Shown: piece by piece, positions 1 to 64,000 of the stretch | Position numbering within the stretch: position 1 is the first letter of the stretch | How the letters are laid out: each line of letters begins with the position of its first letter | NCBI GenBank assembly: GCA_963693055.1 | Contig: OY843751.1 | Coordinates: 96,001 to 160,000, forward strand | Reading direction: 5' to 3' | Source: a bacterium | GTDB lineage: Bacteria > Zhuqueibacterota > Zhuqueibacteria > Residuimicrobiales > Krinioviventaceae | Length of the DNA: 64,000 bases | Made by a program: the position numbers and the translations under genes | The notes under the pieces: generated by a model | What the model was told of the DNA's origin: nothing | Seen by the model: only the letters and a program-made list of their open reading frames with translations | The model's database searches: none

Positions 1-1
1 G

Positions 2-64
2 GACCTGGAATATGCGGACGAGCTGACATTAGCCAGAGCACTTGAAGGACGCATGGATTTTTAA
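2..64 (+). CDS. recR: Recombination protein RecR, C-terminal fragment (runs off the window start)
   Basis: Translates DLEYADELTLARALEGRMDF*, the typical RecR C-terminus. Confidence 0.85.
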   Translation, partial: DLEYADELTLARALEGRMDF

Positions 65-76
65 CCTGTTTTCATC

Positions 77-105
77 TTGCCTTTGATAAAGAGTTTTTTT
101 ATTAT
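77..105 (+). promoter_or_regulatory. Putative sigma70 promoter for the pgpA-cinA-thpR-recA-recX operon
   Basis: TTGCCT-N17-TATTAT, ~28 nt upstream of the pgpA ATG. Confidence 0.5.
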
Positions 106-132
106 ACATATTAAAAAAGATTGGGATATTTT

Positions 133-594
133 ATGAAAAAATATACTGCGCTTTGTATCGCAACTACATTCTTTTCCGGTTTGTTTCCCATAGCGCCCGG
201 TACCGTTGGTGCGTTTATCGCTGTTGTTGTTTTATGGTTTTTGCCGCCCTTGTCATGGCTGACTTTGGTGATTGCCTCTGCAATCTTTTTTGTCATTGGT
301 GTTTGGGCGTCTGATATTGCTGAAGCTGAATGGGGTAAAGATCCTGGCAAAGTCAACTGGGATGAAGTTGTTGGTATGATGATTTCGGTTATTGCATTGC
401 CCGCAAAGCACTGGATCATCTATGTGGCCGCGTTTTTTGCATTCAGGATATTTGATATCATCAAGCCTTTTCCTGTAAACAGAATGGAAAATATCAAAGG
501 CGGTATGGGTATTATGGCAGATGACGTAATGGCCGGAATTTATAGTAATCTGGTGTTACAGATCATTTTCCGGTTTATTTATCATGTTTCTTGA
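133..594 (+). CDS. pgpA: Phosphatidylglycerophosphatase A
   Basis: APGTVG, DPGKVNWDEVVG, FRIFDIIKPFP and GIMADDVMAG motifs. Confidence 0.93.
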   Translation: MKKYTALCIATTFFSGLFPIAPGTVGAFIAVVVLWFLPPLSWLTLVIASAIFFVIGVWASDIAEAEWGKDPGKVNWDEVVGMMISVIALPAKHWIIYVAAFFAFRIFDIIKPFPVNRMENIKGGMGIMADDVMAGIYSNLVLQIIFRFIYHVS

Positions 595-611
595 TTTGGT
601 AAAGTGATTTT

Positions 612-1856
612 ATGAATATAGAAATAATTTCCATCGGCGATGAGCTGTTAATCGGCCAAACCGTAAATACAAATGCAAGCTGGATGGGAGATCAGCTTTT
701 AAATATTGGAATTCAGGTAAAATGGGTCACAACTATTGGTGATGATCGATCACATTTGATAGATGCACTCAAAACCGCTGAATCTCGCGCGGATTCTATA
801 CTGGTAACAGGCGGTTTGGGACCAACACATGATGATATAACCAAAATGGTTATGACCGAATATTTTAACGATGAATTGATTTTGAGCGAAAAGCTCCTTG
901 AGCAGGTCAAAGAACGGTTCAGAATACGTAATGTACCCATGGTCAAGGTGAACGAAGAGCAAGCTTTGGTGCCAAAATCCGCTGAAATAATAGAGAACAA
1001 ATTGGGTACTGCTGCCGGTATGGTGTTCACCCGCAATGAAAAGCGTTTTTATGTACTTCCCGGTGTTCCGCGTGAAATGAAAGGCATGATGCATAGCTAT
1101 ATTCTGGATGATATCCGCAAGCGCACATCCGGATCGTTCAAAGTAAGAAAAACTCTGGCTACAACCGGTATCCCTGAAAGCACCTTGTTTGAAAAGATAG
1201 GCAATGTTGACGAGATTGAAAACCTTGCCAAAATTGCGTTTTTACCCAATCTTTCCGGAGTAAAGATTCGCATGATTTCGGAAGCGGAAACAGAATCTAA
1301 AGCAATGGAACTTTTGCAGCAGGCTGAAATTATGCTGCGTAAAAATATTGAAGCATTTATATATGCTGAAGACGATATGCCGCTTGAGGATGCCCTGGCG
1401 CAATTGCTGATAGAAAAAAAACAGACCCTTGCCATTGCGGAATCCTGCACGGGCGGATTAATCGCAAACAAGTTTACCAATTTATCAGGTAGTTCCGCGT
1501 TTTTGTTAGGAGGTGTTGTCAGCTACAGCAATCAGGCCAAGATGGATATTTTGGGAGTACCTCCTGAATTGATTGAAATGCATGGTGCTGTTAGCGCAGA
1601 GGTGGCGCAGGCAATGGCAAAAGGTGCCCGCGAACGTTTTGGTGCTGATTACGCCGTATCCACAACCGGTATTGCCGGGCCCACTGGTGGAACGGATGAA
1701 AAACCGGTAGGACTGGTGTATGTGGGTTATGCTGATGCCAACGGAACCAACTTCAAAAAAAGAACTTTTTTTAATGATCGCCTTGGCAATAAAGAGCGAT
1801 TTTCGCAGGTTGCATTAGACCTGCTGCGCAAAAAAATATTGGGTATGGAGCCATAA
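612..1856 (+). CDS. cinA: Competence/damage-inducible protein CinA (MoCF domain plus PncC NMN deamidase)
   Basis: IGDELLIG, GGLGPTHDDIT, AESCTGG and TGIAGPTGG motifs. Confidence 0.95.
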   Translation: MNIEIISIGDELLIGQTVNTNASWMGDQLLNIGIQVKWVTTIGDDRSHLIDALKTAESRADSILVTGGLGPTHDDITKMVMTEYFNDELILSEKLLEQVKERFRIRNVPMVKVNEEQALVPKSAEIIENKLGTAAGMVFTRNEKRFYVLPGVPREMKGMMHSYILDDIRKRTSGSFKVRKTLATTGIPESTLFEKIGNVDEIENLAKIAFLPNLSGVKIRMISEAETESKAMELLQQAEIMLRKNIEAFIYAEDDMPLEDALAQLLIEKKQTLAIAESCTGGLIANKFTNLSGSSAFLLGGVVSYSNQAKMDILGVPPELIEMHGAVSAEVAQAMAKGARERFGADYAVSTTGIAGPTGGTDEKPVGLVYVGYADANGTNFKKRTFFNDRLGNKERFSQVALDLLRKKILGMEP

Positions 1857-1857
1857 T

Positions 1858-2418
1858 ATGGCATATATCCGTACATTTATTTGTTTTGAAATACCTTCAG
1901 GCATACGAAATGAAATTCGTGAATTGCAGGCGCAATTGAAACCATTGGGACGCGGTGTGCGCTGGGTGAACCCCGATGGTATTCACCTGACTTTGAAATT
2001 TTTGGGCAAAGTTCAGGAAAACAATCTGGATGATATAGCAAGCGCTGTTCAACAAGCAGTAACCTCTTGTCGTCCTGCGGAAGTTACAGTTAAAGGAGCA
2101 GGAGCATTTCCCAATTTTAGAAATCCCCGGGTATACTGGGTAGGTGTGAATGAACCCGCGGGAGAAATGGTGCGTTGTCAGCAAGCTATAGAAACGGAAT
2201 TGGAAAAACTGGGTTACGACAAAGAAAATCGCCGGTTTTCTCCGCACTTGACGATTGGCAGAATTAAAGATTCTGATGGTATTGACAGCGTATCTAATGA
2301 ATTACAAACTATTGTTAAAGAATTCGGAGCATTTACAGCAGATAAAGTTATTGTAATGAAAAGTGAGTTAAAACCTTCCGGTGCTGTGTATACTCCGTTA
2401 TATCATATCAACATTTAA
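1858..2418 (+). CDS. thpR: RNA 2',3'-cyclic phosphodiesterase (2H phosphoesterase)
   Basis: Two HxT motifs ([15 protein letters not shown]); usual position between cinA and recA. Confidence 0.92.
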
Positions 2419-2435
2419 TAAGACAGGATCAAGTT

Positions 2436-3506
2436 ATGGCTGAACAGAAAAATGAACGCAAAAGTGTATTAGATTCGGCAATGAGTCAAATAGAGCGCCA
2501 GTATGGTAAAGGATCTATCATGTGGCTGGGTGAGAATAAAAAAATTGCAATTGACAGTATTCCCACTGGCTCCATTTCTCTTGATGCCGCACTTGGTATT
2601 GGCGGTATCCCCAGAGGCAGAATTATTGAAATTTATGGCCCTGAATCATCAGGTAAAACTACACTGGCATTACATATTGTTGCAGAAGCTCAAAAACTTG
2701 GCGGTCTGGCAGGCTTTATCGATGCAGAGCACGCGATGGATGCCGGCTATGCAAAAAAATTGGGTGTAGATACAGACAACCTGTTAATTTCTCAACCAGA
2801 TACCGGTGAACAGGCCCTTGAAATTACCGAGACTCTGGTCCGCAGTAACGCACTGGATGTTATTGTTGTAGACTCTGTTGCGGCATTGGTTCCCCGTGCT
2901 GAAATTGAAGGTGACATGGGCGACGCGCAGATGGGTTTGCAGGCCAGATTAATGTCTCAGGCTATGCGTAAATTGACCGCGGCAATCAGCAAATCAAAAT
3001 GTTCGGTTATCTTTATTAACCAGATCCGTGAAAAGATCGGTGTAATGTTTGGAAGTCCTGAAACGACTACCGGTGGTCGGGCGCTTAAATTTTATTCATC
3101 CGTCCGGTTGGATATTCGCCGTGTTGCGTCCATCAAAGATGGTGAAAATGTAATTGGTAACCGCACCAAAGTCAAAGTTGTTAAAAACAAGGTAGCACCG
3201 CCATTCCGTGAAACCCAGTTTGATATTATTTACGGTGTAGGTATATCCAAAACCGGTGATCTGCTTGATCTGGCAGTTGATAAGGAAATTATAGAAAAAT
3301 CAGGTGCCTGGTTCTCTTATGGAGAAGAAAGGCTGGGCCAGGGACGTGAAAATGTAAAGCGTTACTTGTCTGAAAATCCTGCAATGATTGAAGAAATTGA
3401 AGTCAAAGTGAGAAAAGCTTTGGATTTGATTCCGTCTGATGAGGAACCTGAAAAAGAAGCAGTAAAAGAAAAAACAGAAAAAGAAGAAACGACTGACGAT
3501 AAATAA
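2436..3506 (+). CDS. recA: Recombinase RecA
   Basis: GPESSGKTT Walker A; [14 protein letters not shown] signature. Confidence 0.99.
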
Positions 3507-4153
3507 TGTCTGAAATTCGGCGAATCACCGACATACAGATCCAGCAGAAACGAAAGAGCCGGGTTTCTGTTTTTTTAGACGGAGAGTTTGCCTTTGGTCT
3601 GGATCAGGATGTTCTGATCAAATCCGGAATTGCTCAAGGCGATGAGCTGGATGAAAAGCAGATAGCCGAGATCATTCGCCTTGAAGAATTGAAGCAGGCA
3701 AAAGAAAAGGGTGTCCGTTTGTTGGCAGTACGGGCGCGCAGTAAAAAAGAGTTGAGTGATCGTTTTCGGCAGAGTAAAATATCGGCAAAAGTGATTGAAG
3801 AGGTGCTTGCCGAGTTTGAACGATTAAATTTACTGAATGATACAGAATTTGCAATCATGTTTGCCCGAAATCGTATGATAACCAAGCCGGTAGGTAACAG
3901 GATGCTCAGAAATGAGTTGAGGACCAAAGGTCTGAATGAGCAGGATATTGAAAAAGGTGTCCAGGCAGCATACGATGAAACCAGCGAGTATGAATTTGCG
4001 TACCAGGTAGCGTTGAAAGCAAAAAAAAGATACAGGTCACATGAAGACGACAAGGCGAAAAAGAAATCAACGGATTTTTTATTGCGCCGCGGTTTTACAT
4101 GGGATATTGTGAGTGATATAATGGAAAATTGGGAACAATTGGATATTGAATAA
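3506..4153 (+). CDS. recX: Regulatory protein RecX
   Basis: Directly after recA; RSKKEL, LNDTEFA and FLLRRGF motifs. Confidence 0.9.
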   Translation: MSEIRRITDIQIQQKRKSRVSVFLDGEFAFGLDQDVLIKSGIAQGDELDEKQIAEIIRLEELKQAKEKGVRLLAVRARSKKELSDRFRQSKISAKVIEEVLAEFERLNLLNDTEFAIMFARNRMITKPVGNRMLRNELRTKGLNEQDIEKGVQAAYDETSEYEFAYQVALKAKKRYRSHEDDKAKKKSTDFLLRRGFTWDIVSDIMENWEQLDIE

Positions 4154-5339
4154 TAAAGAATTAAAAAAATTAAAACATGGTACACGGATGATCCATGCGG
4201 CAGCGCAGCCGGAACAGCCGGTACGTTCGCATGTTCCTCCTATTTACCAGACTGTGAATTTTGAATATGAAACCGCCCAGGATGGGTTGGATATATTTGA
4301 AGGCAAAAAAGAAGGGTATATTTACACCCGCGATGGCAATCCTACCACGGATTTGCTGGCCAATATGGTGGCGTTGCTTGAAAATGCAGAAGCCGGATTA
4401 GCGGCTGCCTCGGGTATGGCTGCTATCAGCAGTGCTGTAATGACGTTTGTAAGACCCGGAGATCATATTGTATCATCCGCTGCTATTTATGGCGGTACCC
4501 GTACCTGGTTTAAAAAGCACCTTGAACCGTTTCTGATCAATACTTCTTTTGTTGATATTACGGATCCGGAGGCAGTCAAAGCAGCCATAACAGACAAGAC
4601 TAAAATTCTGTATACTGAAGTTGTTGGGAACCCACATTTGGTGGTTTCAGATATTCGCAAATTGGCTGAAATCGCCAAAGCGCATAATATCCGTCTGGTT
4701 GTAGACAATACTTTTACACCACCGCCCATCTGTTCTCCATTGGATCTGGGAGCAGATATTGTTGTGCACAGCGCAACAAAATACATTGGTGGTCATGGTG
4801 ATATTATCGGCGGAATGATAGTCAGCGATCTGGAAACCATACGTGAGATTATACCCACCATGAGCAAGTTTGGCGGTGTCATGAGTCCGTTCAACGCATG
4901 GCTTGCCATTCGCGGTCTCAAAACTTTGAATTTGCGCCTTGAACGACATTGTGAAAATGCCATGCGCATTGCAGAGTATTTATTAGCTCATGAACAGGTG
5001 AATAAGGTCTTTTATCCCGGATTGGCGGAACACCATTGCCATGACATTGCCGCATCTCAAATGCAGGGTTTTGGTGGTATGATGGCCTTTGAAGTCAAAG
5101 GCGGCTTTGATGCCGGTAAAACCGTAATGAACAGCGTTAAGGTTTGCAGCTTTACAGTCAGTTTGGGTGAGATCGATACCCTCATCATGCATCCGGCATC
5201 CACATCGCATGTGGGGCTGACGCGTGAAGAGCGGGAAGCTATTGGTATTACCGATGGTATGCTGCGGTTGTCCATTGGCATTGAAGATGTGGACGAGCTG
5301 ATTGCTGATTTAGAGCAGGCTTTGGCGCAGATTAAATAG
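4146..5339 (+). CDS. PLP-dependent trans-sulfuration enzyme (methionine gamma-lyase / cystathionine gamma-synthase family)
   Basis: PPIYQT, YTRDGNPT, HSATKYIGGHGD (PLP lysine), LRLSIGIED. Confidence 0.9.
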   Translation: MNNKELKKLKHGTRMIHAAAQPEQPVRSHVPPIYQTVNFEYETAQDGLDIFEGKKEGYIYTRDGNPTTDLLANMVALLENAEAGLAAASGMAAISSAVMTFVRPGDHIVSSAAIYGGTRTWFKKHLEPFLINTSFVDITDPEAVKAAITDKTKILYTEVVGNPHLVVSDIRKLAEIAKAHNIRLVVDNTFTPPPICSPLDLGADIVVHSATKYIGGHGDIIGGMIVSDLETIREIIPTMSKFGGVMSPFNAWLAIRGLKTLNLRLERHCENAMRIAEYLLAHEQVNKVFYPGLAEHHCHDIAASQMQGFGGMMAFEVKGGFDAGKTVMNSVKVCSFTVSLGEIDTLIMHPASTSHVGLTREEREAIGITDGMLRLSIGIEDVDELIADLEQALAQIK

Positions 5340-5505
5340 GGTTTCACTACAGAACTATGTGGTTTATGTTTTTTCATGTCTTGAAAAACATGAAACTCTG
5401 TGCTAAAAAGTTGTTTTTGAGTTTGTTTTTTATTAGATTTATAGAGATATTTTTTTTATCTTTTGAGATTATAGTTATTCTTTGATTTGTAAACAGGATT
5501 CTTAT

Positions 5506-8127
5506 ATGACATCGAGTGAGATTCGCCAATCATTTTTAGATTTTTTTAAAAGCAAGCAGCACCACATTGTTAACAGCGCTCCGGTAGTACCGCAAGACGA
5601 TCCTACCTTGTTGTTTACCAATGCCGGTATGAACCAGTTTAAAGATATTTTTCTTGGCAGTCGACAAATTACCCACAGTCGTATTGCAGATTCACAAAAA
5701 TGTATTCGTGTGTCAGGAAAGCATAATGACCTTGAAGAAGTGGGTCGTGATACCTACCATCACACCTTTTTTGAAATGCTGGGAAACTGGTCTTTTGGTG
5801 ATTATTTTAAAGCGGAAGCTATAGAATGGGCCTGGGAACTCATAACCGATGTTTGGGGATTACCCAAAGATAAACTTTATGCTACGGTTTTCAGCGGTGA
5901 TGATAAAGATGGTGTGGAAGCAGATATAGAAGCTGAAAATGAATGGAAAAAACGTACCGATATTGACCATTCTCATATTATGAGATTTGATAAAAAAGAC
6001 AATTTCTGGGAAATGGGCGAAACCGGTCCCTGTGGCCCCTGTTCAGAGCTTCATATTGACCGGGGAGAAGGGTTTTGTGACAGCAAAGATCCCAATCATG
6101 TCTGTGAGGTAAACAGCGGTTGTGCACGCTATATTGAATTGTGGAACCTGGTTTTTATACAATATAATCGTGATGATGAAGGGAAACTCCATCTGTTGCC
6201 ATCCAAGCATGTGGATACAGGTGCAGGTTTTGAACGTCTTGTTGCAGTCATGCAAAACAAGAATTCCAATTATGATTCCGATGTCTTTACGCCTATTTTA
6301 GATGTTATTGCAAAAATAACAGGCGTTCCCTATAGTGACGGTGAAGAAGGTGTGGCGTTTCGTGTGCTTGCCGACCATATCCGTGCGCTTTCCTTTGCTA
6401 TTGCTGATGGAGCTATACCCAGCAATGACGGCCGGGGTTATGTTTTAAGAAGAATTTTAAGACGTGGTGCGCGTTTTGGCCGTGTGCTCAATATGCGCGA
6501 ACCGTTTATTTATAAATTGTTGGACCCACTGATAGAGGTAATGGGTTCTGCGTATCCGGAAATTGCGGAAAGAAAAGATTATATCGCCCGGGTGATCAAA
6601 GCAGAAGAAGAAAGCTTTGGCCGTACCCTTGATCGTGGAATTGAGCTGTTTGAGCAAAAAGCTGGTGCAGCCCAGTCTGCGGGCACAACAGTGTTCTCTG
6701 GTAAAGATGCGTTTTTACTGCATGATACCTATGGGTTCCCCCTTGATCTGACCGAGTTGATGGCAGAAGAAAAAGGATTGTCGGTAGATACCGAAGCGTT
6801 CAACAGTGAAATGGAACAACAGCGTGAACGTTCCGGCAAAGACCGCAAGCTGGTTTATGATACGATTCAGGTGGATGCCGGTGAAGAAAAATCCGAATTT
6901 GTAGGCTATATAAAGGACGAAACCGAAACTGAAATTTTGCATTATGAACAGGGCCGTATTGTACTGCGTCACAGTCCGTTTTATGCGGAATCCGGTGGTC
7001 AGGTAGGCGATACAGGGCATATTTTTAATGATCATTTCAAATTCAGGGTAGAGAATACCAAGAATATGGGTGAACATATCGTTCATATTGGAGAATTGGA
7101 AAGCGGTACACCGCCCAAGGCGGGTGATTCTGTATATGCCGAGATCAATATTGAAAAACGTCGTGCAACCGAGCGCAACCATACTGTAACCCATTTGCTG
7201 CACAAAGCGCTTCGTACCGTTTTAGGTGATCATGTTCATCAGGCAGGTTCGTTGGTACATCCGGATTATATGCGTTTTGACTTTACGCATTTTGAAAAAG
7301 TCAGTGATGAAGATATTAGAGAAATTGAATCCATTGTTAATCATAATATATTGGCAAACCGTGCTACAACCTGGCAGGTTATGAATATAGATAAAGCCAA
7401 AGAAATGGGCGCTATGGCTCTTTTTGGTGAAAAATATGGCGACGAGGTTCGTATGGTAGAGATTGACGGTTATTCCCGTGAATTGTGTGGGGGTACCCAT
7501 GTCAGAGCTACTGGAGAGATTGGTGAGTTTGTAATTACCACTGAAAGTGCGGTTGCCGCAGGTACACGCCGAATTGAATCTTTGACAGGTTTTAAGGCAT
7601 TCGAGTATCAGCGCCATAATCGCGAGTTGCTGAATGCAAGTGCGAGCACGCTTGGCTGTCCTCCGGACGAAACGCAGACGAGAATTCAGTCTCTGTTGGA
7701 AGAACGTAAAGCTATGGAGCAGGAATTAAAGTCACTGCGTGAGAAAGGTTCCAAAAACAGTATAGAAGACCTGTTGGCATCTGTTAAAGAGATAGAGGGT
7801 GTTAAAGTTGCGGTTGGTAAGTTGAATGTGAGCAGCGTAGACGAGCTGCGTGCAGCCGGCGACATCCTAAGAAACAGCCTGGGCTCGGGAGTAGGTGTGC
7901 TGGGCTCTGTAATAAATGACAAAGTAAACTTTTTGTGTATAGTTACCAAAGATGTGATTAATGCTCACCAGTTAAAAGCCGGTGATATTGTTAAAGAAGT
8001 TGCGGCTATTGCAGGTGGCAGCGGTGGTGGTAGTCCGCACATGGCTTTGGCCGGAGCCAAAGATGTAGAAAAATTGCAGGATGCTTTGCTTGAAACCGAA
8101 AGCATCGTTCGACGTAAATTATCCTAA
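5506..8127 (+). CDS. alaS: Alanine--tRNA ligase
   Basis: DPTLLFTNAGMNQFK, HHTFFEMLGNWSFGDY, editing HxxxH and ELCGGTH, C-terminal GGSGGG. Confidence 0.99.
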   Translation: MTSSEIRQSFLDFFKSKQHHIVNSAPVVPQDDPTLLFTNAGMNQFKDIFLGSRQITHSRIADSQKCIRVSGKHNDLEEVGRDTYHHTFFEMLGNWSFGDYFKAEAIEWAWELITDVWGLPKDKLYATVFSGDDKDGVEADIEAENEWKKRTDIDHSHIMRFDKKDNFWEMGETGPCGPCSELHIDRGEGFCDSKDPNHVCEVNSGCARYIELWNLVFIQYNRDDEGKLHLLPSKHVDTGAGFERLVAVMQNKNSNYDSDVFTPILDVIAKITGVPYSDGEEGVAFRVLADHIRALSFAIADGAIPSNDGRGYVLRRILRRGARFGRVLNMREPFIYKLLDPLIEVMGSAYPEIAERKDYIARVIKAEEESFGRTLDRGIELFEQKAGAAQSAGTTVFSGKDAFLLHDTYGFPLDLTELMAEEKGLSVDTEAFNSEMEQQRERSGKDRKLVYDTIQVDAGEEKSEFVGYIKDETETEILHYEQGRIVLRHSPFYAESGGQVGDTGHIFNDHFKFRVENTKNMGEHIVHIGELESGTPPKAGDSVYAEINIEKRRATERNHTVTHLLHKALRTVLGDHVHQAGSLVHPDYMRFDFTHFEKVSDEDIREIESIVNHNILANRATTWQVMNIDKAKEMGAMALFGEKYGDEVRMVEIDGYSRELCGGTHVRATGEIGEFVITTESAVAAGTRRIESLTGFKAFEYQRHNRELLNASASTLGCPPDETQTRIQSLLEERKAMEQELKSLREKGSKNSIEDLLASVKEIEGVKVAVGKLNVSSVDELRAAGDILRNSLGSGVGVLGSVINDKVNFLCIVTKDVINAHQLKAGDIVKEVAAIAGGSGGGSPHMALAGAKDVEKLQDALLETESIVRRKLS

Positions 8128-8153
8128 GAAACGCCGAAAGGACCAGATAAGAA

Positions 8154-8903
8154 TTGAAGGTCATTGAAAAGCTCCTTCAGGTAAAAGAGCAAAGAGGCGG
8201 CGGCTATTTTGTTCTCATAGATCCTGACAAGCAGGAAATCAGTGAAGCAGTAGCACTGGCCCAAAAATGTGAATCCGCCGGTGTTGATGCCCTGTTGGTT
8301 GGGGGCAGTCTGTTATTTAAAAATTGTTTTGATGAGCTGATACAGGCAATTAAAGCAGAATGTAATTTGCCGCTTATAATTTTCCCTGGCAGTACACGCC
8401 AATTGTCTCCATACGCGGATGCAGTTTTGTTTTTGTCTCTGGTTAGCGGCAGAAATCCGCATCGCCTGATAGGTGAGCAGGTTATGGCAGCACCTATCAT
8501 CAAATCCATGGATCTGGAAACAATTTCTACAGCATACATGTTTGTAGAATCCGGGAATATGACAACCGCGCAATTTATCAGTGACACGCGTCCATTACCG
8601 CGTGAAAAACCGGATATAGCCATAGCGCATGTGCTGGCTTCTGAATTTTTAGGAATGCGTTTGGCATACCTGGAAGCTGGCAGTGGTGCAAAATATTCGG
8701 TACCCGAAGAAATGATCAAGATTATTGGTAAATATAGTAATATGCCATTAATTGTTGGCGGGGGAATTCGAAAACCGGAAGATGCCCGGAATAAAATACT
8801 TGCTGGTGCCAGTTTTATTGTAACAGGCAATGTTCTGGAAAATAACCAGGACCCGGAATTAATAAAAGCTTTTGCTGACGCCATACATTATAAAGAAAAT
8901 TAA
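8154..8903 (+). CDS. Geranylgeranylglyceryl/heptaprenylglyceryl phosphate synthase (group II-like)
   Basis: VLIDPDK, LVGGS, IIFPG, YLEAGSGA and VGGGIR motifs. Confidence 0.9.
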   Translation: MKVIEKLLQVKEQRGGGYFVLIDPDKQEISEAVALAQKCESAGVDALLVGGSLLFKNCFDELIQAIKAECNLPLIIFPGSTRQLSPYADAVLFLSLVSGRNPHRLIGEQVMAAPIIKSMDLETISTAYMFVESGNMTTAQFISDTRPLPREKPDIAIAHVLASEFLGMRLAYLEAGSGAKYSVPEEMIKIIGKYSNMPLIVGGGIRKPEDARNKILAGASFIVTGNVLENNQDPELIKAFADAIHYKEN

Positions 8904-8919
8904 AGTATAGAAAAATATT

Positions 8920-9708
8920 TTGATAGATACACACTCACACGTGATTGCCCATTGGGATGACGGTGCGCCAAACTGGGAAGTATCTCTGGATATGCTGCGA
9001 CAGGCGCAAAAAGATGGTATTACCGAGATCGTTTGTACTCCGCATTTTTTATCACAAGCCGATCTGGATCGGGAAGAAGAAATTTGGGCCTTGTATGAAG
9101 AACTGGTAGAACACGCCAGATCTGAAAATATCCCCATTACCATTCATATGGGTGGTGAATTATATTTACAGCCTGAATTGAAACTGGATCAAAAGGTTAG
9201 TACCTTTGCGCAAAATGGCAGGTATTTTTTGGTCGAGTTTCCCATGGCCTTGATACCGGATCATGCTCCGCAGATGTTTTTCAATTATTTGATGGATGGT
9301 AATACACCTGTGTTGGCACATCCGGAACGAAATGGTGGATTTATAGAGTCTCCCGACAAGGCTTATGATTTTGTAGAGCGAGGAACATTACTGCAGGTTA
9401 CGGCTGGTAGTCTGCTGGGCAATTTCGGATCTCAAGTTAAAAATCTGGCATTTAAATTATTGGATGCCAATCTGGTTCATGTTGTAGCAACTGACGCACA
9501 CAATCTTACATCCCGACCTTTGTTATTAAAAAGTGCTTACAATCTGGTAGCCGAAACCTGGGGAACTGATCGTGCTGAATTGTTGTTTAATATAAATCCT
9601 AAAAAGCTGATACAGGGCCAGGATATTTCCATTGGAGATGCAAAACCGGTAGCAGAAGAGGCCAACAAAGGATTCAGTAGTAAATTACGATCATTGTTCT
9701 CCAAATAG
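8920..9708 (+). CDS. CpsB/CapC-family PHP tyrosine-protein phosphatase
   Basis: IDTHSH, DDGA, TPH, LAHPERN and ATDAH motifs. Confidence 0.88.
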   Translation: MIDTHSHVIAHWDDGAPNWEVSLDMLRQAQKDGITEIVCTPHFLSQADLDREEEIWALYEELVEHARSENIPITIHMGGELYLQPELKLDQKVSTFAQNGRYFLVEFPMALIPDHAPQMFFNYLMDGNTPVLAHPERNGGFIESPDKAYDFVERGTLLQVTAGSLLGNFGSQVKNLAFKLLDANLVHVVATDAHNLTSRPLLLKSAYNLVAETWGTDRAELLFNINPKKLIQGQDISIGDAKPVAEEANKGFSSKLRSLFSK

Positions 9709-9754
9709 CAACATTCGGGTACCTGTTATTTTGATTTAAATTATGTAGGTAAAA

Positions 9755-11830
9755 TTGAACTTTATAAATCCCGGTATATTAATTGGTTTAATAGCCGCTT
9801 CCATTCCACTACTTATTCATTTTTTAAACCGCTCCCGTTCAAGGAACATACCGTTCAGTACGCTGAGTTTTCTCAAAGAGTTGCAGCAACAAAAGATCAA
9901 AAGGTTAAAGATCAAGCAATTGCTGCTTTTGATTATTCGTACTTTGATCATCTTGTTGCTTGTGCTGGCATTTGCCAGACCCACATTACAGGGCACTTTG
10001 TCGGGTGTGCTTGAAAGTAATGCCAAGTCGAGTTTGGCTGTTATACTGGATAATTCATACAGCATGAACGCAGTTGCAGAAACCCAGTCTTTGCTGGATC
10101 GTGCAAAAATTAAAGCAGAAGCATTGGTTGCGTCCATTCAGCAGGGAGACAATGCCTATTTTGTTTCTGTAACGGATACATCTCAGGCATTAGAAGGAGG
10201 CAAGCGACCGGGAGAATTTATATCGGAAAAGATTGAATCCCTGCAGCCGGGATACAAGACCGGTAATTTATCTGCTGCAATACAAAAAGCGCACAGTTTG
10301 CTGCAACAATCGCGTGACGTGAATAAAGAAATTTATATTTTTTCAGACCTGCAAAGCTTTACAATTGCACAAGACACTGTATCTATTCATGATGCGTCTG
10401 TAAATGCTTTCGCAATACCCGTTCGCTCCAGCTCTATCCATAACATTGGCATTAAAAATTTAAATATAATTTCAACAATGCTTGAAAAAGAAAAGCTGGT
10501 AGAATTGCAGGTCGAGTTTTTTAATTCCGGCAAGCATGCAACAGAGAATACATTGGCTGAGCTGTTTGTCAATGATGAAAAAGCCGCGCAAACTCTATTG
10601 CAATTACAGCCAAATGTTTCTGCGGTTGAAACATTCAAGTTTGTGTTGAACAAGGCGGGATTTATCAATGGTTGTGTCAAACTTGAAGATGATGATCTCG
10701 CTATGGATAACAACCGATATTTTTCAATCTATGTGCCGGAACAGATAAAAGCAGGTCTGGTTTATACAAATCCCAAAGATGCTGATCTGCTAACAATGGC
10801 CTTGAATCCCAGATATGTTGAAATGAACAGATTTGCTTTGGATATGATCAATAGCAGTGATTTCTCAACAAGCCGAATTTCCGGTTACGATGTGTTGGTG
10901 CTGGTAGATATCATGACTGTACCCAACAATATGGTTGATAAGATTTATACATTTGTTCAGAATGGTGGTGGTTTGGTTTTGGTGTTGGGTCCCCATACTG
11001 ATATTCAGGCTTTTAATCGATTTTTAGCACAATTGCGGTTACCCAATATTAAATCAAGTATAGGAAACAGTATTTCTACAGAGTATACTAGCTTTTCTTT
11101 GGGTGCAATGGATTTTTCTCATCCCCTGTTTTATGGTATGTTTGAGAATGTTAATACAGATTTTGATAAACCGCGTTTTGGATACGCGAATGTGATGGAT
11201 GTAAACCAATCATTTGAACGTATATTTGATTTCAGTACAGGTGATCCCTATTTGTTTAAAAAAACTTTGGGTGAGGGGACAATTTTGGTATTGACCAGCG
11301 GGTTGCAGCCAGATATAACAGATTTATCACGACGAACACTGTTTGCTCCATTAATGAACCGTATTGTTCAATATGCAGGGTCAAAATATAAAACAGATTC
11401 GCTTTCAACAATGGTGGGTGGGGTCTTGCGTACTTTGCTTGCGGTTGAACATGTTCAGGAAAAGTTGGAAATAAAACGCCCGGATGGCAGCTTTGACCGT
11501 ATAGAACCGGTTGTTCATGCATCGGGACCCCGCGTAGAGTATACAGAGACAAATGAACCGGGTATATATGAGCTCTTGGCAAACAATCAAACATTGTGGA
11601 ATTGGGCGGTTAATACGGATTCCCGCGAATCAGATCTTGAGCCAGTAGATGAAAAAGAGATGGAAAGCCGTTTCGGTGTAAAGTTTGTGGATGAAAATGC
11701 TGATATTTCAACGTTTATGTATCAGAACCGTTATGGTGTGGAATTGTGGTTTTATTTTGTTCTGGCAGCCTTGGTGCTTATTGTTATAGAAATGCTGTTG
11801 TTTAAAAGTCGATCAAGTCTGGAAGAATAA
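9755..11830 (+). CDS. BatA-domain / VWA membrane protein
   Basis: N-terminal FINP...IPLLIHFL...FARP (BatA); DNSYSM MIDAS; FSDLQ; C-terminal TM helix. Confidence 0.8.
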   Translation: MNFINPGILIGLIAASIPLLIHFLNRSRSRNIPFSTLSFLKELQQQKIKRLKIKQLLLLIIRTLIILLLVLAFARPTLQGTLSGVLESNAKSSLAVILDNSYSMNAVAETQSLLDRAKIKAEALVASIQQGDNAYFVSVTDTSQALEGGKRPGEFISEKIESLQPGYKTGNLSAAIQKAHSLLQQSRDVNKEIYIFSDLQSFTIAQDTVSIHDASVNAFAIPVRSSSIHNIGIKNLNIISTMLEKEKLVELQVEFFNSGKHATENTLAELFVNDEKAAQTLLQLQPNVSAVETFKFVLNKAGFINGCVKLEDDDLAMDNNRYFSIYVPEQIKAGLVYTNPKDADLLTMALNPRYVEMNRFALDMINSSDFSTSRISGYDVLVLVDIMTVPNNMVDKIYTFVQNGGGLVLVLGPHTDIQAFNRFLAQLRLPNIKSSIGNSISTEYTSFSLGAMDFSHPLFYGMFENVNTDFDKPRFGYANVMDVNQSFERIFDFSTGDPYLFKKTLGEGTILVLTSGLQPDITDLSRRTLFAPLMNRIVQYAGSKYKTDSLSTMVGGVLRTLLAVEHVQEKLEIKRPDGSFDRIEPVVHASGPRVEYTETNEPGIYELLANNQTLWNWAVNTDSRESDLEPVDEKEMESRFGVKFVDENADISTFMYQNRYGVELWFYFVLAALVLIVIEMLLFKSRSSLEE

Positions 11831-11873
11831 CAAATTGATTGATCGCTGAAATTTATGTAATAATGAGGTTTTA

Positions 11874-13166
11874 TTGCAAAATACAATGATATTTAATCGG
11901 GAGCGGGCCATAGTAGTTGGGCTGGTTCGTTATGGACAGCGTCGCTCTCAGGTGGATGATTATCTGGATGAACTCGAGTTGCTGGCAGATACTGCAGGTG
12001 CTGAAGTTCTTGAAAGGGTAGTGCAGGAGCGCACCAAAATGGACCCTGCATATATGCTGGGACGTGGTAAAATTGAAGAAGTGGCAAATATTGCCAAATA
12101 TATCAATGCGGATATTATCATCTTTGATGATGACCTGTCACCCGCACAGGTAAAAAATATTGAAAACATGACCAAGCTGAAAATATTAGATAGAAGCGGT
12201 CTTATTCTGGATATTTTTGCCAAACATGCGCGTACACGTGAAGCGCGTACACAGGTGGAACTGGCCCAGTTGAATTATTTTCTTCCCCGATTAACACGAC
12301 AATGGACGCACTTGTCCAGACAGGTGGGTGGTATTGGTGTAAGAGGCCCTGGTGAAACCCAGCTTGAAGTGGACCGTCGATTGATCCGCAAGCGTATCAG
12401 TGTGCTTGAGGAAGAGCTGGAACGTATTAAAAAACAACGTGACAATCGTCGTAAAAAGCGAAACGAGCTGTTCAAAGCTGCGTTGGTTGGCTATACCAAT
12501 GCCGGTAAATCTACCATGATGAATGCTTTGACTGGTGCGGGCACACTAGTGCGAGACCAGTTGTTTGCAACGCTGGACTCTACCATCCGTAATCTTGACA
12601 TCTCGGAACACAGAAACATGCTGCTGATTGATACAGTGGGATTTATTAGAAAATTACCCCATCATTTGGTGGCCTCTTTTAAAAGCACCCTTGAAGAAGT
12701 TTCCGAAGCCGATCTGTTGCTGCATGTGATTGATATTTCTTCTCCTGATTTTATGGACCAGATTACTGTAGTAGAGAAAGTTCTGGAGGAAATGGGAGTT
12801 AAGGGTAAACCTGTTCTCAAAGTCTTTAATAAAATTGACCTGCTGGACGATTCCGCTATCATTGATAAATTGAAATTGACCGAAGAGCCTTGTGTGTTTG
12901 TCTCAGCAGAGCGGGGCATCTATTTGCATGAGCTTGAGGCCAAAGTTTTAGAATTTGCAGAGAAAAATACCAGGGCTATGGAGCTGGTTCTGGATTCGCA
13001 CCAAACACGACTGATTTCGCAATTGCATGAATTGGGAGATGTCTCTGATATTGAATATACTGAGGACAATAAAGCAATTGTGAAATTAATAGCGTCTCCT
13101 GCCAATGCCAGTCGAATAGACAGGCTGGTAGAGCAGGACGGACAAGAACCAGGTGTTATGCAATGA
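11874..13166 (+). CDS. hflX: Ribosome-splitting GTPase HflX
   Basis: RGPGETQLEVDRR, GYTNAGKST, LFATLD, DTVGFI and NKID motifs. Confidence 0.97.
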   Translation: MQNTMIFNRERAIVVGLVRYGQRRSQVDDYLDELELLADTAGAEVLERVVQERTKMDPAYMLGRGKIEEVANIAKYINADIIIFDDDLSPAQVKNIENMTKLKILDRSGLILDIFAKHARTREARTQVELAQLNYFLPRLTRQWTHLSRQVGGIGVRGPGETQLEVDRRLIRKRISVLEEELERIKKQRDNRRKKRNELFKAALVGYTNAGKSTMMNALTGAGTLVRDQLFATLDSTIRNLDISEHRNMLLIDTVGFIRKLPHHLVASFKSTLEEVSEADLLLHVIDISSPDFMDQITVVEKVLEEMGVKGKPVLKVFNKIDLLDDSAIIDKLKLTEEPCVFVSAERGIYLHELEAKVLEFAEKNTRAMELVLDSHQTRLISQLHELGDVSDIEYTEDNKAIVKLIASPANASRIDRLVEQDGQEPGVMQ

Positions 13167-14521
13167 ACATTCTAGTAGCTGATGACGAGAAAAACATATG
13201 TGAATCGTTAAAATGGCTGCTTGGCCGTGAGGGCCATCAGGTTGAAACCTGTAACTCGGGAGAAGAAGCGGTAGAGATTGCCCGAACCCGAAATTTTGAC
13301 ATTGCATTTCTGGATGTGATGATGGGTGAGATGAGCGGTATTGAAGCGTTAAAAGAAATATTGGGGATACAACCCGCATTGATTGTTTTCATGATCTCCG
13401 GCAATGCGGATATTGCCACAGCGGTGCAGGCTACCAAGTTGGGTGCATATGATTTTATGGAAAAACCGCTGAATCCTGATAAAGTTATTTTAGAACTGAA
13501 AAAGATCAAAGAGCAATCGGTCATCCGTGACCGCATGAAAGAGCTTGAAAAGCTGGTAGATCTGGACCATCAAATGCTTGGCGAGACGCTTGTAATGCGT
13601 GAATTGCGCAAAACCATTGAACAGGCCGCGCCCAGCGATGGAAGGATTTTAATTTATGGTGAAAACGGCAGCGGTAAAGAACTGGTTGCCCGTGAGATCC
13701 ATTATAAAAGTTTGCGTAAAAAAGGTCCGTTTGTGCAATTGAATTGCGCAGCATTCCCCAAAGATTTGATAGAAAGTGAGCTGTTTGGTTATGAAAAGGG
13801 CGCATTTACAGGCGCTGCACGCCAAAAGATTGGATTAATTGAATCTGCTGAAGGCGGAACGCTGCTATTGGATGAAGTGGGTGACATGCCTCTTGAAACC
13901 CAGGTAAAACTGCTTCGGGTTTTGCAGGAAAATGAGTTTTTTAGGCTGGGTGGAACAAGGCCCATTAAGTTCAATGTGCGCATTATTTCCGCAACCAATA
14001 AGGATCTTTTGAAAGAGATTGAACAGGAACGATTTCGGGAAGATTTGTACTTTCGTCTGAATGTGGTGCCCATCACCGTGCCTCCATTAAAAGACAGGGT
14101 GCAGGATATACCTATTTTGGCAAAGCATTTTATGCGGATCTATTCGGTCAGGAATGGTAAAAAAGATAAAGAGATCAGTCCATCTGCTATTGCAGAATTG
14201 ATGTTATATCCCTGGCCGGGCAATATACGGGAACTCAGGAATACCATTGAGCGTTTAGCAATCATGAATCCGTCGGATATTATTGAAGCAGCCGATATTC
14301 AAACAGCCCTGGGAGACATATCCGTTCGGGAAAAAGAGATTGAAATCAAAAATGTTTCATTAAAGCTTTCATTAAAGCAGCAAATGATGGATTTTGAAAA
14401 ACGTGTACTGATGGACGCTCATTCAAAATACAAGGGAAATGTGAGCAAGATTGCCAAGGTTTTGGATACTGATCGGGCCAATTTACACAAAAAGTTGAAA
14501 AAGTATGGAATCAAAGATTAG
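13163..14521 (+). CDS. Sigma54-dependent response regulator (NtrC/NtrX type: REC-AAA+-Fis HTH)
   Basis: Receiver ADDE...FLDV; GENGSGKE; GAFTGA; WPGNIREL; C-terminal HTH. Confidence 0.93.
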   Translation: MNILVADDEKNICESLKWLLGREGHQVETCNSGEEAVEIARTRNFDIAFLDVMMGEMSGIEALKEILGIQPALIVFMISGNADIATAVQATKLGAYDFMEKPLNPDKVILELKKIKEQSVIRDRMKELEKLVDLDHQMLGETLVMRELRKTIEQAAPSDGRILIYGENGSGKELVAREIHYKSLRKKGPFVQLNCAAFPKDLIESELFGYEKGAFTGAARQKIGLIESAEGGTLLLDEVGDMPLETQVKLLRVLQENEFFRLGGTRPIKFNVRIISATNKDLLKEIEQERFREDLYFRLNVVPITVPPLKDRVQDIPILAKHFMRIYSVRNGKKDKEISPSAIAELMLYPWPGNIRELRNTIERLAIMNPSDIIEAADIQTALGDISVREKEIEIKNVSLKLSLKQQMMDFEKRVLMDAHSKYKGNVSKIAKVLDTDRANLHKKLKKYGIKD

Positions 14522-14530
14522 GGGTAGGGA

Positions 14531-16222
14531 ATGAAATTGCATAGGCTGCAAAAATTACTGATTTTGTGTTTGTTGTTCATGATGAGTATTTCATCTGTAG
14601 CATTTGCTTCGTATCGAATACGTGAGACCAATCGACATTACGAGGAGGGTGATTGGATTACCTATTCTTCAACACGGTTTGTTCGTCATGTGTCTGTAGG
14701 TGAGCAGTATGTTTATTTTTCAACAACCGGGGGCATAACCCGTTATAATTATTTCAGCGAAAAGTGGGAAACTCCCTATACCATCAGCAATGGATTGGCT
14801 GATCAGAATATATTTATAACCGCATTGGATCTTTCAACGGGTTTTTTATGGTGTGTAAGAGAAACCGGAATCAGCTACATGGAACCGGCAACGCATCGCT
14901 GGTTTAATACTTTTTATGATGAAATGCCGGTCGATTTTGATCAAAAAGCAATAGCTTTGGGTTTTGGCAATCACAATGTATATATTATGACCCCAGACCG
15001 CAATATTTATGTAACCAACAATACCATGCTGGCGTTTTTTAAAGAATCCGATAATGTGCAAAATTTTGACAACTTTACAAACCAAAATAATATAGAGTGG
15101 CAATGGCTGCATGAAAACAAACGCACCAAACTGAATTACATGTTTATGGATAATGGCTACTTTTTTAATGAAAAAGATTTGTTGATCAAAGATTTGCAGT
15201 TTAGAGAGTACCCCATAACGGCCTGGGCGTTTGACCGTTGGAATAAAGTCTGGCTGGGTACCTGGGGTCTTGGTGCCGGTAAAGGAGATGTTTTAACACA
15301 GCGCCTTGAAATGCTGAATTATGGACTTTGGGATCAGAATGTTGATGCCATCTATCGGGATCAGGATTCGTTTTGGTTGGGCGGCATTCAGGAAGAACGA
15401 AATGCTGTTACCCGTTTTGACCCGAAAGCGCAGGAATCTACATTTTATGAAGAATATTTGTTTACCGGTTTTGATAATGCGCAAGTGACTTCTATTGCCA
15501 GTGATAGGGATTTTGTCTGGTTTGGTACCGAAAACGGGCTCATTCGTCATAATCGGGATCGTGATAATTGGCGTACGTTAAATTCGTCTGACAATCTGGT
15601 AGATAATTACGTTCATGATGTTATTACCGATGAAGACCATGTCTGGGTGGCAACTGATGAGGGTGTGTCTTACTTGAGCCGGAACAGTTCCGGGTATTAT
15701 AACGACAAGCTAACCCATCTTAATTATCCCGCATTGCGCAACTTGGTCATTTATGATATTGAGCAGCAATATAATCTCTTGTGGCTTGCCACAGAGTTTG
15801 GAATATATGTACATGATACTATATCTGACTCAGGCGGATTTTATTCGGGAGCGGTAGGACCGGCAGATCGGGCAACATACGCGGTATCTGTTTTTGAAAA
15901 CCAGGTCTGGTTCGGTACGGACGAAGGTATTTCAGCATTTGATGTAGATAAAAATGACTGGCTTGATCCTCCGGCCCGGTTGTATCAGACACGTGGAAAC
16001 ATCAACCGCATTGCTGCCGATAAAAAAGCGGTTTGGGTGGCAACTGATGAGGGTGTGTTAAAATTTGACCGTGAACGTCAATATTGGGTACAATATACTA
16101 TGGAAGATGGGCTGCCCTCTGATCTGGTTCTGTCTCTATACCTGGATGGTGATTATATCTGGTTTGGTACCGATAACGGCTTAACGCGATTTTATTGGAA
16201 TTCACCATACCGGGTGGATTGA
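14531..16222 (+). CDS. Secreted beta-propeller repeat protein
   Basis: Signal peptide; repeated (V/I)W(F/V)(G/A)TxxG blades; DGLPSD motif. Confidence 0.7.
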   Translation: MKLHRLQKLLILCLLFMMSISSVAFASYRIRETNRHYEEGDWITYSSTRFVRHVSVGEQYVYFSTTGGITRYNYFSEKWETPYTISNGLADQNIFITALDLSTGFLWCVRETGISYMEPATHRWFNTFYDEMPVDFDQKAIALGFGNHNVYIMTPDRNIYVTNNTMLAFFKESDNVQNFDNFTNQNNIEWQWLHENKRTKLNYMFMDNGYFFNEKDLLIKDLQFREYPITAWAFDRWNKVWLGTWGLGAGKGDVLTQRLEMLNYGLWDQNVDAIYRDQDSFWLGGIQEERNAVTRFDPKAQESTFYEEYLFTGFDNAQVTSIASDRDFVWFGTENGLIRHNRDRDNWRTLNSSDNLVDNYVHDVITDEDHVWVATDEGVSYLSRNSSGYYNDKLTHLNYPALRNLVIYDIEQQYNLLWLATEFGIYVHDTISDSGGFYSGAVGPADRATYAVSVFENQVWFGTDEGISAFDVDKNDWLDPPARLYQTRGNINRIAADKKAVWVATDEGVLKFDRERQYWVQYTMEDGLPSDLVLSLYLDGDYIWFGTDNGLTRFYWNSPYRVD

Positions 16223-16229
16223 GAGGCAA

Positions 16230-17510
16230 ATGGACATCGATTATCAGCAGGCATTACAATATATGCAGGATCTGCAAAGCTCTGGCTGGCAGCTGGGCCT
16301 TGAGCGGATTGAGAATTTGTTAGAGCTGCTGAATAATCCACACAAAAAAACAACATTTGTTCATATAGCAGGTACAAATGGTAAAAGTACCACTGCATCC
16401 ATGTACGAGTCTGTTTTGCGACAGGCGGGTTATAAAACCGGACTTTTTACCTCGCCGCATTTAATAGATGTGCGGGAAACGATACGAATCAATGGCGAAA
16501 TGATATCCTGTGATGATTTTTTATCTCTGGTTAACGCCATGCGTCCCCACATAGAGGCGGCTGGAACCACGTTTTTTGAATCTTTGACAGCGTTGGCTTT
16601 TATGTATTTTGCTCAAAGCCAGGTCGATGTGGTTGTATTGGAAACAGGCCTGGGCGGCAGAGATGATGCAACAAATGTTGTGACGCCATTGTTGTCAGTT
16701 ATTACCAGCATTGATTTAGAGCATACTGTTTTTTTAGGAAACAGCGTTGAGGAAATTGCAGAGGTAAAAGCAGGCATCATTAAAAAGAATGTTCCTTGCA
16801 TCATTGGAGAGTTGCCCCGCAAAGCTGAACAGGTTATTCAAGCGATTTGTAAGCAGAAAAACAGCAAAATGTACCGCGCAAATAAAGTTTATTCAATAGA
16901 ATCTGTTGTGGTTGCAGAAAATGGAACAAAGTTTGCAATACGAAATACTGAAAATAAAGCGATTCATTTGCAAATACCATTTCCTGGACCCCAATTTGCG
17001 CGCAATGCAGGTATTGTAGCCGCTTCATTTCAAATCTGTGAATTCTTTGTTAAAATTACCGACATTCAGCTTGTATCCGGTCTGCAAACAGCAGGCTGGA
17101 GCGGCCGATTTCAATTGCTCAGAAAAGATCCTCCGGTAATTCTTGATGTGGCCCATAATACAAGCGCGTTTTTTGAATTGGTTCAGGTTGTGAATGAGGT
17201 GTATTCACAATTGACCAAAGTGTTTGTAATGGGTTTGTTGGCAGACAAGGATGTTGATGGAATTTGCAAGACACTGGTGGGAACAGCGGATCAGGTTTAT
17301 ATTGTTCCGCCAGATTCGAAAAGAGCGATAAAAAGTGAAATGATTGTTGAAAAACTGATGTTATATAAAATACCTGTGGAGGTTTTATCTATCGAAAAAG
17401 CATTGCAGCTAATATTCTCTGACCATAATGCGGAAAGGATGTATTGCATAACCGGATCGCATTATGTAGCAGGAAAAGTATTAAAATTAATAAATAACTT
17501 GACAAGCTGA
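16230..17510 (+). CDS. folC: Folylpolyglutamate synthase / dihydrofolate synthase
   Basis: HIAGTNGKS, FTSPHL, ETGLGGRDDATN and LDVAHN motifs. Confidence 0.95.
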   Translation: MDIDYQQALQYMQDLQSSGWQLGLERIENLLELLNNPHKKTTFVHIAGTNGKSTTASMYESVLRQAGYKTGLFTSPHLIDVRETIRINGEMISCDDFLSLVNAMRPHIEAAGTTFFESLTALAFMYFAQSQVDVVVLETGLGGRDDATNVVTPLLSVITSIDLEHTVFLGNSVEEIAEVKAGIIKKNVPCIIGELPRKAEQVIQAICKQKNSKMYRANKVYSIESVVVAENGTKFAIRNTENKAIHLQIPFPGPQFARNAGIVAASFQICEFFVKITDIQLVSGLQTAGWSGRFQLLRKDPPVILDVAHNTSAFFELVQVVNEVYSQLTKVFVMGLLADKDVDGICKTLVGTADQVYIVPPDSKRAIKSEMIVEKLMLYKIPVEVLSIEKALQLIFSDHNAERMYCITGSHYVAGKVLKLINNLTS

Positions 17511-17525
17511 AAAAAATTTTATAAT
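17499..17525 (+). promoter_or_regulatory. Putative rho promoter
   Basis: Consensus TTGACA and TATAAT, but the spacer is only 15 nt. Confidence 0.4.
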
Positions 17526-17976
17526 TTTAGCTGTAATCTTCATTACCTCATGGATATTAACACTCCAGATAATTCTCCTTTTTGCTACATGGTTAAGTTA
17601 ATTGACATTTTGCTGAATATTGATATTGAAAAAAAAAGAGTGAAATTAGGGGTCATTAAGAATAGCCTGAATTAGATTGGTATTTTGATTATAACGAACT
17701 CAAAGAATGCATGTGGAACAAACAGGTTTGTCAATTAGAGTGACGCTGTTTACAAGATATTAAATATTTTGAAATTACATAACCAAAAAAATAATTCTAC
17801 TCTGGTAGTACAATTAATAAAAATAAAAAGCATCCTGATTTTTTACAGGGAATGTATCGGCATATAAACAGGGGACAACTGTTTGTCTGATCTGATAAAA
17901 AACTTGCCATTATATAAATTCAAATCAGGAATAATTGAAATTAATGTTTAGAACCAAATAAATTAAGAGGAGATTC

Positions 17977-19224
17977 ATGGACATTGCTGAACTCAAAGTG
18001 TTAAAGATTGCTGAATTGACACAAATGGCCCAGGAGCTTGGTGTATCAGGCATTACTGGTTTGAAAAAGGCCGAGCTGATCTTTAAAATTTTGGAAGAAC
18101 AAACCAAAAAAGAAGGTTTGATTTTTGGCGAAGGTGTGTTAGAAGTTTTACCTGATGGATACGGCTTTTTGCGTTCTCCGGGATTCAATTATCTGCCCGG
18201 TCCGGATGATATATATGTATCACCGTCTCAGATCAAACGTTTTGGAATGAGAACCGGTGACACAATTTCCGGACAAATACGGCCCCCAAAAGAAAACGAG
18301 CGATTTTTTGCTTTGCTCAAAGTTGAAGCTATCAACTTTGAGAATCCTGAAGAGGCTAAATCAAAGATCCTGTTCGACAATCTTACACCACTGTATCCGG
18401 AAGAGCGGATTGATCTTGAATCCACTCCCCGCGAGTATTCAATGCGTATCATGAATCTGCTTACGCCAATTGGTAAGGGACAGCGTGGTCTTATTGTAGC
18501 TCAGCCCAAAACCGGTAAAACCATCCTTTTGCAGAAAATTGCCAACGCCATTTCAAAAAATCATCCCGAAGTTAAACTGATTGTATTGCTGATTGATGAA
18601 CGTCCTGAAGAAGTAACCGACATGGAACGTTCAGTAAACGCTGAGGTGGTCAGTTCAACATTTGATGAGCCAGCTGAACGACATGTTCAGGTTGCAGACA
18701 TGGTGCTTGAAAAATCAAAACGTCTCATTGAATATGGTCAGGATGTTGTTATTCTGCTTGACAGTATTACCCGTTTGGCCCGTGCGCACAATGCGGTTGT
18801 ACCTCATAGTGGTAAGATCCTTTCAGGTGGTGTTGACGCCAACGCACTGCATAGACCGAAACGCTTCTTTGGTGCTGCACGTAACATTGAAGAAGGTGGA
18901 AGTTTGACCATTATTGCTACAGCATTGATCGATACTGGTAGCCGTATGGATGAAGTGATCTTTGAAGAATTTAAAGGTACCGGTAACATGGAACTTGTAC
19001 TGGATCGTCGTTTGTCTGATCGTCGTATCTTCCCGGCAATTGATGTGAACCGTTCAAGTACACGTAAAGAAGAATTGTTGCTGCCTGATAAAGAACTGAA
19101 CCGTGTTTGGATCCTTCGTAAATTACTGGCTGAATTGACACCGGTGGAGGCGATGGAATTTATGCTGGGTAAAATGCAGGGAACAAAAGCGAATAAAATT
19201 TTCCTTGATTCAATGAGTATGTAA
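17977..19224 (+). CDS. rho: Transcription termination factor Rho
   Basis: [26 protein letters not shown] and FKGTGNMEL motifs. Confidence 0.99.
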
Positions 19225-19311
19225 GATTTTTCCTTGCTTTTTTGATTTTTTTTACATAAATTTATCTTCTGTAAAAAGAATTTTAGCGTTTTGTTGACCA
19301 GGAGGTTAGTT

Positions 19312-19533
19312 TTGAAACCAGAAATACATCCCGAATACGAAATATGTACGGTCTCTTGTGCATGTGGAAATAAATTTCAAACTCGTTCTACCGTAGGTGA
19401 TATACAGGTGGAAATTTGTTCCGAGTGTCATCCATTTTTTACTGGCAAGCAAAAATTGGTTGATACCGCAGGACGAGTTGATAAATTCCGTAAAAAATAT
19501 GGAAATTACAACAAGCAGCAAGCGGCCAAGTAA
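19312..19533 (+). CDS. rpmE: 50S ribosomal protein L31 (Zn-binding type)
   Basis: [12 protein letters not shown]...[12 protein letters not shown]; TTG start after GGAGG. Confidence 0.97.
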
Positions 19534-19546
19534 ATATATTCACTTG

Positions 19547-19605
19547 AAAAAAACGGAATATTATACCTGTTTTGCACGGGTATTATTCCGTTTTTTTTTT
19601 TTTTT
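19547..19605 (+). terminator. Intrinsic terminator after rpmE
   Basis: AAAAAAACGGAATA...TATTCCG stem followed by a T15 run. Confidence 0.7.
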
Positions 19606-19628
19606 GGTTTAATTATATGGAATAATAT

Positions 19629-20693
19629 GTGTTAGACAAATTAGAAAATCTTGTAGACCGGTATTCCGAGTTGGAACAAAGAATGGGTGACCCGGAGGTT
19701 GCCAGTAACCCCAATATTTACCGCAAAGTGGCAAAGGAAGAAAGTGACCTTGCTCCCATTGTCCGAGAATACAAAAATTACAAAAAAATAATTGAAGATA
19801 TAGACGGTGCCAAAGAACTGCTGCAAGAATCTGATGATGAAATGCGGGAACTTGCAGAAGCTGAATTGGCAGATCTGGAAGAATCAAAGACTGCGCTTGA
19901 AGAACAGCTCCGTATTATGCTCATTCCCAAAGACCCACAGGATGCCCGTAATGCCGTGATTGAAATCAGGGCGGGTACCGGTGGAGATGAGGCGGGTCTT
20001 TTTGCTGGTGATCTGTACAGAATGTACCAGAAATACGCTGAGCGGAGTAAATGGAAGATTGACATCATGAACTCGAATCCACAAGGTATTGGTGGTTTTC
20101 GTGAAATCATTTTTTCTCTCAGCGGACAGGATGTTTACGGCTTTATGAAATATGAAGCGGGTGTGCATCGGGTTCAGCGTGTGCCGGATACCGAAACCAG
20201 TGGGCGTATTCATACGTCTGCCGCAACAGTTGCCGTGTTGCCTGAAGCTGAGGAAATAGATGTTCAAATTGCTGCCAATGATTTGCGTATTGATGTTTAC
20301 AGATCTTCTGGTCCTGGCGGCCAAAGTGTAAATACAACGGATTCTGCTGTTCGAATTACACATATACCCACCGGTATGGTTGTGACCTGTCAGGATGAAA
20401 AGTCTCAGCATAAGAACCGCGCCAAAGCTCTCAAGGTTTTGCGTTCAAGATTGTATGAAAAAGCCTTGCAGGAAGAACAGGATAAACTCAGCCAGGAACG
20501 TCGTTCCATGGTAAGTACCGGTGACCGCAGCGCAAAGATCAGAACTTATAATTTTCCTCAAGGACGGGTTACAGACCACCGTATTGGCTTGACATTGTAT
20601 CGTCTTGAAGAAATTCTGCAGGGTGATTTGAGTGAAGTGATTGAGCAGTTGAAAATTGCTGAACGAACCGAGAAATTAAAACATCTGGATTGA
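19629..20693 (+). CDS. prfA: Peptide chain release factor 1
   Basis: EIRAGTGGDEA, PDT (PxT), GPGGQSVN and RTYNFPQGR motifs. Confidence 0.98.
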   Translation: MLDKLENLVDRYSELEQRMGDPEVASNPNIYRKVAKEESDLAPIVREYKNYKKIIEDIDGAKELLQESDDEMRELAEAELADLEESKTALEEQLRIMLIPKDPQDARNAVIEIRAGTGGDEAGLFAGDLYRMYQKYAERSKWKIDIMNSNPQGIGGFREIIFSLSGQDVYGFMKYEAGVHRVQRVPDTETSGRIHTSAATVAVLPEAEEIDVQIAANDLRIDVYRSSGPGGQSVNTTDSAVRITHIPTGMVVTCQDEKSQHKNRAKALKVLRSRLYEKALQEEQDKLSQERRSMVSTGDRSAKIRTYNFPQGRVTDHRIGLTLYRLEEILQGDLSEVIEQLKIAERTEKLKHLD

Positions 20694-20697
20694 TTCC

Positions 20698-21582
20698 GTG
20701 TCCACAACTGACCCGAAAAAAAAACGTTGGACTGTTCTCGAGTTGTTAAACTGGACTACCCAGTATCTTGAAGAAAAAAAGTTTGAGAATAGTCGTCTGA
20801 ATGTGGAAATGATGCTGGCCCATGTGCTGGGTTTTAAGCGGGTTGATCTGTATTTGAACTTTGACCGTCCCTTAACGCCTGAAGAACTGGCGAATTTCAA
20901 AATACTATTAAAAAGACGAACGGCCCATGAGCCGCTGCAATATGTTCTGGGGGAAACCGAGTTTATGGGGCTGCCTTTCAAAGTGGGGCCCGGTGTGTTG
21001 GTTCCCCGACCTGAAACTGAATTACTTGTAGATAAAGTGCTTGAATTAACAGGGCAGTATGATTCTCCCTGTTCAGTATTGGATGTGGGGACCGGTTCCG
21101 GTAATATCCCTTTGTCTTTGGCAAGTATGGCACCGGATTTAACAATTGTAACGACTGATATTTCTCAGGACGCTATTGCAATTGCCAAAGAAAACGCGGA
21201 ATTGCTGGATGTTGCAGACAGGGTTACGTTTTTACATCACGATGCTTTAAAGACCTGGCCTGTGGAATATAATCTGTATTTTGATGTTATAGTTTCAAAT
21301 CCGCCATATGTGTCTCGCACCGAATTTGATACTTTGCCACCTGAAATTAAGCATTTTGAGCCGGAAATTGCTCTGATAGCCGGTGAGGAAGGGCTTGATT
21401 TTTACAAACAATTTTTAGAAATTTCAAAAAGCCTGTTAAAAGAAAAGGGCACACTCTTTTTTGAGATCGGAGAGACACAAGCTAAAATTTTAGTCGATTT
21501 GTATGGCTCTCATGGATTTTCAGAGTGCCATGTACATAAAGATTTGGCTGATAAAGACCGAATCATTGAATTGATAAAATAA
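20698..21582 (+). CDS. prmC: Release factor glutamine methyltransferase
   Basis: EPLQY, PRPETE, DVGTGSG and SNPPY motifs; follows prfA. Confidence 0.96.
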   Translation: MSTTDPKKKRWTVLELLNWTTQYLEEKKFENSRLNVEMMLAHVLGFKRVDLYLNFDRPLTPEELANFKILLKRRTAHEPLQYVLGETEFMGLPFKVGPGVLVPRPETELLVDKVLELTGQYDSPCSVLDVGTGSGNIPLSLASMAPDLTIVTTDISQDAIAIAKENAELLDVADRVTFLHHDALKTWPVEYNLYFDVIVSNPPYVSRTEFDTLPPEIKHFEPEIALIAGEEGLDFYKQFLEISKSLLKEKGTLFFEIGETQAKILVDLYGSHGFSECHVHKDLADKDRIIELIK

Positions 21583-21596
21583 AGGAGATCATTTTC

Positions 21597-22976
21597 ATGA
21601 ACGTCAGTATTTTTCGGCAATATGATATTCGAGGTATTGTTGAAACCCATCTGCCTGATGATGTGGTATTAAATCTAGGAAAAGGCTATGGTACATTAAT
21701 GAGTAGACGTGGTCTCAAGACAGTGAATGTGGGTTATGATCTGCGCGTTTCTTCTCCGCATTTAGCAGATCTGTATATTCAGGGTGTTACCTCAACCGGA
21801 CTGGATGTTGTTGAAATTGGACAGGTAACAACGCCTACACTTTACTTTTCTATCGTACATTTGAATAGTGATGGTGGTGTAATGATTACCGGAAGCCATA
21901 ATCCTATTGCTTATAATGGTTTTAAAATGTGTGAAGGGATTGGAAGTGTTTTTGGTGAGGATATTCAGGAAATAAAACGTATAATTCTTGAAGAGGATTT
22001 TGTAACTGCAGAACCCGGCAATATTTCTCAGGTAGATGTGATGCCGGATTATCTAAAGATGCTAAAATCTAAATTTAATTTTAAAAAGTCACTCAAGATT
22101 GTTATCGATGCTGGTAATGCAACTGCCGGACCTATTGCACCGGATTTATGGAAAGACCTGGGTATGGAAGTGATTCCTCTGTATTGTGAACCTGATGGCA
22201 ATTTCCCCAATCACTTGCCTGATCCTGCTGTGCCCAAATATATGAAAGATCTTTGTGATTTGGTAGTTAAGGAAGGTGCAGATGTAGGTCTGGCCTATGA
22301 TGGTGATTCTGACCGGGTTGGCGCTGTTGATGAAAAAGGAAATTTGATTTATGCTGATACACTTTTAACATTGTTCAGCATTGATGTATTAAAACGCAAA
22401 CCCAATTCACAAATAATTTTTGATGTGAAATGTTCTCAAGCTGTTCCTGAAATGATAAAAAAACATGGCGGCAAACCCCTCATGTGGCAAACCGGGCATT
22501 CCATCATGAAAGCAAAAATGAAAGAAACCAAAGCACCTTTTGCGGGTGAATTGTCTGGTCATATATTTTTTGCTGATGATTTTTATGGGTTTGATGATGG
22601 TATTTATGCCTCAGGCCGGTTGTTGGAGATTCTTACAAACTCTGATAAAACATTTTCTGAACTTGTTGCAGAAATTCCGTCTTTTGAATCAACTCCTGAA
22701 ATTCGTGTAGAATGTTCGGATGAAGCCAAGTTTGATGTTGTTAAAGGCCTTGTTAAGGAGTTCAGTAAAGCGTATGAAACCATCGACATTGATGGCGCGC
22801 GTGTTGAATTTGGTGATGGCTGGGGACTGGTTCGGGCATCGAATACTGAGCCTACACTGGTTCTGCGCTTTGAAGCCAAAACAAAACAGAGATTAACAGA
22901 AATTATGAATTTATTTAAAGAAAAATTGTCAAATTATTCTGCAGTTGAATTTACTGACAGTGATTTTGAATTTTAA
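21597..22976 (+). CDS. Phosphomannomutase/phosphoglucomutase
   Basis: FRQYDIRG, ITGSHNP, DGDSDR, GELSGH and RASNTEP motifs. Confidence 0.95.
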   Translation: MNVSIFRQYDIRGIVETHLPDDVVLNLGKGYGTLMSRRGLKTVNVGYDLRVSSPHLADLYIQGVTSTGLDVVEIGQVTTPTLYFSIVHLNSDGGVMITGSHNPIAYNGFKMCEGIGSVFGEDIQEIKRIILEEDFVTAEPGNISQVDVMPDYLKMLKSKFNFKKSLKIVIDAGNATAGPIAPDLWKDLGMEVIPLYCEPDGNFPNHLPDPAVPKYMKDLCDLVVKEGADVGLAYDGDSDRVGAVDEKGNLIYADTLLTLFSIDVLKRKPNSQIIFDVKCSQAVPEMIKKHGGKPLMWQTGHSIMKAKMKETKAPFAGELSGHIFFADDFYGFDDGIYASGRLLEILTNSDKTFSELVAEIPSFESTPEIRVECSDEAKFDVVKGLVKEFSKAYETIDIDGARVEFGDGWGLVRASNTEPTLVLRFEAKTKQRLTEIMNLFKEKLSNYSAVEFTDSDFEF

Positions 22977-22991
22977 TTCAGGGAGTGAAAA

Positions 22992-23654
22992 ATGAAAAGA
23001 GTAACGCTTTTACTGGTTATTGCGGCCATGATGCTGGGTCTGGGTTGCGCCTCTACTTTGGGGGTATTCAAAGAACCTACTTCTGAAAATACCATGCTGG
23101 TTATTGGTCAAATTATCGTTGAAGATGATTACTATTCTGACGAAACAGGTGTCACATACGGTGGTTTGGAAGTGGCAATTGTGGGCAAGACAAATGATGG
23201 TAAAGAACTGGGTATCTGGACCAAATCTGATGAAAAAGGATACTTTGCTCTTGCAGATGTACCCATGGGTGAGTATGCAATCAAGGGTGTTCGTGGTATT
23301 ATTGGTCGCCCCAGTCGCGCTATTACTGTTACCAATCGTCTGCGTTTATCAACAGATCCATACCGTGTTGAAAATGCCGAGTCTCCCGTTCAGTTTACTG
23401 CACAATATTTTCCTTTTGAACCCAAAGGCAGAATTCAATCATTGCAGCATACTGTATTTAAATTAGATAAAATGAGTGGCAGTACAGGTCAAACAAAATA
23501 TGTCGTTAAACCAGCATTTACAGATTACAAGCTGGTTGATGGAACAGTTTTGAACGAAGGACCTGTTGAAGAATATTTTATTGAAAAATATCCTGAATCT
23601 GCCTGGACTAAATACCTTGAAGAAGTAAAAACAAATACTCGCTTCAGGAGATAA
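22992..23654 (+). CDS. Hypothetical lipoprotein
   Basis: Lipobox LGLGC after a hydrophobic signal; good RBS. Confidence 0.7.
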   Translation: MKRVTLLLVIAAMMLGLGCASTLGVFKEPTSENTMLVIGQIIVEDDYYSDETGVTYGGLEVAIVGKTNDGKELGIWTKSDEKGYFALADVPMGEYAIKGVRGIIGRPSRAITVTNRLRLSTDPYRVENAESPVQFTAQYFPFEPKGRIQSLQHTVFKLDKMSGSTGQTKYVVKPAFTDYKLVDGTVLNEGPVEEYFIEKYPESAWTKYLEEVKTNTRFRR

Positions 23655-23664
23655 GCAGGTTATA

Positions 23665-25752
23665 TTGCAAAAAAACATTCTAGATTTTTTTAAATCTAAT
23701 CCCTCGGGTATGTACAAAACCAAAGATATTTCAAGAAAATTAAACATACCCAAACATAAATACATGCAGTTACGCGATGCTTTGCGTCAGCTGGTTCGCG
23801 ACGGTCAACTGATCAAGCTTAAAAAGAACAAGTTTGCTCTGGCATCGACCAATGCGGAAATAGTTGGAAAACTACATGTAAATTCTCAGGGATATGGTTT
23901 TGTAAGCCGCGAAGATGGTGAAGATATTTTTATAAGCCAAAAGAATATGAGCCTGGCGCTGCACAATGATGTTGTGCAGGTCAGGCTTTTTGCTACATCG
24001 CGGGGTAAAAGTCCGGAAGGAATGATACTCAAAGTTGTAGAACGTGTACATAATAAAATTGTGGGTACGTTTATACAGGGCAAGTACTACAGCTATGTTG
24101 TTCCCGATGATCTGAAATTTAACCGTGATATTGTTATTGCCCATGGTGAGGAACAAGGCGCCAATGATGGTGAAAAAGTGGTGGTCACAATAGCCGATTG
24201 GGAACATCACCAACTTAATCCTGCCGGTAAAATTGTAGAAATTTTGGGACCACCGGACAAGGCTGGCGTTGATATTTTATCGCTGGTTCATCATTACAAT
24301 CTTTCCGAAACCTTTCCGGACAAGATTATGGCAGATGCTGAGAAAATACCGGATGATATTCCAGCCAAAGAACTGGAACGCCGCCTGGATCTGCGTAATG
24401 AAATCGTGTTTACCATTGATCCGGAAGATGCCAAAGATTTTGATGATGCAATTTCTTTGAAACGTCTTGATAACGGTAATATGCTCCTGGGTGTGCATAT
24501 TGCTGATGTAAGCTATTATGTGCATTCTAATAGCGATCTGGATCGTGAAGCTTTGGAACGGGGTACGTCGGTATACCTGGTAGACCGTGTTATACCCATG
24601 CTGCCAGAGCGAATCTCGAATCATCTTTGCAGCCTTGTAGAGGGTAAAGATCGTCTGTGTTACAGTGTTATGATGGAGCTTCGGCCCAATGCCGATATGG
24701 TTTCCTTTGAGATCAAAGAATCTGTTATTCACAGTCACAAGCGTCTAACTTATCAGCAGGCTCAGCATATTATGGATGGCAAGCTGGAAAGTGACCTGGC
24801 ACCGGTATTGAAAGATATGCATGCTGTCTATAAAAAGCTGCTTGTAAAACGTGATAAACGTGGCGGAGTTGATTTTGACAGCCTGGAAATCTATATTGAT
24901 TTGGATGAGCAGGGTCACCCTACTAGTATTCGTCGTCGTGAACGATTGGACGCACACCGTTTAATTGAAGAGTTTATGCTGCTTGCCAATGAAACCGTTG
25001 CAAGCTTTGTAGGTGATAAGGTCAAGCAGGAAACTGGGAATGCGCTTCCATTTGTTTACAGAATTCATGACGTTCCCAGCGAAGAAAAGATAACAGAATT
25101 GATCAATTTGATCAAAGCTTTTGGATACAATACAAAACCTCCTAAAAAAATTACACCACAGTTTTTTCAAAAACTGTCAGAGATGTTTAAAAAGAACCAG
25201 TCCGCAGTGATTTTGCAGGACAGTCTGATCCGATCCATGATGAAAGCGCAATATAGCACCAAGAATGTAGGTCATTTTGGTCTTGCATATTCTTTTTATA
25301 CGCATTTCACATCACCCATTCGAAGATATCCGGACTTGTTGGTGCATCGCCTTTTGAAACGCTACACGGTCAGACAGGAGCCGTTTATCAATCAAAAAGA
25401 ATTACAGCGATTATGTGTAATGTGTTCTGATAGAGAGGTTCAGGCAGTTGAGGCAGAACGGGCTTCTGTCAAACTCAAGCAAACCGAGTTTATGGAGCGG
25501 CATTTGGGTTCCGAGTTTTCCGGTTTTATTACACGCTTGTTGCCTTTTGGCTTTTTTGTTGAAATTCCGGAACTGTTGGTTGATGGATTGGTACATGTTA
25601 AAACCATGGACGATTATTACGTTCTGGATGAGAAAAAATATAAATTTGTTGGCAGGGCCTCTGGCAAGTCATACAAGCTGGGTGACAAGGTCACAATCCG
25701 TGTTAGCCATGTTGAAAGGAATGAGCGAATTATTGATTTTGTTTTGGTTTAA
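23665..25752 (+). CDS. rnr: Ribonuclease R
   Basis: TIDPEDAKDFDDA, HFTSPIRRYPD, C-terminal S1 domain. Confidence 0.96.
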   Translation: MQKNILDFFKSNPSGMYKTKDISRKLNIPKHKYMQLRDALRQLVRDGQLIKLKKNKFALASTNAEIVGKLHVNSQGYGFVSREDGEDIFISQKNMSLALHNDVVQVRLFATSRGKSPEGMILKVVERVHNKIVGTFIQGKYYSYVVPDDLKFNRDIVIAHGEEQGANDGEKVVVTIADWEHHQLNPAGKIVEILGPPDKAGVDILSLVHHYNLSETFPDKIMADAEKIPDDIPAKELERRLDLRNEIVFTIDPEDAKDFDDAISLKRLDNGNMLLGVHIADVSYYVHSNSDLDREALERGTSVYLVDRVIPMLPERISNHLCSLVEGKDRLCYSVMMELRPNADMVSFEIKESVIHSHKRLTYQQAQHIMDGKLESDLAPVLKDMHAVYKKLLVKRDKRGGVDFDSLEIYIDLDEQGHPTSIRRRERLDAHRLIEEFMLLANETVASFVGDKVKQETGNALPFVYRIHDVPSEEKITELINLIKAFGYNTKPPKKITPQFFQKLSEMFKKNQSAVILQDSLIRSMMKAQYSTKNVGHFGLAYSFYTHFTSPIRRYPDLLVHRLLKRYTVRQEPFINQKELQRLCVMCSDREVQAVEAERASVKLKQTEFMERHLGSEFSGFITRLLPFGFFVEIPELLVDGLVHVKTMDDYYVLDEKKYKFVGRASGKSYKLGDKVTIRVSHVERNERIIDFVLV

Positions 25753-25769
25753 ATTTTTTTGAGAATATT

Positions 25770-26471
25770 ATGAACAGCTATGCTACATCTTTGATTTCTA
25801 CTACAATGATTGCTGAAAATACTATAGAATTGAATTTCAAGCGTCCAGAATCATTTGATTTTCAGGCGGGTCAGCATATTAATATAAAATTACCGCAATT
25901 GATGTATGATGATAAAAAAGGGCCGCGCAGGACCTTTACCATTGTGTCGTCACCTGCGGATTCGGTTCTTCGTATTGCTACCCGTTTGAGTGATAGCGGA
26001 TTCAAAAAAACTATTATAGATCTCTCTCCGGATACCGAACTTGAATTTATGGGTCCTATGGGAAATATGGTATATAATACTGATAAACCCTCTGTATTTA
26101 TTGCAGGGGGAATTGGTATAACACCATTCAAGAGCATGATTACAGAATTATTGGAAAATAATGCGTTTGACAAGCCAATCAGACTGATTTATTCTAATAA
26201 AAAACAGAATACGGCAGCGTTTCATTCGTTTTTCAACGATATTGAAAACAGTGCGTTTATATATAATTCAATTATGACAAATGATGATACATGGGATGGC
26301 GAAAAAGTAAAAGTTGATTATGATTATTTGAAAAAAATGATTGATAGCATCAATGATAACGTCTTTTATCTGTGTGGTCCTCCACAAATGGTTCAGGAAT
26401 TGACCGGAACTCTGAACAACCTGGGTGTGGAAAAAGAGAATATTCTTTCCGAATCCTTTTTTGGATATTGA
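25770..26471 (+). CDS. FAD/NAD(P)-binding oxidoreductase (ferredoxin-NADP reductase-like)
   Basis: FQAGQH, RTFT, IAGGIGITP, YLCGPP and ESFFGY motifs. Confidence 0.88.
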   Translation: MNSYATSLISTTMIAENTIELNFKRPESFDFQAGQHINIKLPQLMYDDKKGPRRTFTIVSSPADSVLRIATRLSDSGFKKTIIDLSPDTELEFMGPMGNMVYNTDKPSVFIAGGIGITPFKSMITELLENNAFDKPIRLIYSNKKQNTAAFHSFFNDIENSAFIYNSIMTNDDTWDGEKVKVDYDYLKKMIDSINDNVFYLCGPPQMVQELTGTLNNLGVEKENILSESFFGY

Positions 26472-26567
26472 TCTGATTTAGGTTACAATTATTAACAAAT
26501 GCTGCGGTAATTCTTCTTGATAGATTCAAGATTGTTTATTAATTTGTTTACTATTTAAATAAAATAA

Positions 26568-29500
26568 ATGATCGATATGGAAGAAATGAAAATACGAGCA
26601 GGATTAGATATTGGCGCCATCAGCGCAAAATTGGTTGTGTTGGCGCCCAAAGGAGAAGAGCATGCTTTTTCTGAAAATTTTCAAAAACATACAAATTCAA
26701 TAGTTTTAAATGATATACCTCATGGAATATGGTTTGCTGACCCCATCCGTACATATGGAGATGTTGTTAAATCTGCCAGGCAGGCATTGTCTGCATTATC
26801 ATTTTTTAAAGACTTTTCTTTAGAGCTAAGTATTACCGGCTCTCAGGGAAAACTGGTATCAGATATATTAAAAGCTCCCTATGTGAACGAATTTAAATGT
26901 ATTGGCAAAGGCACATCTTTTTTCGAACCTAATGTAAGCACAATTATTGAAATTGGTGGCGACAAGTCCCGCTACCTGCGCGTTGTTTGTGATAAAGATA
27001 CTGATAAAGTGACAATTTTGGATTATGAGCGTAATGGAGATTGTGCCGCCGGTACGGGATCGTTTATTGATCAGCAGGCAGAACGTTTGGGTATTCCCAT
27101 AACCGAGATTGGCGATCTGGTAATGACAGCAGACGCAACTGCCAATATTGCGGGAAGATGCTCTGTGTTTGCCAAGTCAGACATGATACATGCGCAGCAA
27201 AGGGGTTTTTCGCCCGCGGCTATATTTAAGGGCTTGTGTGAGGCGGTTGTTCGAAATTATAAAGGCACGGTAATGCGTGGTAAAGCCCTTGAGCCGGGTG
27301 TGGTGTTTGTTGGCGGACTTGCCGCAAACCGGGGTGTTGTGCAGGCAATGCATGATATTTTTAAACTGGATGAACTGGTTGTGCCCGATTTTCCCATGCA
27401 TGTTGCCGCACTGGGCTGCGCATTGCTTGAGCAATCCACAGAGATTAAAAGCGATCAAATAGATTCACTTTTTGGATCGTATATCAACCTCAATTTGCTG
27501 CCCCGAACCCGAAAGCTTGATTCAGCAATGGTTAACATAAACCATGATGCAGGTTTTACCAGCGAAGAGAACAGCCAGTCCATTGCCGCTTATTTGGGTT
27601 TGGATATTGGGTCTGTCAGTACAAACTTAGTATTGTTGGATAAAGACAGCCAGGTATTGGATTCCGTTTATACCCGAACCGAGGGAAAACCCATTGAGGT
27701 GGTCTTGCGGGAATTGGCGCTTTGGGATAAAAAATGGGGCAAACGTGTTGAGATTTTGGGTGTGGGAACTACCGGGTCAGGACGTGAGCTGATTGGAGAG
27801 TTGACCGGTGCAGACGCAGTTAATGATGAAATTACAGCACATAAAACCGGAGCCGTGACCATTGCGAAAATTCTGGGTCAGGAAAAAGTAGATACTATTT
27901 TTGAGATTGGCGGCCAGGATTCCAAGTTTATCTCCATTCAGGATGATATTGTTGTAGATTTTACCATGAATGAAGCATGCGCTGCGGGTACAGGTTCCTT
28001 TCTGGAGGAACAAGCTTCTAAAATGGGTATTTCCATTAAAGAAGAGTTTGCGGATCTTGCCATGAGCTCGGAATCTCCGATTAAAATGGGAGAGCGCTGT
28101 ACTGTTTTTATGGAAAAAGATGTAACCGCGTTTCTACAGCAGGGAATTCCTAAAAATGATATTTGTGCGGGGCTTTCTTTTGCGGTGGTATATAATTATT
28201 TGAATCGGGTGGTAAGAGACCGAAAAATTGGTGATCATATTTTCTTTCAAGGCGGTACCGCATACAACAAGGCGGTTTCTGCAGCTTTTGCTACGGTTTT
28301 GGATAAAAAGATTACCATACCTCCCTTTAATGGTGTTGTGGGTGCGGTAGGTGCCGCGCTTTTGGCAAAAGAAAAAATGCAATCTCAACCAGGCCCTTCC
28401 CGGTTCAGAGGATTTGATCTTTCAAAAGTAGATTTCAAGGTGCGCAACATCCGCTGTAAAGCATGCTCAAACCAGTGCGATGTGCAGGAATGTACCGTTG
28501 AAGGCGAAAAAACCTACTGGGGAGACAAGTGCTCTGATCGATTTAGAAAAAAAGTAAAGTTTGAACAAAAACCGGTTATTCCGGATTTGATAAAAACATA
28601 TAATGATTTGCTGCTGCAAGACATGCCGGGCCCGGATGGTTTGGGTGTACGAATAGGCGTGCCCCGGACCATGTATTATTACGATCAGTTTCCTTTTTGG
28701 CGTACCTATTTTGCTTATCTGGGAGCTGAACTTGTGTTGTCTGACATTACTCACAAAAGTATTGTCAAGCAAGGGCGGGAACTTGCTATTGCTGATCCCT
28801 GTTTTCCTATCATTGCCGCGCATGGGCATTTTATGGATCTGCTGGATAAAGATGTGGATTATATCCTGTCTCCCAATATTGTGAATGCTCAAACAGAGTT
28901 CCCGGAAAAAGAATCCTGGTATTGCCCGTGGGAACAAACCGTTCCCTATGTGATAAAGTCTACGATTTATGACCAGAGAATAATAGACAAAATGCTCATA
29001 CCGGTTATTCGATATCGAAAAGGGATGGATTATATAAAAAGGACCATGCACCCATTTGCTAAAAAACTGGGTGCATCGGTTAAAAACAGCGACAAGGCGG
29101 TTGATCTTGCATTTGCTGCCCAATCCAGCTTTGAAAAACAGATAAAGCAGATCGGGCGTTCTGTTTTATCCTCATTGCAAGGCCACAAAGCCGTAGTGCT
29201 ATTGGGCCGTCCTTATAATTTATTTGATTCAGGAATCAACTTGAATGTACCGGACAAATTGCGTGATCAGTATGGGATGAACATTATTCCCATGGAGTTT
29301 TTGCCCTTTGAAAATATAGATATACACGAGTACCATGAAAACATGTTTTGGAATTATGGTCGCAAGATCATGCAGGCAGCCACGTTTACTGGTCAGCAAG
29401 CAGGCTTTTCTGCTATTTATATTACCAATTTTAAATGTGGCCCCGATTCTTATATTAAACATTTTGTGGGTGACAGTTTAGGAGCACCCTATTTGACATT

Positions 29501-29627
29501 ACAGTTTGATGATCACAGTAACGATGCCGGAATTATGACACGTTGCGAAGCCTTTTTGACCAGCAAAGGGTTGTTATCTCATCCAAATGCATCTATCAAG
29601 AATACGTTAGAGTCCCGGAAAGTTTAA
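26568..29627 (+). CDS. Double CoA-activase (BcrAD/BadFG ATPase x2) plus 2-hydroxyacyl-CoA dehydratase-like domain; PlsA/Ger-like
   Basis: Two GLDIG...EIGGxxS...CAAGTGSF...RC(S/T)VF modules; CKACSNQC; PCFP; NFKCGPDS. Confidence 0.85.
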   Translation: MIDMEEMKIRAGLDIGAISAKLVVLAPKGEEHAFSENFQKHTNSIVLNDIPHGIWFADPIRTYGDVVKSARQALSALSFFKDFSLELSITGSQGKLVSDILKAPYVNEFKCIGKGTSFFEPNVSTIIEIGGDKSRYLRVVCDKDTDKVTILDYERNGDCAAGTGSFIDQQAERLGIPITEIGDLVMTADATANIAGRCSVFAKSDMIHAQQRGFSPAAIFKGLCEAVVRNYKGTVMRGKALEPGVVFVGGLAANRGVVQAMHDIFKLDELVVPDFPMHVAALGCALLEQSTEIKSDQIDSLFGSYINLNLLPRTRKLDSAMVNINHDAGFTSEENSQSIAAYLGLDIGSVSTNLVLLDKDSQVLDSVYTRTEGKPIEVVLRELALWDKKWGKRVEILGVGTTGSGRELIGELTGADAVNDEITAHKTGAVTIAKILGQEKVDTIFEIGGQDSKFISIQDDIVVDFTMNEACAAGTGSFLEEQASKMGISIKEEFADLAMSSESPIKMGERCTVFMEKDVTAFLQQGIPKNDICAGLSFAVVYNYLNRVVRDRKIGDHIFFQGGTAYNKAVSAAFATVLDKKITIPPFNGVVGAVGAALLAKEKMQSQPGPSRFRGFDLSKVDFKVRNIRCKACSNQCDVQECTVEGEKTYWGDKCSDRFRKKVKFEQKPVIPDLIKTYNDLLLQDMPGPDGLGVRIGVPRTMYYYDQFPFWRTYFAYLGAELVLSDITHKSIVKQGRELAIADPCFPIIAAHGHFMDLLDKDVDYILSPNIVNAQTEFPEKESWYCPWEQTVPYVIKSTIYDQRIIDKMLIPVIRYRKGMDYIKRTMHPFAKKLGASVKNSDKAVDLAFAAQSSFEKQIKQIGRSVLSSLQGHKAVVLLGRPYNLFDSGINLNVPDKLRDQYGMNIIPMEFLPFENIDIHEYHENMFWNYGRKIMQAATFTGQQAGFSAIYITNFKCGPDSYIKHFVGDSLGAPYLTLQFDDHSNDAGIMTRCEAFLTSKGLLSHPNASIKNTLESRKV

Positions 29628-29630
29628 AAT

Positions 29631-30866
29631 ATGTCGAAATCTTTAAAAGACCGTACATTATATATACCACAAATGTCATATGTTGGTTCGCGTTGTATGG
29701 CGGCCGCATTCAAGTCGCTGGGAGTAGATGCAAAGCCTTCTCCTGAAAGCGATATGCATACATTGGAACTTGCACGCCAATATTTGTCTGGCGACGAGTG
29801 CCTTCCCGAAGCTATTACATTGGGAAATTTCCTCAAAGTAACGCAATTACCAGAATATGATCCAGACAAAACCGCTTTTTTACTGCCAACGTCGAACGGA
29901 CCCTGCCGTTATGGGCATTACCTGCCTTTGGCACGTAGGGTGTTCAAAGAGCGCGCTGAAGATGTTTTGATCTTTGCCCCAACCAGTTACAGCGGTTATA
30001 ACGATATTCAAACCGGAAGTGCCGGATTTTTGCGAACCGCGTGGATGGCTGTTGTTTGTTCTGATATTTTGCGCAAACTCCAGTTAAAAACACGTCCTTA
30101 TGAATTAGAACCCGGAACAACAGACAAGGTGTTTGATGAATCACTTGATCGTGTCTGTAATGCCGTAGCTCTGCAGGATGTCAGTCTGCGGGTTCGTGCA
30201 AATGCCATTCTGGATGCTTTGAAACAAAGCCGGGACCAGTTTAGAAAGATCAAGGTTGATAAATCTCAAAAAAAAGTTTTAATAGGTATTGTCGGCGAGA
30301 TCTTTTGTCGTTTGAATGATTTTAGTAATGATTATATTATAAAAAAAATAGAATCCCTTGGTGGTGAAGCCTGGATGTCTGATGTTTCGGAATGGGTATG
30401 GTACACCAATGACGAAGAGCGTGTCCGCTTGGAGAGACAAGGCAAGCGTTTTTCCATGGACATGCTGAAATGCCGCCTGCGCCAGCAGGTTATGCATTGG
30501 GATGAGAATCCGTTGCTGAAACTGGTAAAAAAGGATTTTGTGGGATATGAAGAACCCCACCATGTTTTGGAATTGTTGAACCGTAGTGAGCCCTATTTGC
30601 CTCGTGATGGGTCACATGGAGAGATGGTGATGAGTGTGGGGAGGACTATCTGGTATCATGAAAAAGGTGCTGCCGGAGTTATTGATATTAGTCCGTTTAC
30701 CTGTATGAATGGTATCATTACCGAAAGTGTGTACCCAAAACTTGGCAGAAATTTGGATGATTATCCCATCAGGGTGTTTTATTTTGATGGCACTCAAAAC
30801 AATCTGGATAGTGATCTAGAGATATTTATGGAACTTGCAGATGCATATCAGAAACGTAAAGAATAA
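29631..30866 (+). CDS. 2-hydroxyacyl-CoA dehydratase-like reductase subunit; PlsR-like
   Basis: GDECLP, GPCRYG, GIVGEIF and PFTCMNG motifs; immediately after the PlsA-like gene. Confidence 0.8.
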   Translation: MSKSLKDRTLYIPQMSYVGSRCMAAAFKSLGVDAKPSPESDMHTLELARQYLSGDECLPEAITLGNFLKVTQLPEYDPDKTAFLLPTSNGPCRYGHYLPLARRVFKERAEDVLIFAPTSYSGYNDIQTGSAGFLRTAWMAVVCSDILRKLQLKTRPYELEPGTTDKVFDESLDRVCNAVALQDVSLRVRANAILDALKQSRDQFRKIKVDKSQKKVLIGIVGEIFCRLNDFSNDYIIKKIESLGGEAWMSDVSEWVWYTNDEERVRLERQGKRFSMDMLKCRLRQQVMHWDENPLLKLVKKDFVGYEEPHHVLELLNRSEPYLPRDGSHGEMVMSVGRTIWYHEKGAAGVIDISPFTCMNGIITESVYPKLGRNLDDYPIRVFYFDGTQNNLDSDLEIFMELADAYQKRKE

Positions 30867-30869
30867 ATT

Positions 30870-31868
30870 TTGGAGTTAGAAATGGCCCCCGTTGAAAAGT
30901 TTACCAGTGAAATGGCTTTTGATAAAGCATCGGGTTGGGATGTTGTATTTTTAGAGCATGTTGTTAAATACCCTGAATTGTGCAAAAGTGTTGGCATTGT
31001 GCCCAAAGCGGGTTCAAATTTGTTTTCCTTTAAGCTGGGTGACCACGAAGCATTGTTTCAAGCACCCGAGATGAAAGAACTCAAGAGTCGTAATTTTGGA
31101 ACACCGGTATTGTATCCTTCACCGGGACGAATGAAAGACAGCCAGTTTACGTTTAATAACGAGATTTTTAAATTTACTCCCAACTGGAATGAACATTTTA
31201 TACATGGATTTGTTCATAATATTCAATGGTATTTCAAAAAACCCAAGTCATCACATCGGGGTGCGGAGTTAGAAACTTATCTGGATTTTGAACCGGGTGA
31301 AGCTTTGTATTTCCTCTGGCCGTTTCATCACCGTATTTCACAAAAATACCTGTTGAATGCATCAGGACTTTTCATAACCATTAGTGTTGAAAATTTTGAT
31401 AAGCGTCCCATGCCTTTTGGTTTTGCTCTGCATCCGTTTTTCAATATCCCGGGAACCAAGGAAAACACTTTTCTGAGTGCTCCCGCTCAAAAGCATATGT
31501 TGTTAGATGGATTAATGCCCACAGGCGAAATGGAAAGTATGGACCAGTTTTCGCCAGATATCCGTTCAGAACAGCCTTTAAACATCCTGCCACTGGATGA
31601 TGTGTTTTGGGGATTTGGCGAGGGTGATGTATGCTGGTGGGAAGCCCGTGATGCCGGCATCCGTTTTACCATGGAAGCGTCTGACGAGTTTACGCATATG
31701 GTTATTTATTCACAGCCGCCGGATTGTTTTTGTATGGAAAACCAAACCTGTTCACCAGACGCGCACAATCTGTATGCAAATGGATATAAAAAAGAATCAA
31801 ACTTGTTAATCGTGGAACCGGGTGAGAAAAAACAAATGTGGATTAAATACGATCTAAACTATTTATAA
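30870..31868 (+). CDS. Aldose 1-epimerase family protein
   Basis: PVLYPSPGR, IHGFV, FALHPFF and FCMENQT motifs. Confidence 0.85.
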   Translation: MELEMAPVEKFTSEMAFDKASGWDVVFLEHVVKYPELCKSVGIVPKAGSNLFSFKLGDHEALFQAPEMKELKSRNFGTPVLYPSPGRMKDSQFTFNNEIFKFTPNWNEHFIHGFVHNIQWYFKKPKSSHRGAELETYLDFEPGEALYFLWPFHHRISQKYLLNASGLFITISVENFDKRPMPFGFALHPFFNIPGTKENTFLSAPAQKHMLLDGLMPTGEMESMDQFSPDIRSEQPLNILPLDDVFWGFGEGDVCWWEARDAGIRFTMEASDEFTHMVIYSQPPDCFCMENQTCSPDAHNLYANGYKKESNLLIVEPGEKKQMWIKYDLNYL

Positions 31869-31876
31869 ACTAAAAA

Positions 31877-31896
31877 GCCCTGGCAATTGCCAGGGC
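31877..31896. terminator. Hairpin terminator between convergent genes
   Basis: GCCCTGGCAATTGCCAGGGC palindrome with an A5 run on the left (U-tract for the cold-shock gene). Confidence 0.7.
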
Positions 31897-31921
31897 CAAA
31901 TTTTTCGATATCAAATTTTTT

Positions 31922-32125
31922 TTATTGTGCCACCGTTACGTTAGCCGCTTGAGGTCCCTTGTCTGTAGTCTCAATTTCGAATTCTACAGAATCCCCTTCT
32001 TGTAAAGAACGAAAACCATCACCATTAATACCTGAATAGTGAACAAAAATGTCTTCACCAGATTCTTTTGTTATGAATCCGAAACCCTTTGAGGAATTAA
32101 ACCATTTTACCTTACCTCTTTCCAT
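31922..32125 (-). CDS. Cold-shock protein
   Basis: [15 protein letters not shown] and DIFVHYS RNP motifs. Confidence 0.97.
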
Positions 32126-32746
32126 GTGGAGATCCTTTCAAAATGTGTACAACGCTCGTACACCCGTTATACCCTGCTAACACATAAATGTTGGTGTACG
32201 TTTTAAAAAATTATGTGCTTTGTGTATTGCTTTGACGGAATACAAGGTGTCCATACAGCAAAACGTAACAAGGAGATTTGGTGCACATTACTAATTCGAT
32301 AAAAATTACATCATTTTTTCAATTTAGTCAAGTATTTTTATTGATTTTAGGTCACTTTTTCCGGGCGCAGATCCATTAAAAATTTTCTTTATTCGTAGAC
32401 CTTGAAAAAGATAGAGTGATTTTAAAATGAGTAATTTTTTTAGTTACTATTAGTTAAAAATAAAAAAATTGACTTTGAGGCTTGGGGAGACTATATTATA
32501 CTGCTCAACAGAAATCTGAAAAAAAGTTTGAAACAAAATCTATTGATAGAAATATAACCTATTGACGAAATGTTGAAAAAAATAGATTGGGTGGAAGTGA
32601 TTAAAAAAACACAATATCATAGATGTTCCAATTTTTTGAAAACAAAGTACTTGAAAATTCAAACAACAGCTACTATATTATTTGACTTGCCACATTTTAA
32701 TAGAATAAATTTTTCAATAATCATATAACATTATCAAGGAGGAAAA

Positions 32747-33931
32747 ATGATAGAGGGTAAAGAAAGCTCAGCCGCTGTCCGTAAGCTTCGTATGGGAATG
32801 GTTGGCGGTGGCCCCGGTGCCTTTATTGGCGAAGTCCATCGTAAAGCTGCACGTATTGACGGCCGCAATGAATTGGTTGCCGGTGCGTTTGATATTGATC
32901 CTGCAAAATCCAAAGAAACTGGTGTTGAGCAGAATATTGATCCTAGTCGTGCTTATGGTAACTATGAAGATATGATCAAAAGCGAGCTGGCATTGCCGGA
33001 AAGTGAACGTATTGATTTTGTATCCGTTACTACTCCTAATAACTGGCATTTTCCCATTGCCAAAGCATTTTTAGAAGCTGGTTTTCATGTGGTTTGTGAA
33101 AAACCCATGACAATGGATGTTGCAGAAGCCAAAGAGTTAAAAGCCGTTGTTGAAAAGACTGGCAAAGTTTTTTCTTTGCAGCACAACTATACCGGCTACC
33201 CCATGGTAAAGCAAGCAAAATATATGGTTGACAGCGGTCAACTGGGCGAAATCCAGAAAATCGTTGTAGAGTATCCGCAAGACTGGCTGCTGACCAAAGT
33301 AGAAGAAGCCGGTTCAAAACAAGCCGAATGGAGAACAGACCCTAAACAGGCTGGTGCCGGTGGTTGTTTGGGTGATATTGCTACACATGCTGAAAATCTG
33401 GCGGCTTATATCTCCGGTCTGAAAATTGAAGAACTCTGCGCGGATCTGACTTCTTTTGTTAAAGGACGTGTTTTGGATGATGATGTTAACATTTTACTGC
33501 GTTATAACAACGGCGCCAAAGGTGTGTTGCACTCTTCACAGATCAGTACAGGTATGGAAAATGATTTAAACATCCGCGTTTTTGGTACCAAAGGCGGCAT
33601 TCGCTGGTACCAGGAAAATCCCAATTATCTGTATTTTTACCAGCAGGGACAACCGGTTCAGATCTTACGTCGTGGTAACGATTATCTCTGCGATGCTGCA
33701 AAACGGGCCAGCAGAATTCCCGCGGGACACCCGGAAGCGTTTATTGAAGCGTTTTCGAATCTCTATCTCAACTGTACCGATACCATGCGAGCACAAATGG
33801 AAGGCCGCAAGCCAACCGCACTGGAACTGGATTTCCCCAATGTTGATGACGGTCTGGAAGGTATGTGTTTTATTGAAACTGTTGTGAACAGCAGCAACAG
33901 TGATCAAAAATGGGTAAAAATGGTTAAATAA
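32747..33931 (+). CDS. Gfo/Idh/MocA oxidoreductase
   Basis: GMVGGG, VCEKP, GDIATH and GHPEAF motifs. Confidence 0.9.
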   Translation: MIEGKESSAAVRKLRMGMVGGGPGAFIGEVHRKAARIDGRNELVAGAFDIDPAKSKETGVEQNIDPSRAYGNYEDMIKSELALPESERIDFVSVTTPNNWHFPIAKAFLEAGFHVVCEKPMTMDVAEAKELKAVVEKTGKVFSLQHNYTGYPMVKQAKYMVDSGQLGEIQKIVVEYPQDWLLTKVEEAGSKQAEWRTDPKQAGAGGCLGDIATHAENLAAYISGLKIEELCADLTSFVKGRVLDDDVNILLRYNNGAKGVLHSSQISTGMENDLNIRVFGTKGGIRWYQENPNYLYFYQQGQPVQILRRGNDYLCDAAKRASRIPAGHPEAFIEAFSNLYLNCTDTMRAQMEGRKPTALELDFPNVDDGLEGMCFIETVVNSSNSDQKWVKMVK

Positions 33932-33960
33932 TTGACAGCAATCTACAAGGGAGTGAAAAT

Positions 33961-34959
33961 ATGAACAATCCTATTACTTTATGTACCGGTCAATGGGCAG
34001 ACTTGCCGTTTGAAACTGTCTGTCAAAAAGCTAAAGAATTTGGTTATGAAGGTTTGGAATTAGCCTGCTGGGGTGACCATTTTGATGTATTCAAAGGTGC
34101 TGAAGATAAAGCCTACTGTGATGAAAAACGCGCGACTTTGAAAAAATATGGACTCAATGTTTGGGCAATCAGTAACCATTTGGCAGGTCAGTTGATTTGT
34201 GATCTCAATAATGACAGCCGTTCAGATGGCTTTGCACCTGCCGATTGCGCGGGCGACGCTGAAAAGAAACGTCAGTTTGGCGTAGATTCTATGAAAGCTG
34301 CTGCCAAGGCTGCAAAGAACCTGGGTGTTGACGTTGTTAACGGTTTTACCGGTTCTTCTATCTGGCATCTGTTGTATTCATTTCCGCCTAACGATTGGGC
34401 AGATGTTGAAAAAGGTTATGAATTTTTTGCAAAAATGTTTAATCCGATTTTGGATGTGTTTGAAGAAAACGGTGTAAATTTTGCTCTTGAAGTACACCCC
34501 ACCGAAATTGCTTATGATATTGTAACCACACATAAAGCGTTGGAAGCGATTAACCATCGTAAATCATTTGGATTCAACTTTGATCCCAGTCATTTGGTAT
34601 GGCAGGGAATTGACCCCGTTGTCTTTTTGGAAGAATTCAAAGACCGCATTTATCACTGCCACATGAAAGACTGTGTTGTAAATCTTGATGGCAGAAATGG
34701 TATTTTGGGCTCTCATTTGAATTTTGGTCAACCCGGACGCGGATGGGAATTTGTTTCTGTAGGTCGCGGCGATGTTGATTTTGAAGCCCTTACCCGCAAG
34801 CTGAACCAGATTGGCTATGCTGGTCCTTATTCTGTTGAATGGGAAGATGCCGGCATGGATCGTGAATTTGGCGCCAAAGATGCCTGCGAATATATGAAAA
34901 ACTTTATATATTCCGTTCCTTCAGGCGTATTTGACGAAGCATTCTCAAGAAAAGACTGA
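33961..34959 (+). CDS. Sugar phosphate isomerase/epimerase (AP endonuclease 2 TIM barrel)
   Basis: TGQWADL, ALEVHP, FDPSH, HMKD and SVEWED motifs. Confidence 0.88.
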   Translation: MNNPITLCTGQWADLPFETVCQKAKEFGYEGLELACWGDHFDVFKGAEDKAYCDEKRATLKKYGLNVWAISNHLAGQLICDLNNDSRSDGFAPADCAGDAEKKRQFGVDSMKAAAKAAKNLGVDVVNGFTGSSIWHLLYSFPPNDWADVEKGYEFFAKMFNPILDVFEENGVNFALEVHPTEIAYDIVTTHKALEAINHRKSFGFNFDPSHLVWQGIDPVVFLEEFKDRIYHCHMKDCVVNLDGRNGILGSHLNFGQPGRGWEFVSVGRGDVDFEALTRKLNQIGYAGPYSVEWEDAGMDREFGAKDACEYMKNFIYSVPSGVFDEAFSRKD

Positions 34960-34979
34960 TAGAATTTAATATTTTTTAC

Positions 34980-35012
34980 AGCCCGTCTGCCGGTTGGTGG
35001 ACGGGCTTTTTT
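34980..35012 (+). terminator. Intrinsic terminator
   Basis: AGCCCGTCTGCC-GGTT-GGTGGACGGGCT followed by a T-run. Confidence 0.8.
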
Positions 35013-35144
35013 TGTTTATAGGTAGTGGTGAGCTTGTACCCGGCACTTGAGGTCGGCTTATTATTAATAACACTGAGGTGCAAAGGATTGTGGAGGGGGG
35101 AGACCTGTTGAATTCCAGGGGAATAATTCATGTTGCAGACAAGA

Positions 35145-35612
35145 TCAATTTTTTTCTATTTGTTCAATCTCTTTGATTGGGAACTTACTCAGTAAATTAT
35201 CTATTTTGTTAATCATGCTTTGAATTTCCGTTTGGTCAAATTCTATTCTAAACTTTAATTCATGTCCGTAACCAGGTTTGTCAACAGCAATACAATCGGC
35301 TGTAAAGTGACCTAATCCATCACCTTTGATTTTTATTTGCAAATATTCCTCAATACAACTAAATTTTGCGGTTCCATCAAGTTGAGTATATAATTTTTCC
35401 AAATCATTTTTAAAATAAAAGAAATCCACATTGCTTAGCAGTGCTTCGTAATCGGCAGTAAAACCACCAACTTTAATCTTGATTCTTGTATTTAACCAGT
35501 TGCCATCTGAAATATCAGTGGAATTGGGATAGGTAAAATTATATACAAGAATCTGCAGATATTCAGATGACTCTTTGCCTAAAATGAATCTTGATTTCTC
35601 AATATCTATCAT
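35145..35612 (-). CDS. WapI-like immunity protein (orphan)
   Basis: DGNWL, LxGTAxFxxIE, DGLGH and FDQTEI pattern; low GC. Confidence 0.65.
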   Translation of the reverse strand: MIDIEKSRFILGKESSEYLQILVYNFTYPNSTDISDGNWLNTRIKIKVGGFTADYEALLSNVDFFYFKNDLEKLYTQLDGTAKFSCIEEYLQIKIKGDGLGHFTADCIAVDKPGYGHELKFRIEFDQTEIQSMINKIDNLLSKFPIKEIEQIEKN

Positions 35613-35653
35613 TATTGCCCCGAGTTTTTGCCGTGATTTGGTATTATTCGTAA

Positions 35654-36046
35654 TTATTGCACAGGCAACCGGCTACAATTTAAATTCGCTATTATTTTTT
35701 CAATTGTTTTTGCAAGCGGTGGAATGTGTTTGTCGCAAACCCAGAAAATTTCTTCTGCATCGATATCAAAGTAATGATGCGATATTATATCTCTCAGCCC
35801 TTTGGCGCTTTTCCAATCAATTTCAGGAAATTGTTTTAATAGCGTTTCGTCTGTTATTTTATCAATGTTTTTTAAACTTTCACCAATCGCTATTAGTAAC
35901 ATGCAAATTGAATCCAGTTTTTCCATACCCATAGAAGAGTCTGTAAAATCAGATACTGTTTTTATTGGCTCGAAACGTTGACTCACTTTTTAAGTAGCAT
36001 CAAATATTTGATTCAGAATATCACAGACTAGCGTTTTATCATACAT
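35654..36046 (-). pseudogene. HepT-like (DUF86/HEPN) RNase toxin with in-frame premature TAA at codon 19
   Basis: ATG at 36046 overlaps the MNT stop; MYDKTLVCDILNQIFDAT*KVSQRF...; IGESLK and RDIISHHY (Rx4H). Confidence 0.8.
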
Positions 36047-36329
36047 ACTGGCCATCTTTATCTATTCTTTTTTTCAAATAGGGATTCATATTTTCTCTGA
36101 TTCGTACAATATCCACAGATTTGTTAAATAATGTTTCCAGTTCTTCTTTGATATGGACCAATTGATACATGTCGGGTTCCCGGGTTTCAATCATTATATC
36201 GATATCACTTTTATTATCTGCTAAATTTCTGGCATAAGAACCAAAAAGCCCTAGATTGTTAATTCCATACTTTTTTGAATTATCTTTTTTATATTTTTTT
36301 AAAATTTTGAGAATTTCAGAGCGGGTCAT
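36039..36329 (-). CDS. MNT minimal nucleotidyltransferase antitoxin (type VII TA)
   Basis: LFGSYAR...SDIDI; 96 aa; upstream of the HEPN gene. Confidence 0.9.
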   Translation of the reverse strand: MTRSEILKILKKYKKDNSKKYGINNLGLFGSYARNLADNKSDIDIMIETREPDMYQLVHIKEELETLFNKSVDIVRIRENMNPYLKKRIDKDGQYV

Positions 36330-36423
36330 ATTTCTATACTCCCATTATATTCAAAATAAATGTATTAAAAAACCTTTTTAAATCAAATATAATTATGTGA
36401 ATTTTTGAATCATTACAACAGAC

Positions 36424-37404
36424 TCACTCCATCGGATACTTTAACCCGATATCATTACGGATGGTATCCATCAGTTCCATGATCTCGAGTGTATCCTTGT
36501 GCGGTACAATTTCGCTTTCGATTTTCCCTTTAAGCAGGCATTGCTGCGCCGCTTCTGCTTCGAACTGATAGCCCTCGCTTTGAAAGGGGAATTCAAATTT
36601 TTCTTCATGCTGCTCGTTCATGCACAGATAAAGTGTATCCGGCTGCCAAAAGGGATCCGGAATACGTATGTACCCCTTGGTACCATTGATGGCCGCGTGG
36701 TTCACCAGGTTGGTGCGAAATGACGATTGCAGCACAGAGGTGCCTCCGTTTTGGTGCTGCAGAATAACGGCCAGATTTTCATCCACACCAGTGCTGCTCA
36801 GGTCAGCCTGTGCCAGAATGCTTTTGACGGAACCCAATACATGTAAAGCCAGTGCAAGGGTGTAAATGCCCACATCCAAAAGCGAGCCGCCGCCCAGCTC
36901 GGGATCATATAACCGGCTATCAGCTTTATAATCCGCGTAAAATCCAAAATTGGCGGACAACATTTCCACATTCCCGATAGTACCGGCTTTTAACCAATCC
37001 TGCATTTGTTTATACGCGGGAAAGAATCGTGACCACAAGGCTTCCATCAAGAAAAGATTCTTGTCCCTTGCAAGTTGTACCAGTTCTTTGGCTTGTTCAA
37101 GATTAATGGTAAAAGGTTTTTCGCACAGTACCGCTTTACCGGCGTTCAAACAGGTTTTGGTATTTTCGTAATGCAGGTTGTTGGGTGTGGATATGTAAAT
37201 GATATCGATTTCCGGATCGTCTATGAGCTGCTGATATGTGGAATAACTCCGGGGAATATCATATTCATTGGCAAAACCATCAGCCGATTGCTGTGACCTG
37301 GAACCTACACCCAGCAAGACTGCACCATTGGCATGTTGTAGTCCTTTAGCAAACTGATGAGCAATATTTCCGGTACCAATGATACCCCAATTTACATTTC
37401 GCAT
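36424..37404 (-). CDS. Gfo/Idh/MocA oxidoreductase, tandem paralogue 1
   Basis: WGIIGTGNIA, LCEKP and GGSLLDVGIY motifs. Confidence 0.9.
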   Translation of the reverse strand: MRNVNWGIIGTGNIAHQFAKGLQHANGAVLLGVGSRSQQSADGFANEYDIPRSYSTYQQLIDDPEIDIIYISTPNNLHYENTKTCLNAGKAVLCEKPFTINLEQAKELVQLARDKNLFLMEALWSRFFPAYKQMQDWLKAGTIGNVEMLSANFGFYADYKADSRLYDPELGGGSLLDVGIYTLALALHVLGSVKSILAQADLSSTGVDENLAVILQHQNGGTSVLQSSFRTNLVNHAAINGTKGYIRIPDPFWQPDTLYLCMNEQHEEKFEFPFQSEGYQFEAEAAQQCLLKGKIESEIVPHKDTLEIMELMDTIRNDIGLKYPME

Positions 37405-37458
37405 AAAACCTCCGGATAAAAGAGTTTTTGATTTTGTAATTGATAAACAGCGCTTATC

Positions 37459-37489
37459 ATCTCCCAGAGGTCCAGGACCTCCGGGAGAT
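37459..37489. repeat. Near-perfect palindrome between the paralogues
   Basis: ATCTCCCAGAGGTCC-A-GGACCTCCGGGAGAT. Confidence 0.7.
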
Positions 37490-37499
37490 TTTTCTGTAC

Positions 37500-38480
37500 C
37501 TATTCCATCGGATATGTCAATCCGATTTTTCCACGTATAGTATCTAACAGTTCCATGAGTGCTAATGTTTCATCGTTGGGCATAATGTCGCTTTCTAATT
37601 TACCCGCAAGCATACAGTCTTGTGCTGCCTGTGCTTCAAACTGGAAGCCATGCGAATCAATCTGCATGTTGAATTCCTGTTCTTCTTCGCTGTTCAGGCA
37701 AAGATAGACTTTTCTGGGGCGCCAGTATGCGGGGGCAATGCGGATGTATCCTTTGGATCCCATAATGATTGCCTGGTTGATCATATTTGTGCGGAATGAC
37801 GATTGCAGAACAGAGATGCCGCCATTCTCGTGGTGAAGAATGGTAGCAAGAAGCTCATCCACACCGGATGGGCCAATGTCTGCTTTGGCCTGAACCGATT
37901 TTACAGGCCCCAATACCATTGACGCAAGCGAGTGGGTATAGATACCCACATCTAATAGGGCGCCGCCGCCATATTCAGGATTAAACAACCGGCTGTTGGG
38001 GTTAAAATCTCCTCTAAATCCGTGCGACACGGTAAGCATTTCTACCTCTCCAATGGTGCCTTTTTGCAGCCATTCACGTACCTGTACATAAACGGGAAAA
38101 TATCTGGACCATAAACCCTGCATCAAAAAGATGTTTTTTGATCTGGCAAGCGCAATCAATTCTTTAGCTTCCCGCGCGTTGATGGTAAAAGGCTTTTCAC
38201 ACAATACGGCTTTACCAGCATTCAGGCAGGCGAGGGTGTTCTCATAGTGCAGGTGGTTAAGTGTAGAAATATAGATGATTTGAACATCCGGATCGTCAAT
38301 CAATGCCTGGTAGCTGGAATACCGTTTGGGTATGTTGAGATCATTCATAAAATTGTCTGCGGATTCCTGGAACCGTGAGCCTACACCCCATAATTCTGCG
38401 TTATCTACATATTTCATGCATTCCGCGAATTTTTTTGCAATATTGCCAGTCCCTAAAATTCCCCATTTCACTTTTTGCAT
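37500..38480 (-). CDS. Gfo/Idh/MocA oxidoreductase, tandem paralogue 2
   Basis: Same length (326 aa) and motifs as 36424-37404. Confidence 0.9.
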   Translation of the reverse strand: MQKVKWGILGTGNIAKKFAECMKYVDNAELWGVGSRFQESADNFMNDLNIPKRYSSYQALIDDPDVQIIYISTLNHLHYENTLACLNAGKAVLCEKPFTINAREAKELIALARSKNIFLMQGLWSRYFPVYVQVREWLQKGTIGEVEMLTVSHGFRGDFNPNSRLFNPEYGGGALLDVGIYTHSLASMVLGPVKSVQAKADIGPSGVDELLATILHHENGGISVLQSSFRTNMINQAIIMGSKGYIRIAPAYWRPRKVYLCLNSEEEQEFNMQIDSHGFQFEAQAAQDCMLAGKLESDIMPNDETLALMELLDTIRGKIGLTYPME

Positions 38481-38601
38481 AATACCTCCCGGAATTGTAT
38501 CTGTTTGAAATGTATGAAAAAATAAAATTCTACTTGCATTTAAGTAAAAAGATACGCAATTTTTTAGTTTATATAAAGAACGTAATTACAAAGGAAAATA
38601 C

Positions 38602-39402
38602 ATGAATACTGCCCCGCAATTTCTTGATGTTCAAAATGGAGAGTACCACACACCCGAGGGGAAAACCGGATGGTTTGCTAAATTGTTTCCCACATTTGTG
38701 TTTTATGTGAAAATTGTAAATGTTGTTTTCAAAGCCAGTTCAATTGCTAAAAAAGGCAAATACACGGTTGAGGAATGGGCAAAATCCAGTTATTCAACAA
38801 TACAAGCATTGGAAAGTGTGGGGTGTAAATTACATATAACGGGGTTGGACCATATTAAAGGCCTGTCTACTCCCTGTGTCTTTACCGCAAATCATATGAG
38901 TGTGTTAGAAACCTTTGCGTTATCATCTATCATTACTCCCTATCGAAACATGAGTTTTGTAATCAAAAAGAGTCTGGCTACTTATCCGGTTTTCAGACAT
39001 GTTATGATGAGTGTGAATCCCGTAGTTGTGGGCAGAGAGAATCCCCGCGAAGATTTGTCAATTGTAATGAATGATGGGCAGGCAAGACTGGATAGTGGAT
39101 CATCTGTATTTATCTTTCCACAGCGTACACGTACCAAATCTTTTGATCCCGAAACCTTTAATACTATTGGTTTAAAGCTTGCCAAACGTGCCGGTGTACC
39201 GGTTATTCCAGTAGCGTTAAAAACAGATGCCTGGGGTCAGGGTAAAAAGTTGAAAGATTTTGGTGGAATTTATCCTGAAAAAGAGATATATATTGAATTC
39301 GGTGAGCCCATGAGCATTGAAGGCAATGGCAAAGAGCAACATGCCAAAACTATCGAGTTTATTGAAAATCGTTTTGAATCCTGGAAAAACGGGGATGCGT
39401 AA
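38602..39402 (+). CDS. 1-acyl-sn-glycerol-3-phosphate acyltransferase (PlsC family)
   Basis: NHMSVLE (HxxxxD/E), IFPQRTR and FGEP motifs. Confidence 0.8.
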   Translation: MNTAPQFLDVQNGEYHTPEGKTGWFAKLFPTFVFYVKIVNVVFKASSIAKKGKYTVEEWAKSSYSTIQALESVGCKLHITGLDHIKGLSTPCVFTANHMSVLETFALSSIITPYRNMSFVIKKSLATYPVFRHVMMSVNPVVVGRENPREDLSIVMNDGQARLDSGSSVFIFPQRTRTKSFDPETFNTIGLKLAKRAGVPVIPVALKTDAWGQGKKLKDFGGIYPEKEIYIEFGEPMSIEGNGKEQHAKTIEFIENRFESWKNGDA

Positions 39403-39881
39403 TGGATATTGTATTGATCATATTGGGTCTATTGATCTCTATCATTGGTTTGGCAGGATGTATTCTGCCAATCGTGCCGGGGCCGCCACTTAGTTACGCG
39501 GCACTATTGTTGATCTCTTTTGTAAATGATTGGCAGATTTACAGTCCCAAATTTTTAATTTTTTGGGCAATTGTCACTGTATTTGTTTCTGTGTTTGACA
39601 ATATAGCCCCGGTTTGGGGAGCAAAAAAATATGGAGCTTCAAAACTGGGTTTGTGGTTATCAATAATCGGTTTGTTGGTGGGACTAATATTTTTCCCACC
39701 CTGGGGTATGATTTTGGGTACCTTTATTGGCGCATTTACCGGCGAATTATTATCCGGAAAAGAGAGCGACCATGCATTAAAAGCGGGTTTTGGTGTTTTT
39801 GTGGGTACCATTCTGGGGATTGGATTGAAAATTGCAGCATCTGGTATGATGTTATATTATTATATAGTTAAAATGTTTTAA
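39402..39881 (+). CDS. DUF456-family membrane protein
   Basis: LPIVPGPPL, GAKKYGASK and GAFTGEL pattern. Confidence 0.8.
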   Translation: MDIVLIILGLLISIIGLAGCILPIVPGPPLSYAALLLISFVNDWQIYSPKFLIFWAIVTVFVSVFDNIAPVWGAKKYGASKLGLWLSIIGLLVGLIFFPPWGMILGTFIGAFTGELLSGKESDHALKAGFGVFVGTILGIGLKIAASGMMLYYYIVKMF

Positions 39882-39966
39882 ACTGATGAAATAAACTACC
39901 CATGTTTTGGTGTTGGAAAAGTTGAAAATAGTAATGATTGCTAATATTGAATAGGAGATTTATTAA

Positions 39967-40293
39967 ATGGGTAAACCAATTGAAGTAACTGATGATTCTT
40001 TTGAACAGGAAGTGATCTCTTCGGATGTTCCTGTATTGGTCGATTTTTGGGCAGTTTGGTGCGGCCCTTGTAAAATGATTGCCCCGGTTGTAGAAGAACT
40101 TGCAGGTGAATATGAAGGACAGTTAAAAGTTGCCAAAATGGATGTGGACACACATAAACAAGTGGCAATGAAATATGGAATCCGTAGTATACCCACTTTG
40201 TTATTGTTCAAAGATGGAGAAGTAGTAGAACAAGTAATTGGTGCTGTAGCTAAAAATCAACTGGTAGATAAAGTGTCTCCGCACCTCGCTTAG
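39967..40293 (+). CDS. trxA: Thioredoxin
   Basis: WCGPC; IRSIPTL. Confidence 0.97.
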   Translation: MGKPIEVTDDSFEQEVISSDVPVLVDFWAVWCGPCKMIAPVVEELAGEYEGQLKVAKMDVDTHKQVAMKYGIRSIPTLLLFKDGEVVEQVIGAVAKNQLVDKVSPHLA

Positions 40294-40336
40294 GCAGTAT
40301 ATATTATCGATTACCGATATCAAATAATCAAGATTG

Positions 40337-40383
40337 AAACGATGTTAAACCTGTTATAAATATGTTTAACATCGTTTTTTTTT
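40337..40383 (+). terminator. Intrinsic terminator after trxA
   Basis: AAACGATGTTAAAC...GTTTAACATCGTTT followed by a T-run. Confidence 0.7.
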
Positions 40384-40488
40384 GATATTTTCTGAAATAT
40401 TATTCAAATATTGGTATGCAGAATATATTATTCTTTTATTTATTATTTTTTCTTTTATATTAATACTTGGAACGTGAAAGAGCGAATT

Positions 40489-41565
40489 ATGGAAGATACT
40501 AAGGTTTTAGTGATGGCCGGCGGTGCCGGCACCCGGTTTTGGCCCAAAAGTAGAAGGTTGTTTCCAAAACAGTTTCTCAGTCTGTTTGGCGACCAGTCAA
40601 TGCTGCAAATGACAGCCAACCGATTTTTAAAATGTGTGGACGCTGATGATGTGATGGTAGTATCTACTGATTTTCAAACTCCTCTCATCCGCGAGCAACT
40701 TCCCTGGATAAATCAGGAAAATTTAATCAGAGAACCGGTTGGTAGAAATACCGCTCCCTGTATTGCCTTGTCTGCGCTGCATATCAGAAAGAAAAATCCG
40801 AACGCCATTATGGTAGTTACTCCCGCAGATCATCTGATAACGGAGACAGATCGTTTTTCAGAGATTATTGCCAAGGGTGTAAAGATTGTTCGTGAAAATC
40901 CTTTGTCTTTGGTTACATTGGGAATTGAGCCCCGGTATCCGGCAACCAGTTACGGGTATATACAAAAGGGTGACACATTCAACAGTACCGGTGGGGCCTA
41001 TCATGTACGCACTTTTGCGGAAAAACCGGACAGAGAGACAGCCGATAAATTCTATGAAACAAAAGAGTTCTTGTGGAACAGTGGTATTTTTATCTGGAAT
41101 GTAAATACCATTCTGGATGCATTTGAAGAATTTATGCCCGATTTATGGCAGGCACTTGAGCGGATCAATGCAAACCTGGGCAATCCACAGGAAGAAAAAG
41201 TTACAAATGAAGAGTACAGCAAGCTGCTGGGGCAATCCATCGATTATGGAGTGCTGGAACATGCCAGCCAGGTGGTTGTTCTGGAAGCTGACTTTGGCTG
41301 GAGCGATGTAGGCAGTTGGGAAGAGGTTTATAATATTTCTGATAAAGATGAGAACGGCAATGTGGTTAAAGGAGAAGCGGTTCTCAAAGATGTGAGTAAT
41401 ACATTAATAGAATCAACAGGCCGTCAGGTGAGTGTTATTGGCGTTAAGGATTTGATTATTGTGGATTCTGATGATGCCTTGTTGATATGTAATAGAGAAC
41501 GATCACAGGATGTCAAATGGGTAACCGAACACTTAAGGCAAAACGGAAGCGAAAAGTATCTGTAA
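40489..41565 (+). CDS. manC: Mannose-1-phosphate guanylyltransferase
   Basis: MAGGAGTRFWPKSR, EPVGRNTAP, FAEKP, WNSGIF and WSDVGSW motifs. Confidence 0.93.
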   Translation: MEDTKVLVMAGGAGTRFWPKSRRLFPKQFLSLFGDQSMLQMTANRFLKCVDADDVMVVSTDFQTPLIREQLPWINQENLIREPVGRNTAPCIALSALHIRKKNPNAIMVVTPADHLITETDRFSEIIAKGVKIVRENPLSLVTLGIEPRYPATSYGYIQKGDTFNSTGGAYHVRTFAEKPDRETADKFYETKEFLWNSGIFIWNVNTILDAFEEFMPDLWQALERINANLGNPQEEKVTNEEYSKLLGQSIDYGVLEHASQVVVLEADFGWSDVGSWEEVYNISDKDENGNVVKGEAVLKDVSNTLIESTGRQVSVIGVKDLIIVDSDDALLICNRERSQDVKWVTEHLRQNGSEKYL

Positions 41566-41573
41566 TAAAGGGC

Positions 41574-41858
41574 ATGTCAAATGAAGATGTGCTGAAAGCT
41601 CTGGAAACGCTTGCCGGAGATTTGGGCATAGAAATTCGAAATGAAAAAGGTGATTTTAAAAGCGGCTCTTGCCTGTTTTATGATCAGAATTTAATTATTT
41701 TGAAAAAAGATGATCAGCCCAACCAAAAAATTGAAATCATTGCAGAAATGCTTTTGCAATTTGACATAAAAGAAGATTCTATAAAACCTGAAATTCTTCA
41801 ATATATTAATCAAATAAAGCAAGACAAAGAGTCTAAAAAAGACTCTGAGGAGGAATAG
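41574..41858 (+). CDS. Hypothetical protein
   Basis: In-operon ORF with IRNEKGDFKSGSC; start uncertain. Confidence 0.6.
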   Translation: MSNEDVLKALETLAGDLGIEIRNEKGDFKSGSCLFYDQNLIILKKDDQPNQKIEIIAEMLLQFDIKEDSIKPEILQYINQIKQDKESKKDSEEE

Positions 41859-42320
41859 ATGTTACAATCAGAATTTGCACAACTGTTTAACGAGAATTTG
41901 TTTATACCCGATATGAAAGCAGAAACCAAGGAAGATGCTCTTGCCGAATTGCTCGAATTGTTTGTGCAGGAAAAAATAGTTAAAAATAAACAAATTGTTA
42001 TGGAAATGCTTCGTCAACGGGAGACTCTTGGCAGTACTGGCATTGGTAACGGTGTTGCAATACCCCATGGCAGAACAACAGCAGCAACAGATGTATTTAT
42101 TGCCTTTGGTAAAGTACAAAAAGGCATGGATTTTGATGCAATAGATAAAAAACCGGTGAGTTTGTTCTTTATGATTATTGCACCACCTTTGGACGAGGAA
42201 AACAAATATTTGCCCGCACTGGGATCGCTGGTTACCTTGTTAAAAGATGATGCAAACCGTAAAAAGTTTGCCGGTGTTGAATCTTTTACCGATTTTATTT
42301 CTATAATCAGTGGAGAATAA
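41859..42320 (+). CDS. PTS EIIA (PtsN-like) protein
   Basis: RETLGSTGIGNGVAIPHG with the phospho-histidine. Confidence 0.9.
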   Translation: MLQSEFAQLFNENLFIPDMKAETKEDALAELLELFVQEKIVKNKQIVMEMLRQRETLGSTGIGNGVAIPHGRTTAATDVFIAFGKVQKGMDFDAIDKKPVSLFFMIIAPPLDEENKYLPALGSLVTLLKDDANRKKFAGVESFTDFISIISGE

Positions 42321-42325
42321 GAAAC

Positions 42326-42658
42326 ATGAACAAAGAATTAGAAGCCTTGATAACCCTGCAAGATATTGATTTGATGATTGAAGAAGCCAATGAAGTTGAA
42401 AAACTCGGCTTTTCCATTACCGGCAATACTGAACTTGCCAAAGCCCGCGAAGAAATGGCATCCAAGATTAAAAAGCCCTTGTTATTCAGATACGAAAGAT
42501 TACGCGCTAAATTGAAACGCGCCATCGTTCCGGTAAAAAATGATATCTGCCTGGGTTGTTTCCTCAGACAACCTACATCTATAGGCGCAAAAGGTAGAGA
42601 AGAGAGCGATCTGTTTACCTGTGAAAATTGCGGCCGAATGCTTTATTGGCTGGACTGA
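42326..42658 (+). CDS. C4-type zinc-ribbon protein (short form)
   Basis: LQDID start; CLGC...CENCGRMLY. Confidence 0.75.
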   Translation: MNKELEALITLQDIDLMIEEANEVEKLGFSITGNTELAKAREEMASKIKKPLLFRYERLRAKLKRAIVPVKNDICLGCFLRQPTSIGAKGREESDLFTCENCGRMLYWLD

Positions 42659-42673
42659 TTGATACTGATAATC

Positions 42674-42706
42674 AAAAAAGGCTGCTTGAAAAAGCAGCCT
42701 TTTTTT
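42674..42706. terminator. Bidirectional intrinsic terminator
   Basis: AAAAAAGGCTGCTT-GAAA-AAGCAGCCTTTTTT between convergent genes. Confidence 0.85.
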
Positions 42707-43898
42707 AGATAATGCCTAATTTCTTTCCCACGATTCCAAAGATTTCAAGGACCTGGTCCAATTCTTCCTCAGAGTGGGTTGCCATGTAACTGGTACGCAG
42801 TAAAGACATTCCGGGTGGTACTGCAGGACTTATCACCGGATTTACAAAAACGCCCGCTTCAAACAACATTTTCCAGAACATAAAAGTTTTGTCATCTTTT
42901 CCAATAATAATGGGTATGATAGGAGTTTCTGTGTTTCCGGTATTGAAACCTAGATCCTCATAGCCTTTTTTCATTTTACGATAATTGTTCCAAAGCTTGT
43001 CAATGCGTTCCGGTTCCTGTTGCATGATTTCGAGACATTTAAGTACAGTTGCAACTGCTGCAGGCGGTGGGCTGGCGGAAAATATTAGTGCACGTGAATT
43101 GTGTTTGATGAAATGGATTACATCTTCCGCACCTGCTATGAATCCACCAATGCTTGCAAAAGTTTTGCTGAATGTTCCCATTACCAGATCTACTTCTTTT
43201 TCCAATCCGAAATGAGATGCGGTACCGCGGCCATTGTTTCCCAGTATACCAATAGAGTGGGCATCATCCACCATTATACGTGCATTATGTTTTTGTGCAA
43301 TTTTAACCAATTCAGGCAGGTTCACAATATCCCCACCCATGCTAAAAACACCATCCGTTACAACGAGTGTGCCGTGATCGTTATTGTTATTGAGTGTTAA
43401 GACACGATCCAGATCTTCCATATCGTTATGGCGGTAATGCAATGCCTTGCCGAATGAGAGACGCGTACCATCAACGATGCTGGCGTGGTTTTCATTGTCG
43501 CCAACTATCAGATCTTTTCGTCCCACAATTGTAGAAATGGTGCCCTGGTTGGTTTGAAATCCGGTTGAAAACAGCAGCGAGGCTTCCATATTCATAAATT
43601 CAGCCAGTTTGTCTTCAAGCTCTTCATGAATATCGAGCGTACCGTTCAAGAATCGAGAACCGGTACAACCTGAGCCATATTTGTCAATAGCGTCTTTTGC
43701 TGCCTGTTTTACCCGCTCATCCTGGGTGAGACCCAAGTAATTGTTGGAGCCAATCATGATCATTTTTTGTCCGTTGATACGGACTTCTGTGTCGGCCCCG
43801 GTTTCTATTGCTTTGAAATAGGGATACCAGCCATCCTGCAATGCCTGTCGCGCTCTTGCCGCAACTCCTCCTGAACACTTGCTAAACAGGTCTGCCAA
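42705..43898 (-). CDS. Alpha-oxoamine synthase, probable serine palmitoyltransferase
   Basis: YPYF, GSNNYLGL, GSRFLNGTLDIH, DDAH, GTFSK (PLP lysine); resembles Bacteroides-type SPT more than BioF/Kbl. Confidence 0.75.
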   Translation of the reverse strand: MADLFSKCSGGVAARARQALQDGWYPYFKAIETGADTEVRINGQKMIMIGSNNYLGLTQDERVKQAAKDAIDKYGSGCTGSRFLNGTLDIHEELEDKLAEFMNMEASLLFSTGFQTNQGTISTIVGRKDLIVGDNENHASIVDGTRLSFGKALHYRHNDMEDLDRVLTLNNNNDHGTLVVTDGVFSMGGDIVNLPELVKIAQKHNARIMVDDAHSIGILGNNGRGTASHFGLEKEVDLVMGTFSKTFASIGGFIAGAEDVIHFIKHNSRALIFSASPPPAAVATVLKCLEIMQQEPERIDKLWNNYRKMKKGYEDLGFNTGNTETPIIPIIIGKDDKTFMFWKMLFEAGVFVNPVISPAVPPGMSLLRTSYMATHSEEELDQVLEIFGIVGKKLGII

Positions 43899-44111
43899 TC
43901 TTATTCTCCTTACCGTTCTATCTATATTAAATTTGATTACAAAAACAAGTGTTGATAATGTTGTACATTCAGATAGGTGATCTTTGCTAATATAGGAATT
44001 CGCCTACATTTTGTCAAGAAATTACTCTGAATTTGAAATCAGGAGAATTAAATGTTCTTGAGAAAAATTTGTTGAATGCTTACCTTAATTTATAAATTCA
44101 AGGAGGAAGTT

Positions 44112-45089
44112 TTGATAGCGCTGGTAACCGGAAGCAATGGATTTATTGGCTCATTTCTGGTAGAACATTTAATTCAGCAGGGGCATACTGTCAGGTGCCT
44201 GGTGCGTAAAACCAGTAATCTGAAATGGCTGAATGGTCTTGATGTAGAATATGTTTACGGAGAGTTGAATGATCCTGCCAGCCTGAATTTGGCTGTTAAA
44301 GATGTGGATTGGGTATTTCATCTTGCAGGTGTGACCAAAGCCCGGGATGAAGCGGGCTACATTAAAGCCAACACAACCGGTACCCGAAACCTGTTGAATG
44401 CTTGTCGGGATCATTCGAACATTAATAAATTTGTTTTTGTCTCCAGTCAGGCTGCGGGAGGGCCAGCTGTCAATGGTAAGGCACGGACTGAGTTTGACGA
44501 GCCTGCACCGGTATCCGCTTATGGGCGCTCTAAATTACTTGCGGAAAATGCCGTTCTGGATTACAAGGATGCATTTCCGGTCACCATCATCCGGCCGCCA
44601 TCGGTCTATGGTCCCCGTGATGTGGATGTGTACCAGATATTTCAGCAGGTCAACCGGGGGTTGCTGCCGGTTTTGGGTTTCGGTAATGGACGCGCAAGTA
44701 TGGTTTATATCGATGATCTGTTGGACGGGATGCTGCTTGCCGCGCAGGACCCAAAAGCGGACGGAAAGATTTTTTACATCTCGGGCGATGGCGAGCCCAC
44801 ATGGAAAGCCATTGGCAGATTGTTGGGACATGCACTGAGGAAAAAGCCGGTTACGTTGTTTGTACCCCCGTTTGTGTTGGATCTGCTATCGTTTTATGGA
44901 TTGGCAGTCACTCGTATAACCGGTAAAACTCCGCTGTTGAATCCCGACAAGATCCGTGAGATGAAGCAAAAACACTGGCTGTGCTCAAATCAGCGCGCCA
45001 AAAAAGAACTGGGCTACGCACCGAAAATCCCCTTGGCAGAGGGATTTGTACGCACCGCAGAATGGTATAAAAACGAGGGATGGTTGTAA
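44112..45089 (+). CDS. NAD-dependent epimerase/dehydratase (extended SDR)
   Basis: TGSNGFIG, HLAG, YGRSK and VYGPRD motifs; TTG start after AGGAGG. Confidence 0.88.
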   Translation: MIALVTGSNGFIGSFLVEHLIQQGHTVRCLVRKTSNLKWLNGLDVEYVYGELNDPASLNLAVKDVDWVFHLAGVTKARDEAGYIKANTTGTRNLLNACRDHSNINKFVFVSSQAAGGPAVNGKARTEFDEPAPVSAYGRSKLLAENAVLDYKDAFPVTIIRPPSVYGPRDVDVYQIFQQVNRGLLPVLGFGNGRASMVYIDDLLDGMLLAAQDPKADGKIFYISGDGEPTWKAIGRLLGHALRKKPVTLFVPPFVLDLLSFYGLAVTRITGKTPLLNPDKIREMKQKHWLCSNQRAKKELGYAPKIPLAEGFVRTAEWYKNEGWL

Positions 45090-45095
45090 TCCTTT

Positions 45096-46094
45096 TCAAT
45101 CCACCAGCACCGGCATGTCCCCGTTCCAGGTGACGCGTTTTTTAGACAGATACCAGGTTTTGCCGTTATCATTGTTTCCCTGGAAGAACAGATAAATCTG
45201 TCCGTCCTGGTCCACAAACACCCCGGGATGCCCGGACTCGCTGGCGTTCCATTCCCCCGGATTCCCATTGGGCAGTATGGGACTTTGCGACAGTCGTTTC
45301 CATTGGATTCCGTCCCGGCTCACTGCACAACCGATCTGCTGTGGCTGGTTGTTATAGGCCCCGGCGTAAAACATGTACAATTTTTCATTATGCTCAAACA
45401 CGGTTGCCGCTTCAATACAGGTTTTTTCCCAGTCCAGTTCGGGTACCAAAATGGGATAATCGGTGAGCTGTTTCCAGGTATCCCTGCCATAATCCGAGTT
45501 AAGCGGGGCCGCTGCCACGCCCTGTATCTGATAGGTGTACGAGGTGTCGCGTGTGGCAAAATAGAGCAGCAGCTTATCTTGCCAGGCAAAAGCATCCGCA
45601 TCAATGGCGCGGCCAATGGTCCATTCCCCATGCGGAGCGAATATGGGATTGCTCTCATTGCGGGTAAAATGGATACCGTCAACAGACCATGCGTGACAAA
45701 TGGCATCTTTTTCACGATTGCCATAGGTCTGGTAAAACAGGTGCAGGGTGTCGTTCAGCACAATGGCACCGGGTGCGCATATACCCTTGCTCTCATAATC
45801 ATGCGCGGGCGGGAGCTCTGCAATCTTTTGCCAGTGGGTCAGGTCTTTGCTTTCGGCAATGCCAATACCATAACCGTCGTTTTCGCGTCCGTCTCTGAAT
45901 GGGCGCATGGTATAGTACAGCAAATACCGTCCTTTGTACCAGGCCACATCCGGGTCTTTGGCAAAGGGCTCACCTCGTGAAGAATCCGCAAACATCATGG
46001 CGGGTTTAGCGCCTGTTTGCGGCACGGTTTCCGATTGGCTGCAGAATACCAGTAATGCTGCCAAAAAGAGTGTGCTCAACACCAGCTTTTTCAT
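45096..46094 (-). CDS. Five-bladed beta-propeller glycoside hydrolase (GH43/GH32-like), lipoprotein
   Basis: AKDP, ICAPG, AIDAD, CIEA and GHPG motifs; LLVFC lipobox-like. Confidence 0.75.
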   Translation of the reverse strand: MKKLVLSTLFLAALLVFCSQSETVPQTGAKPAMMFADSSRGEPFAKDPDVAWYKGRYLLYYTMRPFRDGRENDGYGIGIAESKDLTHWQKIAELPPAHDYESKGICAPGAIVLNDTLHLFYQTYGNREKDAICHAWSVDGIHFTRNESNPIFAPHGEWTIGRAIDADAFAWQDKLLLYFATRDTSYTYQIQGVAAAPLNSDYGRDTWKQLTDYPILVPELDWEKTCIEAATVFEHNEKLYMFYAGAYNNQPQQIGCAVSRDGIQWKRLSQSPILPNGNPGEWNASESGHPGVFVDQDGQIYLFFQGNNDNGKTWYLSKKRVTWNGDMPVLVD

Positions 46095-47261
46095 CTAGTC
46101 TACCTTTTCCCTGAAATTCTCGATGCGATGAAAGGTTATATAGTTTGCATCGTGACAACCGGGGGGTGTTTCTTTACCGTCATCCCAGGCTGTGCGGGAT
46201 ACAAAGATGATATCGTCACCCTCAAAATGCCAGTCGGTGTACTGGAACCCGGTGATCTTGAAATTGGGATTCTCTAAAATAACCGCACGGATTTCCCAGT
46301 TTTTCAGGTCTTTGGAGCGGATGAGTGCCTGGGTGTTGCGGGTACGTTCAGGGTTCGGATTGCGGTATTTTTCCTGTATCCAGTTGGATAAGGACCAGTA
46401 ATATCCGGATTCGGGGTCAAACCGTATGGAGAATTTCTTGCATCCACCGGGGAATTCGATAATGTCGTCAGGGGGATTAAATTCGGATTTCCCGTCCGGT
46501 TGAATGTGGATGACCGCAGCCGTGCCGCCGGTTTCGGTATCGTGACGCAGAATGTTAACCAGCTCGCCGTCAGGGGTGAATATAGCATTACCTTCCAAAA
46601 ATCCGCCGCCGGGCCATTCCGTGTTCCAGGGAATACGTTCCGATTCGGTCCAGGATGATGCGTCCAACAGGTCTGCGTCTACCGGTGCGGACATGGTAAA
46701 CGAGATAAAACATTCACCCCATTTTTTAGACTTGTCGGTTTCTTCGAAAGAGCGGTACAATCTGCCGTTATGTTCGGTAACAGGCATAGGAGCGCAGTGA
46801 TAATGACCGTCATTGTGCAGCAGACCGGATTTCTCATCAACAGGTTCGGTCCAGGTAGCACCGCCATCGTCCGAACGCCGGATGATCATTTGTCCATGCT
46901 GATTATTGGTGCCCAGAATATAAAGCGCCCCCTTGTGCACAAACAAATTAGACCAGAACTGTTTTTCAAGTGTGGCAATCAGTTTCCAGGTTTTACCCTT
47001 GTCCGTTGATCTGAAAATGCGGCTCTTTGAGTCATCCGCTTCCTTGGAATTGGGGCCAAAAAAATCATGCGAGGCCACATAGCTGCCATCCGGCAGAATC
47101 GCCAAACTGGGAGAGCCCATATATAATCCTGATGACGGGGCAGAATAGGTCACAACCACTCCGGGGGGAGGCGTGTAAACATCTTTGGAAGCGCATCCGG
47201 TTATTATAAATATTGAACAGAGAACAATGGATACCCATGCTACAATTCTTGGTTTTGACAT
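46095..47261 (-). CDS. BNR/Asp-box sialidase-like lipoprotein, paralogue A
   Basis: STDKGKTW, SDDGGATW and SKDLKNW Asp-boxes; ITGC lipobox. Confidence 0.8.
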   Translation of the reverse strand: MSKPRIVAWVSIVLCSIFIITGCASKDVYTPPPGVVVTYSAPSSGLYMGSPSLAILPDGSYVASHDFFGPNSKEADDSKSRIFRSTDKGKTWKLIATLEKQFWSNLFVHKGALYILGTNNQHGQMIIRRSDDGGATWTEPVDEKSGLLHNDGHYHCAPMPVTEHNGRLYRSFEETDKSKKWGECFISFTMSAPVDADLLDASSWTESERIPWNTEWPGGGFLEGNAIFTPDGELVNILRHDTETGGTAAVIHIQPDGKSEFNPPDDIIEFPGGCKKFSIRFDPESGYYWSLSNWIQEKYRNPNPERTRNTQALIRSKDLKNWEIRAVILENPNFKITGFQYTDWHFEGDDIIFVSRTAWDDGKETPPGCHDANYITFHRIENFREKVD

Positions 47262-47311
47262 GGAGCGTGATTCCTTTTATGGTGTATGTTTTGTTGTTTA
47301 TTCTTGGTTTA

Positions 47312-48472
47312 TTAATCCATTTTTGTTCTAAAGTTTTTGATACGGTGAAAAGTTATATAATTGGCATCATGGCAATTGGTGGGTGTGCCCCTGCCGTCAT
47401 CCCAGGCCGTGCGCGACAGGAATATGATGTCGTTTCCCTCGAATTGCCAATCCACATACTGGAAACCGGTAATTTTGACATCCGGGTGTTCTAGAATGAT
47501 AGAGCGGATTTCCCAGTTCAGCAGGTCTTTTGAACGAATAAGCGTTTGCGTATTGCGTACCATAGAAGGGGTTGGGGTTCGATATTTTTCCTGGATCCAG
47601 TTGGATAATGACCAGTAATATCCGGATTCCGGATCAAAACGAATGACGAATTTTTTACTGCCGCCGGGAAAGGAAATTATATTTTTAGCAGGATCGAATT
47701 GGGAAGAGCCATCCGGGTTAATGTGGATGACTGTAGCAGAGCCGCCATTTTTTGAATCATGACGAAGGATGTTTAACAGGTTTCCCTCAGGTGTGAATAC
47801 GGCATTGCCTTCAAGATAACCGTTGCCGGGCCATTCAGGATTAAAGGGAATGCGCTCTGTACTGGTCCAGGATGCGGCATTAAGCAGATCGGCATCTACC
47901 GGCGCGGATATAACAAAAGCGAGAAAGCTTTCACCCCAACCGTTGAGGTCTCTGCGCTCTTCAAATGCACGATACAGTCTGCCGTTATGTTCGATTACCG
48001 GCATGGGCGCGCAATGATATTTACTATCACTGTACAAAAGACCGGATTTGTCGTCAACCGGCTCTGTCCATGTTACACCACCATCATCAGAACGTCGGAT
48101 TGACATAAAACCCGTTTGATTGCGGGTACCCAGAATATAGAGGGCGCCCTTGTGCACAAACAGATTGGACCAGTACTGATATTTAATAGTAGAAATCTGT
48201 TTCCAGGTTTCACCCTTGTCTGTTGATTTGAAGATTCTTGTAATAGCTTCAGTATGTTCAGTTGAATTGGGTCCATACTCGTCGTGCGAGGCCAGATAAC
48301 TGCCGTCCGGCAGAATTGCCAGGCTGGGAGAACCGGTATAAATCCCGGAAGATGGTGGAGAATAGGTCACTACCACACCGGGTGGCGGGCTAATTTCTGA
48401 TTTGGGGGAACAGCCGGTTAATGCAAGAATACAAAGAGTGATAATGCCGAATAAAAAAAACCTGGATTTCAT
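47312..48472 (-). CDS. BNR/Asp-box sialidase-like lipoprotein, paralogue B
   Basis: STDKGETW and SDDGGVTW Asp-boxes; LTGC lipobox; collinear with paralogue A. Confidence 0.8.
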   Translation of the reverse strand: MKSRFFLFGIITLCILALTGCSPKSEISPPPGVVVTYSPPSSGIYTGSPSLAILPDGSYLASHDEYGPNSTEHTEAITRIFKSTDKGETWKQISTIKYQYWSNLFVHKGALYILGTRNQTGFMSIRRSDDGGVTWTEPVDDKSGLLYSDSKYHCAPMPVIEHNGRLYRAFEERRDLNGWGESFLAFVISAPVDADLLNAASWTSTERIPFNPEWPGNGYLEGNAVFTPEGNLLNILRHDSKNGGSATVIHINPDGSSQFDPAKNIISFPGGSKKFVIRFDPESGYYWSLSNWIQEKYRTPTPSMVRNTQTLIRSKDLLNWEIRSIILEHPDVKITGFQYVDWQFEGNDIIFLSRTAWDDGRGTPTNCHDANYITFHRIKNFRTKMD

Positions 48473-48568
48473 GAATAGCTCCGTTTCAAGTTAGAATTTT
48501 TAACAATAATATTTTTAAGATTTTGACAAAACCGTGCCCCTTTTGGTTTGTGATGTATTGTATTGCTA

Positions 48569-49804
48569 TTATTTTATCTCCCGAATGGCCCGAATGCGTT
48601 CCATCACCGGTGGGTGAGAATAGTTGAAAAACACATAAACCGGATGCGGACGCAGGTTGCCAAGATTGTGCACCACCAGCTTTTTCAAAGCTTCGATAAA
48701 GGTCTCACCCTCTTTGGTGGTCTCTACCGCGAACCGGTCCGCTTCGTACTCGTGTTTGCGTGAGGATATCTGCATGAAAATAGACAAGATCATTTCAATG
48801 GGGGAGTAGAGCATCCCAAAGAATAACAGTCCGGCATATACGGATATATTCTGCATATAAAACGCGTCAAACAATCCTTTTTGTGAAATAAACAGCGACA
48901 GCAGAAAAAACATTACACCCGAGTGTGCAATACTGATAATCATACCTTTGAGGATGTGTTTCTTTTTATAATGCCCGATCTCGTGCGCAAGCACACCCAC
49001 CAGCTCGCCAACGGTATGTCGTTCTACCAGGGTGTCGAACAAGGCGATGCGTTTGTTCTTGCCGAATCCGGTGAAAAACGCATTGGATTTGCTGGAGCGT
49101 TTAGAGCCGTCCATAATCATTACTTCTTTGAGCGGGAACTTTACCTCTTTTGCCATTTGCATGATACTGCTTTTGAGCTCGCCGTCTTCAATGGGCTTGA
49201 ATTTGTTAAACAGGGGCATGATCCATGTGGGGGCAATGTACTGGATGATGAGTGTGAAAATAGTTACCACAATCCAGCAATACAGCCAGGCCAGACTGCC
49301 GGCGTACTGGAAAAATGCCAAAACGCCTGCCAGCAGTGGCCCCCCAATGAGGATGCCAAGAAAGATACCTTTGATGATATCCAGAATAAACGTTTTTACC
49401 GTGGTTTGATTGAATCCGAATTTTTCTTCAATCACAAATGTGGAATAGATGCTGAACGGCAGCCCGATGATCATACGCGCCGCTACAAGAATGCCCATAT
49501 AGGCCAGACCGGTCAAGATCTCGTGCAGGTTCCAGGCGCGCACAATGGAATCCAGATACTGGAATCCACCCGCGAACCAAAATACCAGGGTGACAACCAG
49601 CCCGAAGGTAGCGGTTATGAAACCAAAACGGGTATTGACACGGGTATAATCCTGTGATTTACGGTACTTTTCCGCGTCGTAATAGCCCTCAAATTCCTGC
49701 GGCAGCTCACCGCTAAGAGATTTCAGGTTGAGCAGGTCTGTTATCAGATCAATTACATAATCCAGAATAATTGTAGCGAGTATAATAATAGCATATATGT
49801 TCAT
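48569..49804 (-). CDS. M48 (Ste24-like) membrane zinc metalloprotease
   Basis: NAFFTG, LAHEIGH, EYEAD and SHPP motifs; multiple TM helices. Confidence 0.92.
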   Translation of the reverse strand: MNIYAIIILATIILDYVIDLITDLLNLKSLSGELPQEFEGYYDAEKYRKSQDYTRVNTRFGFITATFGLVVTLVFWFAGGFQYLDSIVRAWNLHEILTGLAYMGILVAARMIIGLPFSIYSTFVIEEKFGFNQTTVKTFILDIIKGIFLGILIGGPLLAGVLAFFQYAGSLAWLYCWIVVTIFTLIIQYIAPTWIMPLFNKFKPIEDGELKSSIMQMAKEVKFPLKEVMIMDGSKRSSKSNAFFTGFGKNKRIALFDTLVERHTVGELVGVLAHEIGHYKKKHILKGMIISIAHSGVMFFLLSLFISQKGLFDAFYMQNISVYAGLLFFGMLYSPIEMILSIFMQISSRKHEYEADRFAVETTKEGETFIEALKKLVVHNLGNLRPHPVYVFFNYSHPPVMERIRAIREIK

Positions 49805-49816
49805 TGGGCATTCCTG

Positions 49817-51061
49817 TTATTGATTCATGGGTACGGTTGCTTTATAGAGCAGTGCGGGTGACTCTGTTTTTACGGAATAGGGCATATCAGCGGGAACGAA
49901 AAACGCCTCGCCCCGTTTGCGGTTGATCACATTGGTTTTGCCGCAAACGTCTACTGATCCCTCTAAAACGATCCATATATCGGCGCCGTGTTGTTCCTGG
50001 CTTTTATATCGATTATCACGATCAATACAAACACGGGACAGTTCAAAATCAGGTGCCGGGGTAGAGTAGACAGATTCAACTTTGGAAATATTTTCTCCCC
50101 TGATGATATCGGGGTGTTGGCCTTTAAAATTCAGGGTTTTTAGCAGTTCCGGTACATCCACATGTTTGGGGGTTAATCCCCCGCGCAGCACATTGTCCGA
50201 GTTTGCCATCAATTCCATATTGGTGCCCTGCAGATAGGCGTGCGGTGCTCCGGCTGCCTGAAAAGTGGCTTCCCCGGGTTTGAGGTGGATCAAATTAAAC
50301 AGATAAAGAGAAAATATCCCCCGATCGCGATGACCGCCTTCAATTGGGAATTTTATTGATGCCTGTACTGCCCAGTAATCGGGGTTCTCTTTGTTCAATT
50401 CACGATTGTAATATTTGGGTGTCAAGCGGCTCAGCATGGGATTCAGGATTGAATCCACTTCTGTTTGGGGCAGCTGCATGATATGACTATACAGTGCCTC
50501 AATGCCACCCTCTTTAAAAACGGGCAACAGTGATGCAAACTCTTCGGTCTTTTCTAAAAGATGATCAATCTCCTGGGCTTCGCGAAAGCTGTGCAGCATC
50601 CAAAAATCGGTCAGGGCTACATGCACTTCCGGCTTGTGGTTGTCGTCTTTGTAATTGCGGTTTGGTGCATTCAGCGCAATGCCTGCCTTGTTTTCACGTT
50701 CAAAGCCAGCTTCTGCCTGTTCCTTTGAGGGGTGCACCTGAATAGAGAGCATGTCTCTTGCGTCCAATACTTTGAACAGATACGGCAAACTTGGGCCAAA
50801 CCGATCAAGGGTTTCTTTGCCAAGCAGCATGTCCGGCGATTTGTTGATCAGTTCATTCAATAACGCCTGATCGTCATGAACGCAGGCCGTTGAAGGGGCC
50901 TTGTCGTGCGCGCCTAGCCAGTATTCGGCAAAAGATTTTTGGTCATTGTTTTCAATGTTAATCAAATTGGGGATATAGCGGGTGCCGCCCCAACTGTAAT
51001 GCTGTACAACACCTGTTAATTCAAAAATATATGGTTTTTTTAACGGTTCTGATAAGCTCAT
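49817..51061 (-). CDS. manA: Mannose-6-phosphate isomerase, class I
   Basis: YSWGG, AEYWLGAH, LSIQVHP, NHKPE, PHAY and NSDNVLRGGLTPK motifs. Confidence 0.93.
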   Translation of the reverse strand: MSLSEPLKKPYIFELTGVVQHYSWGGTRYIPNLINIENNDQKSFAEYWLGAHDKAPSTACVHDDQALLNELINKSPDMLLGKETLDRFGPSLPYLFKVLDARDMLSIQVHPSKEQAEAGFERENKAGIALNAPNRNYKDDNHKPEVHVALTDFWMLHSFREAQEIDHLLEKTEEFASLLPVFKEGGIEALYSHIMQLPQTEVDSILNPMLSRLTPKYYNRELNKENPDYWAVQASIKFPIEGGHRDRGIFSLYLFNLIHLKPGEATFQAAGAPHAYLQGTNMELMANSDNVLRGGLTPKHVDVPELLKTLNFKGQHPDIIRGENISKVESVYSTPAPDFELSRVCIDRDNRYKSQEQHGADIWIVLEGSVDVCGKTNVINRKRGEAFFVPADMPYSVKTESPALLYKATVPMNQ

Positions 51062-51223
51062 AGAATCTCCGGTTTTCTTATAAAATACTAATTTATAAAC
51101 ATTATTGAAACAGTAAAATTGGACCGTTCTGTTCATTGCTTTGCTTGTCAGGTAAAAAGAAATAGTCCGTAGCCAGAGCCTGTGGCCCGGGTTTCATACA
51201 TTTAAAAAAATCCCGGGAGAATT

Positions 51224-51780
51224 GTCTGAATTAAGATTTTTAAGATTCAAGGATGAAAGGATAAAAAATAGGCCCGATTAGCTGTAGAACGGATTTTTTT
51301 TCGTTTACCCACCTCAGGTGGGTTATAAATAACCGCAGATTAAAATGTTTTCTTTGTGGCTTAATGCCTTTGTGAGATTTTTTTATGGGTCACACAAAGG
51401 CGCCAAGGCACCAAGAAAAACAGCCATACTATGATTCGTGGGCAATTTGCCGATCATGACGGAGAAAAGTGCAGCGTTCTGCCTCACGCTTAAAAGCCGG
51501 TTGCTGAATGCGAGTCTGTTAAAGCGGACGAGCGTATCGAAGCATTGGCGATTCATTCTCGTGTACGGGCTCGACCTGGTTTCGCATCGTCTGAATTAAG
51601 ATTAATAGGATGAAAAGATTATAGGACTAAAAACAAACCAAAGTGACACAAACAATGTAGAACGAAATGTATTTCGTTTGTCCGCTGAAAGCGGACTGCC
51701 TCCCTTTATTATCAATAACCGGTGCCTGAGTTTGAATCCATTCGCCAAGGGTGAATGGATTCAAGTATCGAAGGCCTGGT
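51224..51780. repeat. Cluster of short palindromic, REP-like and direct repeats
   Basis: GTCTGAATTAAGATT at 51224 and 51589; GTAG-led hairpins at 51284 and 51657; imperfect IR ~51347-51420; TTGAATCCATTCGCC...GGTGAATGGATTCAA hairpin ~51732-51764. Confidence 0.75.
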
Positions 51781-51800
51781 ATGAATCTTGTTTTTTTCTA

Positions 51801-51850
51801 TGATTGCGACATAGATTTTTTGCATCGCGGCATGTTGACTCGGGACGTAA
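51801..51850. repeat. Boundary repeat copy 0 (degenerate)
   Basis: TGATTGCGACATAGATTTTTTGCATCGCGG-N11-GGGAC-GTAA aligns with copies at 52882 and 54003. Confidence 0.65.
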
Positions 51851-51947
51851 CAAAGAACAAGGGCCGTTTACTCTTTCTCCTCCTGGTCCCAATCCCCTCG
51901 GTTAGTGATAACCGATAACAAAAAATTGCTCAAGAACACAATTCCTC

Positions 51948-51976
51948 TTGACAAGATCGAAAAATTTATCTATCCT
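51948..51976 (+). promoter_or_regulatory. Sigma70 promoter of cassette 1
   Basis: TTGACA-N17-TATCCT; position conserved in cassette 2. Confidence 0.7.
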
Positions 51977-51986
51977 AAAAAGGAAA

Positions 51987-52190
51987 AGTGCTGGATTTAT
52001 AAATTATAACGAGTGACGAGGGAACTCGTTTGTAATTCAGCGCTTCACGGGGTCGTACTACACGTGAATACTGTAATCTAATTCGCAAAGAGATGCTCAT
52101 GTACTGTGGGGTACAATATGAAAGCAAGGGGAGACGCCTTCAGGCCGCCGTAGAGGTATGCTAAATTCAAGATCAATTTATAAAAGGAGT
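51987..52190 (+). ncRNA. Candidate structured leader RNA, copy 1 (unknown family)
   Basis: 13 differences in 209 nt versus copy 2 (manual count); several stems; lies between promoter and RBS. Confidence 0.6.
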
Positions 52191-52195
52191 TAATA

Positions 52196-52861
52196 ATGAA
52201 ACGTCTTTGTATTGTTTTAATTTTATTCTCTTTATCATCCATATATGCTGATAGTAATTATGGAATCAAAATAGGAACTAATTTTTCAAAGTTCAGATCG
52301 ATTGAAACAAAAGCAAAACCGGGAACAACACTATGTTTTTATAAAAATAATCCGGTAAATACATATTTTTCAATTAATTTAGAATTGATGTATTCTGCTA
52401 AAAAAGGAGAAATGAATGATGTTATTTTAGGTGGAACATATACTGGGGCTATTTTTTCACATAATATAAATTATTCCATAGGAGTAATAGAATTCCCATT
52501 ATTATTAAAAAACCATTATCAAATAAATAAAAAAATAGGATTTAACCTTTATGCCGGCCCGTCTTTTTCTACAAGAATATTTTACATGTCAAAAACTAAT
52601 AGACAGGAATTCCTTTTTGAAATTCACGATATGGATGATTGGTCGTATGTGAAATATGATTATGATTATATTCTGGAAATGGGAAATCCGGCATTTGAGC
52701 ATGGTTTGAGCATTCATGGCGGATTCTCAATATCAGTACATCACTTTTTGTTAGATTTTCGATATATGTATGATTTCTATGAAATTCAAACAGTGGGAAA
52801 AGCTGATATTGATGATGAAGAGATGCATTCATATTTAATTTTATTGGGGTATGAGTTTTAA
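52196..52861 (+). CDS. Outer-membrane beta-barrel protein (PorT/OMP_b-brl-like), copy 1
   Basis: Signal peptide; YGIKIGTNFS; IEFPLLLK; AGPSFS; terminal LGYEF BAM signal. Confidence 0.8.
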   Translation: MKRLCIVLILFSLSSIYADSNYGIKIGTNFSKFRSIETKAKPGTTLCFYKNNPVNTYFSINLELMYSAKKGEMNDVILGGTYTGAIFSHNINYSIGVIEFPLLLKNHYQINKKIGFNLYAGPSFSTRIFYMSKTNRQEFLFEIHDMDDWSYVKYDYDYILEMGNPAFEHGLSIHGGFSISVHHFLLDFRYMYDFYEIQTVGKADIDDEEMHSYLILLGYEF

Positions 52862-52881
52862 TTTTTGGAGGGAAAATGAAC

Positions 52882-52939
52882 TGATCGCGATGCAGATTTC
52901 TGCATCGCGGATTATCAAATAGGGACATTCGTCCCGTAA
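52882..52939. repeat. Boundary repeat copy 1 (two hairpins)
   Basis: CGCGATGCAG-ATTT-CTGCATCGCG then GGGAC-ATTC-GTCCC. Confidence 0.8.
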
Positions 52940-53068
52940 TTGCTTTGTATGCAACCAGGACAAATGCCCTGATATATTTCCAACCCGGAACTTCCGATGT
53001 GCCGGGCTATTAAAAACTTTAATATTTTGGAATATAGTAAAAAAATTTTCTATTTATCATAATTTATC

Positions 53069-53097
53069 TTGACAAAGATAAAATTTTTATTTATTGT
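53069..53097 (+). promoter_or_regulatory. Sigma70 promoter of cassette 2
   Basis: TTGACA-N17-TATTGT, exactly 1121 nt after promoter 1. Confidence 0.7.
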
Positions 53098-53107
53098 AAA
53101 AAAGAAG

Positions 53108-53311
53108 AGTGCTGGATACGAAAATTTTAACGAGTGAGGAGGGAACTCACTTGTAATTCAGCGCTTCACGGGGTCGTACTACACGTGAATACTATAATCT
53201 AATACGCAAAGAGATGCTCATGTACTGTGGGGTACAATATGAAAGCAAGGGGAGACGCCTTCAGGCCGCCGTAGATGTATGCTAAATTCAAGATCAATTT
53301 ATAAAGGGAGT
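53108..53311 (+). ncRNA. Candidate structured leader RNA, copy 2
   Basis: Collinear with 51987-52190 without indels; hairpin retained despite substitutions. Confidence 0.6.
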
Positions 53312-53316
53312 TGATA

Positions 53317-53982
53317 ATGAAGCGACTTTGTTTTGTTATTTTATTATTGCTTGTATCTTCTGTTTATGCTAAAAATAACTTTGGAATTAAATTTGGAAAA
53401 AATTTTTCATCCTTCAGATCAATGGATTCAAAGGCAAAAGCAGGAAATATGTATGGTGCTTTTAAAGATTTGTCAATATATAAGAATTTTAATATTAGAT
53501 TTGAATTAATATGTTCCTATAAAAAGGGAGAAATTTATGATTTGATTTTAGGTGGTACCTATACAGGAAGAATTTTCTCGAATAACATTTATTATTCTTT
53601 ATGTATTTTCGAATTTCCAATTTTGTTGAAAAATAGTCATCCTTTATTTAGTAAAAAGATAAATTTTTATTATTTTACTGGTCCCTCTTTTTCAACCAGA
53701 TTTGCCGATGGTTCAAAAACAGAAAGACAAGAATATCTTTTTAATGTTAACAAAATGGAAGATTGGGCAAATGTCGAATATGATTATGATTATATTTTAG
53801 AGGGTGGCCCATCATTTGAACATGGTTGGAGTTTGCATTCAGGATTTGGATTGTCAGTTTTTCATATTTCGTTAGAATTTCGGTATATATATGATTTCTA
53901 TGAAATTCAAACAGTGGGAAAAGCTGATATTGATGATGAAGAGATGCATTCATATTTAATTTTATTGGGGTATGAGTTTTAA
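53317..53982 (+). CDS. Outer-membrane beta-barrel protein (PorT/OMP_b-brl-like), copy 2
   Basis: Paralogue of 52196-52861; last 30 aa identical. Confidence 0.8.
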   Translation: MKRLCFVILLLLVSSVYAKNNFGIKFGKNFSSFRSMDSKAKAGNMYGAFKDLSIYKNFNIRFELICSYKKGEIYDLILGGTYTGRIFSNNIYYSLCIFEFPILLKNSHPLFSKKINFYYFTGPSFSTRFADGSKTERQEYLFNVNKMEDWANVEYDYDYILEGGPSFEHGWSLHSGFGLSVFHISLEFRYIYDFYEIQTVGKADIDDEEMHSYLILLGYEF

Positions 53983-54002
53983 TTTTTGGAGGGAAAATGA
54001 AC

Positions 54003-54060
54003 TGATCGCGATGCAGATTTCTGCATCGTGGATTATCATATAGGGACATTCGTCCCGTAA
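54003..54060. repeat. Boundary repeat copy 2
   Basis: CGCGATGCAGATTTCTGCATCGTG and GGGACATTCGTCCC. Confidence 0.8.
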
Positions 54061-54120
54061 AAATCCCACCCGGCATTAGCCAACTGGCGGGTAGCCGAGT
54101 GATCAACTATTTATACTGAA

Positions 54121-55218
54121 TCAGGATTTTATTTTAAATACAAACCCGCTTGATGTCATATATTTACCGCCTTGCGATGTTGTAAACAGATAATCGGGTT
54201 TACCGTCTTTGAGAAGTAGTTGTGGTCGTTCCAGTCGTCCGTACCGGTTCAGGTGTTTGGGTTTGGGAGGCTGCTCAAAATAGTGGTCCGTACCAAAAAA
54301 AGCAATCTCTGGTTCCGGCCATTTCAGACCATCATCCGATTCAAAATACAATCCCGCAAAATGGTCAAAAAATCCCATATCCCGCGCAATGAGTTTAATC
54401 TTTTTATCTTCCACCCACACATAAGCGTCTTCAAGCTGTTGGTTTTCGCCCAGGTAAGAGAAATCGATTACCGGGTTCTTGTCGTATTTGATATAGGGGC
54501 CGTATATATTGTCCGCAATGGCCAGACCATATTGACGGTTGCCGCGTATGCGTTTGCCTTTTGCCGCCTCATAATCGGCAGTGTTCCACGATTTGTAATA
54601 AAGCCAGTATTGTCCATTGGGATGTTTGATAAAAGCCGGATTGGTCGTACAGTGATCATCCCAGCTCCCGGGTTTGCCCGCTTCAAGCAGAGGTTTGTCC
54701 GGGCGTTCCCATGGACCGTAGGGGCTGTCGGCTGTTGCCAGTCCAATGCGTTTGGTGTTGGTCTTGCCGTTTGAATTGCCCATGTAGAACAAGCAATATT
54801 TGCCATCAATATGCTGGATGTGAGGATTATGACAGGTCGTTGCATCCCAATAACCCGGACGGGGAGCGAGAACGGTACTCACATATTCATAGGGACCTTC
54901 CGGTTTATCCGCAACCGCGTGCGCAATCTCGCATTTGTGGATCCAGCCGCCCATGCCGTATTCCTCTTTCCATCGGGAAAGATAGACATGCACCTTGTTA
55001 TCCGGACCGTATATGGGAGTATTGCACCAAACATAATAGCCTTCCATTTCTAATATCCGGTTCATGGGCACAAGGCTTTTGCAGAAATCGGATATCCGGT
55101 CGTATTCGCCTTTGACAGTTTGCGGATCAACCTCTTTTTTCGAGCATGCCGCAAAGGGGGCAGTACAGACCGCGGCAGTTACGGTTTTTATAAAGTCACG
55201 TCTGTTTTTCATAATCAT
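54121..55218 (-). CDS. Tat-exported beta-propeller glycoside hydrolase (GH43/GH117-like clan), lipoprotein
   Basis: RRDFIK Tat motif, FAAC lipobox; CHNP, TTNPA, LEDA and LERPQ motifs. Confidence 0.7.
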   Translation of the reverse strand: MIMKNRRDFIKTVTAAVCTAPFAACSKKEVDPQTVKGEYDRISDFCKSLVPMNRILEMEGYYVWCNTPIYGPDNKVHVYLSRWKEEYGMGGWIHKCEIAHAVADKPEGPYEYVSTVLAPRPGYWDATTCHNPHIQHIDGKYCLFYMGNSNGKTNTKRIGLATADSPYGPWERPDKPLLEAGKPGSWDDHCTTNPAFIKHPNGQYWLYYKSWNTADYEAAKGKRIRGNRQYGLAIADNIYGPYIKYDKNPVIDFSYLGENQQLEDAYVWVEDKKIKLIARDMGFFDHFAGLYFESDDGLKWPEPEIAFFGTDHYFEQPPKPKHLNRYGRLERPQLLLKDGKPDYLFTTSQGGKYMTSSGFVFKIKS

Positions 55219-55392
55219 ACATCCTCTTGTTGGGTTTGATCAAAATAGTAAATGCATAGTTTTATTTCAAGAATAAAATCGGGTAGCATTTGGAAAAAAG
55301 ATGCTGCAACTGAATTTTAATTCAATGTGCATTTCTCTTGCATGGTATTCAGATTTTCTATACACTATACAAGTTAAATGAGGGGAAGAAAA

Positions 55393-56190
55393 ATGAAAAA
55401 AAGTAATCCCGGTATTTTTTCTGCTTTTGTTGTTCTGTGAAACTACAAAATCTCCATTTCAACCCGACGAGTTTGTCATCTCGTTCAATCACCCCATTGA
55501 TTCCACGTATGTAGTAAAGTCTGAAGATATGTTACTGAGATCGGCTTATACAAGTCAATCCCAACACCAGTTGAATTCCTTTTGTGATACCTGGAACAAA
55601 GTTTATGCGCAAGAAGCAGTTCATCCAAATTATAATTCAGATTGGGACAAGGAAATATATCAACTGTTTTATGATTTCTACAAGCCATCAGAAGGGTATC
55701 TTGAATCTGAATACCTGGTGTTGCAGAACGAGATTGTTTATATTGTGGTGAATTCCAGCAATTACGGGGTTGGTGCGGCAGTTGAATATTCAGCATTGGA
55801 CTTGACGAAATAACTCCGTTCTGCCCACAGGTTCGGGATACCGGTCAGCAAGTCCTTTATTTAACGGATCGTTATTCCGAGGTACTTAATTTTTACATTT
55901 CCGAGTATTCCGGTTCAGAGAGCTTTTACAACTCTGAATGGCAGCCTTGGGAGTATGTGCGGGATAAGGTTGGTTTCCTTGATCGTAAATTCGCGCTCTA
56001 TCACAACCACTGGGTACCGTCTTTTCATTATTATTCTTTTCCATATGTTTCAATGGTGATCATGAATGAGGATGAGCCCAAGGCCATTTTGTTGTACCGC
56101 GATTCCTGGTGCACGTGAGGTGCTGCGGAATATGAAAAGGCAGGAACAGCGTGGAAACATATCCAAACGTTTTATAACTGGATCGAATAA
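55393..56190 (+). pseudogene. Degraded lipoprotein gene with two frameshifts and one nonsense codon
   Basis: ATG+A7 shifts out of the signal peptide MKKVIPVFFLLLLFC; second frame from ~55801 runs to ...NWIE* with TGA at 56116. Confidence 0.7.
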
Positions 56191-56200
56191 GAATTCTTTC

Positions 56201-57616
56201 TCATTGCAAGAGAATCATCTTTTTTGTAAGCGTTTGGTTGCTGCCATAAAGTCGGTAAAAATAGACCCCACTGGCCAAATGTTTTGCATCAAATGTGTAA
56301 TTGTATACCCCCGGATTTTGAAATTCATCAACAAGTTGTTGTATTTCCCGTCCCTGAATATCATATACGGTGAGTTTGACCTGCCCCGGTGTATTCAGTT
56401 TATAAGAAATTTGTGTGGAAGGATTAAAGGGGTTGGGATAATTTTGTAGCAGCTTGAAGGATGATGGGATTTGTTCCGCATTCTTGACGCTGGTGTTATT
56501 GTCAGTGTATTTATCCCGAATGATTTCCAGGTAATCCAATCCGTAACCTGTATAACTGAAATTCTGAGTATAATCGTTATTTTCACTGTCATCTGTTTGG
56601 GTGGATGCAGTGATTAGGGTCGGTTCTATCTGCGTATCCTCATGCCATTCGTTAAACGAGGTGATGCATATCATATTCAAATCAGGATCAATCAGGTGTT
56701 CAACTGCATCAGCATAATGCTCAAAGGTACTGGTATGGCTGGAATCGGGATGCACCTGACTGGGGATAATGTAATGGTCTACATCTAAACGTACACCCCT
56801 GTCATTAAAGCCCGGCATGATCTTGGGGATAAATTTGGCACCCCCACCTAAAACTTGAGCGGCATTTCTGTAATATTCATATTTTTCTGCAACATCCTCA
56901 ATAAATCCAGTATCCTGAGGATAGCCCGCGTATTCATGCGGACCGTGCATGTTGTAAGCGGTAATAGCATCCAGAGTGGAAATCCGCTCATAATTCGCGT
57001 CTCCCCAATATACCTCATCACCGACAAGATAGACATTGTAACCCAGGGTGTTCATGTCGTCACGGACCTGCTGCAATGCGTTTTTATAATCACCTGTAAA
57101 GGTGCGGGTCAAATAGATATATACTACCGGCCTGCCATCTATTTTTTTATAATAGGGACTATTGAAATGGTTCTTGGCCATGTAATCGAAATGATTACGT
57201 AATGTTTCTGTTCGATCGTTGTCAAATTCAATAGCATCGTTAGCGAGGTTTAAAAGTCCAGCCGCTTCATACAGTAAACAATAGGTTGTCTGATGGTTTT
57301 CCATTTGAGGGACAATATGGTCCAGAATGGTTACATCTTCCCAGCTGTCGGGTCCCCACCAGCTGCATACCCAATTGTCTATACCATAGGTATCGGACCA
57401 CTCTAAATGTTGTTCAATGATCTCACTGTCACGATTGGAATATTCGCCAAGCATGGGTAATTGCTGAGGAACGAGATGGTCTCTGAGATAGCCTTCACCC
57501 CAGTGACGTGTAATATCATACCAGGGATAATAATAGACATTTACAATGCGGTCAGCAGCAAAAACAATAGTTGTTAATGAAAAAAATATAATTAACAATT
57601 GAGAAAACTTTTTCAT
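56201..57616 (-). CDS. GH99-like glycoside hydrolase with T9SS-type C-terminal sorting domain
   Basis: YYYPWY, SWWGP, TSFNEWHEDTQIEP; LLQNYPNPFNPST...SGVYFY...KKMIL. Confidence 0.85.
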   Translation of the reverse strand: MKKFSQLLIIFFSLTTIVFAADRIVNVYYYPWYDITRHWGEGYLRDHLVPQQLPMLGEYSNRDSEIIEQHLEWSDTYGIDNWVCSWWGPDSWEDVTILDHIVPQMENHQTTYCLLYEAAGLLNLANDAIEFDNDRTETLRNHFDYMAKNHFNSPYYKKIDGRPVVYIYLTRTFTGDYKNALQQVRDDMNTLGYNVYLVGDEVYWGDANYERISTLDAITAYNMHGPHEYAGYPQDTGFIEDVAEKYEYYRNAAQVLGGGAKFIPKIMPGFNDRGVRLDVDHYIIPSQVHPDSSHTSTFEHYADAVEHLIDPDLNMICITSFNEWHEDTQIEPTLITASTQTDDSENNDYTQNFSYTGYGLDYLEIIRDKYTDNNTSVKNAEQIPSSFKLLQNYPNPFNPSTQISYKLNTPGQVKLTVYDIQGREIQQLVDEFQNPGVYNYTFDAKHLASGVYFYRLYGSNQTLTKKMILLQ

Positions 57617-57660
57617 CCATAACTCCGTAGCAATGCGTGAATAGCTAATGAACACTCTGG

Positions 57661-58869
57661 TTAGATAGAATCATAGACCGCCTGCCTGTTTTCCGGCGGC
57701 AGTTTAACCTCATTAAAAAAAGACATACCTTTAAAACGTGGATTTTGTTTCTGGTAGGTCTGAGCCCAGGCAATAATGTTGTGAATATAGTCCGGTCCCT
57801 TGGGCGGCAGTTTGTAATTGTGCGGCGGGTCCCTGCGGATGGTTGTATGCACATAGCAGGGTAGAGGATCAAGGTATTCAATTACTTTTTGGATCTCGCG
57901 GGTTTCATTTTCAACATGACGGCCTTCGCAATAAGGCATCACAAAATCAACCCCTGCCTGTTTTAGCGTTTCAATGCCATGTCCCCGGTTCAACTGATAT
58001 CCTTTGACATCTCCATCATTGGGTGAAAATCCGGTGTAAAAGCCAAATTGAAATTTCGGATTGATGGATTTAACAAGGATTTTCAGATCGATCAGCGTAT
58101 CCCGAATGCGGAGGCATTTCCATTCTTGGAATTCTGTTTTTGATAAGGATTCAATTTCTTTGCCGGTGTCCTGTTGTAGACGATTGCGCGTGTCCTGGCA
58201 ATAGCAGGTTCTGCCGGAATAGGAGGGATGTTCCAGCACAATGCCGTCCAGATTTTTATACCGGGTAAGTACATCTGTAATTTTGTCTCGCATATATTGG
58301 TGCGATTGTGCGTTGTCACAACAGATTTGCAGTGTTTCAATCGCTTTGCGCTCATATTCACTGGCCTCAGGCCGGATAGTAAAAACATAATCGCCGTTTT
58401 GTTTTTTCTTTGTCCCCCAACCGGGGTAACCCTCATCCATGCCGATCATACCCAGATATTTGATCTCAATGAATACCTTTATATTAAGCTTGTGGGCCTT
58501 TTCAATGATTTGGGAAAAGAATTCGGTTTCAGGATTTGCATTTACCGTATTTGTATCAATCTGCGGTAAAAGTTTGGGGTTTTGAGCCGGCCATGCCAGC
58601 CCATGGTTCAAAGGATCGTAATAGCCGTGACTGGCCATCATCACCAGCAAGTGGTCCATGCCGTGTTGGGCCATTTCATTCAATACATTGCTGAAATACT
58701 TGAACCCCAATTGACGGTTACCGGTTTCATAGGTCAGGCATGTGGTCCAACCATAAGAAAAAGGGTGTGCCTTGACAGCCTTTGGGGATGAGCAGGCAAT
58801 GTATGGTGAAATTATAACAGGTGTGGATTTTAGAAACGACCGACGGGTGATTTTTCTATACATTTTCAC
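57661..58869 (-). CDS. Tat-exported putative TIM-barrel glycoside hydrolase-like protein
   Basis: TRRSFLK signal; LDGIVLE...CYC pattern. Confidence 0.55.
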   Translation of the reverse strand: MKMYRKITRRSFLKSTPVIISPYIACSSPKAVKAHPFSYGWTTCLTYETGNRQLGFKYFSNVLNEMAQHGMDHLLVMMASHGYYDPLNHGLAWPAQNPKLLPQIDTNTVNANPETEFFSQIIEKAHKLNIKVFIEIKYLGMIGMDEGYPGWGTKKKQNGDYVFTIRPEASEYERKAIETLQICCDNAQSHQYMRDKITDVLTRYKNLDGIVLEHPSYSGRTCYCQDTRNRLQQDTGKEIESLSKTEFQEWKCLRIRDTLIDLKILVKSINPKFQFGFYTGFSPNDGDVKGYQLNRGHGIETLKQAGVDFVMPYCEGRHVENETREIQKVIEYLDPLPCYVHTTIRRDPPHNYKLPPKGPDYIHNIIAWAQTYQKQNPRFKGMSFFNEVKLPPENRQAVYDSI

Positions 58870-58871
58870 CG

Positions 58872-59750
58872 TTATCCATCCAGGGTGGCAAGAAACGACT
58901 CTAACTGTGAATAAAATTGGTCCGCATTGTCGGCATATACCATATGGTCAGAATTTTCAATTTCAATATATGTACAGTTTTTGATTTGCGACCACATTTT
59001 GCTGGCTGCCTGTTCCGTCAGGCACCAACTGTCTTTGGCGCGTACAAACAAAACAGGGCACTCGATGCTATGCAGCAGGGAGTAGAAATCCTGATATTCG
59101 TTTTCAATGGATTTCATCGCTTTTCTGGAAAAAAGATAATCATACCCATCTGATGTTTCATGCAGGCTGTCTAAAAAATATTGAATATTGGTCTGCCGGC
59201 TGAACAGATTGTTGAGGTGCTCAATGGCATGCTGATAGGTTGGGTATGGTGTAGGCCAGTTTGTAGTCAAGCCGTCATCCAGAGGATCTTTATTTTTGGG
59301 TTTAACATCATTCAAGCTGCTGCCACTGCCATCCGCATTTTCATCTATAATGACCAAGGCTTTTACTGCTTCAGGAAAATGGGCGCTAAGATATGCCGCA
59401 ATTCTGGCTCCCATCGAATGTCCAATTATTACCGCTGGCATGCAATTCAACTGTTTGAGCAGTTCGTAAGCGTCTCTGGCCATATCTTTCGCCGTGTAAC
59501 CGGAATCCGGTTTCTCGGTCAATCCATGACCCCGCTGATCAGGCGCAATGATTCTATACTCTTTTTTATATCGGGTTATGAGATCAATCCATGTCTCACC
59601 ACGTCCCCATCTGCCATGAAGACACAATATGGGGGCTTTATTACCCTGTGTATCACGATAAAAGAGATTAATGTTGTTAACCTTGACAGTTTCCCGATGT
59701 AAAAACGGATTCTTTATAAACATTCTTGTACCAGTTTTATATCTGCACAA
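58872..59750 (-). CDS. Alpha/beta hydrolase
   Basis: LHG, DQRGHG, GHSMG nucleophile elbow; C-terminal His. Confidence 0.9.
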   Translation of the reverse strand: MCRYKTGTRMFIKNPFLHRETVKVNNINLFYRDTQGNKAPILCLHGRWGRGETWIDLITRYKKEYRIIAPDQRGHGLTEKPDSGYTAKDMARDAYELLKQLNCMPAVIIGHSMGARIAAYLSAHFPEAVKALVIIDENADGSGSSLNDVKPKNKDPLDDGLTTNWPTPYPTYQHAIEHLNNLFSRQTNIQYFLDSLHETSDGYDYLFSRKAMKSIENEYQDFYSLLHSIECPVLFVRAKDSWCLTEQAASKMWSQIKNCTYIEIENSDHMVYADNADQFYSQLESFLATLDG

Positions 59751-59927
59751 TTATTGTCCTACTCCATAAAAGTATAAAGTTTTTAGATATAAATGTCAAC
59801 CCTTCAATGTTTTATTTTTAATAAGAAAATAAATTAACTTTTCTCAATGTTTTATTAAACGTTTAGATTGGCAATAGGTTTCAGGAAGCAAGTGATGTTT
59901 TTCGAAAAGCAAGAGAATGCAAATATG

Positions 59928-60362
59928 CTACTTTATTTCAAGAAGCGTTTTTTCTTTGATGAATTGATTGTACAATATTGCAGGCATGGGTGCGGGTTTT
60001 TGTGCTTCCATGTTGAAATAATATCCGGTTTGTTTGCCTGTGCAATGGATGCGATCAGCGGTAGATATTTCAAATCCCATTTCCCATCGGGACCTTTTCA
60101 TATTGATAATCCAGGTTGTACCAATGGGTTTCTCTTGAATAGTAAGGGGATATTTGTATTCTATCTCTGTTTTTGCTAAAATGGGCGAGCTGTTTTCAAG
60201 CAGCATGTTTTCAAGCGGGAAATAGGTATCAAGAAATGCGGAACGAAGATGCTCAAACCATCTTACATATACTAGATTACTGACTATGCCCATGAGGTCA
60301 ATATCGTATGCATATATCTTTATTGGCATTTCTACCAGCATGATTCGGGGGCTGTTTTTCAT
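59928..60362 (-). CDS. Acyl-CoA thioesterase (hot-dog fold, YbgC-like)
   Basis: DIDLMGIVSNLVYVRWFE motif. Confidence 0.88.
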   Translation of the reverse strand: MKNSPRIMLVEMPIKIYAYDIDLMGIVSNLVYVRWFEHLRSAFLDTYFPLENMLLENSSPILAKTEIEYKYPLTIQEKPIGTTWIINMKRSRWEMGFEISTADRIHCTGKQTGYYFNMEAQKPAPMPAILYNQFIKEKTLLEIK

Positions 60363-60483
60363 GAATTTTGTCCTGTGACTGAATGAATATTCATAAAGTA
60401 ATACATTTTGTTATATTTTTCAATTGAAAAAGCATTTGAAATATTTATTTTTTATAAAATGTTTAAGAAACATCTATGGGACA

Positions 60484-60511
60484 TTGACACCTTTGGTATT
60501 ATTTCTATTCT
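60484..60511 (+). promoter_or_regulatory. Putative sigma70 promoter of the TPR gene
   Basis: TTGACA-N16-TATTCT. Confidence 0.45.
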
Positions 60512-60581
60512 TTCGGTACTCCTCGTGTAATAAATCGTTCATTAATTCGAAACAACGTTTAACAAATGGGAGGAGAATGCC

Positions 60582-62039
60582 ATGTTAAACAAAGTGATTT
60601 GGATGCTGACAGTGTTTTTATTGGTGTTTGTGTATTGTACGCAAATACCAACAGAAATGCCTGTCACCACATCTTCAAAGCAAGCATTAACGCATTACTT
60701 TGTGGCCCAATCGTTGGGCGATAATCTGAAATTTGAAAATGCTATTCCGGAATATGAAAAGGCAATTGAAATCGATAAAAATTTTGCGCTGGCACACCTG
60801 AACCTGGGATTTTGTTACTTTCAAACCGGTAACACTATGGTTGGTTTTAAGCATTTCAATAAAGCCATGTCTTTGCGTGATAAAGTAACAGAAGGTGAAC
60901 GACTCTATCTTGATAATATTCAGGCAGGATTCGATGGCGATACTCAAAAAGAAAAGAAACTTGCCGCTCAATTGGTAAGCATGTTTCCACAGGATAAACG
61001 GTTGCATTTCAACAGAGGTGCTATTTATGCGAATCAACAGGATTGGGATGTAGCGATAAGTGAACTCCAAAAGACCATTGTTATTGATCCTCGTTTTGCA
61101 CCCGCTTATAATTTGCTGGCGTATTCATATCTTTACAATGAGAAATTCGATCAAGCAGAAGAGATGATAAAAAAATACACAGATTTGATACCCGATGAAG
61201 CAAATCCCTGGGACTCGTATGCAGAGATTTTGCTGAAACAGGGCAAGTTTAAAAAGTCTGTTGAAGCGTATCAAAAATCAATTGATATGGATCCCGATTT
61301 TTTAATATCCTATAACGGGATAGGTACAAACTATATTTTGATGCAGCAACCTGAAAAGGCAATGGAAACTTTTGATACATGGTATCAAAAAGCCCCGGAT
61401 GAGGGACAAAAACGTCTGGCTGATTTTGCAAAAATCAGGTGTTGTATTGACAATCAGGATCTGGATAAAGCAATAGAACTTGCTGAAATTCGACTGACCA
61501 AATCCAGGGCTGGTGATAATGATCTGGATATTGCTGCAGATTTGAACGTTCTGGGTGATCTTTATTTTGAAAAGGCCATGTATACCGATGCATTGGGAAA
61601 ATATTATGAAGCTAATGAGCTCGTGCAGCATTCCGAATTGATCGGCCAGAACCAAAAGGGAAATCTGGTTCAGGGATACCTTTTTAATGAAATACGTGTG
61701 GATATTATGAAAGGGTATTATGAACAGGCCAAAGAAAAAATTGTTCAATATGCAGAGACAGCTAAAATGAAAAACAACAGCAATCAGCTCATGAACCAGC
61801 ATCAGTTATTGGGATTGCTTGCAATGCAGGAAAACCGGCTGGAAGATGCAATAACAGAGCTTGAACAGGCAAATTTGAGGAATCCCCGTAATTTGTGCTG
61901 TCTTGCCCAGGTATATCGTGCCAACGGGGAGCCGGATAAAGCCAAAGAGTATTGTAGTCAAGCTGTTAATTTCAATGAAAACAATTACAACTGGGCCTAT
62001 GTTCGTAAACAGGCAACGGACTTGCTTGCATCCTTGTAA
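60582..62039 (+). CDS. Tetratricopeptide repeat protein with N-terminal signal/anchor
   Basis: Repeated TPR consensus (AIEIDKNFALA, DPRFAPAYN, DPDF). Confidence 0.85.
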   Translation: MLNKVIWMLTVFLLVFVYCTQIPTEMPVTTSSKQALTHYFVAQSLGDNLKFENAIPEYEKAIEIDKNFALAHLNLGFCYFQTGNTMVGFKHFNKAMSLRDKVTEGERLYLDNIQAGFDGDTQKEKKLAAQLVSMFPQDKRLHFNRGAIYANQQDWDVAISELQKTIVIDPRFAPAYNLLAYSYLYNEKFDQAEEMIKKYTDLIPDEANPWDSYAEILLKQGKFKKSVEAYQKSIDMDPDFLISYNGIGTNYILMQQPEKAMETFDTWYQKAPDEGQKRLADFAKIRCCIDNQDLDKAIELAEIRLTKSRAGDNDLDIAADLNVLGDLYFEKAMYTDALGKYYEANELVQHSELIGQNQKGNLVQGYLFNEIRVDIMKGYYEQAKEKIVQYAETAKMKNNSNQLMNQHQLLGLLAMQENRLEDAITELEQANLRNPRNLCCLAQVYRANGEPDKAKEYCSQAVNFNENNYNWAYVRKQATDLLASL

Positions 62040-62045
62040 AGTGTA

Positions 62046-62083
62046 AAATATCAGCAGTGTTTATTTGTGCACTGCTGATATTT
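62046..62083 (+). terminator. Hairpin terminator after the TPR gene
   Basis: AAATATCAGCAGTG...CACTGCTGATATTT, 14-bp stem. Confidence 0.7.
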
Positions 62084-62169
62084 ATTCTGTTTATGAAACC
62101 TTTTATGGAATTTACCGTATATAAATAAAATTTTGAAAAATATACTTGAAGAGAGAATATTTTTTTAGT

Positions 62170-62206
62170 ATATTTTCGACCAGAGAACGGTTTTAGTCGA
62201 AAATAT
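62170..62206. promoter_or_regulatory. Putative TetR operator
   Basis: ATATTTTCGAC-N15-GTCGAAAATAT just upstream of tetR; related copy at 62823-62858. Confidence 0.65.
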
Positions 62207-62216
62207 TAAGGTCGAG

Positions 62217-62792
62217 ATGGCAGAAGATAAAAAAGAAAACATAATATCCATTGCACAAAAAAGATTTGCACATTATGGAATTCAAAAAACCACAATGGAT
62301 GAAATAGCCAAAGAAGCCAGAATGGGCAAGGCTTCTCTTTATTATTATTTTAAAAGTAAAGAAGATATTTTTGTTGCTGTTATACATAAAGAAGCTGCGG
62401 TGCTGCGCCAAAAAACCAGGCAAGCAATTCTGACTGTAGACTCGCCGAAGGAAAAGCTGTATAAATACATCTTGACCCGTATGACTCATTTAAGAGAACT
62501 GGGTAATTATTATACGACTATTAAAGACGAGTTTTTTACGCATTATGAATTTATAAATCAGATACGTAAAGAATTCATCGAGAATGAAATGGAGACCATT
62601 AAAGACATTCTTGATGATGGTATTAAATGTAATATATTTGAAGTTATTGATACAACAATGGTAGCACGTATAATGACAATAGCGCTTAAAGGTTTCGAGT
62701 ATCCCCTTATTGTAGAGAATGTAGACGTTACCTTGAGTCGTGATATTAAAACAATGCTTGACATTTTGTATAAAGGTTTAGAAAAGAGATAA
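62217..62792 (+). CDS. TetR/AcrR family regulator
   Basis: GIQKTTMDEIA...GKASLYYYFKSKEDIF HTH. Confidence 0.93.
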   Translation: MAEDKKENIISIAQKRFAHYGIQKTTMDEIAKEARMGKASLYYYFKSKEDIFVAVIHKEAAVLRQKTRQAILTVDSPKEKLYKYILTRMTHLRELGNYYTTIKDEFFTHYEFINQIRKEFIENEMETIKDILDDGIKCNIFEVIDTTMVARIMTIALKGFEYPLIVENVDVTLSRDIKTMLDILYKGLEKR

Positions 62793-62888
62793 TGGCGTAA
62801 CGGATTCGACTGGTTTTTTCAGTATTTTCAACTAGAAAAACCGTTTTGGTCTAAAAATTAACAGCTTACTTGAATTTTGAGGTATGAC

Positions 62889-63500
62889 ATGTCTGAATCA
62901 CCCAATGGGATATTGCCCAATGTGTTTGAGCACTGGTTTTGTGATCAAATGCAGCATGTTTCAACATTGTTGTCACGTCTTGGAATAAAGCCCAATACAA
63001 TTACCCTAATCAGTTTGGTTTTTGGATTGCTTGCGGGTGTATTTGTGTCTATAAACCGGTTTGGTTTGGCAGTTACTGCTTTTATTCTTATGGGACTGTT
63101 TGATATTTTTGATGGCCAGGTGGCAAAATATACAAATCAAACCAGTTCTTTTGGAGCTATTCTCGATTCTACCGTAGACAGATTTAACGATGCATTTATT
63201 ATGACCGGCCTGGCTGTTTATTTTTATCGTATAGGAGAACCCGTGTGGGGATTGTGGCTCGCATTTGCGCTTACCGGTTCTTTTATTGTGAGTTATGTTA
63301 AAGCTCGTGCAGACGGGGTAGGTGCATCTTGTGCTACCGGGTTATTGCAACGAGCAGAGCGTTTGGTATTAATATCTTTGGGACTGGTTTTTCAGGGATT
63401 GGTTTTAAGATCTGTAATTATAGTTCTTGCAATCCTGACAAATGTGACAGTTTTGCAAAGACTTTTATATGTAAAAAAAAGACTCGACCAGGAAACATGA
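62889..63500 (+). CDS. CDP-alcohol phosphatidyltransferase
   Basis: PNTIT; DIFDGQVA...FGAILDSTVDRFND; SYVKARA; RAER. Confidence 0.9.
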   Translation: MSESPNGILPNVFEHWFCDQMQHVSTLLSRLGIKPNTITLISLVFGLLAGVFVSINRFGLAVTAFILMGLFDIFDGQVAKYTNQTSSFGAILDSTVDRFNDAFIMTGLAVYFYRIGEPVWGLWLAFALTGSFIVSYVKARADGVGASCATGLLQRAERLVLISLGLVFQGLVLRSVIIVLAILTNVTVLQRLLYVKKRLDQET

Positions 63501-63574
63501 TTTCATGCTGCCTGGTTGAGTAATAGAAATTTATTATAATTTATAATCAGTAATAATTGCTGAAAGGGATTAAC

Positions 63575-64000
63575 ATGTTGAAAAAAATTATACCGTTTCT
63601 GATTCTATTATCAACGGTTGTATTTATGAACAGTTGCAAAAATGGCAAAGCAGCAACACAAAATCAGAATGCCGTTAATGTTAATGTACAAACGGTTGAG
63701 GCGTTAAGCATTCATGAAGCCATTGCATACAGCGGCTCTATTGTAGAGTCGGAATCTGTGCCGCTAAGTTTTATGGTTACCGGTCGGGTAGAGCGTGTAT
63801 TGGTTTCTGAAGGAGATTATGTAAAAAAAGGTCAATTGCTAGCTGAACTTGGCAAAGAAACGCTGAGCAATGCATATGAAATGGCTCTTGCTACTTATAA
63901 TCAGGCAAAAGATGCCTATACCCGGTTAAAGCCCATGTACGATAATGGCAATTTACCTGAAATCAAGTTTATTGATGTGGAAACCAAGCTGCAGCAAGCA
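63575..64000 (+). CDS. RND efflux membrane-fusion lipoprotein (partial, runs off the window end)
   Basis: Lipobox MNSC; LSFMVTGRVERVLVSEGDYVKKGQLLAEL. Confidence 0.85.
   Translation, partial: MLKKIIPFLILLSTVVFMNSCKNGKAATQNQNAVNVNVQTVEALSIHEAIAYSGSIVESESVPLSFMVTGRVERVLVSEGDYVKKGQLLAELGKETLSNAYEMALATYNQAKDAYTRLKPMYDNGNLPEIKFIDVETKLQQA

Follow-up and report, generated by a model that had tools for sequence, protein, structure and literature searches.

The array and its barrel genes

The DNA between positions 51,801 and 54,060 of the window (the whole stretch of 64,000 nucleotides that was analysed) holds two genes for predicted outer-membrane beta-barrels, OMP1 and OMP2, each preceded by a predicted promoter and a conserved leader and each followed by a palindromic repeat, R (Table 1), with a unit-to-unit spacing of 1121 bp. 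OMP1 matches the PF13568 (OMP_b-brl_2) profile with 37 bits at a cut-off of 27, and its predicted model (pLDDT 84) shows an 8-stranded barrel that matches the folds of OmpA, OmpX/Ail and OmpW best; OMP2 alone has no Pfam match and is placed in the family via its 63% identity to OMP1. Both genes have a GC content of 27-28%, versus 46-47% in the flanking genes. There are 18 such barrel genes in this genome (G000), and the family is large, with 4292 representatives at E<=0.001 in a profile search; a word-index protein search returned no relatives beyond the two window proteins.

Table 1. Features of the two-unit array, in window coordinates.
Feature	Position	Strand	Remarks
Upstream hairpin-repeat mosaic	51655..51800	+	Part of a head common to other leader loci; present twice in the G001 array
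Degenerate REP-like repeat R, hairpin lost	51801..51847	+	nhmmer E 0.0034, fold z +0.26
Predicted sigma-70-type promoter 1, TTGACA-17-TATCCT	51948..51976	+	Register kept in all leader copies
Conserved ~200-nt 5' leader 1	51987..52195	+	Predicted helix P1, 51987-51994 with 52037-52044
CCGCCRTAG motif, ~51 nt before start codon	52145..52153	+	Similar distance before barrel genes of distant class relatives
OMP1, 221-aa predicted 8-stranded outer-membrane beta-barrel (PF13568), 28% GC	52196..52861	+	
OMP1/OMP2 crossover patch of the G001 chimera	52691..52698	+	7 shared letters
Conversion tract, copy 1 (predicted loop 4, strand 8, stop, stub, R)	52769..52939	+	
Ribosome-binding site and ATG-AAC, likely downstream-gene stub cut at R	52867..52881	+	G001 continues here into a further barrel gene
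REP-like repeat R, GATC-tagged double hairpin	52882..52936	+	One of about 55 copies
Inverted companion arm	52956..53014	+	Makes R part of a REP dimer (REPIN/BIME-like); sequence read directly
Predicted promoter 2, TTGACA-17-TATTGT	53069..53097	+	
Conserved leader 2	53108..53316	+	CCGCCRTAG motif at 53266-53274
OMP2, 221-aa paralogue, 63% identical to OMP1, 27% GC	53317..53982	+	
Conversion tract, copy 2	53890..54060	+	Sequence comparison, short-read contigs
R copy with shortened companion arm, ending in TGATCA	54003..54105	+	R itself 54003-54057

The first-pass annotation had described an array of alternating repeats and units with conserved flanks around a diverged core, and its measurements hold. 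Unit 1 and unit 2 are identical at 196 of 209 leader positions (51987-52195; 93.8%), at 389 of 576 positions of the coding core (52196-52768; 67.5%) and at 169 of 171 positions of the 3' tract (52769-52939 versus 53890-54060), including all 93 of the final coding nucleotides; given the divergence of the core, two or fewer differences in 171 nt have a probability of ~2e-26. The identity of the tail extends to synonymous sites, so that recent conversion is a more probable origin than protein constraint. Predicted loops do not hold a disproportionate share of the differences between OMP1 and OMP2 (identical residues: L2 17/23, L3 24/38, L4 15/15; strands 5/15 to 12/12; the loop limits are our reading of the structure model), and the identical tail covers predicted loop 4. 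A palindromic repeat does close each unit, and the degenerate third copy proposed before unit 1 is recognizable; the two intact copies fold far better than shuffled sequences (z -5.05 at 52882 and -4.32 at 54003), versus z +0.26 for the copy at 51801. What does not stand is the picture of a uniform repeat-bounded array, since R is not specific to it (55 copies genome-wide) and the spacers between R and the promoters align poorly, so that the unit heads are unlike and the units are not uniform cassettes.

The duplication is evident in short reads as well. In contigs from runs X1 and X3, which represent one sample and may have been the source of the assembly, the two cores fall on separate unitigs (depth 7.6 and 8.4 in X1, 5.3 and 5.0 in X3) and a shared 139-nt unitig of the 3' tail has double depth (16.7 in X1, 10 in X3); with single depth on the cores and double depth on their common tail, the duplication is real. 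That the identical 3' ends are an assembly collapse, a possibility the first-pass annotation had held against its own reading, is thus extremely improbable: the whole region is spanned by no listed short-read contig and X1 and X3 may be the source sample, but the depths contradict a collapse, two real differences lie within R, and the sister genome described below (G001) has the same tail. The array is probably best described as a promoter-leader-barrel module in two copies, located at one of a number of hypervariable loci.

The leader and the repeat R

Promoter-like sites (TTGACA-17-TAnnnT) lie in the same register in both units, the scan itself being at chance level (14 sites versus 13 expected). 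Five full copies of the leader and one partial copy occur in this genome, each 5' of a barrel gene, and five occur in G001. Leader cores agree to 93-99% between loci and between species, while most of the barrels that follow them show 19-25% identity to OMP1. One copy in G001 is only 55% alike, yet both modelled helices are kept in it with two double-sided changes. Over all copies 117 of 117 cells pair and two pairs change on both sides, all from this one divergent copy; this level of pairing and covariation was reached by 5 of 500 shuffles, and the whole leader folds no better than shuffled sequences (z -0.58). The leader matches no Rfam family near the gathering score. Its exact patterns were found in 2 of 125 class genomes, as were matches to a covariance model, and in none of the metagenome contigs; the full leader model found nothing in the 123 other class genomes, and the covariance model with filters off found nothing significant in 28 distant barrel loci, so that no full leader turned up beyond the genus.

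The CCGCCRTAG motif within the leader extends further. Its four exact matches 5' of 4649 crudely called G000 genes all precede leader barrels. A slightly relaxed form, with one mismatch allowed, precedes 8 of 54 distant class barrels (three of which had been seen before the motif was defined) versus 8 of 169 other ORFs (p=0.03), and seven of the eight occurrences before distant barrels lie at -51 to -58; in a fresh test set the motif was present at only 2 of 28 loci (background 8/169). Some of the leader appears to be ancient and shared class-wide. The leader would be conserved as a functional cis-regulatory 5' element that is further homogenised by conversion, its use as a recombination handle being a by-product. 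Antitermination of the RfaH/ops type, which involves a NusG paralogue, was considered for the leader and rejected, as each genome has only one PF02357 (NusG) match and no NusG paralogue.

An iterated nhmmer profile gave the 55 genome-wide matches to R, 50 of them outside crudely called genes; 39 of the 55 have their closest 5' gene on their own strand, and many such genes are ordinary ones. The R pattern has 50 matches in G001, none in four other genomes of the family and none in metagenome contigs (from which records close to this genome were possibly left out). R is often paired with an inverted companion arm and lies within multi-family hairpin mosaics that differ between the two species. 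Its tag is GATC, not the canonical GTAG, and among 5-mers that precede perfect hairpins in the genome GATCG shows the strongest enrichment (15 versus 1.1 expected); the bases 5' of R vary, with no fixed dinucleotide or 5' flank. An intact RAYT gene in G001 is flanked by sister hairpins that share tag and tail with R, and RAYT relatives at 4 of 29 loci in other class genomes carry GATC-tagged hairpins (read by eye), one with the loop and tail of R and one with its second hairpin; a RAYT flanked mainly by R itself was not found. From its dispersal as GATC-tagged hairpins with relatives flanking RAYT genes, R is taken to work like a REP, one that would have been spread by a RAYT-type transposase.

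Passages of PMC8266576, PMC6006769 and PMC3733652 describe REPs and REPINs with their RAYT (TnpA-REP) as scattered hairpins, mostly extragenic and specific to a lineage, that bear a constant tag on the 5' side and often form inverted dimers, and in the first of these cleavage occurs at dinucleotides chosen by the tag. R resembles them in being dispersed, mostly extragenic, tagged and present in inverted dimers, with relatives flanking a Y1 HUH gene of the NF047646 family; unlike the elements in those passages, it has the tag (T)GATC instead of GTAG or CGTC and consists of two hairpins. The string GATC is absent from the main text of the surveys PMC3733652 and PMC6006769, whose supplements could hold GATC-tagged REPs.

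The first-pass annotation had also stated that no recombinase lies in the window, and searches for tyrosine recombinase, resolvase, Y1 transposase and RAYT indeed gave no match there. Of the genes it had proposed to seek beside other copies of the repeat (RAYT, IS110, tyrosine recombinase), a RAYT lies in G001 between sister REPs with the tag of R; IS110 was found in neither G000 nor G001, and the one resolvase in the genome is far from the window.

Leader loci in the sister genome

The interval bounded by manA and a GH43 gene, where this array lies, contains in G001 R, a head with only half of the leader, an LRR/PKD lipoprotein gene captured behind this duplicated head, a second head with the complete leader, two successive barrels, R, a divergent leader, a third barrel and R. 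The first of these barrels is identical to OMP1 at 502 of 505 positions (99.4%), then to OMP2 at 66 of 68 (48 of 68 to OMP1), and then to both at 93 of 93; three neighbouring G001 genes are 93-94% identical to their G000 counterparts, with ~60 synonymous codon changes each (p 6e-11). The excess of identity over that of the neighbours points to a probable recent transfer between species together with a crossover between paralogues. Chimeric OMP genes, which the first-pass annotation had proposed to seek in sequencing reads, are present in them: contigs from runs X4 and X5 join 52691 to 53813, exactly one unit, via seven shared letters, and the crossover is covered in a second sample too, which makes two samples of one study with contigs across the chimera; run X4 matches G001 exactly and hence is not independent of it. 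The second G001 barrel is the orthologue of the G000 gene at 6441442, which lies at another leader locus, and is more divergent at its 5' end. OMP2 was not found whole in G001.

At two other syntenic leader loci the contents likewise differ between the two genomes. No plain orthologue exists in G001 for any of the six leader-bearing G000 barrels (four not found, one chimeric, one moved), versus 10 of the 12 leaderless barrels (Fisher p=0.0015; collinearity judged from coordinates, G001 being 98% complete); replaced alleles are seen at two of the 12 leaderless barrels as well. The comparison of the locus for cassette number and order that had been proposed thus turned up, between the two genomes on which the genus comparison rests, a chimera, a relocated barrel and other genes behind the same leader.

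A partner gene that follows the barrel in relatives also appears to have been lost at leader loci. Directly 3' of the barrel, 14 of 42 distant loci encode a homologue of a secreted beta-helix protein of ~1140 aa with a FlgD/Por-type tail. One intact pair of barrel and beta-helix is kept in G001; at two G000 leader loci only a stub is left of the partner (beta-helix N-termini, E 1.5e-10 and 2e-7), and in the window only a ribosome-binding site and ATG-AAC precede R, a stub that could derive from the partner or from another barrel. Each of the six independent truncations that follow a leader barrel in G000 and G001 stops at a hairpin of a REP family (judged by eye). A complex prediction for the G001 barrel and its 1142-aa beta-helix neighbour, folded without alignments, gave a score of 0.00. 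The ancestral unit across the class appears to be leader, barrel and large secreted beta-helix protein, and REP-linked deletions would have removed this partner from the present loci. The presence of REP hairpins at all six partner truncation points hints that RAYT does more than the best explanation given below allows.

Probable recombination behind the leader and its alternatives

These comparisons document a duplication, a recent 3' conversion tract, a chimera, a relocation, turnover of genes behind the leader and the dispersal of R. The differing, chimeric and relocated barrels are likely to reflect general homologous recombination, anchored by the shared leader, gene ends and REP hairpins, that swaps and moves barrels at a hotspot with no dedicated enzyme. 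The main handle here is the shared regulatory leader, direct recombination between most of the proteins being prevented by their divergence. A functional leader would first have been duplicated together with its barrel; stretches of homology in leader, gene ends and REP mosaics would then permit conversion and the uptake of DNA from the sister species (the genome has a ComEC gene). Recombination of the RecA type, both within the chromosome and with sister-species DNA, would be anchored at one end by long identity and may be resolved at the other by microhomology. The resolution of the chimera at a short patch edging 67%-identical sequence agrees with the homology-facilitated illegitimate recombination outlined in a section of PMC4437187. 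Turnover of this kind would change the repertoire of exposed barrels, and selection by phage is possible. The swapping events are inferred from sequence comparison, none having been seen directly. Of the two mechanisms offered by the first-pass annotation, conserved flanks that act as handles for swapping or converting barrels agree with the G001 chimera, the relocated barrel, the new genes behind the leader and the X4 and X5 contigs; mobile cassettes moved by an enzyme encoded elsewhere are not supported as uniform units of a site-specific enzyme, given the lack of attC cores in R, its variable 5' flank and the scatter of the junctions, which fall in coding sequence, in mid-leader and at several repeat families.

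Alternatively, a RAYT, an HUH Y1 transposase reading GATC-tagged REPs, might cut and rejoin single-stranded DNA at R and at hairpins akin to it and thereby capture, delete or move genes, the barrel arrays being its products. Such activity would account for the REP-family hairpin at six of six post-barrel truncations, two of which left beta-helix N-termini, for several gene gains whose 3' end lies a few bases from the 5' end of R, and for the intact G001 RAYT between same-tag REPs. Gene-sized indels point the same way up to a limit. Among 780 intervals between orthologues, 336 with gaps of at least 100 bp in both genomes were kept (blocks covering 1.25 Mb of G001, partly chosen around R arrays, with a crude gene caller), and such indels occur in 5 of the 9 that adjoin R, in 19 of the 61 that adjoin some other hairpin and in 35 of the 266 that adjoin no hairpin; the share at R exceeds that of hairpin-free intervals (p=0.004) but does not differ significantly from that at other hairpins (p=0.26, the numbers being small). 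Against RAYT cutting at R stand further the failure to find a close relative of the G001 RAYT in G000, whose RAYT-like genes carry other REPs, the best match being frameshifted; the variable dinucleotide 5' of R; and the position of the chimera crossover and the mid-leader junction away from REPs. We therefore consider this mechanism unlikely. The broader proposal, in which GATC-tagged REPs and RAYT form an integrase-free shuffler whose nicks at R and sister hairpins capture, trim and reposition surface genes behind a portable leader, is if anything a shade more doubtful.

Neutral churn, in which AT-rich accessory genes accumulate, duplicate and decay in repeat-rich intergenic DNA and conversion tracts are non-adaptive, would explain why the partner genes are stubs, why turnover occurs in all hairpin-rich intervals and why the differences between OMP1 and OMP2 show no loop bias. 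It is distinctly improbable, however, as the leader-adjacent barrel frames that were examined in G000 and G001 are intact although their partners are broken, the turnover is specific to leader-bearing barrels (the p=0.0015 contrast above), and one allele apparently crossed between species recently.

Integron cassette arrays combine attC sites (RYYYAAC/GTTRRRY) with IntI, although in CALIN the integrase is not required. An integron-like system, with R as attachment site and a recombinase elsewhere that inserts and excises R-bounded cassettes, is suggested by same-strand runs of repeat, gene and repeat at a spacing of 1-3 kb with strain-specific genes between; it is very improbable given that 0 of 55 R copies have RYYYAAC/GTTRRRY cores, that the best match to the integron integrase model TIGR02249 in G000 and G001 has 81 bits versus a cut-off of 265, that IS110 is lacking and the single resolvase distant, and that R also lies 3' of conserved housekeeping genes and the unit heads are unlike. 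The units here moreover have their own promoters and junctions that are not fixed, unlike those of integron arrays.

Homologous recombination behind shared flanks is thus the preferred reading, and the locus is more plausibly than otherwise, by analogy, a hotspot of gene conversion and transfer like the bab loci of H. pylori or the repeat arrays of Neisseria. In H. pylori, according to parts of PMC4552749, babA, babB and babC are paralogous OMP genes at a few interchangeable loci, and gene conversion in their conserved 5' and 3' regions gives rise to chimeras. As in that account, paralogues here are exchanged among fixed loci (the 6441442 barrel sits in the G001 manA array), a chimeric gene has its crossover in shared sequence, and three syntenic leader loci differ in content. 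Unlike the bab genes as described there, those at the present loci encode small predicted 8-stranded PF13568 barrels, mostly ~20-25% identical, the handle is largely a non-coding promoter-leader and REP mosaic, non-barrel genes are captured too, and a phase-variable repeat was not seen here. In Neisseria, NIME/dRS3 arrays and minimal mobile elements are portrayed in portions of PMC1797815 and PMC3898611 as dynamic intergenic mosaics of palindromes that flank variable surface-protein genes, with a proposed role in exchange. The likeness lies in different cassettes between conserved genes, here manA and the GH43 gene; the repeat sequences are unrelated, and in contrast to those arrays as portrayed, relatives of R flank RAYT genes and the variable genes move together with a regulatory leader. 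Putative mobile promoters, defined in extracts of PMC3575422 by very similar upstream regions before dissimilar coding sequences in one genome, share with the leader its placement before dissimilar genes within a genome; in contrast to what those extracts report, the genes here are mostly distant paralogues of one family and the leader is, as it appears, partly old and class-wide. Among the titles and abstract openings of the literature searched, no paper on this locus or leader was found.

The findings extend the swapping of surface-protein genes among multiple loci, best known from host pathogens, to a little-studied lineage. They also provide three leads. One is a class of GATC-tagged REPs for which an intact candidate RAYT exists; another is an uncatalogued motif whose distance ahead of barrel genes is constant throughout the class; the third is the recurrent pairing of a barrel gene with a beta-helix gene. 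If RAYT cutting drives the swaps, they would bear on what RAYTs do for their hosts; and should RAYT shuffling be true, they would offer a long-sought host function for RAYTs together with a new cis-regulatory element for operons of barrels and secreted beta-helix proteins.

Runs of R and barrel genes that differ between the genomes

In the same-strand runs of R, a GATC-tagged REP-like double hairpin, inserted species-specific genes (encoding a secreted esterase, a BNR lipoprotein and a nuclease-fold protein) lie between the copies. The loop variants of R look locus-specific in these runs. For two of the leaderless barrel genes of G000 (those lacking the conserved 5' leader) the allele is replaced or divergent in the sister-species genome, G001; that at 1411057-1411680 has R on either side. 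A class-wide recurring pair consists of a small barrel gene followed by one for a ~1130-aa secreted beta-helix protein with an FlgD/Por-type tail, and the two products could be anchor and cargo.

Features compared (G000, genome holding the window)
Feature	Location	Strand	Compared with or also at
Same-strand R run	G000 3708000-3715000		vs L017
Same-strand R run	G000 1410700-1413000		vs L019
Same-strand R run	G000 4926000		vs L020
Leaderless barrel	G000 1411057-1411680
Leaderless barrel	G000 740292-740906
Barrel/beta-helix pair	L016:3826-7254	minus	also L226, L227, L228, L229, L230, L231
GTAG-flanked RAYT	G000 6442346-6442805		vs L031
Intact RAYT (L109; gene with flanks)	G001:C3:340671-341201

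Other differences within the window

The 5' end and upstream region of manA, left neighbour of the barrel array (window 50969-51331), match the sister species at 98-100% identity, against ~93% for the entire gene; a recent exchange may have had its left anchor in this segment. Two tandem paralogous secreted proteins of ~387 aa are encoded at window 46095-48472, with three at the same place in G001. A probable lipoprotein gene (window 55394-56200) is apparently broken (128-aa ORF; sister counterpart 270 aa).

RAYT genes and REP families

The locus of the GTAG-flanked RAYT (a REP-linked Y1 HUH transposase gene) differs between G000 and the sister species. In G000 this RAYT is frameshifted, and its REP truncates a gene start directly 3' of a leader-bearing barrel; the transposase next after it, at 6443119, is one that we take to resemble IS1182. 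The intact RAYT of G001 lies within an extended tandem array of GATC-tagged REPs. Each remaining RAYT or IS200-like gene of the two genomes has its own hairpin family, and therefore several REP systems coexist side by side in G000 and G001.
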